Below, piece after piece: positions 1 to 40,173 of a DNA stretch of 40,173 nucleotides (within the stretch, counting starts at the first letter, position 1; each line of letters opens with the position of its first letter). Location of the stretch: sequence record SRR22947725_471; one strand, 5' to 3'. The position numbers and the translations under genes were made by a program. Below the pieces are notes generated by a model, which saw only the letters and a program-made list of their open reading frames with translations, did no database searches and was not told the origin of the DNA.

Positions 1-642
1 AGTATAAATACCTGGATTGTATGCATTTCCAGAAACTAAAACATTTATATCCCTTAATCTATCTAGAGTTATGAATGCTTTAGCGCCAATGTATGTAGAA
101 TCAACTTTTGATTTTATCAATAGGCTGGCATCTGACAAAGAAAGACCTGCAAGAGTTATAGGGCCAATATCAGATAAGTTTATTGATCCATCTCTTTTGA
201 TTTGATATGTTTCCTTTTCGTCTTTTTGACCTATTATTTGAATCTCTAAAATGTCCCCATGATCCAAAATATAGTCAGAGCTAAGATTTGGTTCATTTAT
301 TGGCATGAAAGTTGATTGATAGGTTGAAAAAAAATCGCTGCCGAATAAACGAAGATCATTTGTATTTAAATCAAAACCATCATCTTTAAGCCTATCCTCA
401 AGATATTTTAAGTCATCTTCTAGACGTTTCTTTAGATCAGCTAATTGCTTTTTTTCAAGTTTTGTTTGAGATTCAATGCTTCTATAGATAGGATCTTCAA
501 GTGCAGCATTATTATTGGTTTTTTTTGCTATGTCTTCTTGTATATCTTCAGGTAGACTGTTCAGGAATGTTTGATCTAATTCCTGAGCATTAATTGATAA
601 AAATGACAATAGAATAGATGTTAGTAATGTATATTTTTTCAT
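1..642 (-). CDS. SLBB-domain polysaccharide export protein (Wza/KpsD-like), N-terminal part; runs off the window start
   Basis: Not in the ORF track; translated by hand from ATG at 642: MKKYTLLTSILLSFLSINAQELDQTFL...LFGSDFF...FMPINEPNLSSDYILDHGDILEIQIIG...IKRDGSINLSDIGPITLAGLSL...INVLVSGNAYNPGIYT. Shows a signal peptide, a Poly_export motif and the start of an SLBB domain. The frame is open to base 1. Confidence 0.85.
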   Translation of the reverse strand, partial: MKKYTLLTSILLSFLSINAQELDQTFLNSLPEDIQEDIAKKTNNNAALEDPIYRSIESQTKLEKKQLADLKKRLEDDLKYLEDRLKDDGFDLNTNDLRLFGSDFFSTYQSTFMPINEPNLSSDYILDHGDILEIQIIGQKDEKETYQIKRDGSINLSDIGPITLAGLSLSDASLLIKSKVDSTYIGAKAFITLDRLRDINVLVSGNAYNPGIYT

Positions 643-691
643 TTTGATCTTTTTTCTAAATATTATATAGATATATCATCAAATTAAATAC

Positions 692-2602
692 TTAAATATT
701 TAATCCTGGAATTGATATAGACTCGGTTTTAAGAACATGATCAATTAATTCAGAGATAACTTTATCAACTTCTGAATCCCTTATAGTTTCAATTTTAGAC
801 TGAAAAATAAACCTAAAACCAATCTTAATTTCTCTATTTTTTTCGTTGTTATAATAATCAAAAATATAAACATCTTTAAGTATGTCATGTTTTTGTTTTA
901 ACAAATAATTTTGAAGAGTTTCTAGTTTTGAAGGATCAGTTAAAGCAAATGATATATCTCTAGATGAAGTTGGGTATTCTGAAATTGGGGCATACTGCTT
1001 AAAATCAAAATTTGTTCTTTCAATTTTAGCTTTCTGATAATCGATATTAAAAGAATCATCTATTTCAAATTCGGCATAACTTATATGATTTTTTAGTTTC
1101 GTATCCAATGATGACCTAGATATATTGGTTATATTAATATTCAAATCTGATATGCAAGAATTTAAAATATTTTTAACATAGTTATCTGTTATTTTTTTTG
1201 AGAAGTCTCTGTAGTTTTTACCCAGCCTTCCACTTGCAATTATTCCAATGAACCTCTTTCCTTCTTTCGATTTATTGGTATATACATTAGAAATTTCAAA
1301 AAGTTTTACCGAGTCTTGTTGCCTTCTTTCGTTGTATAGAAGATTATTTATTAAAGATTGTTTTAAGTCTATTCTTAAAATATTTTTATTGCTATCCAAA
1401 GGATTATCAATCTTAATTGACTGATCAGTCGCAAAAGAACAAAAGGGGTTATTTATTACTTCATAAAAACCATTGTCAATTAATAGTTTTTTTAGTTTAT
1501 TTTCGTTATTTTCATTTACTTCTTTTTTATTTAACGAGAGCCCAAAATTTTTATTAGCTATGTTGTCATATCCTATAGATCTAGCAATCTCCTCAGATAA
1601 ATCGTTGATAGACCTGACATCATTCCTGTATGAAGGTACCAAAACTTCTCTATCTTTTATTACAAAACCAAGCTTTGATAAATAACCTTTATGCTCTTTA
1701 TCTGGTGAATTAATACCAAGAATTTTGTTAATTTTAGTTATATTAAATGGTATTTTTATTTGATTAAAATCGCCATAAGTATCTTTAAAAATTTTTACCT
1801 CTTTTATAGCTGTATTTTCTTCAACTAATTGTAAAAATCTTCTTAAAACATAGTTGTGGCAATTTGGATCTGTACTTCTTTCAAATTTATGTGCAGCTTC
1901 TGAGGAAATATCGTATTTTACTGATTTACCAATGATAGCTTCTGGATTAAAGTGAGCGCACTCCACAATAACTGTTTTTGTTTTCTTGTCACAACCTGTT
2001 TTTATACCTCCAATAATGCCTGCAAGATTAATAATATGATTATCAGCATTTCTAAATACCAGATTTCTTCCAGATAGTTTAATATTTTTATCAACTAAAG
2101 TTTCTAAATCATGATTACCTTCTACATATTCTAGGATAAGCTTATCGTCAAGCTTGGTATGATCATAGCAATGAGTAGGTTGACCTGTCTCATATGAAAT
2201 ATAGTTAGATATATCAGTGAAAAAATTTATTTTCTTGTTACCTAGTTCCTCAAAATAACTATTTAAGGTTTCATTATATAATGAGGGGATATCATCTATA
2301 ACAATTTTTAAAAATGATATTTCTTTACAATCATTTCGAGCATTGTTTACAAAGTTTAACTGAAAAGGATCTATTTCTTGATTATAAGTTTCTTGAATAG
2401 TATTAACGTCATAAAACAATCTTAAATCTCTTAATAGGCCATTAACTGATAAGCAATCACCTCTATTTGGAGTAAACTCTATATCAAAGATCATATTATC
2501 AATTTCATGCTCATGACCAAGTTGAAATAATTTTTCAGACACCTCCTCAATACCTGGTATTTGTTTGATATGTTTTACCAAATGTGAGTAGGCTATTTTC
2601 AT
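692..2602 (-). CDS. pheT: Phenylalanyl-tRNA synthetase beta subunit (shortened, lacks B2 OB-fold)
   Basis: Motifs TPNRGDCLS, ETGQPTHCYD (B3/4), VPSYRNDV..DLSEEIAR..GYDNI (B5) and a C-terminal FDX-ACB (YPTSSRDISF). ATGA overlap with pheS. Confidence 0.95.
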   Translation of the reverse strand: MKIAYSHLVKHIKQIPGIEEVSEKLFQLGHEHEIDNMIFDIEFTPNRGDCLSVNGLLRDLRLFYDVNTIQETYNQEIDPFQLNFVNNARNDCKEISFLKIVIDDIPSLYNETLNSYFEELGNKKINFFTDISNYISYETGQPTHCYDHTKLDDKLILEYVEGNHDLETLVDKNIKLSGRNLVFRNADNHIINLAGIIGGIKTGCDKKTKTVIVECAHFNPEAIIGKSVKYDISSEAAHKFERSTDPNCHNYVLRRFLQLVEENTAIKEVKIFKDTYGDFNQIKIPFNITKINKILGINSPDKEHKGYLSKLGFVIKDREVLVPSYRNDVRSINDLSEEIARSIGYDNIANKNFGLSLNKKEVNENNENKLKKLLIDNGFYEVINNPFCSFATDQSIKIDNPLDSNKNILRIDLKQSLINNLLYNERRQQDSVKLFEISNVYTNKSKEGKRFIGIIASGRLGKNYRDFSKKITDNYVKNILNSCISDLNINITNISRSSLDTKLKNHISYAEFEIDDSFNIDYQKAKIERTNFDFKQYAPISEYPTSSRDISFALTDPSKLETLQNYLLKQKHDILKDVYIFDYYNNEKNREIKIGFRFIFQSKIETIRDSEVDKVISELIDHVLKTESISIPGLNI

Positions 2603-3324
2603 TTAAACTGGCTAAGAAAATCTAGATTAGATTTATAAAAATCTCTTATATCTGTCACTCCATGTTTTAGCATAGCTACTCTTTCTATTCCTAATCCAAA
2701 TGCTAAGCCACTATACTTATTAGAATCTATATTGCAATTTTCTAAAACAACAGGGTTTACCAATCCACAGCCAAGTATTTCAAGCCAGCTACCTTGTGGA
2801 GAAAGGATATCAACCTCCGCCGATGGTTCTGTAAAGGGGAAATAGGAGGGCCTAAATCTTAATTCAACATCATTACCAAAAAGTGAATATATAACCTTAT
2901 AAATTAAATCTTTGAGTTGGGCGAAACTAACTTCTTTATCTACATAAATACCTTCAACTTGATGAAACATAGGTAAATGAGTAGCATCATCATCTTTTCT
3001 AAAAACTTTTCCACCTGAAATAAATGCTAATGGAGGAGTTTTTTTAAGCATTCCTCTTATCTGGACAGGCGAGGTGTGTGTTCTTAAAAGATTTTGTTTA
3101 TTTTCAACATAAAAAGTATCATGCATCTGACGTGCAGGGTGTGATTTCTTAATGTTTAGCATGTCGAAATTGAACTCTTCTGTCTCAATCTCAGGACCTT
3201 CAACAATTTCAAAACCATATGAAACTAAAAGATTCATAATAGAATCTTTCATGTGGTTTATTGGATGGAGGGATCCTATATCCTCAATTAACTTAGGTGG
3301 TGAAATTCCTTTAGATGCTGACAT
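2599..3324 (-). CDS. pheS: Phenylalanyl-tRNA synthetase alpha subunit (catalytic core only, no N-terminal coiled coil); start ATG 3324 or TTG 3330
   Basis: Motifs HPARQMHDTFY, LLRTHTSPVQIR, DATHLPMFHQVEG, FRPSYFPFTEPS and GLAFGLGIER. Confidence 0.96.
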   Translation of the reverse strand: MSASKGISPPKLIEDIGSLHPINHMKDSIMNLLVSYGFEIVEGPEIETEEFNFDMLNIKKSHPARQMHDTFYVENKQNLLRTHTSPVQIRGMLKKTPPLAFISGGKVFRKDDDATHLPMFHQVEGIYVDKEVSFAQLKDLIYKVIYSLFGNDVELRFRPSYFPFTEPSAEVDILSPQGSWLEILGCGLVNPVVLENCNIDSNKYSGLAFGLGIERVAMLKHGVTDIRDFYKSNLDFLSQFK

Positions 3325-3336
3325 CTTCAAGATGAA

Positions 3337-3684
3337 CTAGCTTGTTGCTGTTTTTACAATTTTCTCAAAAGTTGCATAATCAGAAATGGCTATATCAGAG
3401 AGAATTTTTCTATCTAAAGTAATATCTTTATTAGCCAAAGAATTAACAAGTACAGAATATGAAACACCTAATTCTCTTGCACCAGCATTGATTCTTGCTA
3501 TCCAAAGTGCCCTAAAAGCTCTTTTCTTGTTCTTTCTGTCTCTAAATGCATATTGTAAAGACTTAATATTTGATTGCTTTGCTGTTCTAAATAATCTACT
3601 TCTTGCACCATAATGACCTTTGGTAGCACTTAGTACTTTCTTATGTTTAGCTTTAGCTGTTACTGATTTGGTAGTTCTAGGCAT
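3337..3684 (-). CDS. rplT: 50S ribosomal protein L20
   Basis: Motifs KGHYGARSR, QYAFRDRKNKKR.FR.LWIARINA and LDRKILSDIA; position in the operon. Confidence 0.98.
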   Translation of the reverse strand: MPRTTKSVTAKAKHKKVLSATKGHYGARSRLFRTAKQSNIKSLQYAFRDRKNKKRAFRALWIARINAGARELGVSYSVLVNSLANKDITLDRKILSDIAISDYATFEKIVKTATS

Positions 3685-3687
3685 AAT

Positions 3688-3882
3688 TTATCTTCTTATT
3701 AATTTTGAAGCCATTTTAAGCACAACACCTGATAACTTATTTAGACCTCTGTTATGTCTTTTTCTTTTTGTAGACTGTTTAGTTAGGATATGATTTCTAT
3801 TAGCACTTCTACTCTTCACAGATGATCCAGTTTTCTTAAAGCGCTTAGCAGCTCCAGAATGTGTTTTAAGTTTATATCCCAT
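3688..3882 (-). CDS. rpmI: 50S ribosomal protein L35
   Basis: [16 protein letters not shown]...[12 protein letters not shown]; lies between infC and rplT. Confidence 0.98.
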
Positions 3883-3900
3883 ATTATTCTTCTTATGTAA

Positions 3901-4434
3901 TTATTTATTCTTCTTTAGAGGCGATAAAACCATCAGCAGTTGTCTTCCTTCCAAAGAAGGTTCTTGATCAACTTGCGAAATATTAGACAGCTCATCTCTT
4001 AGCCTGTTAAGTAGATTAAGACCCATATCGCTATTTAGTATTTCTCTTCCTCTAAATCGGACGCATATTTTAGTCTTATCTCCGTCAAGAATAAAGCTTT
4101 TAATCTTTTTTAATTTAATGTTGTAATCTCCAACATCAGTTGAGGGTCTAAATTTAATCTCTTTGGTAGTATTTCTTTTTACTTTTACTTTTGAAGAAGA
4201 GCTACTTTTCTTTTTATCAAAAAGATATTTACCATAATCAAGAAGTTTGCAAACAACAGGTTCGGCATTGGAAGGTGATACCTGAACTAAATCAAGTGAC
4301 AAGACTTTTGCTGACTCTAGAGCCTCTGTAAGACCAACTAGGCCTTTCTTTTCACCATTGGCGCCTATAAGCATCACTTCATTTGCCCTAATTTTTTCAT
4401 TAATAGGGATTATTTTTTTCTTTAAGGTAGCTAT
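3901..4434 (-). CDS. infC: Translation initiation factor IF-3, with a non-canonical ATA start
   Basis: IF3 motifs INEKIRA.EV.LI, LDLVQVSP..EPVVCKLLDYGKY, KEIKFRP and RFRGRE. The conserved INEKIR lies upstream of the track's start (4377). There is an in-frame ATA at 4434 with SD AGGTGA at 4439-4444, an in-frame TAA at 4462-4464, and no ATG/GTG/TTG in between. Confidence 0.95.
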   Translation of the reverse strand: MATLKKKIIPINEKIRANEVMLIGANGEKKGLVGLTEALESAKVLSLDLVQVSPSNAEPVVCKLLDYGKYLFDKKKSSSSSKVKVKRNTTKEIKFRPSTDVGDYNIKLKKIKSFILDGDKTKICVRFRGREILNSDMGLNLLNRLRDELSNISQVDQEPSLEGRQLLMVLSPLKKNK

Positions 4435-4536
4435 AACTTCACCTGTAAAAATAAATATGATTTATATAAAGCATTAGTTATGAAAAAAAGAGATTAGGGA
4501 TTGGGATTTAAGATTAGCTATATTCATTTTTCGGCA

Positions 4537-4564
4537 ATTTTAAACTAATTTAGCATTTTGGCAA
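4537..4564 (-). promoter_or_regulatory. Candidate sigma70 promoter for the infC operon (TTGCCA-16 nt-TAAAAT)
   Basis: Motif read by eye in the 143-nt gap between pdxH and infC. The AT-rich background lowers specificity. Confidence 0.35.
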
Positions 4565-4577
4565 ATAATATTTATAT

Positions 4578-5177
4578 TCATGGTTGAATAAAAAATTTAT
4601 TCCAAAGACCTTTATCTAAACAAAAAACTTGACGCTTATTAACTCTATTTTTTTGGCCTTCCCAAAATTCAAAATAACTAGGAGTAAAAACATAGCCGCC
4701 CCAGTAGCTTGGTCTAATTAGATTACTATCACTATTATCAAGTGTTGATTTATATTTGGCCTCAACTAGCTCATATGATTCTATTGGTTTTGATTGGTCT
4801 GAGCTAATAGCAAGAACATTTTTTGATTTTTGTCGGTTAGCAAAGTAATTGTCGCTAAAGGCTTTTGAGGTTTTCTTTATAGTTGCTTTCATTCTAATTT
4901 GTACATTAATTTTTGACCAAAATATAACAGCAGATACTTGATCATGAGATTTAAATTGCAATGACTTTGGTGAATGATAATTAGAAAAAAAAATAAAATT
5001 AGTATCAATTACTGATTTAAGATTTACAAAACGTGAATCAACTTCGTTGTTTTCTCGTGAAAATGAAGATAAACATAATGCTTCTATAATTTCTTGTTTA
5101 GATTCATTTGCTAAATCATAGAAATATTTAAGCTTTTGGAATGGCTCGGCAGGATTTAAATTTTTAAAAGTAATCAA
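4578..5177 (-). CDS. pdxH: Pyridoxamine 5'-phosphate oxidase family protein (divergent)
   Basis: Motifs SRFVNLK, FFSNYHSPK, YFANR, SSDQS, RPSYWGGY and FEFWEG...R. The TTG start overlaps the upstream TGA stop. Confidence 0.8.
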   Translation of the reverse strand: MITFKNLNPAEPFQKLKYFYDLANESKQEIIEALCLSSFSRENNEVDSRFVNLKSVIDTNFIFFSNYHSPKSLQFKSHDQVSAVIFWSKINVQIRMKATIKKTSKAFSDNYFANRQKSKNVLAISSDQSKPIESYELVEAKYKSTLDNSDSNLIRPSYWGGYVFTPSYFEFWEGQKNRVNKRQVFCLDKGLWNKFFIQP

Positions 5178-5965
5178 CTATTTATATTATCCTCAAAATA
5201 TCTCAATCGCTCTATGTCATCCTCTTCTGTTTTATTGCCATACTGAATTTCAATAATGTGACATGGTGCATCGTATGGGTTAATTATTTGGTGCCATGCT
5301 TCTCTTTTGATAAATAAAGTCTCTTCTAATTTAAAGTCTATTGGCTTAGCGTCTTCAGGGGGGCCCTCGCTATAATTTACAGTGCACTTACCTTTGCTTA
5401 AAAACCATATTTCACTTCTATGAAAATGACGTTGAAAACTCAGACCTTTTTTTGGTTCAATTATCAGCTCCTTAACTTTTACATTGGTTACGCCTTTGTC
5501 TGTGAAAAGATTATAAAACTTTCCCCAAATTCGATCTTCACCATCATAGGCATGTTTTTTTAGAATCCAACTAGATGAATTTTTTTTGTCCGATCCCCCA
5601 ACTTCAAAATTAAAAGAAACACCATCAACAGACATTTCAGGAATATTTTTTTTATCTCTATCTCCTCCATTGCAAAATATCAATTCATCATTGGGATACA
5701 TAATTTTTAACTTTTCTAGCCCTAAACAACAGCTACCATTTTCATCATCATCAAAACTTATAACTTCATTAACCATTCTAAGATTTTCAATTATTATTTT
5801 TCTTTCGTTAAACGGCATAAAAAACTTATCTTTTTTATTTGCTAGCCACTCATCGCTATTTAAAAGAACAACAAGCTTATCCCCTTTTGACCTTGCTGAT
5901 TCAAAATAGGAGATATGACCAGAATGCAAAGGGTCAAAGCCTCCGCTAACAATCGCAATTTTCAT
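5174..5965 (-). CDS. HxGH cytidylyltransferase-like domain fused to a mannose-6-phosphate isomerase type II-like cupin
   Basis: N-terminus has SGGFDPLHSGH, NSDEWL..KK and CNGGDR. C-terminus has RIWGKF, LSFQRHFHRSEIW and IIEIQYG...EDDIER. Confidence 0.85.
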   Translation of the reverse strand: MKIAIVSGGFDPLHSGHISYFESARSKGDKLVVLLNSDEWLANKKDKFFMPFNERKIIIENLRMVNEVISFDDDENGSCCLGLEKLKIMYPNDELIFCNGGDRDKKNIPEMSVDGVSFNFEVGGSDKKNSSSWILKKHAYDGEDRIWGKFYNLFTDKGVTNVKVKELIIEPKKGLSFQRHFHRSEIWFLSKGKCTVNYSEGPPEDAKPIDFKLEETLFIKREAWHQIINPYDAPCHIIEIQYGNKTEEDDIERLRYFEDNINS

Positions 5966-5998
5966 AATATCATTATACTATTAAATAATACCTATATA

Positions 5999-6655
5999 TC
6001 AAACCAACTCATTTGGTCTTTTAGGGATTTCATTAAATGTTTTTTGTGCAATTTTGCTTTTAGAAAAAATAACAACCCAAGCTGTAACTAAAATTAACTG
6101 TATATATAAAATAATAGAATTATTTTTTACATACCAAACCTCTAAACTACTTTTATAAGGAATAATATATTCTTCGTAAAAGGCCATTGGATCATCCTTG
6201 CTTATTAAAAATTGCTCCTCATCACGAAAAAATATTGAGCCAATGCCTGTCAATCCTGGACGAATTGTATTTAATGTTATCTGTGCTTCTTCTGGATATT
6301 TAGCATAGGTATTTGGAACCATTGGTCTTGGGCCAACAATACTCATATCTCCTTTAATAATATTGAATAATTGTGGTAATTCATTCAATTTCGTCTTTCT
6401 AAGAATCTTTCCTATAGGAAGGACTCGAGGATCATCATGGATTGTTATTTCTCCAGCTCCTATATTTGGACTATCTTTGAGCATGGTTGCAAATTTTAAT
6501 AAACCAAATTCATTTCCATATCTGCCCACTCTTTTTTGAGTATAGAATATCTCACCCTCACCGGTTAATTTCAAAATAAAAATTATAGGAAGTAATAGTG
6601 GTGACAGCAAAATTATTGATATTAAACTTAACAATAAATCAATAAATCTTTGCAT
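5999..6655 (-). CDS. Small monotopic phosphoglycosyl transferase family protein (PglC-like, Bac_transf)
   Basis: RFIDLL followed by a hydrophobic helix with SP; also QKRVG, KFATM, DPRV and NELPQLFNII.GDMSIVGPRP. Confidence 0.9.
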   Translation of the reverse strand: MQRFIDLLLSLISIILLSPLLLPIIFILKLTGEGEIFYTQKRVGRYGNEFGLLKFATMLKDSPNIGAGEITIHDDPRVLPIGKILRKTKLNELPQLFNIIKGDMSIVGPRPMVPNTYAKYPEEAQITLNTIRPGLTGIGSIFFRDEEQFLISKDDPMAFYEEYIIPYKSSLEVWYVKNNSIILYIQLILVTAWVVIFSKSKIAQKTFNEIPKRPNELV

Positions 6656-6656
6656 T

Positions 6657-7694
6657 TTAGTTGTCTCTTTTTATAAAATTTTCAGGAGGTGAAAATCCAC
6701 CAGTTTTTGGTAATTTACCTGATGTAAAAAAATCTTTATACCAATCGGTAGTTAAGCTAACTGCCTTTTTCCATTCTGTTTTAGGATTATAATTAAAATC
6801 ATTGACCGCTTTGCTTATGTCAGGACACCTTCTTGATACTGATCCTGGGTAGGTGATAGCTGCTTCATAATCTTCAGTATAATTCAGAAGCTCGCCAATA
6901 TATGTTGTAAGCATCTCCATGCTAATTTCATCTTCTTTTCCAATATGATAAATTTGACCGGATGCTTCCTTGGATTCCATTGCTCCAATAGTGCCCTTCA
7001 CCGCATCATCTATATAACAAAATGCTCTCGTATGATCATGGCCATAAATTTTAAATGGTGATCTTTCTTTTTTTACAAATCTCTCAACAATATGAGGTAT
7101 TGCATGTCCAAACCCCATTTCAGGACCTATGATATTTTGATATCTGACTACCGTACATTCATAATTATATGCTTTTGAAGAATGAATAAAGGCAAGTTCA
7201 CCATGCATTTTTGTTATTGCGTATGTCCATCTGGGGTGTTTCACATCACCGATGCAAAGAGCTACCGTTTCAGGAGTTGGAATTTCACAATCAAATAAAT
7301 CAGAAGTTCCAGCATAATTTTCACTAGATGAAGCAAAAAGCAGTTTCTTTATTGGGTTTCGAGCAATATAGTCTAATGTATTCATAGTAAGTAAAGTATT
7401 TGTTCTAATTACATCCTGGGGATACTCTAGCGTTCTGTTAACACCAACAACTGCCGCAAGCATATAAATTTCATCAAAACTCTGATTTAGTTTATTAAAA
7501 GCTTCGATATTAGTGAAGTCATCAACAACTGCTCTGAAACGATCCTTTTTATTATCATCTGACATAAATTCACTCCAATTTGAACCCTCACGAATATCAG
7601 CTGCAACAATATTACAATCAGATCTTTCAAGCAGAGATGCAACTATATTTCTTCCTATAAAACCACCGCCTCCAAGTACAAGTATTTGTTTCAT
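6657..7694 (-). CDS. NAD-dependent nucleotide-sugar epimerase/dehydratase (extended SDR)
   Basis: Motifs GGGGFIG, FASSSE, YAITK (YxxxK) and TRAFCYIDDAV. Confidence 0.9.
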   Translation of the reverse strand: MKQILVLGGGGFIGRNIVASLLERSDCNIVAADIREGSNWSEFMSDDNKKDRFRAVVDDFTNIEAFNKLNQSFDEIYMLAAVVGVNRTLEYPQDVIRTNTLLTMNTLDYIARNPIKKLLFASSSENYAGTSDLFDCEIPTPETVALCIGDVKHPRWTYAITKMHGELAFIHSSKAYNYECTVVRYQNIIGPEMGFGHAIPHIVERFVKKERSPFKIYGHDHTRAFCYIDDAVKGTIGAMESKEASGQIYHIGKEDEISMEMLTTYIGELLNYTEDYEAAITYPGSVSRRCPDISKAVNDFNYNPKTEWKKAVSLTTDWYKDFFTSGKLPKTGGFSPPENFIKRDN

Positions 7695-7709
7695 TATTTA
7701 CCTCAAAAA

Positions 7710-9203
7710 TTAATTAATATCGCCACGACCAAGAACAGAAACTGTATGTTTTTTTTGTAAAACTAAAATCTGATCTTCGCTTAGCAAACCTATAGTATCG
7801 AATATTTTAATCGAATCCATTGCCATAATCTTCTGTAATATTTCATCTTTCTTGTAGTCTTTGTGTCCTGTTGAAATGATAATAATATCTGGAGAGAGAT
7901 TGAATATATTATCAATATTAGGCTCTATATGGCATCCTTGTTCTTGCCAAAAAGAAACATAGGGATCATGTAATAATATCTCTGATTTAGATTCACGAAC
8001 CTTTTTTACCAATGTTTCTACTGGGGTATATCTTGTATCTCCCACATCACCGCGATAAGATACTCCTAGAAAGGCTACCTTTTTTCCTTCCAAATTTCCA
8101 AACACTTCAACAAGTCTATTAAAGGCGAATATGGGCATCTGATCATTATTGGACACGCTATTAACACTCATATTTAACCCTGATTGAGAAGCAAAAAAGG
8201 ATTTACGAGCCCAGCTAGCTAGTAACGGGTCTTTTGTTAAACAATAACCACCAACTCCAATACCAGGATACATTAAATTTGAATGGGTCTTTCTAATTCT
8301 AATAGCATCAACAATCGAATAGAGATCTACACCAGCCTCCTCTGCAAAACGAGACCATTCAATTGCAAAAGCTATATTCATGGCACGATATGAGTTTTCT
8401 AAAACTTTAGCCATTTCAGTTGCATTAGTGTGCTCAAGCCTTGTTAACTCACACTTGCTTGAATCAATAATAGTTTTTAAAAATTGTTCAATTGAATCTG
8501 CACTAACTTTGTTTACGCCAGAATAGACTCTCGGAAACTCTCGAATAGAGTCTATATATTGAGGTCCAGGCATTACTCGTTCATATGAGTGCCCTAGCCT
8601 GTATTTTTCTGTGCTAAGACCACGTTTGCTTAATTCATTATCTATAGCTGGCTTTACAATAAATTGACTTGTTCCAGGAGGAACTGTTGTTTCAACAAGA
8701 ATCATTACATCTTCTTTACAATTTTTTCCTATTGATGCTATGGCTGATTTAAAGCCAGTTAGATCAACATTATAATCATTCAATACCCCGCTATCCTCAG
8801 ATATTTTTTCAACATCGAGATTGATATCAACAATAACAACATCTGCATACTTATATGCCAAAGAATCGTATGTAGCTAAGAAATTTCCTTTTTTTATTGA
8901 ATCTTGAAAAAACTCATCAATTTTTGGGTCATCTGCAATAAGAGGGAAAACTCCATCATTTATAGACTGTATCTTCCAGTAAGTATTCTCATTCGGTAAA
9001 TCAATACCTATAACAGCATATTCTTCTCTAAATGAGTTAGCGCAAACTAATGACATAACCGCGCCAACAAATCCAAGCCCCTGGACAATAATAACTTTTT
9101 TCCCATTATTTTTTATTAGAAATTTTTCAATATTTTTTGAATCGTCCAGCACTTCAGGAATATCATATACATCCTGAGTTAGAGCATTTACTGATTTTTT
9201 CAT
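7710..9203 (-). CDS. UDP-sugar 6-dehydrogenase (UDP-Glc/GDP-Man dehydrogenase family, long form)
   Basis: Motifs QGLGFVG, VETTVPPGT, ERVMPG, EMAKVLENSYR and PGIGVGGYCLTKDP. Confidence 0.9.
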   Translation of the reverse strand: MKKSVNALTQDVYDIPEVLDDSKNIEKFLIKNNGKKVIIVQGLGFVGAVMSLVCANSFREEYAVIGIDLPNENTYWKIQSINDGVFPLIADDPKIDEFFQDSIKKGNFLATYDSLAYKYADVVIVDINLDVEKISEDSGVLNDYNVDLTGFKSAIASIGKNCKEDVMILVETTVPPGTSQFIVKPAIDNELSKRGLSTEKYRLGHSYERVMPGPQYIDSIREFPRVYSGVNKVSADSIEQFLKTIIDSSKCELTRLEHTNATEMAKVLENSYRAMNIAFAIEWSRFAEEAGVDLYSIVDAIRIRKTHSNLMYPGIGVGGYCLTKDPLLASWARKSFFASQSGLNMSVNSVSNNDQMPIFAFNRLVEVFGNLEGKKVAFLGVSYRGDVGDTRYTPVETLVKKVRESKSEILLHDPYVSFWQEQGCHIEPNIDNIFNLSPDIIIISTGHKDYKKDEILQKIMAMDSIKIFDTIGLLSEDQILVLQKKHTVSVLGRGDIN

Positions 9204-9225
9204 AAAAACCTCTCTTTATTAAAAC

Positions 9226-10461
9226 TTAAAAATTATGATTTATCGTAGCTCCACAAAAATCTATGGTATTTGCATTCATTAATTTTTCTATATTTTCTTT
9301 GTTTAAAAACTCTTGATGTTTAACAAGAATAACTATTATGTCAGCATCTAAAGAATCATCAAAAGAGCTTAATTTAAATTTACTATGCTCATTGATATTT
9401 GGCTCTACTGAAACAACATTAACGCCAAGATCAAGAAGTCTACTAACTACTAAAACAGCTGGAGATTCTCGAAGATCATCAATATTGGGTTTAAAAGAAA
9501 GCCCTAAACAAGAAACTTTAGGCTGATAATTCTTTTTTTTTGATATTTTTTTTACTTCTTGCATTATTTTATCAACCACCCATTCTGGCTTTAAATCATT
9601 AACTTCACGAGCTTTTTTTATAATTTGTGAACACTCTGGATCTTTTGAGACAATAAACCAAGGGTCTACTGCAATGCAGTGCCCGCCTACTCCTGTACCA
9701 GGTTGTAATATGTCTACCCTAGGATGCCTATTGGCTAAACCAATTAGCTCCCAAACATCTATTTCATTTTTATCACATATCATTGACAGCTCATTTGCAT
9801 AAGCAATATTTATATCACGGAAACTATTTTCAGCTAATTTACACATTTCTGCAGTTTTATCTGAAGTTGTTAGTACTTTACCATTTACAAATGTTTCATA
9901 AAATTTTGACACATCATCTGTCGATTTTTTATTTACTCCACCTATGATTCGATCGTTATTAACTAACTCGTGCATAATCTTTCCAGGAAGGACTCTTTCA
10001 GGACAGTAAGCTATTGATATTTTTTCAATATTAACCTCAGTTTCCTTAATAATATTTCTAATTACTCTTGTTGTGCCAACTGGAGAGGTTGATTCAAGAA
10101 TAATCATATCCCCTTCTTTAATTAAATCCTTAATGGAATTAGCTGCACTTTCTACATATTCTATATTAGGTGTAGGAGTATCATTCTCTTTATAAAAAGG
10201 AGTTGGAACACAGATCATATAGATATCAGCAACTTGAGTCTTAGAAACAGCTTTTAGACTTCCATTCATAACAGCATTTTTAACATGATGATCTAAATCA
10301 GGCTCTACTATATGTATATCTCCTCTGTTAATTGTATTTACAGTTGATTCGTTTATATCAACCCCTATTACTTTATAACCTGAATTAGCTAACAAAGCAG
10401 CCGTTGGAAGGCCAATGTATCCAAGACCAATAACACATACTGTTTTATTTCCATTATTCAT
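9226..10461 (-). CDS. wecC: UDP-N-acetyl-D-mannosamine dehydrogenase
   Basis: Motifs GLGYIGLPTA, ILESTSPVGTT, YCPERVLPG, GVGGHCIAVDPWF and FKPNIDDLRESPA; follows wecB. Confidence 0.92.
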   Translation of the reverse strand: MNNGNKTVCVIGLGYIGLPTAALLANSGYKVIGVDINESTVNTINRGDIHIVEPDLDHHVKNAVMNGSLKAVSKTQVADIYMICVPTPFYKENDTPTPNIEYVESAANSIKDLIKEGDMIILESTSPVGTTRVIRNIIKETEVNIEKISIAYCPERVLPGKIMHELVNNDRIIGGVNKKSTDDVSKFYETFVNGKVLTTSDKTAEMCKLAENSFRDINIAYANELSMICDKNEIDVWELIGLANRHPRVDILQPGTGVGGHCIAVDPWFIVSKDPECSQIIKKAREVNDLKPEWVVDKIMQEVKKISKKKNYQPKVSCLGLSFKPNIDDLRESPAVLVVSRLLDLGVNVVSVEPNINEHSKFKLSSFDDSLDADIIVILVKHQEFLNKENIEKLMNANTIDFCGATINHNF

Positions 10462-11602
10462 AAAAATCTCTTTTTATTTGATCAATAATTCTTTTAGAAG
10501 CATTTCCATCTCCATATGGATTATGGGCCTGGGACATAGATAAATAACTGGCTTCGTTTTCTATTATTTGAGAAACTTCTTCAATAATATTAATCTTATT
10601 TGCCCCTACAAGCTTTACAGTGCCAGCAGTTATAGCTTCCGGTCTCTCCGTCACATCCCTCATAACAAGAACAGGTTTACCAATACTTGGTGCTTCTTCC
10701 TGTATTCCACCTGAATCTGTAAGAACCAAGAAACATTTAGTTAATAAATATATAAATGGTTCATAATCAAGAGGTGCTATTAAATGAACATTTTCAAGCT
10801 TTGAAAGTATTGCGTTTACGGGCTCTTGTACATTGGGATTGAGATGAACAGGATATATAAAGTGCATGTCTGGAAATTTTATTGCAAGCTCAGATATAGC
10901 TTCACAGATATCAATAAACCCTTTACCAAAATTTTCCCTTCTATGTCCAGTAATCAATATGAACTTGTTTTTATCCAAATCAAAGCTTACATATTTGGAC
11001 AAAAATTTAACAATATTGTCCTCTCTTTGAGAATCTTTTTTAAATCTATTAATTACCCAATGAAGAGAATCTATTACGGTATTGCCGGTGATAAAAATGT
11101 TAGATGCAGGGCAATTTTCTAGAATCAAATTTTTACCACTTGATTCAGTTGGTGCAAAATGAATTTTAGCGAGTTTGCTAACTATCTGACGATTAAATTC
11201 TTCTGGAAAAGGAGCGTATATATTATTTGTTCTGAGTCCGGCTTCCACATGGCCTATTGGAATATCTGCATAAAAGGCTGCAATTGAACAAGCCAATGTT
11301 GTTGTCGTATCACCATGAACTAAAACTAAATCAGGTTTATATTTTTTATAAACTGTTCTCATTGAAATTAGTATTGATGATGTGATGTCTGTTAAATCTT
11401 GTCCATATTCCATTGTATTAAGGTCTTCATCTGGAGTTATATCAAATAAGTCTAGAACTTGATCAAGCATTTCTCTGTGCTGAGCAGTAACACAAACTTT
11501 TGTATTAAAGTATTCAGCATTTTTTTTTAGTTCGTGGCATATAGGTGCCATTTTTATAGCTTCGGGCCTTGTCCCGAAAACAACTAAAACATTTTTTAAC
11601 AA
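10454..11602 (-). CDS. wecB: UDP-N-acetylglucosamine 2-epimerase (non-hydrolysing); likely start is TTG at 11602 after a GGAG
   Basis: Motifs VFGTRPEAIKMAP, HGDTTT, GHVEAGLRT, PFPEE, TDSGGIQEEAP and NPYGDG. Confidence 0.95.
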   Translation of the reverse strand: MLKNVLVVFGTRPEAIKMAPICHELKKNAEYFNTKVCVTAQHREMLDQVLDLFDITPDEDLNTMEYGQDLTDITSSILISMRTVYKKYKPDLVLVHGDTTTTLACSIAAFYADIPIGHVEAGLRTNNIYAPFPEEFNRQIVSKLAKIHFAPTESSGKNLILENCPASNIFITGNTVIDSLHWVINRFKKDSQREDNIVKFLSKYVSFDLDKNKFILITGHRRENFGKGFIDICEAISELAIKFPDMHFIYPVHLNPNVQEPVNAILSKLENVHLIAPLDYEPFIYLLTKCFLVLTDSGGIQEEAPSIGKPVLVMRDVTERPEAITAGTVKLVGANKINIIEEVSQIIENEASYLSMSQAHNPYGDGNASKRIIDQIKRDFYE

Positions 11603-11664
11603 TTTTATCTCCAAAAAAATACCTTACACTTGCGGATTATAAACAAAAGGTCTGCAAACTTCTC

Positions 11665-12828
11665 TTATAAAAACAAATCTTTTAAAAATTTATCAAAATG
11701 AATTAAAAAATTATGCATTGATTTTTCGCGTACATATTTTCTTTTCAAATGATTTAAATTTAATTCAATTTCAGCATCACTTAATTCTACATTAATTAAT
11801 CGGCTATATGATATTTGAAATTCATAGATATCACCTGTATTAAATATTTCTACACCATAAAAGTCTTTAAAAATATCTTTTGCTGGTCCATCAGGCAACC
11901 CAAGTAAAATTTTTCTACCAGAAGCAATATATTCAAATATTTTTGTTGGAACTGCCGAAGAAAAATCACTTCCTATTTGAGCAAATAAAACATCAGCATT
12001 TTCCATAAACTTTAAAACATTTTCTGAGGGGACTGATCCAAAAAAATTAATATTTTGTATATTTTCAATTTTCGTTCGAGTTTTAAGATGTGTAAGTTGC
12101 GCTCCATCTCCAATAATATTTATTGAAACATTGTCGGCTTCTTTCTTGGAAAAATTAAGAAGGATTCCGAGCTCCTGCGCTATGCCAACATTACCTATAT
12201 ATGTCATATTAATATCTTTATTATTTACGTTTGATTTTCTAGCTACCTTCGAAACCTCAATTAATTTTTTATTTGAAATGCCATTGGGAACTATAATGGG
12301 CTCATTGTGTTGAATATTTTTTACAATTAATGCCTCAGACTTGTTTGTTACAGAAATTATGTTTGCTTTTTTTGAAGCTAATTTAAATAAATATTCAAGA
12401 ATTTTTTTTAAGAAATTATTAATAAATCCTTTTGCAAAATAAGTCCAAACTGCATCTCTGATATCTAAAACTAATAATTTAGGTTTTTTAAAAAAAATTA
12501 TTGGAAGTAATAAAAGAATTGAAGGAATTGAGACTATATAAATATCAGAGTTAGTTTTGTAAGCTGCTCGCCATAACTCAATTGAAAGCGAGAGCTCCTT
12601 AAAAGCTCTTAAGATATAATTATTCTTATTAATAGGATTACCCATAATATTAATAATTTTAATATTATTGGTAAAATTACTATGTCGATTGGTATCACTC
12701 GAGCTGCAAACAATATCAATTGAATCAATACGGTTATTTTTTAGTAACTCTTCAGCAAATATTCTCATTCTATTAGCAGTTGCTTTGCCGTTAGGGAATG
12801 GAAAGGATGTAATTATAGTTATTTTCAT
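11665..12828 (-). CDS. Glycosyltransferase family 4 (WbuB-like)
   Basis: Motifs LDIRD.VW, VPNG, YIGNVGIAQ.L, IGDG and AVPTKIFEYIASG. Confidence 0.85.
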   Translation of the reverse strand: MKITIITSFPFPNGKATANRMRIFAEELLKNNRIDSIDIVCSSSDTNRHSNFTNNIKIINIMGNPINKNNYILRAFKELSLSIELWRAAYKTNSDIYIVSIPSILLLLPIIFFKKPKLLVLDIRDAVWTYFAKGFINNFLKKILEYLFKLASKKANIISVTNKSEALIVKNIQHNEPIIVPNGISNKKLIEVSKVARKSNVNNKDINMTYIGNVGIAQELGILLNFSKKEADNVSINIIGDGAQLTHLKTRTKIENIQNINFFGSVPSENVLKFMENADVLFAQIGSDFSSAVPTKIFEYIASGRKILLGLPDGPAKDIFKDFYGVEIFNTGDIYEFQISYSRLINVELSDAEIELNLNHLKRKYVREKSMHNFLIHFDKFLKDLFL

Positions 12829-12834
12829 TAAAAC

Positions 12835-14478
12835 TTAGATGATTTCAACGATGCTTACACCTTTAATTAAACCTATTTCAAAGCACTTTGTTTGCTCAAG
12901 GTAGCCGAATTTATTGGTACTCTCCCATTTAATCAAATTGATGGTACCAACTTTTATAATAAATTCAATTTCGACATCATTATTTTTTAGAAAAAATTTA
13001 GTGTCATCAATTTTTTTTATAGTTACATTCGGATCAACTATAAATCTAGAAATAGCTGATTCATATTTACCATTCACCTTATCTTGAATAATTATTTTTC
13101 TTGTTTCAATCTTCCAGCATCTGGTATGAGTAAGGCTGCGTTTAAGTATCTTTTGATATCCATCATGAGAGCATTCAATATTTAGAGATTCTTTTTTTTC
13201 ATTTATTTTTAAATTATAAGGATAAGCTCTTTTTGCGACCCTAAAAGAAGACCAGGTTTGAGATGAACTTGTTCTATTTACTTCGACAGTATTATGAGCC
13301 CTGGTAGACCTTTCAAAAATTCTTCTATTTGAAGACCCATAGCAAGAGGTTCCAGAATTAACAAATATACTTTTTTGTTGCCTAGAAAGCTCAAAAGAAA
13401 GCGTGTCAGCGTGACCGTGAGCTAGCAAATGATCAGGACCAAGTTTAGCAACATCTATGATAATTTGAACGTCATTCTTTTGAACACTAATATAGCCTGA
13501 ATCTTTTAAATGGATAACATTAAGCTTTTTAACTGAATTCATATTTTCAAAATTAAATCCTAATTTAATTGCATACGTCTTAATATCTAATGGGGAAGGG
13601 CCTATATTTGAAGCTGAATCATTAAAATTAGTAACTTTATTATCATCAAATGTCATAGCATTAATCCAATCAATCATTTTTGGAATTTTCAATTCTAAAA
13701 GCTTACTTACATTTTTTACTTCTTCTTTTTCCTCTAGATCATAGCTTTTTAAGATATTGAGAATATCTAGACAGTCTTTAGAAAAAATACAATGATACAT
13801 TGGAGATAATTCAAAATTCCCACCATCATCTAGAATTTGATCCTGTAACTCTTCATAAATTATTTTTAAACCCTTATTTAGCCATCTTTGTGAAATCAAG
13901 CAGTTAAAATAGCAACCAAGAAATATTAGCGCTTTAGCATTTGCGAAGAGGTGGTTCCCTAAAATATTATGCTCTAAAGACTTTTCAAGAAAAATTCCCT
14001 GAGCAAATAAGCTTTTAATTGCTGGTTTGCTTAAGGCTCTTTCTCTTAAGTCCCATTTGATCCAGTTGGCTATTCTTAATGATAAGGGGTAAGCATGGAG
14101 CCCAACAGAATATTTTGTGTTATTGCATATGATCCAGTCTTGAATTAAATCTTTATGCCAATCAATCCTATTGTGTGTATTTGTTGCATTTAGATCATTG
14201 AAATAATGTTGGTTAAAACGCCATAATTTATCTTTCTCATCCCCATTCCACCCAATCTCTGATAGGCTGCCTTCCTCTCCATAAAATTTAAATACCTTGT
14301 TGCTTATAAGGGAGTCTTTTTCAGGACATGCGTCTATAAATTTATTTATATGATTTCTAGTCGTGGGATCTGGCAAATAAGATTTAAATTCAGGACGATA
14401 GATTCTTCTTACAATCTGAAAGAATATTTGCTTAAATTTGAGCCTACGGACAGTATTAAAATATAGGTCGATAATCAA
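12835..14478 (-). CDS. Heparinase II/III-like protein
   Basis: Motifs LWRFNQHYF, YPLSLRIANWIKW, LGNHLFANAKAL, DGGNFELSPMYH, HGHADTLSFEL and RSTRAHNTV. Confidence 0.88.
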   Translation of the reverse strand: MIIDLYFNTVRRLKFKQIFFQIVRRIYRPEFKSYLPDPTTRNHINKFIDACPEKDSLISNKVFKFYGEEGSLSEIGWNGDEKDKLWRFNQHYFNDLNATNTHNRIDWHKDLIQDWIICNNTKYSVGLHAYPLSLRIANWIKWDLRERALSKPAIKSLFAQGIFLEKSLEHNILGNHLFANAKALIFLGCYFNCLISQRWLNKGLKIIYEELQDQILDDGGNFELSPMYHCIFSKDCLDILNILKSYDLEEKEEVKNVSKLLELKIPKMIDWINAMTFDDNKVTNFNDSASNIGPSPLDIKTYAIKLGFNFENMNSVKKLNVIHLKDSGYISVQKNDVQIIIDVAKLGPDHLLAHGHADTLSFELSRQQKSIFVNSGTSCYGSSNRRIFERSTRAHNTVEVNRTSSSQTWSSFRVAKRAYPYNLKINEKKESLNIECSHDGYQKILKRSLTHTRCWKIETRKIIIQDKVNGKYESAISRFIVDPNVTIKKIDDTKFFLKNNDVEIEFIIKVGTINLIKWESTNKFGYLEQTKCFEIGLIKGVSIVEII

Positions 14479-16631
14479 GGTTGCTTTCTTAGGTTTTCAG
14501 CAATATCGATAGAAAGACTGGCAACTTCATATAGCTCATTAAAAGGAATAGCGGGCTTATTTGTTTTTATGCTATCAATAAAGCTTTTAATGCAATTCTT
14601 TTGTCCTTTATCTTGTTGCCAAGTTCTCATTATCCTAAAATTTTTCCATCCAAATCCTCTTAGAACTCTAAAATTATCTAAACTTAAAACTTTTCCACCA
14701 GAAAAAACATTGATTGTTTCTTTAGGGAACGAGCTTGAACCATTAGAAAAATAATTAATTGTTCCAAATGAGCCATCAGCAAAATTTATTGTTATTGATG
14801 CGTTGTCATCATTAGCTTTTTCTGAGACTTTTTTTCCCATGCAGGTAGCAACAGCATTGGTGATTTCAAAACCTACTAAATAGCGCATTAAATCAATATA
14901 ATGACATGCTTCGCCGATAATCCTTCCGCCCCCAATATCTGTATCATGAACCCAATGATTTGCTGGTATATTTCCAGCATTCATTGTCATAATTAAAGTT
15001 TTAGGCTCATTAGTAGAATCAAGAAGAGATTTCATTTTTATAATATGAGGAGAAAAACGTCTATTAAAACCTACCATTATTTGATTATTTTTTTTCTTTT
15101 TTGATATGCAGTCAGTACGATTTAAATTTTTAATTGCTTGAAGACCCTTTCTGTCTATGGCCATAGGTTTTTCAACAAAAACATCCTTGTTAGCATCTAT
15201 CGCTTGGCAGATTAAATCAGAATGAGAATCATGCCGAGTTGCAATGGCAACAGTATTTATTTCATCATTAGAAATGATATCGCTTATATTTGTAGAAGAA
15301 TATCTAAAATTTGAATTTATACCATGGATAGTTCCACTTAACCCATTAGATGTTACAACTGAATGCAGTTTTGTATCAAATCTCTTAAATATTGGTATTA
15401 AAACTCTTGAAGCGTAGTTCCCAGCTCCTATGAAACCTAGTACTATATCATCTTTGTTAGAAGATTTACCCTGATTATCCTTGCTCGGCAGAGCTACAGT
15501 TTTAGAAATCCTAGCATCAGATGATGATGAATATTCAATAACCATACCTAGACCCTGCTCACCTCGTGAAATTTTACTATAAAATTTTGGAGCATCCTCA
15601 AAGGGAATACGATGGCTTATTAGGGGTGTTAAATTAATTTTCTTAGAACTCATTAAATCAAGCACTGCTTCAAAATTTCTTTGTTCAGTCCAACGAACAA
15701 AGGCTATAGGATAATCGTTTCCACCTTCTTCATAATTTGAGTCGTATCGACCGGGCCCGTATGAACAGCTAACTTGAAAGCTTAACTCTTTTTCATAAAA
15801 ATCATCTCTTGATAAGTCTAGTCCCGTTACTCCCACTAATACGATTCTTCCTCGTTTTCTGCACATATTAGCTGCTTGACTAATAACTTCATTACTTTTG
15901 GTAGAGGCTGTAATAATTACTCCATCAATTCCCTGGCCTCTTGAAAACTTTTTAGCAAAAGGTATAACATCATCACCTTTTTTAGGATTGATAGTTGTTG
16001 CACCAAACTCTTTAGCTAATTGAAGCCTATCATCCTGAATATCTATAGCTAAAACTCTACATCCTTGGGCCGCTAGCATCTGGACAGTTAAAAGACCAAT
16101 TGAACCAAGTCCAATAACAACAAAACTCTCGCCTAAAGTAGGTTGCGCTAAACGTATTCCTTGAAGGCCTATTGCAGCAAGTACAGTAAAACTAGCCTCT
16201 TCATTGGTTACATTGTCAGGAATATGTGCACAAAGATTTTTTGAAACTGAGACTACTTCGGAGTGGCTACCATTACTCACCACACGATCTCCAACACTGA
16301 AACCATGAACATTATCTCCGGTTTCAACAACCTTACCAACATTACAATAACCCAAAGTTATTGGTTGAGAAAGCTTACTCTTCACTGCCTCGTAAGTTGT
16401 TGAAAAACCATCATTTTTTATCTTATCTATAACTTCTTTTACTTTATCGGGTTGCTGACGAGCCTTGGCTAAATAACCTGATTTTGCAAAATCCACTAGC
16501 ATTTTTTCAGTCCCAACTGAAATAAGACTATTGGTTGAATGAATTAATAAATTATTACTAGATACATTCGGAGATGGAACCTCTATAAGAGAAGTTTCAC
16601 CATTTTGTAGGTTCTGAATTAACTGTTTCAC
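14475..16631 (-). CDS. Bi-domain oxidoreductase (MDR/ADH-like plus Gfo/Idh/MocA)
   Basis: Motifs SLISVGTE, GLGSIG, SCSYGPGRYD, FIGAGNYA, VFVEKPMA, VGFNRRF and GGGRIIGEACHYID; GTG start. Confidence 0.92.
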   Translation of the reverse strand: MKQLIQNLQNGETSLIEVPSPNVSSNNLLIHSTNSLISVGTEKMLVDFAKSGYLAKARQQPDKVKEVIDKIKNDGFSTTYEAVKSKLSQPITLGYCNVGKVVETGDNVHGFSVGDRVVSNGSHSEVVSVSKNLCAHIPDNVTNEEASFTVLAAIGLQGIRLAQPTLGESFVVIGLGSIGLLTVQMLAAQGCRVLAIDIQDDRLQLAKEFGATTINPKKGDDVIPFAKKFSRGQGIDGVIITASTKSNEVISQAANMCRKRGRIVLVGVTGLDLSRDDFYEKELSFQVSCSYGPGRYDSNYEEGGNDYPIAFVRWTEQRNFEAVLDLMSSKKINLTPLISHRIPFEDAPKFYSKISRGEQGLGMVIEYSSSSDARISKTVALPSKDNQGKSSNKDDIVLGFIGAGNYASRVLIPIFKRFDTKLHSVVTSNGLSGTIHGINSNFRYSSTNISDIISNDEINTVAIATRHDSHSDLICQAIDANKDVFVEKPMAIDRKGLQAIKNLNRTDCISKKKKNNQIMVGFNRRFSPHIIKMKSLLDSTNEPKTLIMTMNAGNIPANHWVHDTDIGGGRIIGEACHYIDLMRYLVGFEITNAVATCMGKKVSEKANDDNASITINFADGSFGTINYFSNGSSSFPKETINVFSGGKVLSLDNFRVLRGFGWKNFRIMRTWQQDKGQKNCIKSFIDSIKTNKPAIPFNELYEVASLSIDIAENLRKQP

Positions 16632-16658
16632 TATATTATTTCCTGATTATATTATATG

Positions 16659-18560
16659 TTAAAACTCAGTATCCATAAATTTCCTGCACCATATCTCTAT
16701 AGCTAATAAAGAAAATATTGTGTAAGCTGAATCTCTCTCACCAGAATCATTTTCAGCTATCATGTTTGCTACATTTTTATGGTTGAATAAACCCCTATTC
16801 TTAATACTACTTTCTGATAATAAGTCATCGACCATTCCCCTAAGGTCATTCTTTATCCAGCGCCTTAGTGGGGCACCAAAGCCAGTTTTGGGTCTATAAA
16901 TAACATTACCGGGAAGATAAGGCTCCATTGCTTTTTTTAAAACCCATTTACCAACACGGCCTCTTTGCTTAAAACTATCTGGTATTCGGGATGCCAGATC
17001 AACTAGGTCTAAATCAAGGAATGGAACTCTCACTTCGACTCCAGTAGCCATAGACATCTTGTCTGTATAAATTAGATTGTGGTCTGCTAAAAAAAACCTT
17101 TGCTCCAGTGCTAATAACTTATCAATAGGACTTACATTACTGTCAATAGTTTCTAAATAATTAAGAATGGTTTCATTTGGGTCATTGAACTTTGTGGCAT
17201 TTCGCATTTCTTCTGAATACAAAGACTCTAAATCTGCTCGCCTTGCCCATGCAAAGCATGATGCCAATCTTTGTTTATTAGAGGCTCCAGCATTATTAAA
17301 CAACCGCCCCAATCTTCTTCCAATTGTTTTACTTTGGTCAAACTTTAAAGAAAAATTTTCCAGCCCATTTCTAGCATCTTCAGGTAACCATGACCATATA
17401 TTCTCGTAGCGAAGAGCCAAATGTCTTCTATATCCAGTAAAAAGGTCATCACCACCAGATCCAGATAAAAGAACCTTTATGCCCCTTTCTTTGGCGAGCT
17501 TAGAAATATATAAAACATTTAAAGGAGCAGGATCTGCCAATGGCTCATCTAAATGCCATATCATTTCTTCTAAGTCATTTGCCAGATTATCAGAGTTAAT
17601 TTTTACAACTTCTAAATCAACATTAAGATGTTTTGCGACATCTCTTGCATAAGGCAAATCTTCAGCCACATCATTATCAGAGCCTCCTTCAGGATCAATT
17701 GTGAAGCAATGAAGGTTTGAAACATGTTCTTTTGCCAATGCAACAATTGCGCTTGAATCCAAACCACCAGATAAAAATGAACCTACAGGGACATCAGCTA
17801 TCAACTGCCTTTTAACAGAAAGAGATAATGCTTCGGAAACTTGATTGATTGCATCATTTTTACTAGTAATTTTTGGAAGAAATTTAGTTTGAGGAGAAAC
17901 ATACCAATTTTCTTTAGAGACTATCTCACCTTTTTTAATTTTTATTAGCTCCCCTGGTAAAACTTTTTTAATAGAAGTTACTGGCGTTCCATCTCCAGGG
18001 CACCATAGAAATGTCAGATATTTTTGAATAGAGCCGTAGTCCAAGTAAAGCTCATCACTTACCAAGTGAAGTAATGCTTTTATTTCACTTGAAAATGAAA
18101 AGGAAAGATTGTTAGAGAAATAATATAAAGGTTTCACACCTAGAGCGTCTCTAGCCAAAAATAAATTATTGGTATTCTTATCATATATTGCTAGACCAAA
18201 AATACCATTTAACTTACTTAAAAAATCTATCCCAAACTCAATATACATGTTGAGAACAACTTCAGTGTCTGAATTCCCAATGAATCTATATCCTTTTTTT
18301 TCTAAGTCTAATCTTAAGGATTTAAAATTATATATTTCCCCGTTAAAAACTAGAATCACAGACTTATCTTTAGATATCATTGGCTGATGCCCCAGCGGAG
18401 ATAGATCAATTATAGAAAGTCGAGTATGACCTAAGCCAATTTTTTTCTCTTCATCACAATATGTGCCAATATCATCTGGACCACGATGATTCAACTTTAA
18501 TGTAGCTTTTTTTAAATCAGATTCTAAGAAATTTCCAGATATCCCAATAATTCCACACAT
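16659..18560 (-). CDS. asnB: Asparagine synthase-like glutamine amidotransferase (probably amidates a uronic acid carboxyl)
   Basis: MCGI (Ntn Cys), HRGPD, RLSIID, FNGEIYN, LSGGLDSS and EVRVPFLD; glycan-cluster context. Confidence 0.92.
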   Translation of the reverse strand: MCGIIGISGNFLESDLKKATLKLNHRGPDDIGTYCDEEKKIGLGHTRLSIIDLSPLGHQPMISKDKSVILVFNGEIYNFKSLRLDLEKKGYRFIGNSDTEVVLNMYIEFGIDFLSKLNGIFGLAIYDKNTNNLFLARDALGVKPLYYFSNNLSFSFSSEIKALLHLVSDELYLDYGSIQKYLTFLWCPGDGTPVTSIKKVLPGELIKIKKGEIVSKENWYVSPQTKFLPKITSKNDAINQVSEALSLSVKRQLIADVPVGSFLSGGLDSSAIVALAKEHVSNLHCFTIDPEGGSDNDVAEDLPYARDVAKHLNVDLEVVKINSDNLANDLEEMIWHLDEPLADPAPLNVLYISKLAKERGIKVLLSGSGGDDLFTGYRRHLALRYENIWSWLPEDARNGLENFSLKFDQSKTIGRRLGRLFNNAGASNKQRLASCFAWARRADLESLYSEEMRNATKFNDPNETILNYLETIDSNVSPIDKLLALEQRFFLADHNLIYTDKMSMATGVEVRVPFLDLDLVDLASRIPDSFKQRGRVGKWVLKKAMEPYLPGNVIYRPKTGFGAPLRRWIKNDLRGMVDDLLSESSIKNRGLFNHKNVANMIAENDSGERDSAYTIFSLLAIEIWCRKFMDTEF

Positions 18561-19615
18561 TAAGTTATGTCTCTGTTAATTAGATTTAAATAAATTCTGA
18601 GTCGAGAATCATAAGAATGATTTTCTCTTACTGTATTTTTGACTTTATCAATCATTAGCTTTCTTTCATCAATTGATTTTGCTGAATAATCTAATATTGC
18701 TTTATAAATATCAATTTCAGTGATCTTTTTAATTATGTAACCGGTTTCTAAAACAACCTCAGGTTGTGCTGTATTTGCTGAAACTAAACATGGTGTTCCA
18801 TAGGTCATAGCTTCAAGTACAGAGTTACCAAAGCCTTCATAGTAACTAGGTTGAATATATAAATCAGATGTCATATAAAGTTCATTCTTTCTTTTATTTG
18901 AAATATCTATCTCAATAATAATATTTTCAGATAAATTTAATTCTGATATTAGGTTTTGAAGAAATTTAATACCATCTCCTTGACCGCCAACAATATAAAA
19001 TCTTAAATCCTTCAAATAATTTTCTGGCAGCATTGAAATAGCTTTTAAAATTTTGTCTATTGATTTCCTTTTTATCTGATCCTTGGTGAACCAACAAACA
19101 GTCAAAAGCTGAATGAATTCATTTACAGTTTTATTTTTAGAAATCTTTATTAATTCTTTCTCGTTAAATATTGACGATGATTTAAGAACAAAAGGATTAC
19201 TAACTTTTTCATGAGAGGTAATTTGTCTAAATTGGCTTTCAGATATAAAAAGGGTTTTATCTGCTAATTTCCATGAAACTCTATTAAATAACCTAAAAAG
19301 ATAACTTTTCTTATAGAAATCAGGTGAACCACTTTCATCAAACATATGTACAGCTCCAGTGCCAATTACTTTTATTCTTAATATCTTTGATATTAAAATC
19401 ACTATAATTGAGGAATGCCACCACCAAAAATATACTAAATTTATTTTATTTCTTATTACTAATTTAAAAAAAGAAGAAAAAGAGTTAGCTATTAGCACTT
19501 TATCGTGCGCCTCATTCAACATTTTTAAATCAACTCTATAGTATTCCCACCTATCGAAATATTTTGGTTCGACGGGTACGAAATAAATAACAGTATCAAC
19601 TAAATTTTTTTTCAT
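18560..19615 (-). CDS. Glycosyltransferase family 4
   Basis: EX7E motif in YIQPSYYEGFGNSVLEAMTYGTP. Confidence 0.9.
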   Translation of the reverse strand: MKKNLVDTVIYFVPVEPKYFDRWEYYRVDLKMLNEAHDKVLIANSFSSFFKLVIRNKINLVYFWWWHSSIIVILISKILRIKVIGTGAVHMFDESGSPDFYKKSYLFRLFNRVSWKLADKTLFISESQFRQITSHEKVSNPFVLKSSSIFNEKELIKISKNKTVNEFIQLLTVCWFTKDQIKRKSIDKILKAISMLPENYLKDLRFYIVGGQGDGIKFLQNLISELNLSENIIIEIDISNKRKNELYMTSDLYIQPSYYEGFGNSVLEAMTYGTPCLVSANTAQPEVVLETGYIIKKITEIDIYKAILDYSAKSIDERKLMIDKVKNTVRENHSYDSRLRIYLNLINRDIT

Positions 19616-20690
19616 TTGATAAATAAATCATTAGTAATGCTAATGTTCCACTGTAATAATGTTGATAAATATTAACATTTAAATTCCAATCGATAAGTAT
19701 TAATGTTGATATAAAAATCATTGGTTTAATACCGTAATTTATATTCCTAAAAAAATTTTTAAATAATGAAAAATAAAAATAAAATATAATCGAAGAAACT
19801 ATAATTCCATTAGTTGTTAGAGAATGAAGAAAAAAATTATGTGAATGATTGTGTGTACCATTTCCAAAGAGAAGTATTTTGACATCAGTGAGGTACCCTA
19901 AGGATCTATTCCACGTCATGGATCTTGTGAATCCAGTACTATCAGTTAATGAGGTTACTCTATTAAAGCTATTTGTAAATATTTCAAGTAACTCCCCAGC
20001 AATGTATCCTAGGGAAACAAATATTAGAGCAAGCAAAATATAAAAATACTTATAGTAAAAGAGAAATGTTACTAATAAAAATAATATTACTGCCACCCTT
20101 CTCATTAATATAATTTCTATTAAAAATATTCCAAATAACAATAGAATGCTCCAAATGCTTTTTGATCCAAAATATTGAAGAGCTAAAAATAAACCCATTA
20201 CTAATACAAGTGGATAAGTTAAGTAAGCTTGATAGACTACAAAATCAAAAATATAAGGTCCAGCAGAAAATATGTCTCCTGAAAATAAAGAATAAATTAT
20301 AGTAGCTGAATGCGATGACACGAGCAATATCAACGATAGTAAAAAGCCTTTAATTACGTATATAAAATTTTGTTGAGATAAATTCTTTAAGCATGCATAA
20401 ATTAGAAAAAAGTGCATCTGTTGCAAAAATAAAAGAGCCCTATCTCCTCCTTCGAGCATACCAATAGTAATATATGCCCCACTAAATAATATTATTAGAA
20501 TTACTTTGATTCTTTTCAGGTAAAAAAAGGGGAACAATAGTAATATTAAAAAGTTAAAGTGTATCGGGACTCCCTCTACCTCATAATATGTAGTCGGCAT
20601 AGAAAAGCCTGAACCGCCAACAACTAAAAATAATGGCATCGCAACCAATGCACCTAAAATAAATAAATAATTCTTATTGAGTGATAGCAT
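19596..20690 (-). CDS. wzy: O-antigen polymerase / ligase-like membrane protein
   Basis: About 10 hydrophobic segments; loop R...W...LLFGNG...HSHNFFL...NG typical of Wzy_C/WaaL; flippase in the same cluster. Confidence 0.65.
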   Translation of the reverse strand: MLSLNKNYLFILGALVAMPLFLVVGGSGFSMPTTYYEVEGVPIHFNFLILLLFPFFYLKRIKVILIILFSGAYITIGMLEGGDRALLFLQQMHFFLIYACLKNLSQQNFIYVIKGFLLSLILLVSSHSATIIYSLFSGDIFSAGPYIFDFVVYQAYLTYPLVLVMGLFLALQYFGSKSIWSILLLFGIFLIEIILMRRVAVILFLLVTFLFYYKYFYILLALIFVSLGYIAGELLEIFTNSFNRVTSLTDSTGFTRSMTWNRSLGYLTDVKILLFGNGTHNHSHNFFLHSLTTNGIIVSSIIFYFYFSLFKNFFRNINYGIKPMIFISTLILIDWNLNVNIYQHYYSGTLALLMIYLSNEKKFS

Positions 20691-21846
20691 TTTCTGTGAA
20701 GAAGTTTTTAATTATCTCTTTCATATGATGCTTCTCATGTTCTGTTAGGCTCCAATGACATGCCACGTTAACACTTTCTAGAAATAAATTCTCTGAATGG
20801 GCTAACTTTTGATAAGAAGGTCCTGAAGGTGCGCTATCAAACCATGTTCCTACCTCAATATTATTTTGATTCATATGATTAATAAATTTATCTTTAATTT
20901 TTATAGATAGTGAGAAATGAACTCGAGGAGATGACATATTTTCACAAACTATGCTATTTACTTTGACTGAGAATGATCTTAGTAAATTAGCAATATCATT
21001 ATGGTTTTTGTTAGCAATTGCTAAATTCTTGCCAATACTTTTGTACGATCCTAGTAGTATTCTTAAAGTAAGAAGGCCTAATTTGCTATGGATCCTGCTA
21101 TATTTCGAAGATGAGTTTCGTGATGCTCTATGAAATTGAAAAAGTCTTAGAAATAACCATGCAAAAAATTTTAATTTGCTCCCTCTAGGTGAAATATACA
21201 AGTTTAGTATTAGTAGTATATTTCTGTGTATGTCTCTTACAATTCCAACCCTTTTTATAGATTTATAATATTGGTCAAAATTTGAAGATGCTGGAAGAAT
21301 TAAGAGTCCTGCCCAGCCTATAGTGAATGACTTAGAAACTTCAAAAGAAATTATTGTTGGATAAATAGCATCTATTTCATCTTTAAAGTCATTTGGGCCA
21401 TATGATAAAGATTTATCTAATAAAACTTTTACACCATCTTTAGAAATTTCTTCTAATTCTAAGTCAGTATGGGCTTTTCCTCCAAATGTGATTTGACTTA
21501 TTAAAAGTTTACATTCGTCGTGTAATTTAAAGTCAATCGCTTTAAAATTTGAATCACAGTCATAGAAAATTATTTTACATCCTAAATCAATTAGCACATC
21601 AGTAACAGCATCACATGTGTAGTACATTACTTGTACTACATCTCCTTCTCTAATACCGATATTTTTCATATAGTGAAATAATGCATTTCGTGCAGAATCA
21701 AATGGGTAAATGGTATTTGGTAGAGAGCAAATATCTTTGCTTTCATTGTTTTGAAATGAATTTACGTAGTTTTTAAAAGTATTGCCTCGCCACAATATAG
21801 AGATTCCTCCTCCCCATCTTGACGGATTTGAATATTTATCTAACAT
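20674..21846 (-). CDS. Divergent DegT/DnrJ-like PLP-dependent protein (likely start ATG 21846; track gives 21858)
   Basis: Motifs FDSARNALF, GDVVQV..YTC.AV, IFYD and SFEVSKSFTIG (Lys retained); C-terminal VNVACHWSL. Confidence 0.65.
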   Translation of the reverse strand: MLDKYSNPSRWGGGISILWRGNTFKNYVNSFQNNESKDICSLPNTIYPFDSARNALFHYMKNIGIREGDVVQVMYYTCDAVTDVLIDLGCKIIFYDCDSNFKAIDFKLHDECKLLISQITFGGKAHTDLELEEISKDGVKVLLDKSLSYGPNDFKDEIDAIYPTIISFEVSKSFTIGWAGLLILPASSNFDQYYKSIKRVGIVRDIHRNILLILNLYISPRGSKLKFFAWLFLRLFQFHRASRNSSSKYSRIHSKLGLLTLRILLGSYKSIGKNLAIANKNHNDIANLLRSFSVKVNSIVCENMSSPRVHFSLSIKIKDKFINHMNQNNIEVGTWFDSAPSGPSYQKLAHSENLFLESVNVACHWSLTEHEKHHMKEIIKNFFTENAITQ

Positions 21847-21847
21847 T

Positions 21848-22930
21848 TTATTTATCAAGTACAGTTGAGATAATTAACGATTGCTCATCCTCACTCAAGT
21901 CAGGGTAACTTGGAAGACAAATGGTTCTTGAGGAAATTGATTCAGAGACACGCAGATGCTCGATATTGGAATTCTGATAACAAATCATTTTATTAACCAA
22001 AGGAAATCCAGGCCTTACTTCTATATTATTTTTGCCGAGTCTGTTATTCATATTTTTAACTTCTGCTTCATCTTCAAGAAGAATTGTATTAATCCAATTT
22101 GAAGATTTCTCAAGGTTGCAATCTTGAAACAATACTTTTTTACTCAAAGTTGAGCGATATTTTTGTGCCAACTTTAATTTTAAATTTAAAATATGCTCAA
22201 TATCTTCAAGTTGAGCACAACCTATAGCAGCTTGAATATTCGTCATTCTGTAATTATAGCCAATTACATCATGTGTATATCCACCATCAGTCACCAGTCC
22301 TTGATTCTTTAGATGTGCAACTTTTTCAATTAAATCAACCCTATTAGAAAAAACTGCTCCACCCTCTCCGGTTGTGATAGTTTTATTTCCAAAAAAACTC
22401 AATGTTGCTATATCACCAAAAACACCAACGTGTTCATCTTGATAAAATGTTCCAAAACTTTCTGCACAATCTTCAATTAAAAATAGTTTATTTCCTTTTG
22501 CAATTTTAACTAATTGATTCATATCACATGGAGCGCCATAGATGTGAACACACATGATTGCTTTTGTTTTTTTTGATATTTTTTTTGATATTGAAGCACA
22601 AGAAATATTCCAATCATGCTTATTTATATCAACAAAAACTGGTACAGCTCCTACATATCTAATTGCATTTACAGAAGCAACATAGGTGAAAGATGGAACA
22701 ATTACTTCATCTCCTGGCCCAATATCAAGAGCTAACAAGGCTAAATGAAGAGCAACCGTTCCATTTGAACAGGTTGTAACTGCCTTTGAGCCAAGATATG
22801 AATTTAAATTATCTTCAAACTTTGAAACAAAGACACCACGAGATGATATCCAATTATCATCTAAACACTGATTTACGTACTTCTTTTGATTTCTCGCTAT
22901 ATATGGTTGATATATTGGAATTTTGTTCAT
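21848..22930 (-). CDS. DegT/DnrJ sugar aminotransferase, GDP-perosamine synthase-like
   Basis: Motifs WISSRG.FV, SNGTVALHLAL, IEDCAES, SFFGNKTITTGEGG and GYNYRMTNIQAAIG. Confidence 0.88.
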   Translation of the reverse strand: MNKIPIYQPYIARNQKKYVNQCLDDNWISSRGVFVSKFEDNLNSYLGSKAVTTCSNGTVALHLALLALDIGPGDEVIVPSFTYVASVNAIRYVGAVPVFVDINKHDWNISCASISKKISKKTKAIMCVHIYGAPCDMNQLVKIAKGNKLFLIEDCAESFGTFYQDEHVGVFGDIATLSFFGNKTITTGEGGAVFSNRVDLIEKVAHLKNQGLVTDGGYTHDVIGYNYRMTNIQAAIGCAQLEDIEHILNLKLKLAQKYRSTLSKKVLFQDCNLEKSSNWINTILLEDEAEVKNMNNRLGKNNIEVRPGFPLVNKMICYQNSNIEHLRVSESISSRTICLPSYPDLSEDEQSLIISTVLDK

Positions 22931-24009
22931 TTTTTTATGCTATAAGATCTAATATTTCTACTTAACGTAATTCCAAGGTTTTCAAAAGGAAGGAGTAATC
23001 GTGAAATGATAAACAATACTATACTCAAAAGTATGAAAATAATAAATTGTCCATAACTTGCATCAATATTAATCTCTCCAAAATAACTCATTGTATATAA
23101 TCCAAAACTTGAAATTAATGGCACATGCAACAAATATAATGGAAATGAAACCTTTGCAAGCCATATTAATTTTGGTCTGATCATAAAATTGTGAAGAGAT
23201 TTTGCTTGTATTAACAAATAAACAATCAAGCTTGCAAAAACAAAATCTATTTGAAAACTATCTAATCCTATGCTTTCAAAAGTTGTTTTGATTAACAAAA
23301 CTATAGTAAATATTAAAACTGGATTACTTAATTCTGACATTCCTTCATCATGAAGATGTCGCAAAGCGGAACCTAAAAAGAAGAAGCCAAAATAGTAGAT
23401 AAAGGGTATATAACCATATGTGAAGACCAAAATGAAAGAGAAAAAAATTAAATATATTGGATATACTCTAATTAAGCCTTTTTGAAGAAACCAAACGTAG
23501 ATTAAAATAAAAACCGATCCGAATAACTCAGGTCGCATAGTCCATGCTGGAGGAATTAATGATGTTGAAGGATCATATAAAAAGAAAGCTTCAACCCAAG
23601 CAAAATACATAGCTCTTGCAAAATCTACATTCTCTTGGTAATTCAAATTGTAAACTTCCCAGTACTCATAATCAGCAGGCAAACTTCCAAAATACATTAA
23701 GTCAAATGAATATAGAAGCCATACGAATATTGTTACAGCAAATACAGGAATAATTAGTCTAAAAAATCTTGCAATCAACTGAACCGGCAGCCAAATAGCA
23801 TTCATTTTGAAATTGAATTTTGGGTTTGTTAAAACAACTCCTGATAATACGAAAAAAATTGCTACAGCAAGTTTTGTATCAGTTATTAAGTTCAAAAATG
23901 GTAAGTTTTTTATCCATCCATCTGGAAAAAAATGTCCTGCGACAACTATATAGGCAGCGAGCCCTCTTAATGAATCTAAGTATTCTAACCTAAGCTGGGA
24001 GCTCTTCAC
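22927..24009 (-). CDS. Acyltransferase family 3 (OafA-like membrane O-acyltransferase)
   Basis: Motifs LDSLRGLAA..VV..H, AVAIFFVLSG, WTM..E and SFPLYLLH; multiple TM helices. Confidence 0.88.
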   Translation of the reverse strand: MKSSQLRLEYLDSLRGLAAYIVVAGHFFPDGWIKNLPFLNLITDTKLAVAIFFVLSGVVLTNPKFNFKMNAIWLPVQLIARFFRLIIPVFAVTIFVWLLYSFDLMYFGSLPADYEYWEVYNLNYQENVDFARAMYFAWVEAFFLYDPSTSLIPPAWTMRPELFGSVFILIYVWFLQKGLIRVYPIYLIFFSFILVFTYGYIPFIYYFGFFFLGSALRHLHDEGMSELSNPVLIFTIVLLIKTTFESIGLDSFQIDFVFASLIVYLLIQAKSLHNFMIRPKLIWLAKVSFPLYLLHVPLISSFGLYTMSYFGEINIDASYGQFIIFILLSIVLFIISRLLLPFENLGITLSRNIRSYSIKK

Positions 24010-24560
24010 TATAAATCCTCTGCTAATTGCCAGCCAAGTTTTTTATACATACTTATTACGGCTTTTCTATGCTTTTGTGTTCCAAGTCTAATTTTCTTAA
24101 AATTTTCTTCAACTAATCTCTTACTTAAACTTGAAGCAATAATTGGTCCTATGCCCAAACCTACAAGATCTGGATCTGATGCTAACCATTCCAAGGTTCC
24201 AATTTCGTCATATTTAGAATTAGGATATATTGCAATAAATGCAGCCCCAACAATTTTTTTTGTCTTTACTTTTTCAACCACCAAAAAACCTCCAGGAATA
24301 ATATAATTTTTCCAATAGCTAAGCGGACAAAAACCCATATTTACCTTCAACATTAACATATGAAATCCATAAAAGTCTTTTTCAGTAAATTCTCTCAAAT
24401 TATATTCTTTTGGTAGCTTAAGATTATAGTTTTTAAAATTTTGAGGATTTAAAATAATTTCAACATTCAAATTATCAAGACCGCCTCTTTCATAAAAAAA
24501 TATTTTTCTCTTTATAAAATTAATAGTTTTAAAAAAAAATTCTAAAAAAAAGATTCTCAT
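24009..24560 (-). CDS. GNAT family N-acyltransferase
   Basis: Motif A WLASDPDLVGLGIG and motif B AVISMYKKLGW. Confidence 0.8.
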   Translation of the reverse strand: MRIFFLEFFFKTINFIKRKIFFYERGGLDNLNVEIILNPQNFKNYNLKLPKEYNLREFTEKDFYGFHMLMLKVNMGFCPLSYWKNYIIPGGFLVVEKVKTKKIVGAAFIAIYPNSKYDEIGTLEWLASDPDLVGLGIGPIIASSLSKRLVEENFKKIRLGTQKHRKAVISMYKKLGWQLAEDL

Positions 24561-24570
24561 AAATAAAATC

Positions 24571-25920
24571 CTAAAAACTCAACATTATTTTTGACATTGC
24601 TTTATCTAAATTAACTTCAGCATCCCAGTACAAATATGGTTGTTGAGATAAATTCATCTCAGCATCTTCCATGGCCTTTTCTATATAAATAATTAAATCT
24701 TCATATGAGGTAGCTATTTTTAATTGGTCTCCAAGCATATTTTTTGGGAACATATCAGTATTTCTTTTTTTAAGAATTTTATAATCATCTATGAAATTTG
24801 CAATTAACGGGCATCTTGTTAAAAAATTTACATCTGTGCTGAGAGATGTTAAATACGACATTACAAAGATATCAATATCAGAAATTTTATCTATATGTGA
24901 TTTTAAATCTTCTTCAAAAGACAAAATTGAACCCTTTTTTAATTCTGTCATGCTCAATGAATGTGGTATGAGGTGAACATTTTTATAATCTTTAAAATAT
25001 TGTTCAGTTAATAAGAACTCAGCTTTATTCATGTAGGGACAATAATAAATTGTATTTTTTGGGAATTTAATTGCTATAGTTTTAACTGATTTTAATTCTG
25101 TTTGTTTTGGAAAGTAAAGAGATGCAACACCAGCATACATAATATTTTTATTTATGTTATTTTTTTTAATAGAAGTAGAAGGTTTTTTAAAATTTTCTAT
25201 ATTTCTATGCCATATGCTTCCTATTACTTCGATATTATCTTCAGAGATATTATGTAGATCTTTTGCAAGTTTCTTTTCGTATTCACTTTGAACTCCATAT
25301 ATGTTGTGATTGAGCAAAAGGAAGCCGGTACAGTGAATTTGATCTGATGTATATGGAATCATAACTGATTTCCATTTATTCTTCCTGCTGATAGTTGAGA
25401 GAAGCCTGTCTTGCGTTCCCCAATTAGCAGATTGAAAATAAGTTACATCTTTTAAATTATTCAAAAGATCAATTTCGTTAGATTTAAAATTGACAAGATA
25501 AAATACAAATTCTTCAAGTTTTAACCATAAAAACCTCTTTTGAAACAAAAATGATAATAATGTTAAAAAAAATCTAAAAATTGTTGGGAGTACTTCAAAA
25601 TATCCACTTCTGTTAAAATTAGAAAAAAGGTTGTTAAAGTAATAAGGCATTCCATGCTTTTCATGCTTTGCAAAATAAGCAGCCCTTCTTATAAGGTCTG
25701 AAACTTTTAGAAGCGTTCTCGCATAAAAAGATTCATTAATGTTTAAAAGAATGAACTCTGCGTCATGCAGGTCAAGGAAATCAATATCTTCTTCTGTAAA
25801 TTCAAATGGTGAAATAACTATTATATGCCCATATTTTTTTAATTCTTTTATAAAAGGAAATGATAGGGAATGTCTTATATTTCTTAAAAAAGGGACTGAA
25901 ATTATAATATTTCTTCGCAT
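24571..25920 (-). CDS. Hypothetical 449-aa protein, possibly a GT-B-fold transferase
   Basis: Long ORF coupled to its neighbours. Alternating alpha/beta pattern (IIISVPF, IEVIGS, IMYAG, IDIFVMSY) but no decisive motif. Confidence 0.5.
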   Translation of the reverse strand: MRRNIIISVPFLRNIRHSLSFPFIKELKKYGHIIVISPFEFTEEDIDFLDLHDAEFILLNINESFYARTLLKVSDLIRRAAYFAKHEKHGMPYYFNNLFSNFNRSGYFEVLPTIFRFFLTLLSFLFQKRFLWLKLEEFVFYLVNFKSNEIDLLNNLKDVTYFQSANWGTQDRLLSTISRKNKWKSVMIPYTSDQIHCTGFLLLNHNIYGVQSEYEKKLAKDLHNISEDNIEVIGSIWHRNIENFKKPSTSIKKNNINKNIMYAGVASLYFPKQTELKSVKTIAIKFPKNTIYYCPYMNKAEFLLTEQYFKDYKNVHLIPHSLSMTELKKGSILSFEEDLKSHIDKISDIDIFVMSYLTSLSTDVNFLTRCPLIANFIDDYKILKKRNTDMFPKNMLGDQLKIATSYEDLIIYIEKAMEDAEMNLSQQPYLYWDAEVNLDKAMSKIMLSF

Positions 25921-27098
25921 TAAACGCCTTTTCCAAAATAAATATATCCTTCTTTGGTAGTTTCTTTTATTGGATTTTGAATATATGTTGATTCAAATTT
26001 ATCAACAATCTTCTTTTCACTTTTGCTCAAAGATTCCTCTTTTATCTTATGTTTTGTATGCAAAGAACAAATATATTCGAGAGATTCATTTTTTATGCCA
26101 AGCCAATCACAAAAAATATCTTCATACTCATTCCATTTTCCAATATATGCTTTTTCAATAATAGCTGCTTCCTCTCTGGATAGTCTTTTGTGTCGTATTT
26201 CTCTACATAACTGATCAGTTACTTTGGAGTAACCATGCTTAAGGTATTTAAGTTTATTGTGTATATTTAAGTACACATAACAGTCAACATTTTCATAGAT
26301 ATCAAATGTGGAGCTTGATTTTAGAGTTTCAAAGCCATATTTTTCCACAACAAGCTCTGCCTGCTTTCTATAATCCCATCTAATGAAATTGTTTAGATAA
26401 ATACCTCTTATTTTTTTTTCATAAAGCATATCATCATTTGGATACTCATAATTTCCAAAAATACTTTCGTTTAAAATTGAGAAAGGATCATCTTCATTAA
26501 CTACTTCCTTTCCAAATAAGTCATGGTCTTTTCTATATCTTCTTGTCATTTCTACACCTTGATGATAGGAAAACATTCCTACTTGCTCTATGCCTTGATG
26601 AGCTCCCCAGACTATCAATGGAATATTGAATTTAGTTGCTGACTGAACTGCAAAAACAGTATTTCCAGCAAGAGCATGCCAATAAGGATTGCCATATCTT
26701 TCAAGTGAATATCTAGTAATATCCTGAACAATTTTGAGGTTAGAATTTTTAATAATTATATCTACACCAAAAACCTCACGAAGCTTAGCTAAGTTTCTAA
26801 TTGACAACATATTATTAAAATATTTATTGTAATGAACTACCAGTGGTTTAAGCTTGAGAATATTAATTACATGATGTAGTACAAAAAAAGAGTCAGATGA
26901 TGAGGTGACAGGAACCACACAATCATAATATTCACCTTGCCTATAATTATTAACTAATTCTTCGAGTTTCTCATATTTTTTTGACCAATCAATTGAATCT
27001 TTTTCTTCATGGATGAGACACCCTGAACAAATGCCATCGGAATTAAAAGTAATACCTAAAGGGTGTTCGTCATTATATAAACATCTCTTGCATTCCAT
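25920..27098 (-). CDS. N-acetyl sugar amidotransferase paralog 2 (WbuX/WbpG/PseA family), degenerate PP-loop
   Basis: Motifs CxxC...CxxC, YDCVVPVTSSSDS, PLIVWG, GIYLNNFIRWD and KYLKHGYSKVTD...EIRH..LSREEA. Confidence 0.85.
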   Translation of the reverse strand: MECKRCLYNDEHPLGITFNSDGICSGCLIHEEKDSIDWSKKYEKLEELVNNYRQGEYYDCVVPVTSSSDSFFVLHHVINILKLKPLVVHYNKYFNNMLSIRNLAKLREVFGVDIIIKNSNLKIVQDITRYSLERYGNPYWHALAGNTVFAVQSATKFNIPLIVWGAHQGIEQVGMFSYHQGVEMTRRYRKDHDLFGKEVVNEDDPFSILNESIFGNYEYPNDDMLYEKKIRGIYLNNFIRWDYRKQAELVVEKYGFETLKSSSTFDIYENVDCYVYLNIHNKLKYLKHGYSKVTDQLCREIRHKRLSREEAAIIEKAYIGKWNEYEDIFCDWLGIKNESLEYICSLHTKHKIKEESLSKSEKKIVDKFESTYIQNPIKETTKEGYIYFGKGV

Positions 27099-27100
27099 TG

Positions 27101-27856
27101 CTAAAACCTTAAATGGTTTTGAGCTCTAGTGCTCACTTGATTTTTAATATTTAAATAACTTAATTCAGTATGGTTGAGTTTATTTCCAATCATTATGGCC
27201 TTGACATTAGTTTTGTTCAAAAGAGTGTCGCAGATTTCGGTGTTATGTATTCCGCCATTACAAATAATATCAAGATTCTCGAAAAAACTTTTTTCAATCA
27301 GTTCCTTGTTAAAAACTTCATTTATTGAGCCTTCATTTTTTACATCTGTTATAAGAAATTCAGAAATAAAGGGATTATTTATTAAATCTTCTAGGGTGGA
27401 TAATTCGATTTGTTTTTTATCAATGTAGTCATAATAGAAAGTATCGTTATCTTTAATTATTATAGGCAGAGACATTATTATTGCCTGCGAACCAATCTCA
27501 TCTGCAACTTCTTTCGGTAAAAGTTTATTTTTTACAAAAGCATTTTCAATGACTATGCGATCAGCTCCACTCTGAATTACCAAAGATGCATCCTTAGACG
27601 AAGCTATACCTCCTCCATATATAATTGGTGTGCCCTTTGAGATATTTGCAACATTTGAGATAAGATCAAAATCTATACTAGATTGATTTCTTGAGCAGCT
27701 GATATCTGTAATTACTATCTCATCGACTTTCCATCTAGCTAGGTTTTCAACTAATATTTTTGGATCACCCAATGGCAAGTACCTTTCATACCCAAATGAT
27801 TGAACTGCATGACCGTTGTTAACAAGAATAGATGCTATAACTCTTTTTTTAATCAT
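27101..27856 (-). CDS. hisF: HisF-like cyclase-fold paralog (WbuZ/HisF2 type, glycan amidation)
   Basis: Motifs KKRVIASIL, DEIV..DI, PIIYGGGI and SGADRIV. The catalytic Asp of true HisF (PCLDV) is absent (ASILV). Confidence 0.8.
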   Translation of the reverse strand: MIKKRVIASILVNNGHAVQSFGYERYLPLGDPKILVENLARWKVDEIVITDISCSRNQSSIDFDLISNVANISKGTPIIYGGGIASSKDASLVIQSGADRIVIENAFVKNKLLPKEVADEIGSQAIIMSLPIIIKDNDTFYYDYIDKKQIELSTLEDLINNPFISEFLITDVKNEGSINEVFNKELIEKSFFENLDIICNGGIHNTEICDTLLNKTNVKAIMIGNKLNHTELSYLNIKNQVSTRAQNHLRF

Positions 27857-27858
27857 AA

Positions 27859-28470
27859 TTATGATGCCAAGGCATGATTAAGCAATACGTTTCCAGCTAT
27901 TTGACTTTTTTCAGGATGGAATTGAAAACCGATAAGATTATTTTTTTCAAAAACTGATGGTATTGTTTCAAACTCATTTATATGTGATGAACCAGTAATA
28001 AAGTTAGGATTAAAATCATAAAGTTTATATTTATGATTAAAGTAAAAATTATTTTTATCAAATTTTGCAAAAATACTATTTTGACTAAAATTTACAGAAT
28101 TCCAACCTATATGGGATTCAACAGATTTAAGCTTATCAGTATAACCCTCAAGGAGACTCAAACCCTTAGAGTCTGGCTTGGTCTCCATTGAATACTCAGA
28201 TAAGATTTGGAAACCCATACATATTCCAATTATTTTTCTCTCTAGCTGTATATGCTCATGTATAAATGAATTTTTATTACTAAATAATCTTTTTGATAAT
28301 GATGCAATGTTGCCAACCCCTGGGAATATAATGGCATCATATTTTATATTTTTAGAGATATCAGAAATCTCAAAGATAGAATAATATTTTTTATCAATGG
28401 CATTATAAAGTGATTTTATATTCCCACCAGCTATATTAATAATACCAACAGTTTTTTTTGTTCTAACCAT
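27859..28470 (-). CDS. hisH: HisH-like glutaminase paralog (WbuY/HisH2 type); start ATG 28470 or 28479
   Basis: Motifs GNIKS, IFPGVG, GICMGFQ (Cys), HIGWN and FQFHPEKS (His-Glu). Confidence 0.88.
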   Translation of the reverse strand: MVRTKKTVGIINIAGGNIKSLYNAIDKKYYSIFEISDISKNIKYDAIIFPGVGNIASLSKRLFSNKNSFIHEHIQLERKIIGICMGFQILSEYSMETKPDSKGLSLLEGYTDKLKSVESHIGWNSVNFSQNSIFAKFDKNNFYFNHKYKLYDFNPNFITGSSHINEFETIPSVFEKNNLIGFQFHPEKSQIAGNVLLNHALAS

Positions 28471-29605
28471 ACAAACCATGCCCTACCTTAAAATTTGGAG
28501 TATATTTTCCTTTTTCGCCTGTTGGAGTAAATAGCTGCTTATTTACATTTTGATCAATAACCTCCCAAAACTCTGCTTTTGTGATGCTTATATATTCGCA
28601 AAAGGAATCAATATACTTATCAGCGCATTTACCATCAAACTTTTCTACAAGCTTTATTGCCTCATCTCTTGTTATTGACCCGTTTCTAATTTGCTCGTTT
28701 ACATATTCCGTAGTTTTTCCAAAACCAAATTTATAATATTTAATCATTTGATTAAATATTACCCAATCTTCATCTAATGAAGAAACGCCAGATGCATCAC
28801 CAGTATCAATTGCTTTGCCCAGTCTCGGAGATAGGCCATAAGAAAGACTTGTTCTACCATTTGTAATAAAATTCCAGTCTCCAATAAACCATCCTAGATA
28901 GATAATATTTATATTCTTTGCTTCAAATTCTTTTTCTATTGGATATCTAAAGAAATATAAATCTTTTTCGGGTATACCCATTTCTTCCATCCATGATATA
29001 TCTCCACCCGCTAATGTATTTCCAGATTTCATATTATTTCCATCCCACCCATTTTTGCCAATCATGCCTTTGTCACCAATTTGCAAACCTGGATTCTCTC
29101 CCCATATAACTAAAGAGATATCATAATTTATAGCAATTATTGGAACTGCAGAAAAAAGAGCCATTTCTGTTGCTTTACCCCAATTAGAAAATCTAAAGAA
29201 GGATTCTTTTATTAACTTTTTCCATAAAATTGGTGATGGGCCTATTACTTCTAAGTCAAAGCCCAATCGAATCAAATTGGATAAATTGCTCGCACCTAAA
29301 TCAGTAACTTGGCTTGGTGGATATGACATACATACTAATAATGGATTTAACCCGAGATTATCTCTTATGTATAAGGCTTGTCTGGTACTATCTTTTCCAC
29401 CACTTACACCTACAATACAATCATATTGTGAGTTCTTATTATTTTTTTTTGCTTTATTTACAAGATCTTGCAAAATCTCATGCCTATCAGGCCAATAAAT
29501 CTCTTCTGTTGATTTATGATATTCGCATGCAGTACAAATTTCAGATGATTCCCAGCTATTACCAGGTCTTGTATTAGGTTCTAAACATTTTTTACAATAA
29601 ATCAT
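28463..29605 (-). CDS. N-acetyl sugar amidotransferase paralog 1 (WbuX/WbpG/PseA family)
   Basis: Motifs CKKC...TRPG...CTAC, YDCIVGVSGGKDS, IWGEN and KYYKFGFG...IRNG.ITRDEA. Confidence 0.92.
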   Translation of the reverse strand: MIYCKKCLEPNTRPGNSWESSEICTACEYHKSTEEIYWPDRHEILQDLVNKAKKNNKNSQYDCIVGVSGGKDSTRQALYIRDNLGLNPLLVCMSYPPSQVTDLGASNLSNLIRLGFDLEVIGPSPILWKKLIKESFFRFSNWGKATEMALFSAVPIIAINYDISLVIWGENPGLQIGDKGMIGKNGWDGNNMKSGNTLAGGDISWMEEMGIPEKDLYFFRYPIEKEFEAKNINIIYLGWFIGDWNFITNGRTSLSYGLSPRLGKAIDTGDASGVSSLDEDWVIFNQMIKYYKFGFGKTTEYVNEQIRNGSITRDEAIKLVEKFDGKCADKYIDSFCEYISITKAEFWEVIDQNVNKQLFTPTGEKGKYTPNFKVGHGLYG

Positions 29606-30792
29606 CTTAAAAATTCTCTAGAGTATATTGATGTCAATATAAAATAAGCCACATTAAATACAGCAATAGATAATATAAGGTTATAAAAACTTAAATTACT
29701 AAACGCTAAATATATAACTTGTATTATAAACGATACTACTAGTATTTTATTCATTGAATAAAAATCATTCTTAGAATTCTGAAAACCAATAAGGACTGCC
29801 GAAATACAATACAATGCTATAAATGGTAGCAGAAATATGAAATGTTCAATAATTGGAATGAATTTTTCTCCAAATAAAAAATATATTAGATCTTCGCTGA
29901 TTAGAGCAAGAATCAAAGTTACAAATATTTGAGCAACCACAAAATACACAATTATTGACTTAACTCTATTACTTTGATTTCCATTTGAAAATTCAGGAAG
30001 AATTATAGTATTCATTGCTGCTGGGACTTTTATCAGCAAAGATACTAATGCTTGAATTTGACCAAAATATGCTAAATCGGTAGCTGGAAGAAAGAAAATA
30101 CAATAAAACCTGCCTATTTGTTGTTGAATTGTTGTTAAAAACGAGTTTACATAAAATCTTGTTCCAGCTTTTAACAATTTAAAAAATTCATTCTTTTTAT
30201 ATAATATTTTTGAAAACTTGAAATTAAATAAAATAACTACAAAAATTAATGACCATGAGAAAAATTGACCTAAAATTGGAGCATATATTAGTCTATCTAA
30301 CAACTGAATCGAAACTAGAATTGTTATTAAATTTGTAAAACTTTGTGCTAATAGAAGTATGTTGTAAAAATTATATTGCTTGAGTGCTGTTAGATAATAA
30401 AGATAACTAGAACCAGAAATTGATAATATAAAAGAGGTGATTATAAAATCTAGCTCATATCTGATTTTGTAGTCAACTATCAAAGAGATATTATCTAAGA
30501 TTAGCTCTCTAAAAAAAACATATATTAGTAGCACCAAGAGTGAAGATATAGCTATTAAAATAATTTGAGATGATTTTAATATAGATGAATCACTAGAGGA
30601 GTACCTCACAACAAAAGGAATTTCAGATTTAAATCTAAATGTTGCATCCAGGATAAGAAACACAGTCTGGAGTGCAAACCATAGAGCAAGCTCAGTTAAA
30701 GAAAGATATCTTGCAAGTACAACTATAATTAAAAAATTAATTGCTGTTACTGATACATCTCTTGTTAATAAAAAAATTATCTTCTTTAACAT
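29602..30792 (-). CDS. wzx: Oligosaccharide flippase
   Basis: About 12 hydrophobic segments; ARYLS..E, ILPEFS and FLFGEKF patterns typical of Wzx/MATE-like flippases. Confidence 0.8.
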   Translation of the reverse strand: MLKKIIFLLTRDVSVTAINFLIIVVLARYLSLTELALWFALQTVFLILDATFRFKSEIPFVVRYSSSDSSILKSSQIILIAISSLLVLLIYVFFRELILDNISLIVDYKIRYELDFIITSFILSISGSSYLYYLTALKQYNFYNILLLAQSFTNLITILVSIQLLDRLIYAPILGQFFSWSLIFVVILFNFKFSKILYKKNEFFKLLKAGTRFYVNSFLTTIQQQIGRFYCIFFLPATDLAYFGQIQALVSLLIKVPAAMNTIILPEFSNGNQSNRVKSIIVYFVVAQIFVTLILALISEDLIYFLFGEKFIPIIEHFIFLLPFIALYCISAVLIGFQNSKNDFYSMNKILVVSFIIQVIYLAFSNLSFYNLILSIAVFNVAYFILTSIYSREFLR

Positions 30793-30793
30793 G

Positions 30794-31660
30794 TTAACTA
30801 ATAACCTTGTATATTTCTTCTGGCAATCTTGGCTTCCTTATTGAGGATGGAATACTTGTAAAAACATCAAAACCTGACTCTTTTGCTAAATATAAGAAAT
30901 AACTTTCAGCCCCAACTACTATTGATGATTTTAAAAGAGAGTTGATTGGCGAAATATTTAAATCGAAAACAACATCATTAATTTCATTTAATTCCTTATA
31001 AGTATCAGGGTCATCTTTAGGATGAGGTCTCACAATAATTTTTTTTAATTTATTATTTTTTTTATAGTAATTATTATAAAAATTAAAGAAAGCAATTTCC
31101 CAAGGAAGTTTTTCGCCCCATTTTTCTTTGATATTCTCCAAAATATATAAAACATGATTACGATTATTTGGAATATTATTTATAAAATACTTTTTAAATG
31201 TATCAACATAATAATTTTTACAAATATATATTTGATTAAATGGGAAAAGTTCTTCTATCGCAATTTTTAAAGCATGTTTGTCGCAAACAAAACAATAATC
31301 AGGATATATAATGGTTTTTTCAAACAGAAATCTTTCTTTAAAATTAACGAAGTGATCTAAGATAGAAATAGTCACAATGTTATATTTTTTTGCAATTTTT
31401 AAAATCTCTTTTTCAAAAGATGAGGATCCTGTTCCAAGAATAAGCAGATCTATTTTTTGTAACAAAATATCATGATTTTCAACAAAAATAATATTTTCTG
31501 AATCTAAAATATTTTTTGCAGGGCCATCAACATAGGATTTAAATTTAATTTTTTGAAAATTTTTAATTAATGAGTTTATTATATTTGCTCCGCCAGCATC
31601 ACAGCATGCAACACCAACAGATTTGGATTGATTTATTAATTCTTCAATAGAAATGCTCAT
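30794..31660 (-). CDS. Hypothetical protein, candidate nonulosonate or phosphotransferase-type GT-B enzyme
   Basis: N-terminal DAGGAN motif, LDHFVNF..RF and VRPHPKD ('HP' motif); lies immediately upstream of wzx. Confidence 0.5.
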   Translation of the reverse strand: MSISIEELINQSKSVGVACCDAGGANIINSLIKNFQKIKFKSYVDGPAKNILDSENIIFVENHDILLQKIDLLILGTGSSSFEKEILKIAKKYNIVTISILDHFVNFKERFLFEKTIIYPDYCFVCDKHALKIAIEELFPFNQIYICKNYYVDTFKKYFINNIPNNRNHVLYILENIKEKWGEKLPWEIAFFNFYNNYYKKNNKLKKIIVRPHPKDDPDTYKELNEINDVVFDLNISPINSLLKSSIVVGAESYFLYLAKESGFDVFTSIPSSIRKPRLPEEIYKVIS

Positions 31661-31678
31661 TTCTAAAAATAAATACTT

Positions 31679-32950
31679 TTATTTTAGTTCGTCGAGATTT
31701 GAATAGACTTTTCTAATTGCATCACCGAGGATATTTATTTCTGTATCTGTAAAGTTACTTCCAACCATAAAAATTCCTAAGTACTCTTTTTCGTTTAAGC
31801 GCTCAGCAACCTCACATATTCCAGACCCATACTCATATTTAACACTATCATTCAATGACCAAGGGAAATTTTTTGTTCCGTAACATTGTTGCTCAGTGAA
31901 CATTGGAAGCATGTGCAGGTTTTGGTAATTTTTTGCAATAAATGGAACTCCCTCTGCAATAAGTGCATCATAAACTCTGTCTCTAGATACACCAGCAATA
32001 TTTTCGTTATGCTTCATTGCATAAAAATAATATACGTGACTACAATCATCACGCACTGAAGGTATTGTAAGTGCTTCAATATTTTTTAAATTTTCTGACA
32101 ATAGTCCTGCTGCCTTTTGTCTAGAAGAGATGGCTTGATCCAATTTTTTAAGTTGTTCTATACCTATAGCAGATTCAATTTCTCCAAGTCTAAAGTTATA
32201 TCCAATCATGTTTGTTAAATCTGGATCTTTATGAGCAACAATTGCTGCCTCTGCATGATTCCTTATTAATTGGCACTTTTCTGCATATTCATCACTATTT
32301 GTAACTATCATCCCGCCCTCTCCAGTATGGATATGTTTATGATAGTTAAAGCTATATCCTCCAATATCACCAAGAGTTCCTGCAAGCCTGCCTTTATATC
32401 TTGCTCCGGGAGACTGAGCACAGTCACTAATAACTTTAAGATTATGCTCTTTTGCGATTGCAAGGATAGGATCCATATCAGCCGAATGTCCAAATATATC
32501 AACAACTAGTATTGCTTTAGTTCTTTCAGTAATTTTTTCAGTAATTTTTTCTGGATCCATACAGAATGTATCTTCTTCAATATCAACAAATACAGGTATT
32601 GCATTCCAGTGAAGTATAGATATTGCAGACGCACACATAGTCCATGGAGTTACCAAAACCTCATCACCAGGTTCAATTCCTACAGCACCAATTGCAGCAA
32701 TAAGTCCAGATGTCCACGAGTTTACTGAAATTGCATTTGCAATTTCAAATTGTTCTTCAAAATTTCTTTCAAACTGTTTTACATATTTTCCACCTAGAAA
32801 ATTTGTGCCAGGAGCTCCTAAAAAGTCACTTAATATTCCACTTTTGACAACCTCACTTGTAGCGTCTTGTTCTTCAACTCCAATGGAGTTATAAATAGAA
32901 AATTCATGAGATACCGACCTCTCACCTCCATTAATTGCAAGTTTTTTCAT
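31679..32950 (-). CDS. DegT/DnrJ sugar aminotransferase
   Basis: Motifs VNSWTSGL, ISDCAQSPGA, SFNYHKHIHTGEGG and GYNFRLGEIE. Confidence 0.9.
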   Translation of the reverse strand: MKKLAINGGERSVSHEFSIYNSIGVEEQDATSEVVKSGILSDFLGAPGTNFLGGKYVKQFERNFEEQFEIANAISVNSWTSGLIAAIGAVGIEPGDEVLVTPWTMCASAISILHWNAIPVFVDIEEDTFCMDPEKITEKITERTKAILVVDIFGHSADMDPILAIAKEHNLKVISDCAQSPGARYKGRLAGTLGDIGGYSFNYHKHIHTGEGGMIVTNSDEYAEKCQLIRNHAEAAIVAHKDPDLTNMIGYNFRLGEIESAIGIEQLKKLDQAISSRQKAAGLLSENLKNIEALTIPSVRDDCSHVYYFYAMKHNENIAGVSRDRVYDALIAEGVPFIAKNYQNLHMLPMFTEQQCYGTKNFPWSLNDSVKYEYGSGICEVAERLNEKEYLGIFMVGSNFTDTEINILGDAIRKVYSNLDELK

Positions 32951-33900
32951 TTCGTAATTTTCTCCATAAATTGGATATTAAATATAGCTTCATCAACGTC
33001 ACATAAATTATAAGGAATTTTATTTGATGTATATGCATTATATAAATCATTATATACGTGCTTCTGAAACATTAAATAATCCGTATCTATATCTTTGGTT
33101 TTCACATATTCTGTAGAGTCTAAAAAATCCGGGTCCTTAGATGCTGAAAAAATTTGCATGCTCCTTCCAGCCCTAGTAATAATAATTTTTGAGGTATCAG
33201 ACAGTATTTGTATCTCATGATCTGAAACGAGTTCTGATCTTAGAGGAACGATGGTACCTATTGCATTTCGGTATTCTATTGAGGCTCTTGCTCTAGTTAC
33301 GTTTTTATTATTTATTTCATAAGATTTTGATATTATACGAGTAGGTTTTCCAAAATTAAAATTCAAAAAATCTATGAAATGAGCTCCATTATTCATAAAG
33401 CAGCCTGAATATTTTATAATTACATCATAAAAAATATCTGAACTATCATTTATATTTTTTTTTAAGTTTATGAATTCAGGTAGTGACCTCCTCATAAAAT
33501 TACAAAATAATAGAATATCTTTTTCATCACACAAAGATTTAATTTTTTTTGAATCTTTCAGGTTTTCCGCGATTGGTTTTTCACAAACTAAAATATTTGG
33601 ATTTAAAAAATTAGTAAACATTTCAATAGACTTTAAATGTGTATTAGTTGGTGAAGCTACAATAAGAACATCAATATCGAAGCAAGCCTTTCTTATATCA
33701 CTGACTTTATTGAAAATATTTACCAGTCCATATTTTTTTTTTACTTTATTGCATTGAGTTGGAGAAGGATCAAACCCAAACTCAAGTTTAAATCTTTTAT
33801 CAGAAAGAATTGTTTTTAAGTGAGAAATTAGATTTCTATTATGCAAATCATATGTTGCTCCAATTTTTCCTAGTCCAATTAATCCAACTTTTATTTTCAT
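32947..33900 (-). CDS. Gfo/Idh/MocA family oxidoreductase
   Basis: Motifs GLIGLGKIG, VASPT.TH, CEKPIA and NNGAHFID. Confidence 0.88.
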   Translation of the reverse strand: MKIKVGLIGLGKIGATYDLHNRNLISHLKTILSDKRFKLEFGFDPSPTQCNKVKKKYGLVNIFNKVSDIRKACFDIDVLIVASPTNTHLKSIEMFTNFLNPNILVCEKPIAENLKDSKKIKSLCDEKDILLFCNFMRRSLPEFINLKKNINDSSDIFYDVIIKYSGCFMNNGAHFIDFLNFNFGKPTRIISKSYEINNKNVTRARASIEYRNAIGTIVPLRSELVSDHEIQILSDTSKIIITRAGRSMQIFSASKDPDFLDSTEYVKTKDIDTDYLMFQKHVYNDLYNAYTSNKIPYNLCDVDEAIFNIQFMEKITK

Positions 33901-33954
33901 TAGGTAATATCCAAGTAATTAAAATTCATAAACTCGTAGAAATCTAGAATCATA

Positions 33955-35280
33955 TCATCTCTCTTTTTTAAACCTTTCTGTATGTTGCATTTCTGTTTCG
34001 AAAATAATCTTAACGGGTACTTTAAAGCTCTCTAATTTTTGTCTTGATAGCTTCCGTATTGTTTTTTTTAGTTCTATAGTATTTGCTTCTTTATCTACTA
34101 TTATTTTCAGCCCTACCGCCTGACCAGTGATGCCATTTGCAACTGAAAATGCTGTACAATCTTCAACACCTGCGATTGCCATTACGAAATCTTCTATTTC
34201 AGCTGGAAGCACTTTTTCACCTCCTACATTAATAACCTCATTTTTTCTTCCAACTATTTTAAAATAGGTATCATCTTTGGTTTCAACCAAATCACCAGTC
34301 TTAAACCATCCACTATTAATAGCCTTTTCATTAGTATTTATATATTCTGAGATTTGATTTTTAGATTTAACCCATAGTTCTTTGTTTTCTATTTTCCATT
34401 CAACATTTGGATCATCAATAGTCAAAAAGGTTGAAGACGATGATAAGCTTTTAGTTTGAACAATTCCTATTTCCGATGTGCCAAAAGTTTGAAGGAATTT
34501 TACTCTGGGTAGTTTCACTGAAAGGCGCTTAAGTAATTCTTCTGGCATTCTTTCTGTTCCATAAGTAACTAACCTTAATGATTTAAAGTCATATTTATCA
34601 AAGACTTGATCTAAGTGCATCATATTTAGAAAAGTTGGAGAACAAGGAAGAACTCTTACGTTATGTGTCTCAATTAAACCAGCCAAAACACTTGGATTTC
34701 TTCGGAGCGGCGCAACAAGATGTGAAGATTTTTTAATTCCAGACAATAATGTATTTAAGCCGCCTATATGATCAAATAAAAGAAGTAGCGCCATACAAAC
34801 TGGCTTAGATTTTTGTTCAACAGGATCTTGAAGCATGTGAGCCAGGTCCTTGCACATAGCTTTAGGCTCACCAGTAGTTCCACTAGAAAATAAAACTACT
34901 CCAGAATCTTTGAAAATATCATTATTTTGATAAATGCTGTCATCAATTTGTGTAATTTTCCAATTATTTATAGAGGATGCAACATATATTGCTTTTGAAA
35001 TTTTTTTTCGCTGTTCAATTATAGATTTGTTTTCAGTGACTACTGGAACCATTTTCCAATTGAAGCACAATCCAGTTATCATCCATGCAACGCTTTTTAG
35101 CGAGTAATCACCTTGAATCATACATATTGATTGAGGTTTGTTTTCAATTTGTATCTTGCAGGCTTTAATCTCATCCGCAAGTTCTAAATAAGTCCAACTG
35201 TTGTTCTCAGTTGATAAAAATAAAGACTTGTCTCTTTTAGAAAAAATATCTATCCAATCCTCAATTGAATTTTTAGTCAT
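33955..35280 (-). CDS. AMP-forming acyl-CoA/acyl-ACP ligase (ANL superfamily); likely start ATG 35280
   Basis: Motifs FSSGTTGEPK, TFGTSE, FKTGDL, GRKNEVINVGGEKV.P.EIE and FKVP. RBS GGAG precedes ATG 35280, which overlaps the SDR stop. Confidence 0.9.
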   Translation of the reverse strand: MTKNSIEDWIDIFSKRDKSLFLSTENNSWTYLELADEIKACKIQIENKPQSICMIQGDYSLKSVAWMITGLCFNWKMVPVVTENKSIIEQRKKISKAIYVASSINNWKITQIDDSIYQNNDIFKDSGVVLFSSGTTGEPKAMCKDLAHMLQDPVEQKSKPVCMALLLLFDHIGGLNTLLSGIKKSSHLVAPLRRNPSVLAGLIETHNVRVLPCSPTFLNMMHLDQVFDKYDFKSLRLVTYGTERMPEELLKRLSVKLPRVKFLQTFGTSEIGIVQTKSLSSSSTFLTIDDPNVEWKIENKELWVKSKNQISEYINTNEKAINSGWFKTGDLVETKDDTYFKIVGRKNEVINVGGEKVLPAEIEDFVMAIAGVEDCTAFSVANGITGQAVGLKIIVDKEANTIELKKTIRKLSRQKLESFKVPVKIIFETEMQHTERFKKER

Positions 35281-35971
35281 GCACTCCACCAAGATACAAA
35301 GTTTGAGCGGTTATAAAATTGCTTGATTCATCAATAAAAAAATCAATAATATTAAGAACGTCTTTAGTTTTGCCAAGTCTTTTTATTGCTTGTGACTCAA
35401 GTAACTTTTCTATTTTGTCAGATGGAACAGCCTTAATTAAATCTGTTTTTATGGGATTAGGGCCTATGCAATTAATAGTTATTCCAAATGGAGCAAATTC
35501 CTTTGCAGCAACTTGAGTAAATTTTTGAACTGCAGCTTTGCTTGATGCATAAATTGCCTCTCCTTCTAAGGACAAGGCAGATGCAACAGTTGTAAAGTTA
35601 ATAATTTTTCCTTGAATTTTTTTTCTAATCATTAGTTTTGCTACTTCTCTTGAAAAAAGGGCTGTTCCCACAATATTTGTGTTTAATAATTTTTTAACCG
35701 AACTAATGGGTGTTGATAGAATATGGTTCATAGAAGCAACTCCAGCATTATTAATAAGCACATCTATTCCATCATAGGTTTTTCCAGCTTCTCTAACCAT
35801 CTTAATCACCGATGATTCATCAGACACATCGCATGAAAAGTGTTCATATTTATCATGAATAAGATCTGATTGTCCTCTGCTACAACCTATAACAATATGA
35901 CCTCTAGAGAGAAACTCTTCACATAAAGCACGCCCAATACCTTTACTTGAACCAGTAACTAAAATACGCAT
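35273..35971 (-). CDS. FabG-like short-chain dehydrogenase/reductase
   Basis: Motifs TGSSKGIG, INNAG and YASSK; coupled to the ACP and ligase genes. Confidence 0.9.
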   Translation of the reverse strand: MRILVTGSSKGIGRALCEEFLSRGHIVIGCSRGQSDLIHDKYEHFSCDVSDESSVIKMVREAGKTYDGIDVLINNAGVASMNHILSTPISSVKKLLNTNIVGTALFSREVAKLMIRKKIQGKIINFTTVASALSLEGEAIYASSKAAVQKFTQVAAKEFAPFGITINCIGPNPIKTDLIKAVPSDKIEKLLESQAIKRLGKTKDVLNIIDFFIDESSNFITAQTLYLGGVHD

Positions 35972-36279
35972 TAATTGCTCACGGCATCAAGTACATATTT
36001 CGAGAGAGATTTTACTGTTCTAAAAGGAGATCTTGCCTTAGACATAATCGAGTCGTTAGCAAGTGAAATAGCTACATCATACTCCTCATCAAGTCGTTCT
36101 TCTAAATCAGACAACAGTATCACTACATCCATACTATCGAGAATACCATTACTTCCAAAAAGTCTTGTATCACTGTTTGCATTAAGTATGGTTAATTTTT
36201 TTTCGTCTTCTGTATCTTCGTCAATTAAGCCATTAAGCGCTTCTACAATTATCTTAATAGATTTATCTTCATCAAGCAT
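35971..36279 (-). CDS. Acyl carrier protein-like (phosphopantetheine site Ser49)
   Basis: Acidic 102-aa protein with LFG..GILDSMDVV.L..DLEE; strong RBS AAGGAG at 36286-36291. Confidence 0.8.
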   Translation of the reverse strand: MLDEDKSIKIIVEALNGLIDEDTEDEKKLTILNANSDTRLFGSNGILDSMDVVILLSDLEERLDEEYDVAISLANDSIMSKARSPFRTVKSLSKYVLDAVSN

Positions 36280-36305
36280 AATTTTCTCCTTTAATTAAAT
36301 AAGGG

Positions 36306-36314
36306 ATTTTATCA
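36306..36314 (-). promoter_or_regulatory. Candidate extended -10 promoter (TGaTAAAAT) for the ACP-SDR-ligase cassette
   Basis: Lies in a 98-nt intergenic gap, 14 nt upstream of the AAGGAG RBS. Confidence 0.35.
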
Positions 36315-36377
36315 GAATTTCATATTTAGTTCAGCTTTAACTAGGTTTATAACTGGAGTTTTTTGAGTAAAACTTTC

Positions 36378-37076
36378 TTAAACTTGATCTTGAAAATTTT
36401 TTACAGCTTTTGCAAAATTTAGATCGTCATAGTCATCTATGTCAACAGCACTAATCCAATTTATTTCTTCAAATTTGTAGTTATTTCCATAAAAAGTATC
36501 AGAATTTTTAAGTTCTTTTCCCTTTGCTATCCAAATAGATCCAGTCGGACAAAATAAATCATCTAAATCCTGTGATCTTTGAAACTGAGCATCTGGAAAC
36601 ATTGATTCGTGTCCACCACTGTCATTAAATTTAAATGCCCACCATGGGTTCATCCATCCAAATTTAAAACAGCTAATCTGGAAATCTCTTTTATTTTGAA
36701 TAAACGCATTCATAGAGTTAACTATATCAGAGCTATTTCTTAGTGGACAGTTAGCCATTAATTGAACAACACAATCAAATTCTTCGTCCCAGTATTCTTC
36801 TGCCTGTTTTAAAGCATCACATGTTGCTACACTGACTGGTGTAATATCATCAGAAAAACTTCTTCTTAAAAAAGGCACTTCAGCGCCAAAGCTCTTAGAA
36901 ATTTCTGCTATATCTTTACAGTCTGTTGACACCAAAACTTTAGAAAAAACATTTGAATCAATCGCTGCCTCTATTGTCCAAGCAATCATAGGCTTGCCAT
37001 CAAAATCTAAGATATTTTTTTTTGGCACTCTTTTTGACCCGCCTCTAGCTGGAATTATAGCTATGTTATTTACCAT
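36378..37076 (-). CDS. CMP-nonulosonic acid synthetase (acylneuraminate cytidylyltransferase, NeuA/PseF/LegF family); likely start ATG 37076
   Basis: Motifs IIPARGGSKRVPKKN, VSTD, GAEVPFLR, PLR and VDIDDYDD. Confidence 0.92.
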   Translation of the reverse strand: MVNNIAIIPARGGSKRVPKKNILDFDGKPMIAWTIEAAIDSNVFSKVLVSTDCKDIAEISKSFGAEVPFLRRSFSDDITPVSVATCDALKQAEEYWDEEFDCVVQLMANCPLRNSSDIVNSMNAFIQNKRDFQISCFKFGWMNPWWAFKFNDSGGHESMFPDAQFQRSQDLDDLFCPTGSIWIAKGKELKNSDTFYGNNYKFEEINWISAVDIDDYDDLNFAKAVKNFQDQV

Positions 37077-37828
37077 ATTGTCCAACCCCCATCAGCTGAA
37101 ATAATTTCCCCAGTAATTGATGAACTTGAATCAGATAAAAGAAATTCCAAAGGCCCCACAACCTCATCTTCTCTTAGCATTCTTCCAAGAGGTGTAAGTT
37201 TTGAATATCTATTTTGGAATTCATTATCTACTCTTCCATCAACACCTCCAAAAGCAATGCAATTAACTCTGATTTTAGAATGAGAAAGCCTTACTGCTAA
37301 TTCTTTAGTAAGATGGTGAAGAGCTGATTTAGCAAGACTATATTGAATTGGGCTATTAGTTAAATCATTTTCATATAATTCAGGGTTAACTGCCACATTT
37401 CCATACTGGGAACCGATATTAATTATCGTTTTTAGAAATTGCTTTTGGGCTAAATGTAGTTTTATAGAAAGTTCGTAAGGTACTGCAACATGCATAACAT
37501 ATTCCATCATCAAATCTCCTCTGTCTGAAAAACCATTTTCATTGACTTTTAAGCTTTTAAGAGATCTTGCATTATTAACGAGATGATTAACTTTAATTTT
37601 TTTTGTTTCTATTTCTTCTAATAACTCATCAATTGCCTCAGGTGCACTTAAATCAATTTTTATGAAATCAAATTGATTTTTGTTGTCTAATTGATCTCGC
37701 AAATCTTCGGCTTTTTTATTATCTGTGGTTGTTACTAGAACCCTGTATCCCTTTTTTAATAAGTGTTTTGTAAAACATTTTCCTAGCTTACCTGTGCCAC
37801 CAGTAATAAGAACGCATTCATCTTTCAT
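37070..37828 (-). CDS. SDR oxidoreductase (PtmA-like, nonulosonate-cluster type)
   Basis: Motifs ITGGTGKLG, VNNA, NIGSQYG, YSLAKSAL..LTKELA, IRVNCIAFGGV and DGGWTIW. Confidence 0.85.
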   Translation of the reverse strand: MKDECVLITGGTGKLGKCFTKHLLKKGYRVLVTTTDNKKAEDLRDQLDNKNQFDFIKIDLSAPEAIDELLEEIETKKIKVNHLVNNARSLKSLKVNENGFSDRGDLMMEYVMHVAVPYELSIKLHLAQKQFLKTIINIGSQYGNVAVNPELYENDLTNSPIQYSLAKSALHHLTKELAVRLSHSKIRVNCIAFGGVDGRVDNEFQNRYSKLTPLGRMLREDEVVGPLEFLLSDSSSSITGEIISADGGWTIW

Positions 37829-38721
37829 GTTTTCATACCTTGCTCAATTATATTAACTACCTTTTCATTATACTTATATGGAGAATTACAATCATTATTT
37901 CTGATTCCGTTAATAAAGTCTTGCAACGCATTTTTAAAAGCATTGAATGAATCAGAAAATATTAATTCCTGTGAACCTAGTTTACCAAAAACTTTAATCT
38001 TAATTGGTTCATTGATATTTCCTAAAGATGAAAAAATAGTCTCCACTCGGCTTTTCCATTTTACCTCTAGTCTTGTTTGTTCAATTGAGCTATCTAATTT
38101 TTTATAAAATATAGGATAATCACTTTCATCAAGAATATTAATTACGGGCTCAATTATATGGACTGCATATTTTTCCCATGATTTTGGAGTAGATGCTTCA
38201 ATTGAAATAATCTTCCCTAATTTTGATTTATCAGCATCTGATAGTATTAACTCTGAACTATATCTTAAAGCAGAACAAGTAAATATTTGTCCTTCGTATT
38301 GCTCAAGCTTATATAAATCTTTTAAGCATTGGGCCGATAATGCTATAGGCTTGTCTATATATATTGGCATACCTGATTCCAAAAAAATCTTAGCGTATTT
38401 AATGTGGTTTTCAGCATCATCTCTAGCAAGAAGAATTGCGTCATTATATTCAATCATTTCTGAAATATTAGATAAAGGGTTAGTAATTAAAGAGGCTTTT
38501 GCAATATGAGAAGTCAGTTCTTTATTTTGAGTCCAAACAGATGTTACACGAGCATCTTTAATCTGATCATTTGGCCAATTTTGTTTTTTTAAGTACTCTG
38601 GTATTACGGGATATCCACATTCTTTCATTACATCATGGTCATATCCGTTAAAAATCGCGCTCCATGAATAAGGATGACCGTTACCCTCTGACAATCCAAT
38701 AATTCCTAATTTTATAGTCAT
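37825..38721 (-). CDS. Gfo/Idh/MocA-like oxidoreductase; likely start ATG 38721 (ATGA overlap)
   Basis: Motifs LGIIGLSEGNGHPYSWSAI, IYIDKPIA, CSALRYS and YAVH. Confidence 0.8.
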   Translation of the reverse strand: MTIKLGIIGLSEGNGHPYSWSAIFNGYDHDVMKECGYPVIPEYLKKQNWPNDQIKDARVTSVWTQNKELTSHIAKASLITNPLSNISEMIEYNDAILLARDDAENHIKYAKIFLESGMPIYIDKPIALSAQCLKDLYKLEQYEGQIFTCSALRYSSELILSDADKSKLGKIISIEASTPKSWEKYAVHIIEPVINILDESDYPIFYKKLDSSIEQTRLEVKWKSRVETIFSSLGNINEPIKIKVFGKLGSQELIFSDSFNAFKNALQDFINGIRNNDCNSPYKYNEKVVNIIEQGMKT

Positions 38722-39587
38722 AGTTTCCAGCAAGATGGATTTAATAAAAATTTATCATTTGAAAAAAGTTCATTAGGAATTATTAGTTTTTCTAATTTTG
38801 AAGAAAATATATCAATAATTTCTTTTAGCTGCTCACACGAATCAATTCCTATAATAACGTTATCTATAGAATCTTGACTCAATACAAATCTAATACATAC
38901 TTCAAGATTTGATATTTTTTTCTCATAAAGCCATTCATCATATACCTTAAAAAGTTTATTCCATTTTTTAAAATAGGTTGGTCTTTTTGAGGGATCAATT
39001 AAAAGTAAGCCTTGCAAAAAAATAGATCTTGCATGAATTTCTACACCTTTTTTCTTTAATTCATCAGCCCAAAAAGAGTTGATGAGCCGTCTATCAAAAA
39101 TATTTATAGGAGATTGAATAATATCTAATTCGAAGTTTGGAATAATTTTATCAAGATCATCGGGTTCGTAAATTGAAATTCCTATTTTTTCAATAAGTCC
39201 CATTTCTTTAAACTCAGACAAAGTTTCATATATTGCTATGCCATTTTTATTAAGTAAATTTTCAGGTCTATGTAATAAGAGTCCATATAAAGATTTAATC
39301 CCAAGGTCATCTAAAGTATTTTTTAATTTATTAAATATAAAATCTTTGGTATTTTTTTCGTTTGTAGGAATGTCACCAATCTTGGTAACAATATTAAAAT
39401 CTTTTGCTCCAGCCTTGCCTATGCTGAACTCACTATCTCCATAGTCCATTGCTGTATCTAATAAAGATATATTTGAACCTCGAGCAAGATCTAATATTTT
39501 TTTAACTTCTTTTTGGGAAACTTTTCCATAATCATTTGCAATACCATAATTTAATCCAAATTGAGCAGTGCCAATTGCTAACTTCAT
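38718..39587 (-). CDS. Aldo/keto reductase
   Basis: Motifs LAIGTAQFG, LDTA.DYG, TK, LLLH, KIGISIY and ARSIFLQGLL. Confidence 0.9.
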   Translation of the reverse strand: MKLAIGTAQFGLNYGIANDYGKVSQKEVKKILDLARGSNISLLDTAMDYGDSEFSIGKAGAKDFNIVTKIGDIPTNEKNTKDFIFNKLKNTLDDLGIKSLYGLLLHRPENLLNKNGIAIYETLSEFKEMGLIEKIGISIYEPDDLDKIIPNFELDIIQSPINIFDRRLINSFWADELKKKGVEIHARSIFLQGLLLIDPSKRPTYFKKWNKLFKVYDEWLYEKKISNLEVCIRFVLSQDSIDNVIIGIDSCEQLKEIIDIFSSKLEKLIIPNELFSNDKFLLNPSCWKL

Positions 39588-40173
39588 TTCGACAATATTT
39601 TTTTAATATTTGAAATTACAGTATCTTGTTGATCAGTTGTCATTGTTGGAAACATAGGAATAGATATGGCTTGTTGATAATAAGCATTAGAATTTGGAAA
39701 GTCTTTCATTGAAAAACCCATGTTTGAATAATACGGCTGAATAGGAACAGGAATATAATGTAGCTGAACACCAATATTATTTTTTCTTAGAGATTCAAAT
39801 ACTTCTTTATGTGTTAATGAAATTTTATCCAATTTTAATCTTATTACATACAAATGCCGGCTAGAATAATTTAAATGATCTTGATGTGGAGTTTGAATTG
39901 GTAAATCTTTTAGAAGATTGTCATAGCGATCTGCAAGAATATTTCTTTGCTCCACATACTTATCAAGTCTATCCATTTGACTTATGCCAAGTGCTGCTTG
40001 AATGTCTGTAATTCTGTAATTTAAGCCCAAATCGTGTTGTTCATAATACCAAGGTCCATGAGAGATATTATTCATGAGATTTTCATCTCTAGTTATTCCA
40101 TGACTTCTTAATCTTTCAATTTTAGAAGCAATATCATCATTGTTTGTAAGTGCCATGCCTCCCTCACCAGTTG
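39584..40173 (-). CDS. pseC: UDP-4-amino-4,6-dideoxy-N-acetyl-beta-L-altrosamine transaminase-like (C-terminal part; start lies outside the window)
   Basis: Frame open to the window end (..TGEGGM). RLRSHGITRD...PWYYEQ..LG.NYR.TDIQAALG.SQ and IGVQLHYIPV are typical of PseC. Confidence 0.8.
   Translation of the reverse strand, partial: TGEGGMALTNNDDIASKIERLRSHGITRDENLMNNISHGPWYYEQHDLGLNYRITDIQAALGISQMDRLDKYVEQRNILADRYDNLLKDLPIQTPHQDHLNYSSRHLYVIRLKLDKISLTHKEVFESLRKNNIGVQLHYIPVPIQPYYSNMGFSMKDFPNSNAYYQQAISIPMFPTMTTDQQDTVISNIKKILSK

Follow-up and report, generated by a model that had tools for sequence, protein, structure and literature searches.

The window analysed here is the whole 40,173-nt stretch of sequence record SRR22947725_471. 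On its minus strand it carries the genes for both subunits of a phenylalanyl-tRNA synthetase (PheRS), preceded by three genes of the translation apparatus. The features of interest are these:

3901–4377, minus strand: infC (Pfam IF3_N and IF3_C)
3688–3882, minus strand: rpmI (Pfam Ribosomal_L35p)
3337–3684, minus strand: rplT, a full L20 (Pfam Ribosomal_L20)
3325–3336, minus strand: rplT–pheS spacer, 12 nt (from the open reading frame (ORF) coordinates)
2599–3324, minus strand: pheS, PheRS alpha subunit (ORF), 241 aa from the ATG at 3324
2599–3330, minus strand: pheS from an alternative in-frame TTG start (ORF), 243 aa
692–2602, minus strand: pheT, PheRS beta subunit (ORF), 636 aa, without the B2 OB-fold
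2501–2506, minus strand: pheT codons 33–34, the junction, inside B1, of the ~119 missing residues (B2); a gap in the PDB alignment
1817–2272, minus strand: B3/4 editing domain, PheT residues 111–262 (PF03483, 129.9 bits)
1568–1753, minus strand: B5 domain, PheT residues 284–345 (PF03484, 54.5 bits)
1124–1522, minus strand: B6/7 catalytic-like module (tRNA_synthFbeta), PheT residues 361–493 (PF17759, 66.8 bits)
728–982, minus strand: B8 ferredoxin-fold anticodon-binding domain (FDX-ACB), PheT residues 541–625 (PF03147, 61.1 bits)

The gene order, infC-rpmI-rplT-pheS-pheT, is that of the canonical bacterial operon, and a 4-nt overlap (2599–2602) joins pheS to pheT. Downstream of pheT lies a polysaccharide exporter gene. 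The likely start of pheS is the ATG at 3324 rather than the TTG, because the 120 best listed homologues among metagenome proteins (84–95% identity) are all 241–244 aa long. The distance from rplT is 12 nt with the ATG start and 6 nt with the TTG, as the sequence-only reading had it, and since rplT encodes a full L20 that ends this close to pheS, an N-terminal arm would not fit. Judged by its length, the 12-nt spacer could hold neither a leader peptide nor an attenuator nor an N-terminal extension; canonical bacterial PheRS operons, in contrast, have a leader region before pheS. Contigs from four RNA libraries partly cover pheS and pheT, and two of them span the rplT–pheS junction; such contigs give neither strand nor ends, and may stem from DNA carry-over.

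PheS is the class II catalytic core alone, without the N-terminal coiled coil. Its single Pfam match is to tRNA-synt_2d (PF01409; residues 18–242, 320.2 bits), and TIGR00468, at 299.7 bits against a cut-off of 237.45, begins to match at profile position 68. The GSLHP motif, expected within the first 20 residues or so, occupies residues 19–23 of the translation. Residues 9–11 pair with residue 97 of the alpha subunits of Acinetobacter baumannii (6P8T_C) and Escherichia coli (3PCO_A), and these alignments run without gaps through the PSYFPFTEPS and GLGIER regions; motifs 1–3 and the FPF loop of the core are present. Phe_tRNA-synt_N (PF02912), which represents the coiled-coil arm of about residues 1–88, finds no match in PheS in the Pfam search, and residues 1–87 are missing in a deletion map against 15 other Gammaproteobacteria. 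Identity of the alpha core to that of other Gammaproteobacteria is 51–58%. The arm is absent, then, rather than diverged.

The same can be said of B2 in the beta subunit. PheT residues 1–33 match the N-terminus of other PheT proteins, and residue 33 then pairs with residue 152 of the E. coli subunit (3PCO_B). The 119-residue gap after residue 33 corresponds to residues 34–152 in enterobacterial numbering, that is, to the B2 OB-fold. The stretch DIEFTPNRGDCLS starts at residue 40, almost directly after B1, just where it had been placed from the sequence. B1 itself (PF18262) is weakly matched (residues 27–64, 16.3 bits versus a cut-off of 26.8), and tRNA_bind (PF01588, the EMAPII/Trbp-like OB-fold of B2) finds no match in PheT in the Pfam search. 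TIGR00472 aligns over profile positions 155–789 of 798, at 348.3 bits, under its cut-off of 402.65; the matches to PF03484, PF17759 and PF03147 each exceed theirs. A shortened region before the FDX-ACB domain had also been remarked on. There are deletions there, but they are small scattered gaps of 4–5 residues (440–444, 521–525 and 646–649, relative to the 15 other Gammaproteobacteria). With PheS at 241 aa and PheT at 636 aa, there is no spare sequence in which the missing domains could hide.

What PheT has kept is the body that edits. PheT residues N133, H144, G198, E214, S234 and A236 correspond to N254, H265, G318, E334, T354 and A356 of the E. coli beta subunit, counted by hand on the 3PCO_B alignment. 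H265, E334 and A356 have roles in editing. G318, N254 and T354 are named as editing residues in PMC8599791. The sequence-only reading had linked B2 to editing; that link gives way, since PMC3275996 assigns editing to B3/B4, not B2, and the B3/4 residues are conserved here. Editing of Tyr-tRNA-Phe by B3/4 is probably retained.

In organization the enzyme remains bacterial. Like the canonical (alpha-beta)2 enzymes of E. coli (3PCO), A. baumannii (6P8T), Thermus thermophilus (1PYS/2IY5) and Mycobacterium tuberculosis (7K9M), it is encoded by two genes, and its beta subunit has B3/4 with conserved editing residues, B5, B6/7 and B8; the holoenzyme is presumed to be (alpha-beta)2 as well. It differs from them in its B2-less beta subunit and sub-cut-off TIGR00472 score. 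Models of the archaeal/eukaryotic type are missed by a wide margin (NF003210, 208.1 versus 350; TIGR00471, 64.8 versus 282.65). Mitochondrial PheRS (human FARS2, 3CMQ/3TUP; TIGR00469) likewise has neither coiled coil nor B2 and relies on the catalytic core and a ferredoxin-fold anticodon domain. But it consists of one chain without an editing domain, whereas here there are two subunits from two separate genes and a full B3/4-B5-B6/7 body, and TIGR00469 scores 128.8, below its cut-off of 258.35. The likeness would be an analogy of mechanism only, not family membership.

The host belongs to an order of marine Gammaproteobacteria with genomes of 0.6–1.8 Mb, presumably SAR86. We sampled 121 genomes of this order (that of G401), species representatives of which many are incomplete, and 102 of them have a pheS match. 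Short-type pheS occurs in 40 of the 102—35 frames of 232–251 aa, two broken by stop codons and three fragments at contig ends—and full-length pheS, of 324–352 aa, in the other 62. A second sample, sharing 16 of the first 35 genomes, yielded the same short lengths in 37 genomes. Complete PheT frames are 633–699 aa throughout the order, versus 764–810 aa in the 15 other Gammaproteobacteria, and B2 is missing from every one. In the short clade PheT is 633–646 aa; in the full-length-PheS relatives it is 661–682 aa. The B2 deletion (34/45 to 152/153) is common to both, as is the operon, and the two group together within the order in the PheS+PheT tree (support 99). Identity between them is about 52% for PheS and 25–27% for PheT, and the full-length lineages, unlike the short clade, retain Phe_tRNA-synt_N in a PheS of 323–333 aa. 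We have not found the short architecture described in the published literature.

Could these genes simply be decaying pseudogenes, miscalled starts or artefacts of assembly? Stop codons do break pheS in two relatives, G465 and G489, and the low TIGR00472 score of PheT is what one might see in a gene on its way out. Decay, however, does not produce the same lengths in 35 and then 37 genomes and in the 120 best listed proteins; nor does it spare catalytic and editing residues. A miscalled start has little to extend into, with rplT ending 12 nt before pheS. The short-type pair with the least saturation (dS about 0.33–0.36) has a dN/dS of 0.038 in pheS and 0.067 in pheT; a full-length pair has 0.086 and 0.097. 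Both frames are unbroken, purifying selection on them is strong, and dozens of species have the trimmed architecture as a fixed trait. As far as evidence of this kind reaches, decay or artefact is refuted, and we give it next to no weight. The streamlined, intact PheRS of the sequence-only reading, with its catalytic, B3/4, B5 and B8 parts in place, is real.

Losses of this sort could be afforded if a full-length or different PheRS were encoded elsewhere in the genome and the short operon were redundant or specialised. We consider this very improbable. The 40 short-type genomes have one PheS match each and no second pheS (two apparent doubles are pieces of one broken gene), and nearly all have a single PheT match. 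The genes sit, moreover, at the canonical operon position, and their dN/dS of 0.04–0.07 does not suggest a dispensable copy.

A partner acting in trans is a more serious alternative. Every solved bacterial PheRS–tRNA complex has been described with the alpha coiled coil taking part in tRNA binding, and deletion of the coiled coil from the T. thermophilus enzyme, in work by Lechler and Kreutzer in 1997, is said to abolish aminoacylation in vitro. If that result is general, some compensation must exist in the short-type enzyme. The lost elbow or 3'-end contact might be supplied by a free Trbp111/CsaA-like OB-fold protein, by a separate coiled-coil protein or by a protein of unknown family. Many genomes of the order do have a free tRNA_bind ORF of 110–120 aa, and PMC11286949 reports that free Trbp boosts aminoacylation by several synthetases. 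But the free ORF is the split-off C-terminal domain of MetRS (TIGR00399, 129 bits versus a cut-off of 116.65): it directly follows and overlaps the metG core ORF, and it is present in full-length-PheS genomes, too. The nearest relatives of the stretch have no free gene. MetRS is fused there, and PF01588 is confined to a frame of about 650 aa, which in G407 is MetRS by NF001100 (793 bits).

The wider counts agree. PF01588 matches occur in 105 of the 121 genomes, with one above cut-off in 98; in each genome this one match is to the C-terminal domain of MetRS, fused or split off. Five genomes have a second above-cut-off match (four with full-length pheS, and G507, where it is a duplicate), two have an extra sub-threshold match, and no free Trbp111 was found in short-type relatives. 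PF02912 exceeds its cut-off in 63 of the 121 genomes, none of them among the 40 short-type ones, and each such match lies within a pheS frame or a fragment of pheS. Neither domain is found among the 37 ORFs scanned in the window, and no new ORF adjoins pheST, with the 12-nt spacer on one side and the exporter gene on the other. Partners of the kinds that the sequence-only reading named thus find no support. The search was made with these two profiles, which a partner of unknown family would escape, and a trans-acting partner of any kind seems to us improbable. PheRS would then charge tRNA-Phe unaided, as its conservation, and its single copy in the relatives, suggest.

The tRNA offers no sign of having adapted. 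tRNA-Phe is 96–100% identical across short-type genomes and 97–100% identical in most full-length genomes; G466, whose PheS is full length, has an identical tRNA-Phe. Of the 30 loci read, 17 agree in full, and the only difference in the other 13 is C60U. All of the bacterial Phe determinants tabulated in Table 1 of PMC9976931—A73, U20, U45, U59, A26:G44 and G34–A36—are present, and short-type genomes keep G19, U20 and U59. The coiled coil contacts the D-loop region of the tRNA, G19 and U20, according to PMC8136816, and PMC9976931 describes mitochondrial PheRS as unable to contact nucleotide 20.

Two forms of compensation within the enzyme itself were considered and set aside. PheT has not become more basic in the short clade (net charge about −16, versus +10 to +14 in the order's full-length relatives), and the alignment to the 15 Gammaproteobacteria contains no insertions in either PheS or PheT.

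The reading that we prefer, at a probability of roughly 0.8, is that pheST encodes the cell's sole PheRS, bacterial in type, a trimmed enzyme with a two-point hold on its tRNA, that arose by stepwise loss and lateral replacement. B8 of the partner beta subunit would read the anticodon, GAA, while the acceptor end would go to the catalytic core of alpha; the third contact, from the coiled coil to the D-loop and elbow (G19, U20), would have been given up. Such a hold would resemble that of monomeric mitochondrial PheRS. The stronger version of this proposal, in which PheRS gave up the tRNA elbow (19, 20, 59) and converged on mitochondrial two-point docking while keeping its editing body, and the minimal pheST then laterally replaced a full-length operon between two families of a bacterial group that ranks among the most abundant in the ocean, we hold tentatively, at somewhat less than even odds.

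The order in which the parts went can be suggested from the trees. The loss of B2 would date from the base of the order or earlier, and the coiled coil would have gone later, once. The short clade is monophyletic in the PheS+PheT tree (SH-aLRT 100), and its two groups, a and b, have the small PheT deletions in common; by these sequence characters the short operon has a single origin. Its carriers, on the other hand, fall into two families that are not sisters. In the family of G407, 40 genomes are short-type and 26 full-length, and group b is absent; in that of G415, which is group b, all 23 genomes with a match are short-type. One lateral, in-place replacement of pheST, spreading the short operon to a second family, is the most likely explanation.

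The alternative is a single loss of the coiled coil followed by purely vertical inheritance, with the conflict among markers being a long-branch artefact of a small-genome family. Group b does have long stems, of 0.99 in the control tree and 0.66 in the rpo tree, and, fast-evolving as it is, it could possibly distort the species markers. A clade of a and b is compatible with the genes that adjoin pheS, namely rplT, rpmI and infC (p-AU 0.55). With the rpo block it is not, however: rplJ+rplL+rpoB+rpoC-N rejects (a + b) with delta lnL 92.8 and p-AU 2.6e-54 (LG+F+G4), and the site-heterogeneous PMSF tree of these genes still unites a with its full-length relatives at support 100. Conversely, PheS+PheT rejects a clade of a and its full-length relatives (delta lnL 216, p-AU 5e-36; 31 rows of a 64-row set, LG+F+G4). 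Identities in the rpo genes, moreover, put b equidistant from a (0.666) and from a's full-length relatives (0.667), whereas those two are closer to each other (0.818), and family assignment agrees with the rpo tree. rpoB and pheST share a contig in G407, G401, G409, G415, G411 and G429. Purely vertical descent is therefore unlikely in our view, though by no means negligible.

The lateral replacement that we favour is harder to trace in detail. G461 and G469 have near-identical rpo genes and very different pheST, because of which their assemblies may be chimeric. Sliding-window identity showed no sharp breakpoint within PheS or PheT, of the kind that recombination inside the operon would leave. 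The C-terminal third of L20, 39 residues only, is 0.54 identical to group b and 0.53 to the full-length relatives, at most a hint of a breakpoint inside rplT. As to the direction of transfer, branch-length scaling pointed neither way, since the rate of PheST relative to rpo is itself variable, by about 2- to 10-fold over the trees. If the replacement is true, streamlined marine genomes of different families can exchange a core enzyme of translation.

A trimmed, two-subunit PheRS from an abundant marine bacterium of small genome is a natural test of which parts of the enzyme are required. Dozens of free-living species do without the alpha coiled coil on an unchanged tRNA-Phe, and they furnish natural variants for testing what the arm does in affinity, in the reading of U20 and U59 as identity elements and in coupling the halves of the tetramer, with close relatives, arm-bearing and armless, as controls. 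A small PheRS that retains its editing domain could also be useful in engineering.

Outside the order, B2 loss can be found again. Loci from Nitrospirae and Clostridia metagenome-assembled genomes (L069, L077 and L079) have PheT of 684–702 aa, with no room for B2, and one of these genomes also has a free tRNA_bind ORF of 109 aa. Their PheS, unlike the one described here, is full length (frames of 339–365 aa). B2 loss thus recurs; what is rare is to lose the coiled coil. A search for other short-PheS lineages among the best 150 cluster representatives turned up a few proteins of 247–287 aa, mostly truncated calls, because their 90% clusters are mostly shared with members of 335–340 aa; two of the few, P0168 and P0266, are singletons.

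The two subunits of phenylalanyl-tRNA synthetase (PheRS) are encoded in the window directly behind three other translation genes, all in the same orientation:

3901-4377, minus strand, infC (open reading frame and profile search)
3688-3882, minus strand, rpmI (open reading frame and profile search)
3337-3684, minus strand, rplT (open reading frame and profile search)
2599-3330 from a TTG (243 aa), or 2599-3324 from an ATG (241 aa), minus strand, pheS, the alpha subunit (open reading frame)
692-2602, minus strand, pheT, the beta subunit (open reading frame)

The ATG at 3324 is the likely start of pheS, because the best 120 metagenome homologues listed, from 8000 candidates scored, are all 241–244 aa long. 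Only 12 nt (3325-3336) separate it from the end of the rplT frame, and the pheS and pheT frames share 4 nt. In E. coli, pheST is controlled by a leader-peptide attenuator; with so short a gap no such attenuator can exist here, and transcription presumably runs on from rplT into pheST instead.

Both proteins are trimmed. The class II core (PF01409, residues 18–242, 320 bits) is the sole match in PheS, and the match to TIGR00468 begins at profile position 68. Residues 9–11 pair with residue 97 of the Acinetobacter baumannii (6P8T_C) and E. coli (3PCO_A) subunits, and from there to the C-terminus the alignment is gap-free. PheT keeps the B3/4 editing domain, B5, the catalytic-like module and the FDX-ACB domain (B8); its B1 match is weak, and a Pfam profile search found no tRNA_bind match in it. 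Against TIGR00472 it scores 348.3 bits, under the cut-off of 402.65, with a match from profile position 155, and its residue 33 pairs with residue 152 of 3PCO_B. When the window proteins are aligned with those of 15 other Gammaproteobacteria (numbered by the Serratia sequence, which matches E. coli), PheS 1–87, PheT 34–152 and three stretches of 4–5 residues are absent from the short proteins, and neither contains an insertion. The coiled coil is placed at PheS residues 1–88 in one account (PMC8599791). The sequence-only reading had described a doubly minimised PheRS, and its coordinates, lengths and motif positions all agree with the reading frames and with the profile and PDB alignments; alignment to E. 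coli PheRS bears out the loss of both the coiled coil and the B2 OB-fold. The shortening it saw before FDX-ACB is minor, and amounts to the small 4–5-residue gaps. We take H265, E334 and A356 of E. coli PheT to have editing-site roles. By hand count on the PDB alignment, the E. coli residues N254, H265, G318, E334, T354 and A356 correspond to N133, H144, G198, E214, S234 and A236 in the window. G318, N254 and T354 are among the editing-site residues named in PMC8599791.

This trimmed PheRS is a lineage trait, conserved and under selection, and a variant of a well-known enzyme. In all 80 loci from named GTDB species representatives (47–58% identity) the PheS frame is at least 327 aa. PheT is present in 77 of these, six of them cut at contig ends; in three loci, from one Nitrospirae and two Clostridia MAGs, its frame is 684–702 aa, with no space for B2, and B2 has thus been lost recurrently in bacteria. 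Loss of the coiled coil is rare, and comes on top of this. Of 401 gammaproteobacterial genomes (G313, G146, G044 and G301 enter this tally only), 400 were scored and 387 gave a match; among the 150 rows listed (246 other matches), short PheS frames occur only in genomes G401 and G045. The order of G401, marine Gammaproteobacteria that we suppose are probably SAR86, is represented by 121 genomes of 0.6–1.8 Mb, 102 with a PheS match. Forty are of the short type, lacking the coiled coil (65–88% identity; 35 frames of 232–251 aa, two broken by stops and three contig-end fragments), and 62 are full-length (324–352 aa, 51–57% identity). Complete PheT frames in the order are all 633–699 aa long, as against 764–810 aa in the 15 other Gammaproteobacteria. 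Because every one of these is short, yet only 40 of the 102 PheS are, the loss of B2 dates to the base of the order or earlier, and that of the coiled coil came afterwards, in only some of its lineages. Our literature search, which did not cover synthetase-length tables in supplements of SAR86 genome papers, found no paper on a bacterial PheRS that lacks the coiled coil, and none on PheRS in SAR86.

A joint tree of PheS and PheT (64 rows; 864 columns, only those with a window residue; L203, its PheT cut, omitted; quick search, LG+C20+F+G4 PMSF) recovers the order as a single clade (support 99). Within it the 21 short-type rows all fall together in one clade (support 100) with a long stem (1.27), whose sister group (support 99) consists of five full-length genomes, G449, G521, G485, G497 and G429. 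The clade divides into group a, which includes the window (genomes of 1.0–1.3 Mb), and group b (0.6–1.1 Mb). The family of G407, with 91 genomes sampled and 68 matches (40 short-type, 26 full-length, two weak), includes those five full-length genomes and none from group b; in the family of G415, which is group b, all 30 genomes were taken, and each of the 23 with a match is short-type. In the same tree, PheS and PheT of L005, from a MAG titled Pedobacter, fall beside Acinetobacter (support 97), within the Gammaproteobacteria; this contig probably contaminates the Pedobacter bin.

The rpo block (rplJ, rplL, rpoB and the first ~490 residues of rpoC; 20 long-contig genomes, 2146 columns) disagrees, with the topology (b,(a, full-length relatives)). 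Forcing a and b together costs 92.8 lnL (p-AU 2.6e-54, LG+F+G4), and the PMSF tree unites a with its full-length relatives with support 100. PheS and PheT reject that very clade by 216 lnL (p-AU 5e-36; 31 of the 64 rows, LG+F+G4). Mean identities agree with this conflict: between group a and its full-length relatives they are 0.82 for rpo, 0.52 for PheS and 0.25 for PheT, and between a and b 0.67, 0.70 and 0.43. Binning error cannot explain it, because rpoB and pheST share a contig in G407, G401, G409, G415, G411 and G429. On the simplest reading of the trees, the coiled coil was lost a single time, and pheST was afterwards replaced in place by one lateral transfer between the groups' stem lineages; we infer such lateral spread on good grounds.

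The neighboring rplT-rpmI-infC genes, used as a control (52 rows; G453, L246, L002 and L033, with missing or partial genes, left out), cannot decide the matter (p-AU 0.55 for a with b). Group b is fast-evolving. In the rpo block the genomes G461 and G469 share 99.5% identity (rpoB on L249 and L247), against only 64% in PheS, 43% in PheT (pheST on L180 and L179) and 73% in rplT-rpmI-infC, which points to chimeric assemblies or a mis-binned contig, or else to exchange of large segments. The exchanged segment may have its upstream border in the C-terminal third of rplT; sliding-window identity revealed no sharp breakpoint within PheS or PheT. The first third of the rplT product, L20, is nearer in group a to the full-length relatives (0.82) than to group b (0.72); over its last 39 residues (rplT 3337-3453) the values are 0.53 and 0.54, and a longer C-terminal tail is common to a and b.

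In the short-type pair with the least saturation, dN/dS is 0.038 in pheS and 0.067 in pheT, compared with 0.086 and 0.097 for a full-length pair. Within the short clade the evolution of PheT is several-fold faster than that of PheS: comparison of the window with G407, the closest relative within the order sample, gives 88% identity for PheS (dN 0.079) and 51% for PheT (dN 0.395). Net charge of the PheT core varies widely: around -24 in Gammaproteobacteria outside the order, +10 to +14 in those of its lineages with full-length PheS, and around -16 in the short clade.

Might the missing parts be supplied in trans, as the sequence-only reading had wondered? The searches lend this no support. Each short-type genome of the order has one PheS match, two seeming doubles being fragments of one broken gene, so no second pheS is found among these relatives. 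PF02912, the Phe_tRNA-synt_N domain of the coiled coil, scores above cut-off in 63 of the 121 genomes, always in the pheS frame (once in a contig-edge fragment), and in none of the short-type genomes; two sub-threshold matches (12.8 and 14.0 bits) fall within long, unrelated frames. PF01588, the tRNA_bind domain, matches in 105 of the 121 genomes: 98 have a single above-cut-off match, five have a second, and two an additional sub-threshold one. These lie away from pheT, in ORFs of ~110–127 aa (one of 165 aa, one a 52-aa piece) or frames of 650–699 aa. The long frame of G407 is MetRS (NF001100, 793 bits). The 118-aa ORF of G415 matches the MetRS C-terminal domain (TIGR00399, 129 bits; cut-off 116.65) and lies directly 3' of the metG core ORF, overlapping it, for which reasons the free OB-fold protein is a split piece of MetRS, independent of the state of PheRS. 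As a free gene it is missing in the window's closest relatives, and neither domain occurs among the 37 ORFs scanned in the window. MetRS is split in this way, with a metG core ORF and then an overlapping TIGR00399 ORF of ~110–120 aa, in much of the order (L268:1-829 in G415). The nearest relatives of the window (L267:357-2312 in G407), together with their kin whose PheS is full-length, retain a fused MetRS of ~650–680 aa; G441, G497, G505 and G521 have it together with a weaker free copy.

The substrate, judged by its sequence, is unchanged. With tRNA-Phe of G407 (L111:1501-1576) as query, full-length matches are 96–100% identical in short-type genomes and 97–100% in most full-length ones, and G466, with full-length PheS, has a tRNA-Phe identical to that of G407. 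A few genomes show 89–95%, several of them without a pheS match. Among 30 loci read (L138–L167), 17 are identical, with C at position 60, and 13 differ only in having U there, both variants occurring with both PheS types; this polymorphism adjoins the U59 determinant. G18, G19, U20, U45, U59, A26, G44, A73 and the GAA anticodon are retained, and every bacterial Phe determinant of Table 1 in PMC9976931 is present.

How, then, might such an enzyme hold its tRNA? Coiled-coil removal reportedly abolishes charging by Thermus thermophilus PheRS in vitro; if this holds generally, the clade has found a solution that its sequences alone do not show. PMC8136816 describes each tRNA as contacting all four PheRS chains, with the alpha N-terminal domain binding the D-loop region, G19 and U20. 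We infer, with good motive, that in the trimmed enzyme B8 of the partner beta subunit would read the anticodon, the alpha core would receive the acceptor end, and the elbow contact would be given up altogether. Of the determinants, G34 is described as the strongest, with B8 as its contact in T. thermophilus; monomeric mitochondrial PheRS is likewise too small to reach nucleotide 20 (PMC9976931). OB-folds of the Trbp/EMAPII group, to which B2 belongs, are reported to hold the 3' end of the tRNA and not its elbow (PMC11286949). That B2 has been lost repeatedly suggests an accessory role for this domain. No compensating insertion is found in PheS or PheT in the alignment with the 15 other Gammaproteobacteria, nor, by comparison of PheT net charge, any compensating gain in positive charge.

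The window has a GC content of ~30% and no tRNA or Rfam match anywhere. From ~4.5 to 40 kb, on the same strand, runs a long series of sugar-nucleotide, glycosyltransferase and polysaccharide-export genes, and the translation operon is embedded in this ~35-kb island of surface-polysaccharide biosynthesis, one strand throughout (1-642 and 4578-40173). Eight island ORFs have no Pfam match at E<=1e-5, among them 19596-20690, 20674-21858, 24571-25920, 25920-27098, 28463-29605, 29602-30792 and 30794-31660. Also encoded in the island are Poly_export, Bac_transf, epimerases, UDP-sugar dehydrogenases, DegT aminotransferases, glycosyltransferases and a heparinase II/III-like protein. Polysaccharide islands are often recombination hot spots, and this setting may bear on the mobility of pheST.
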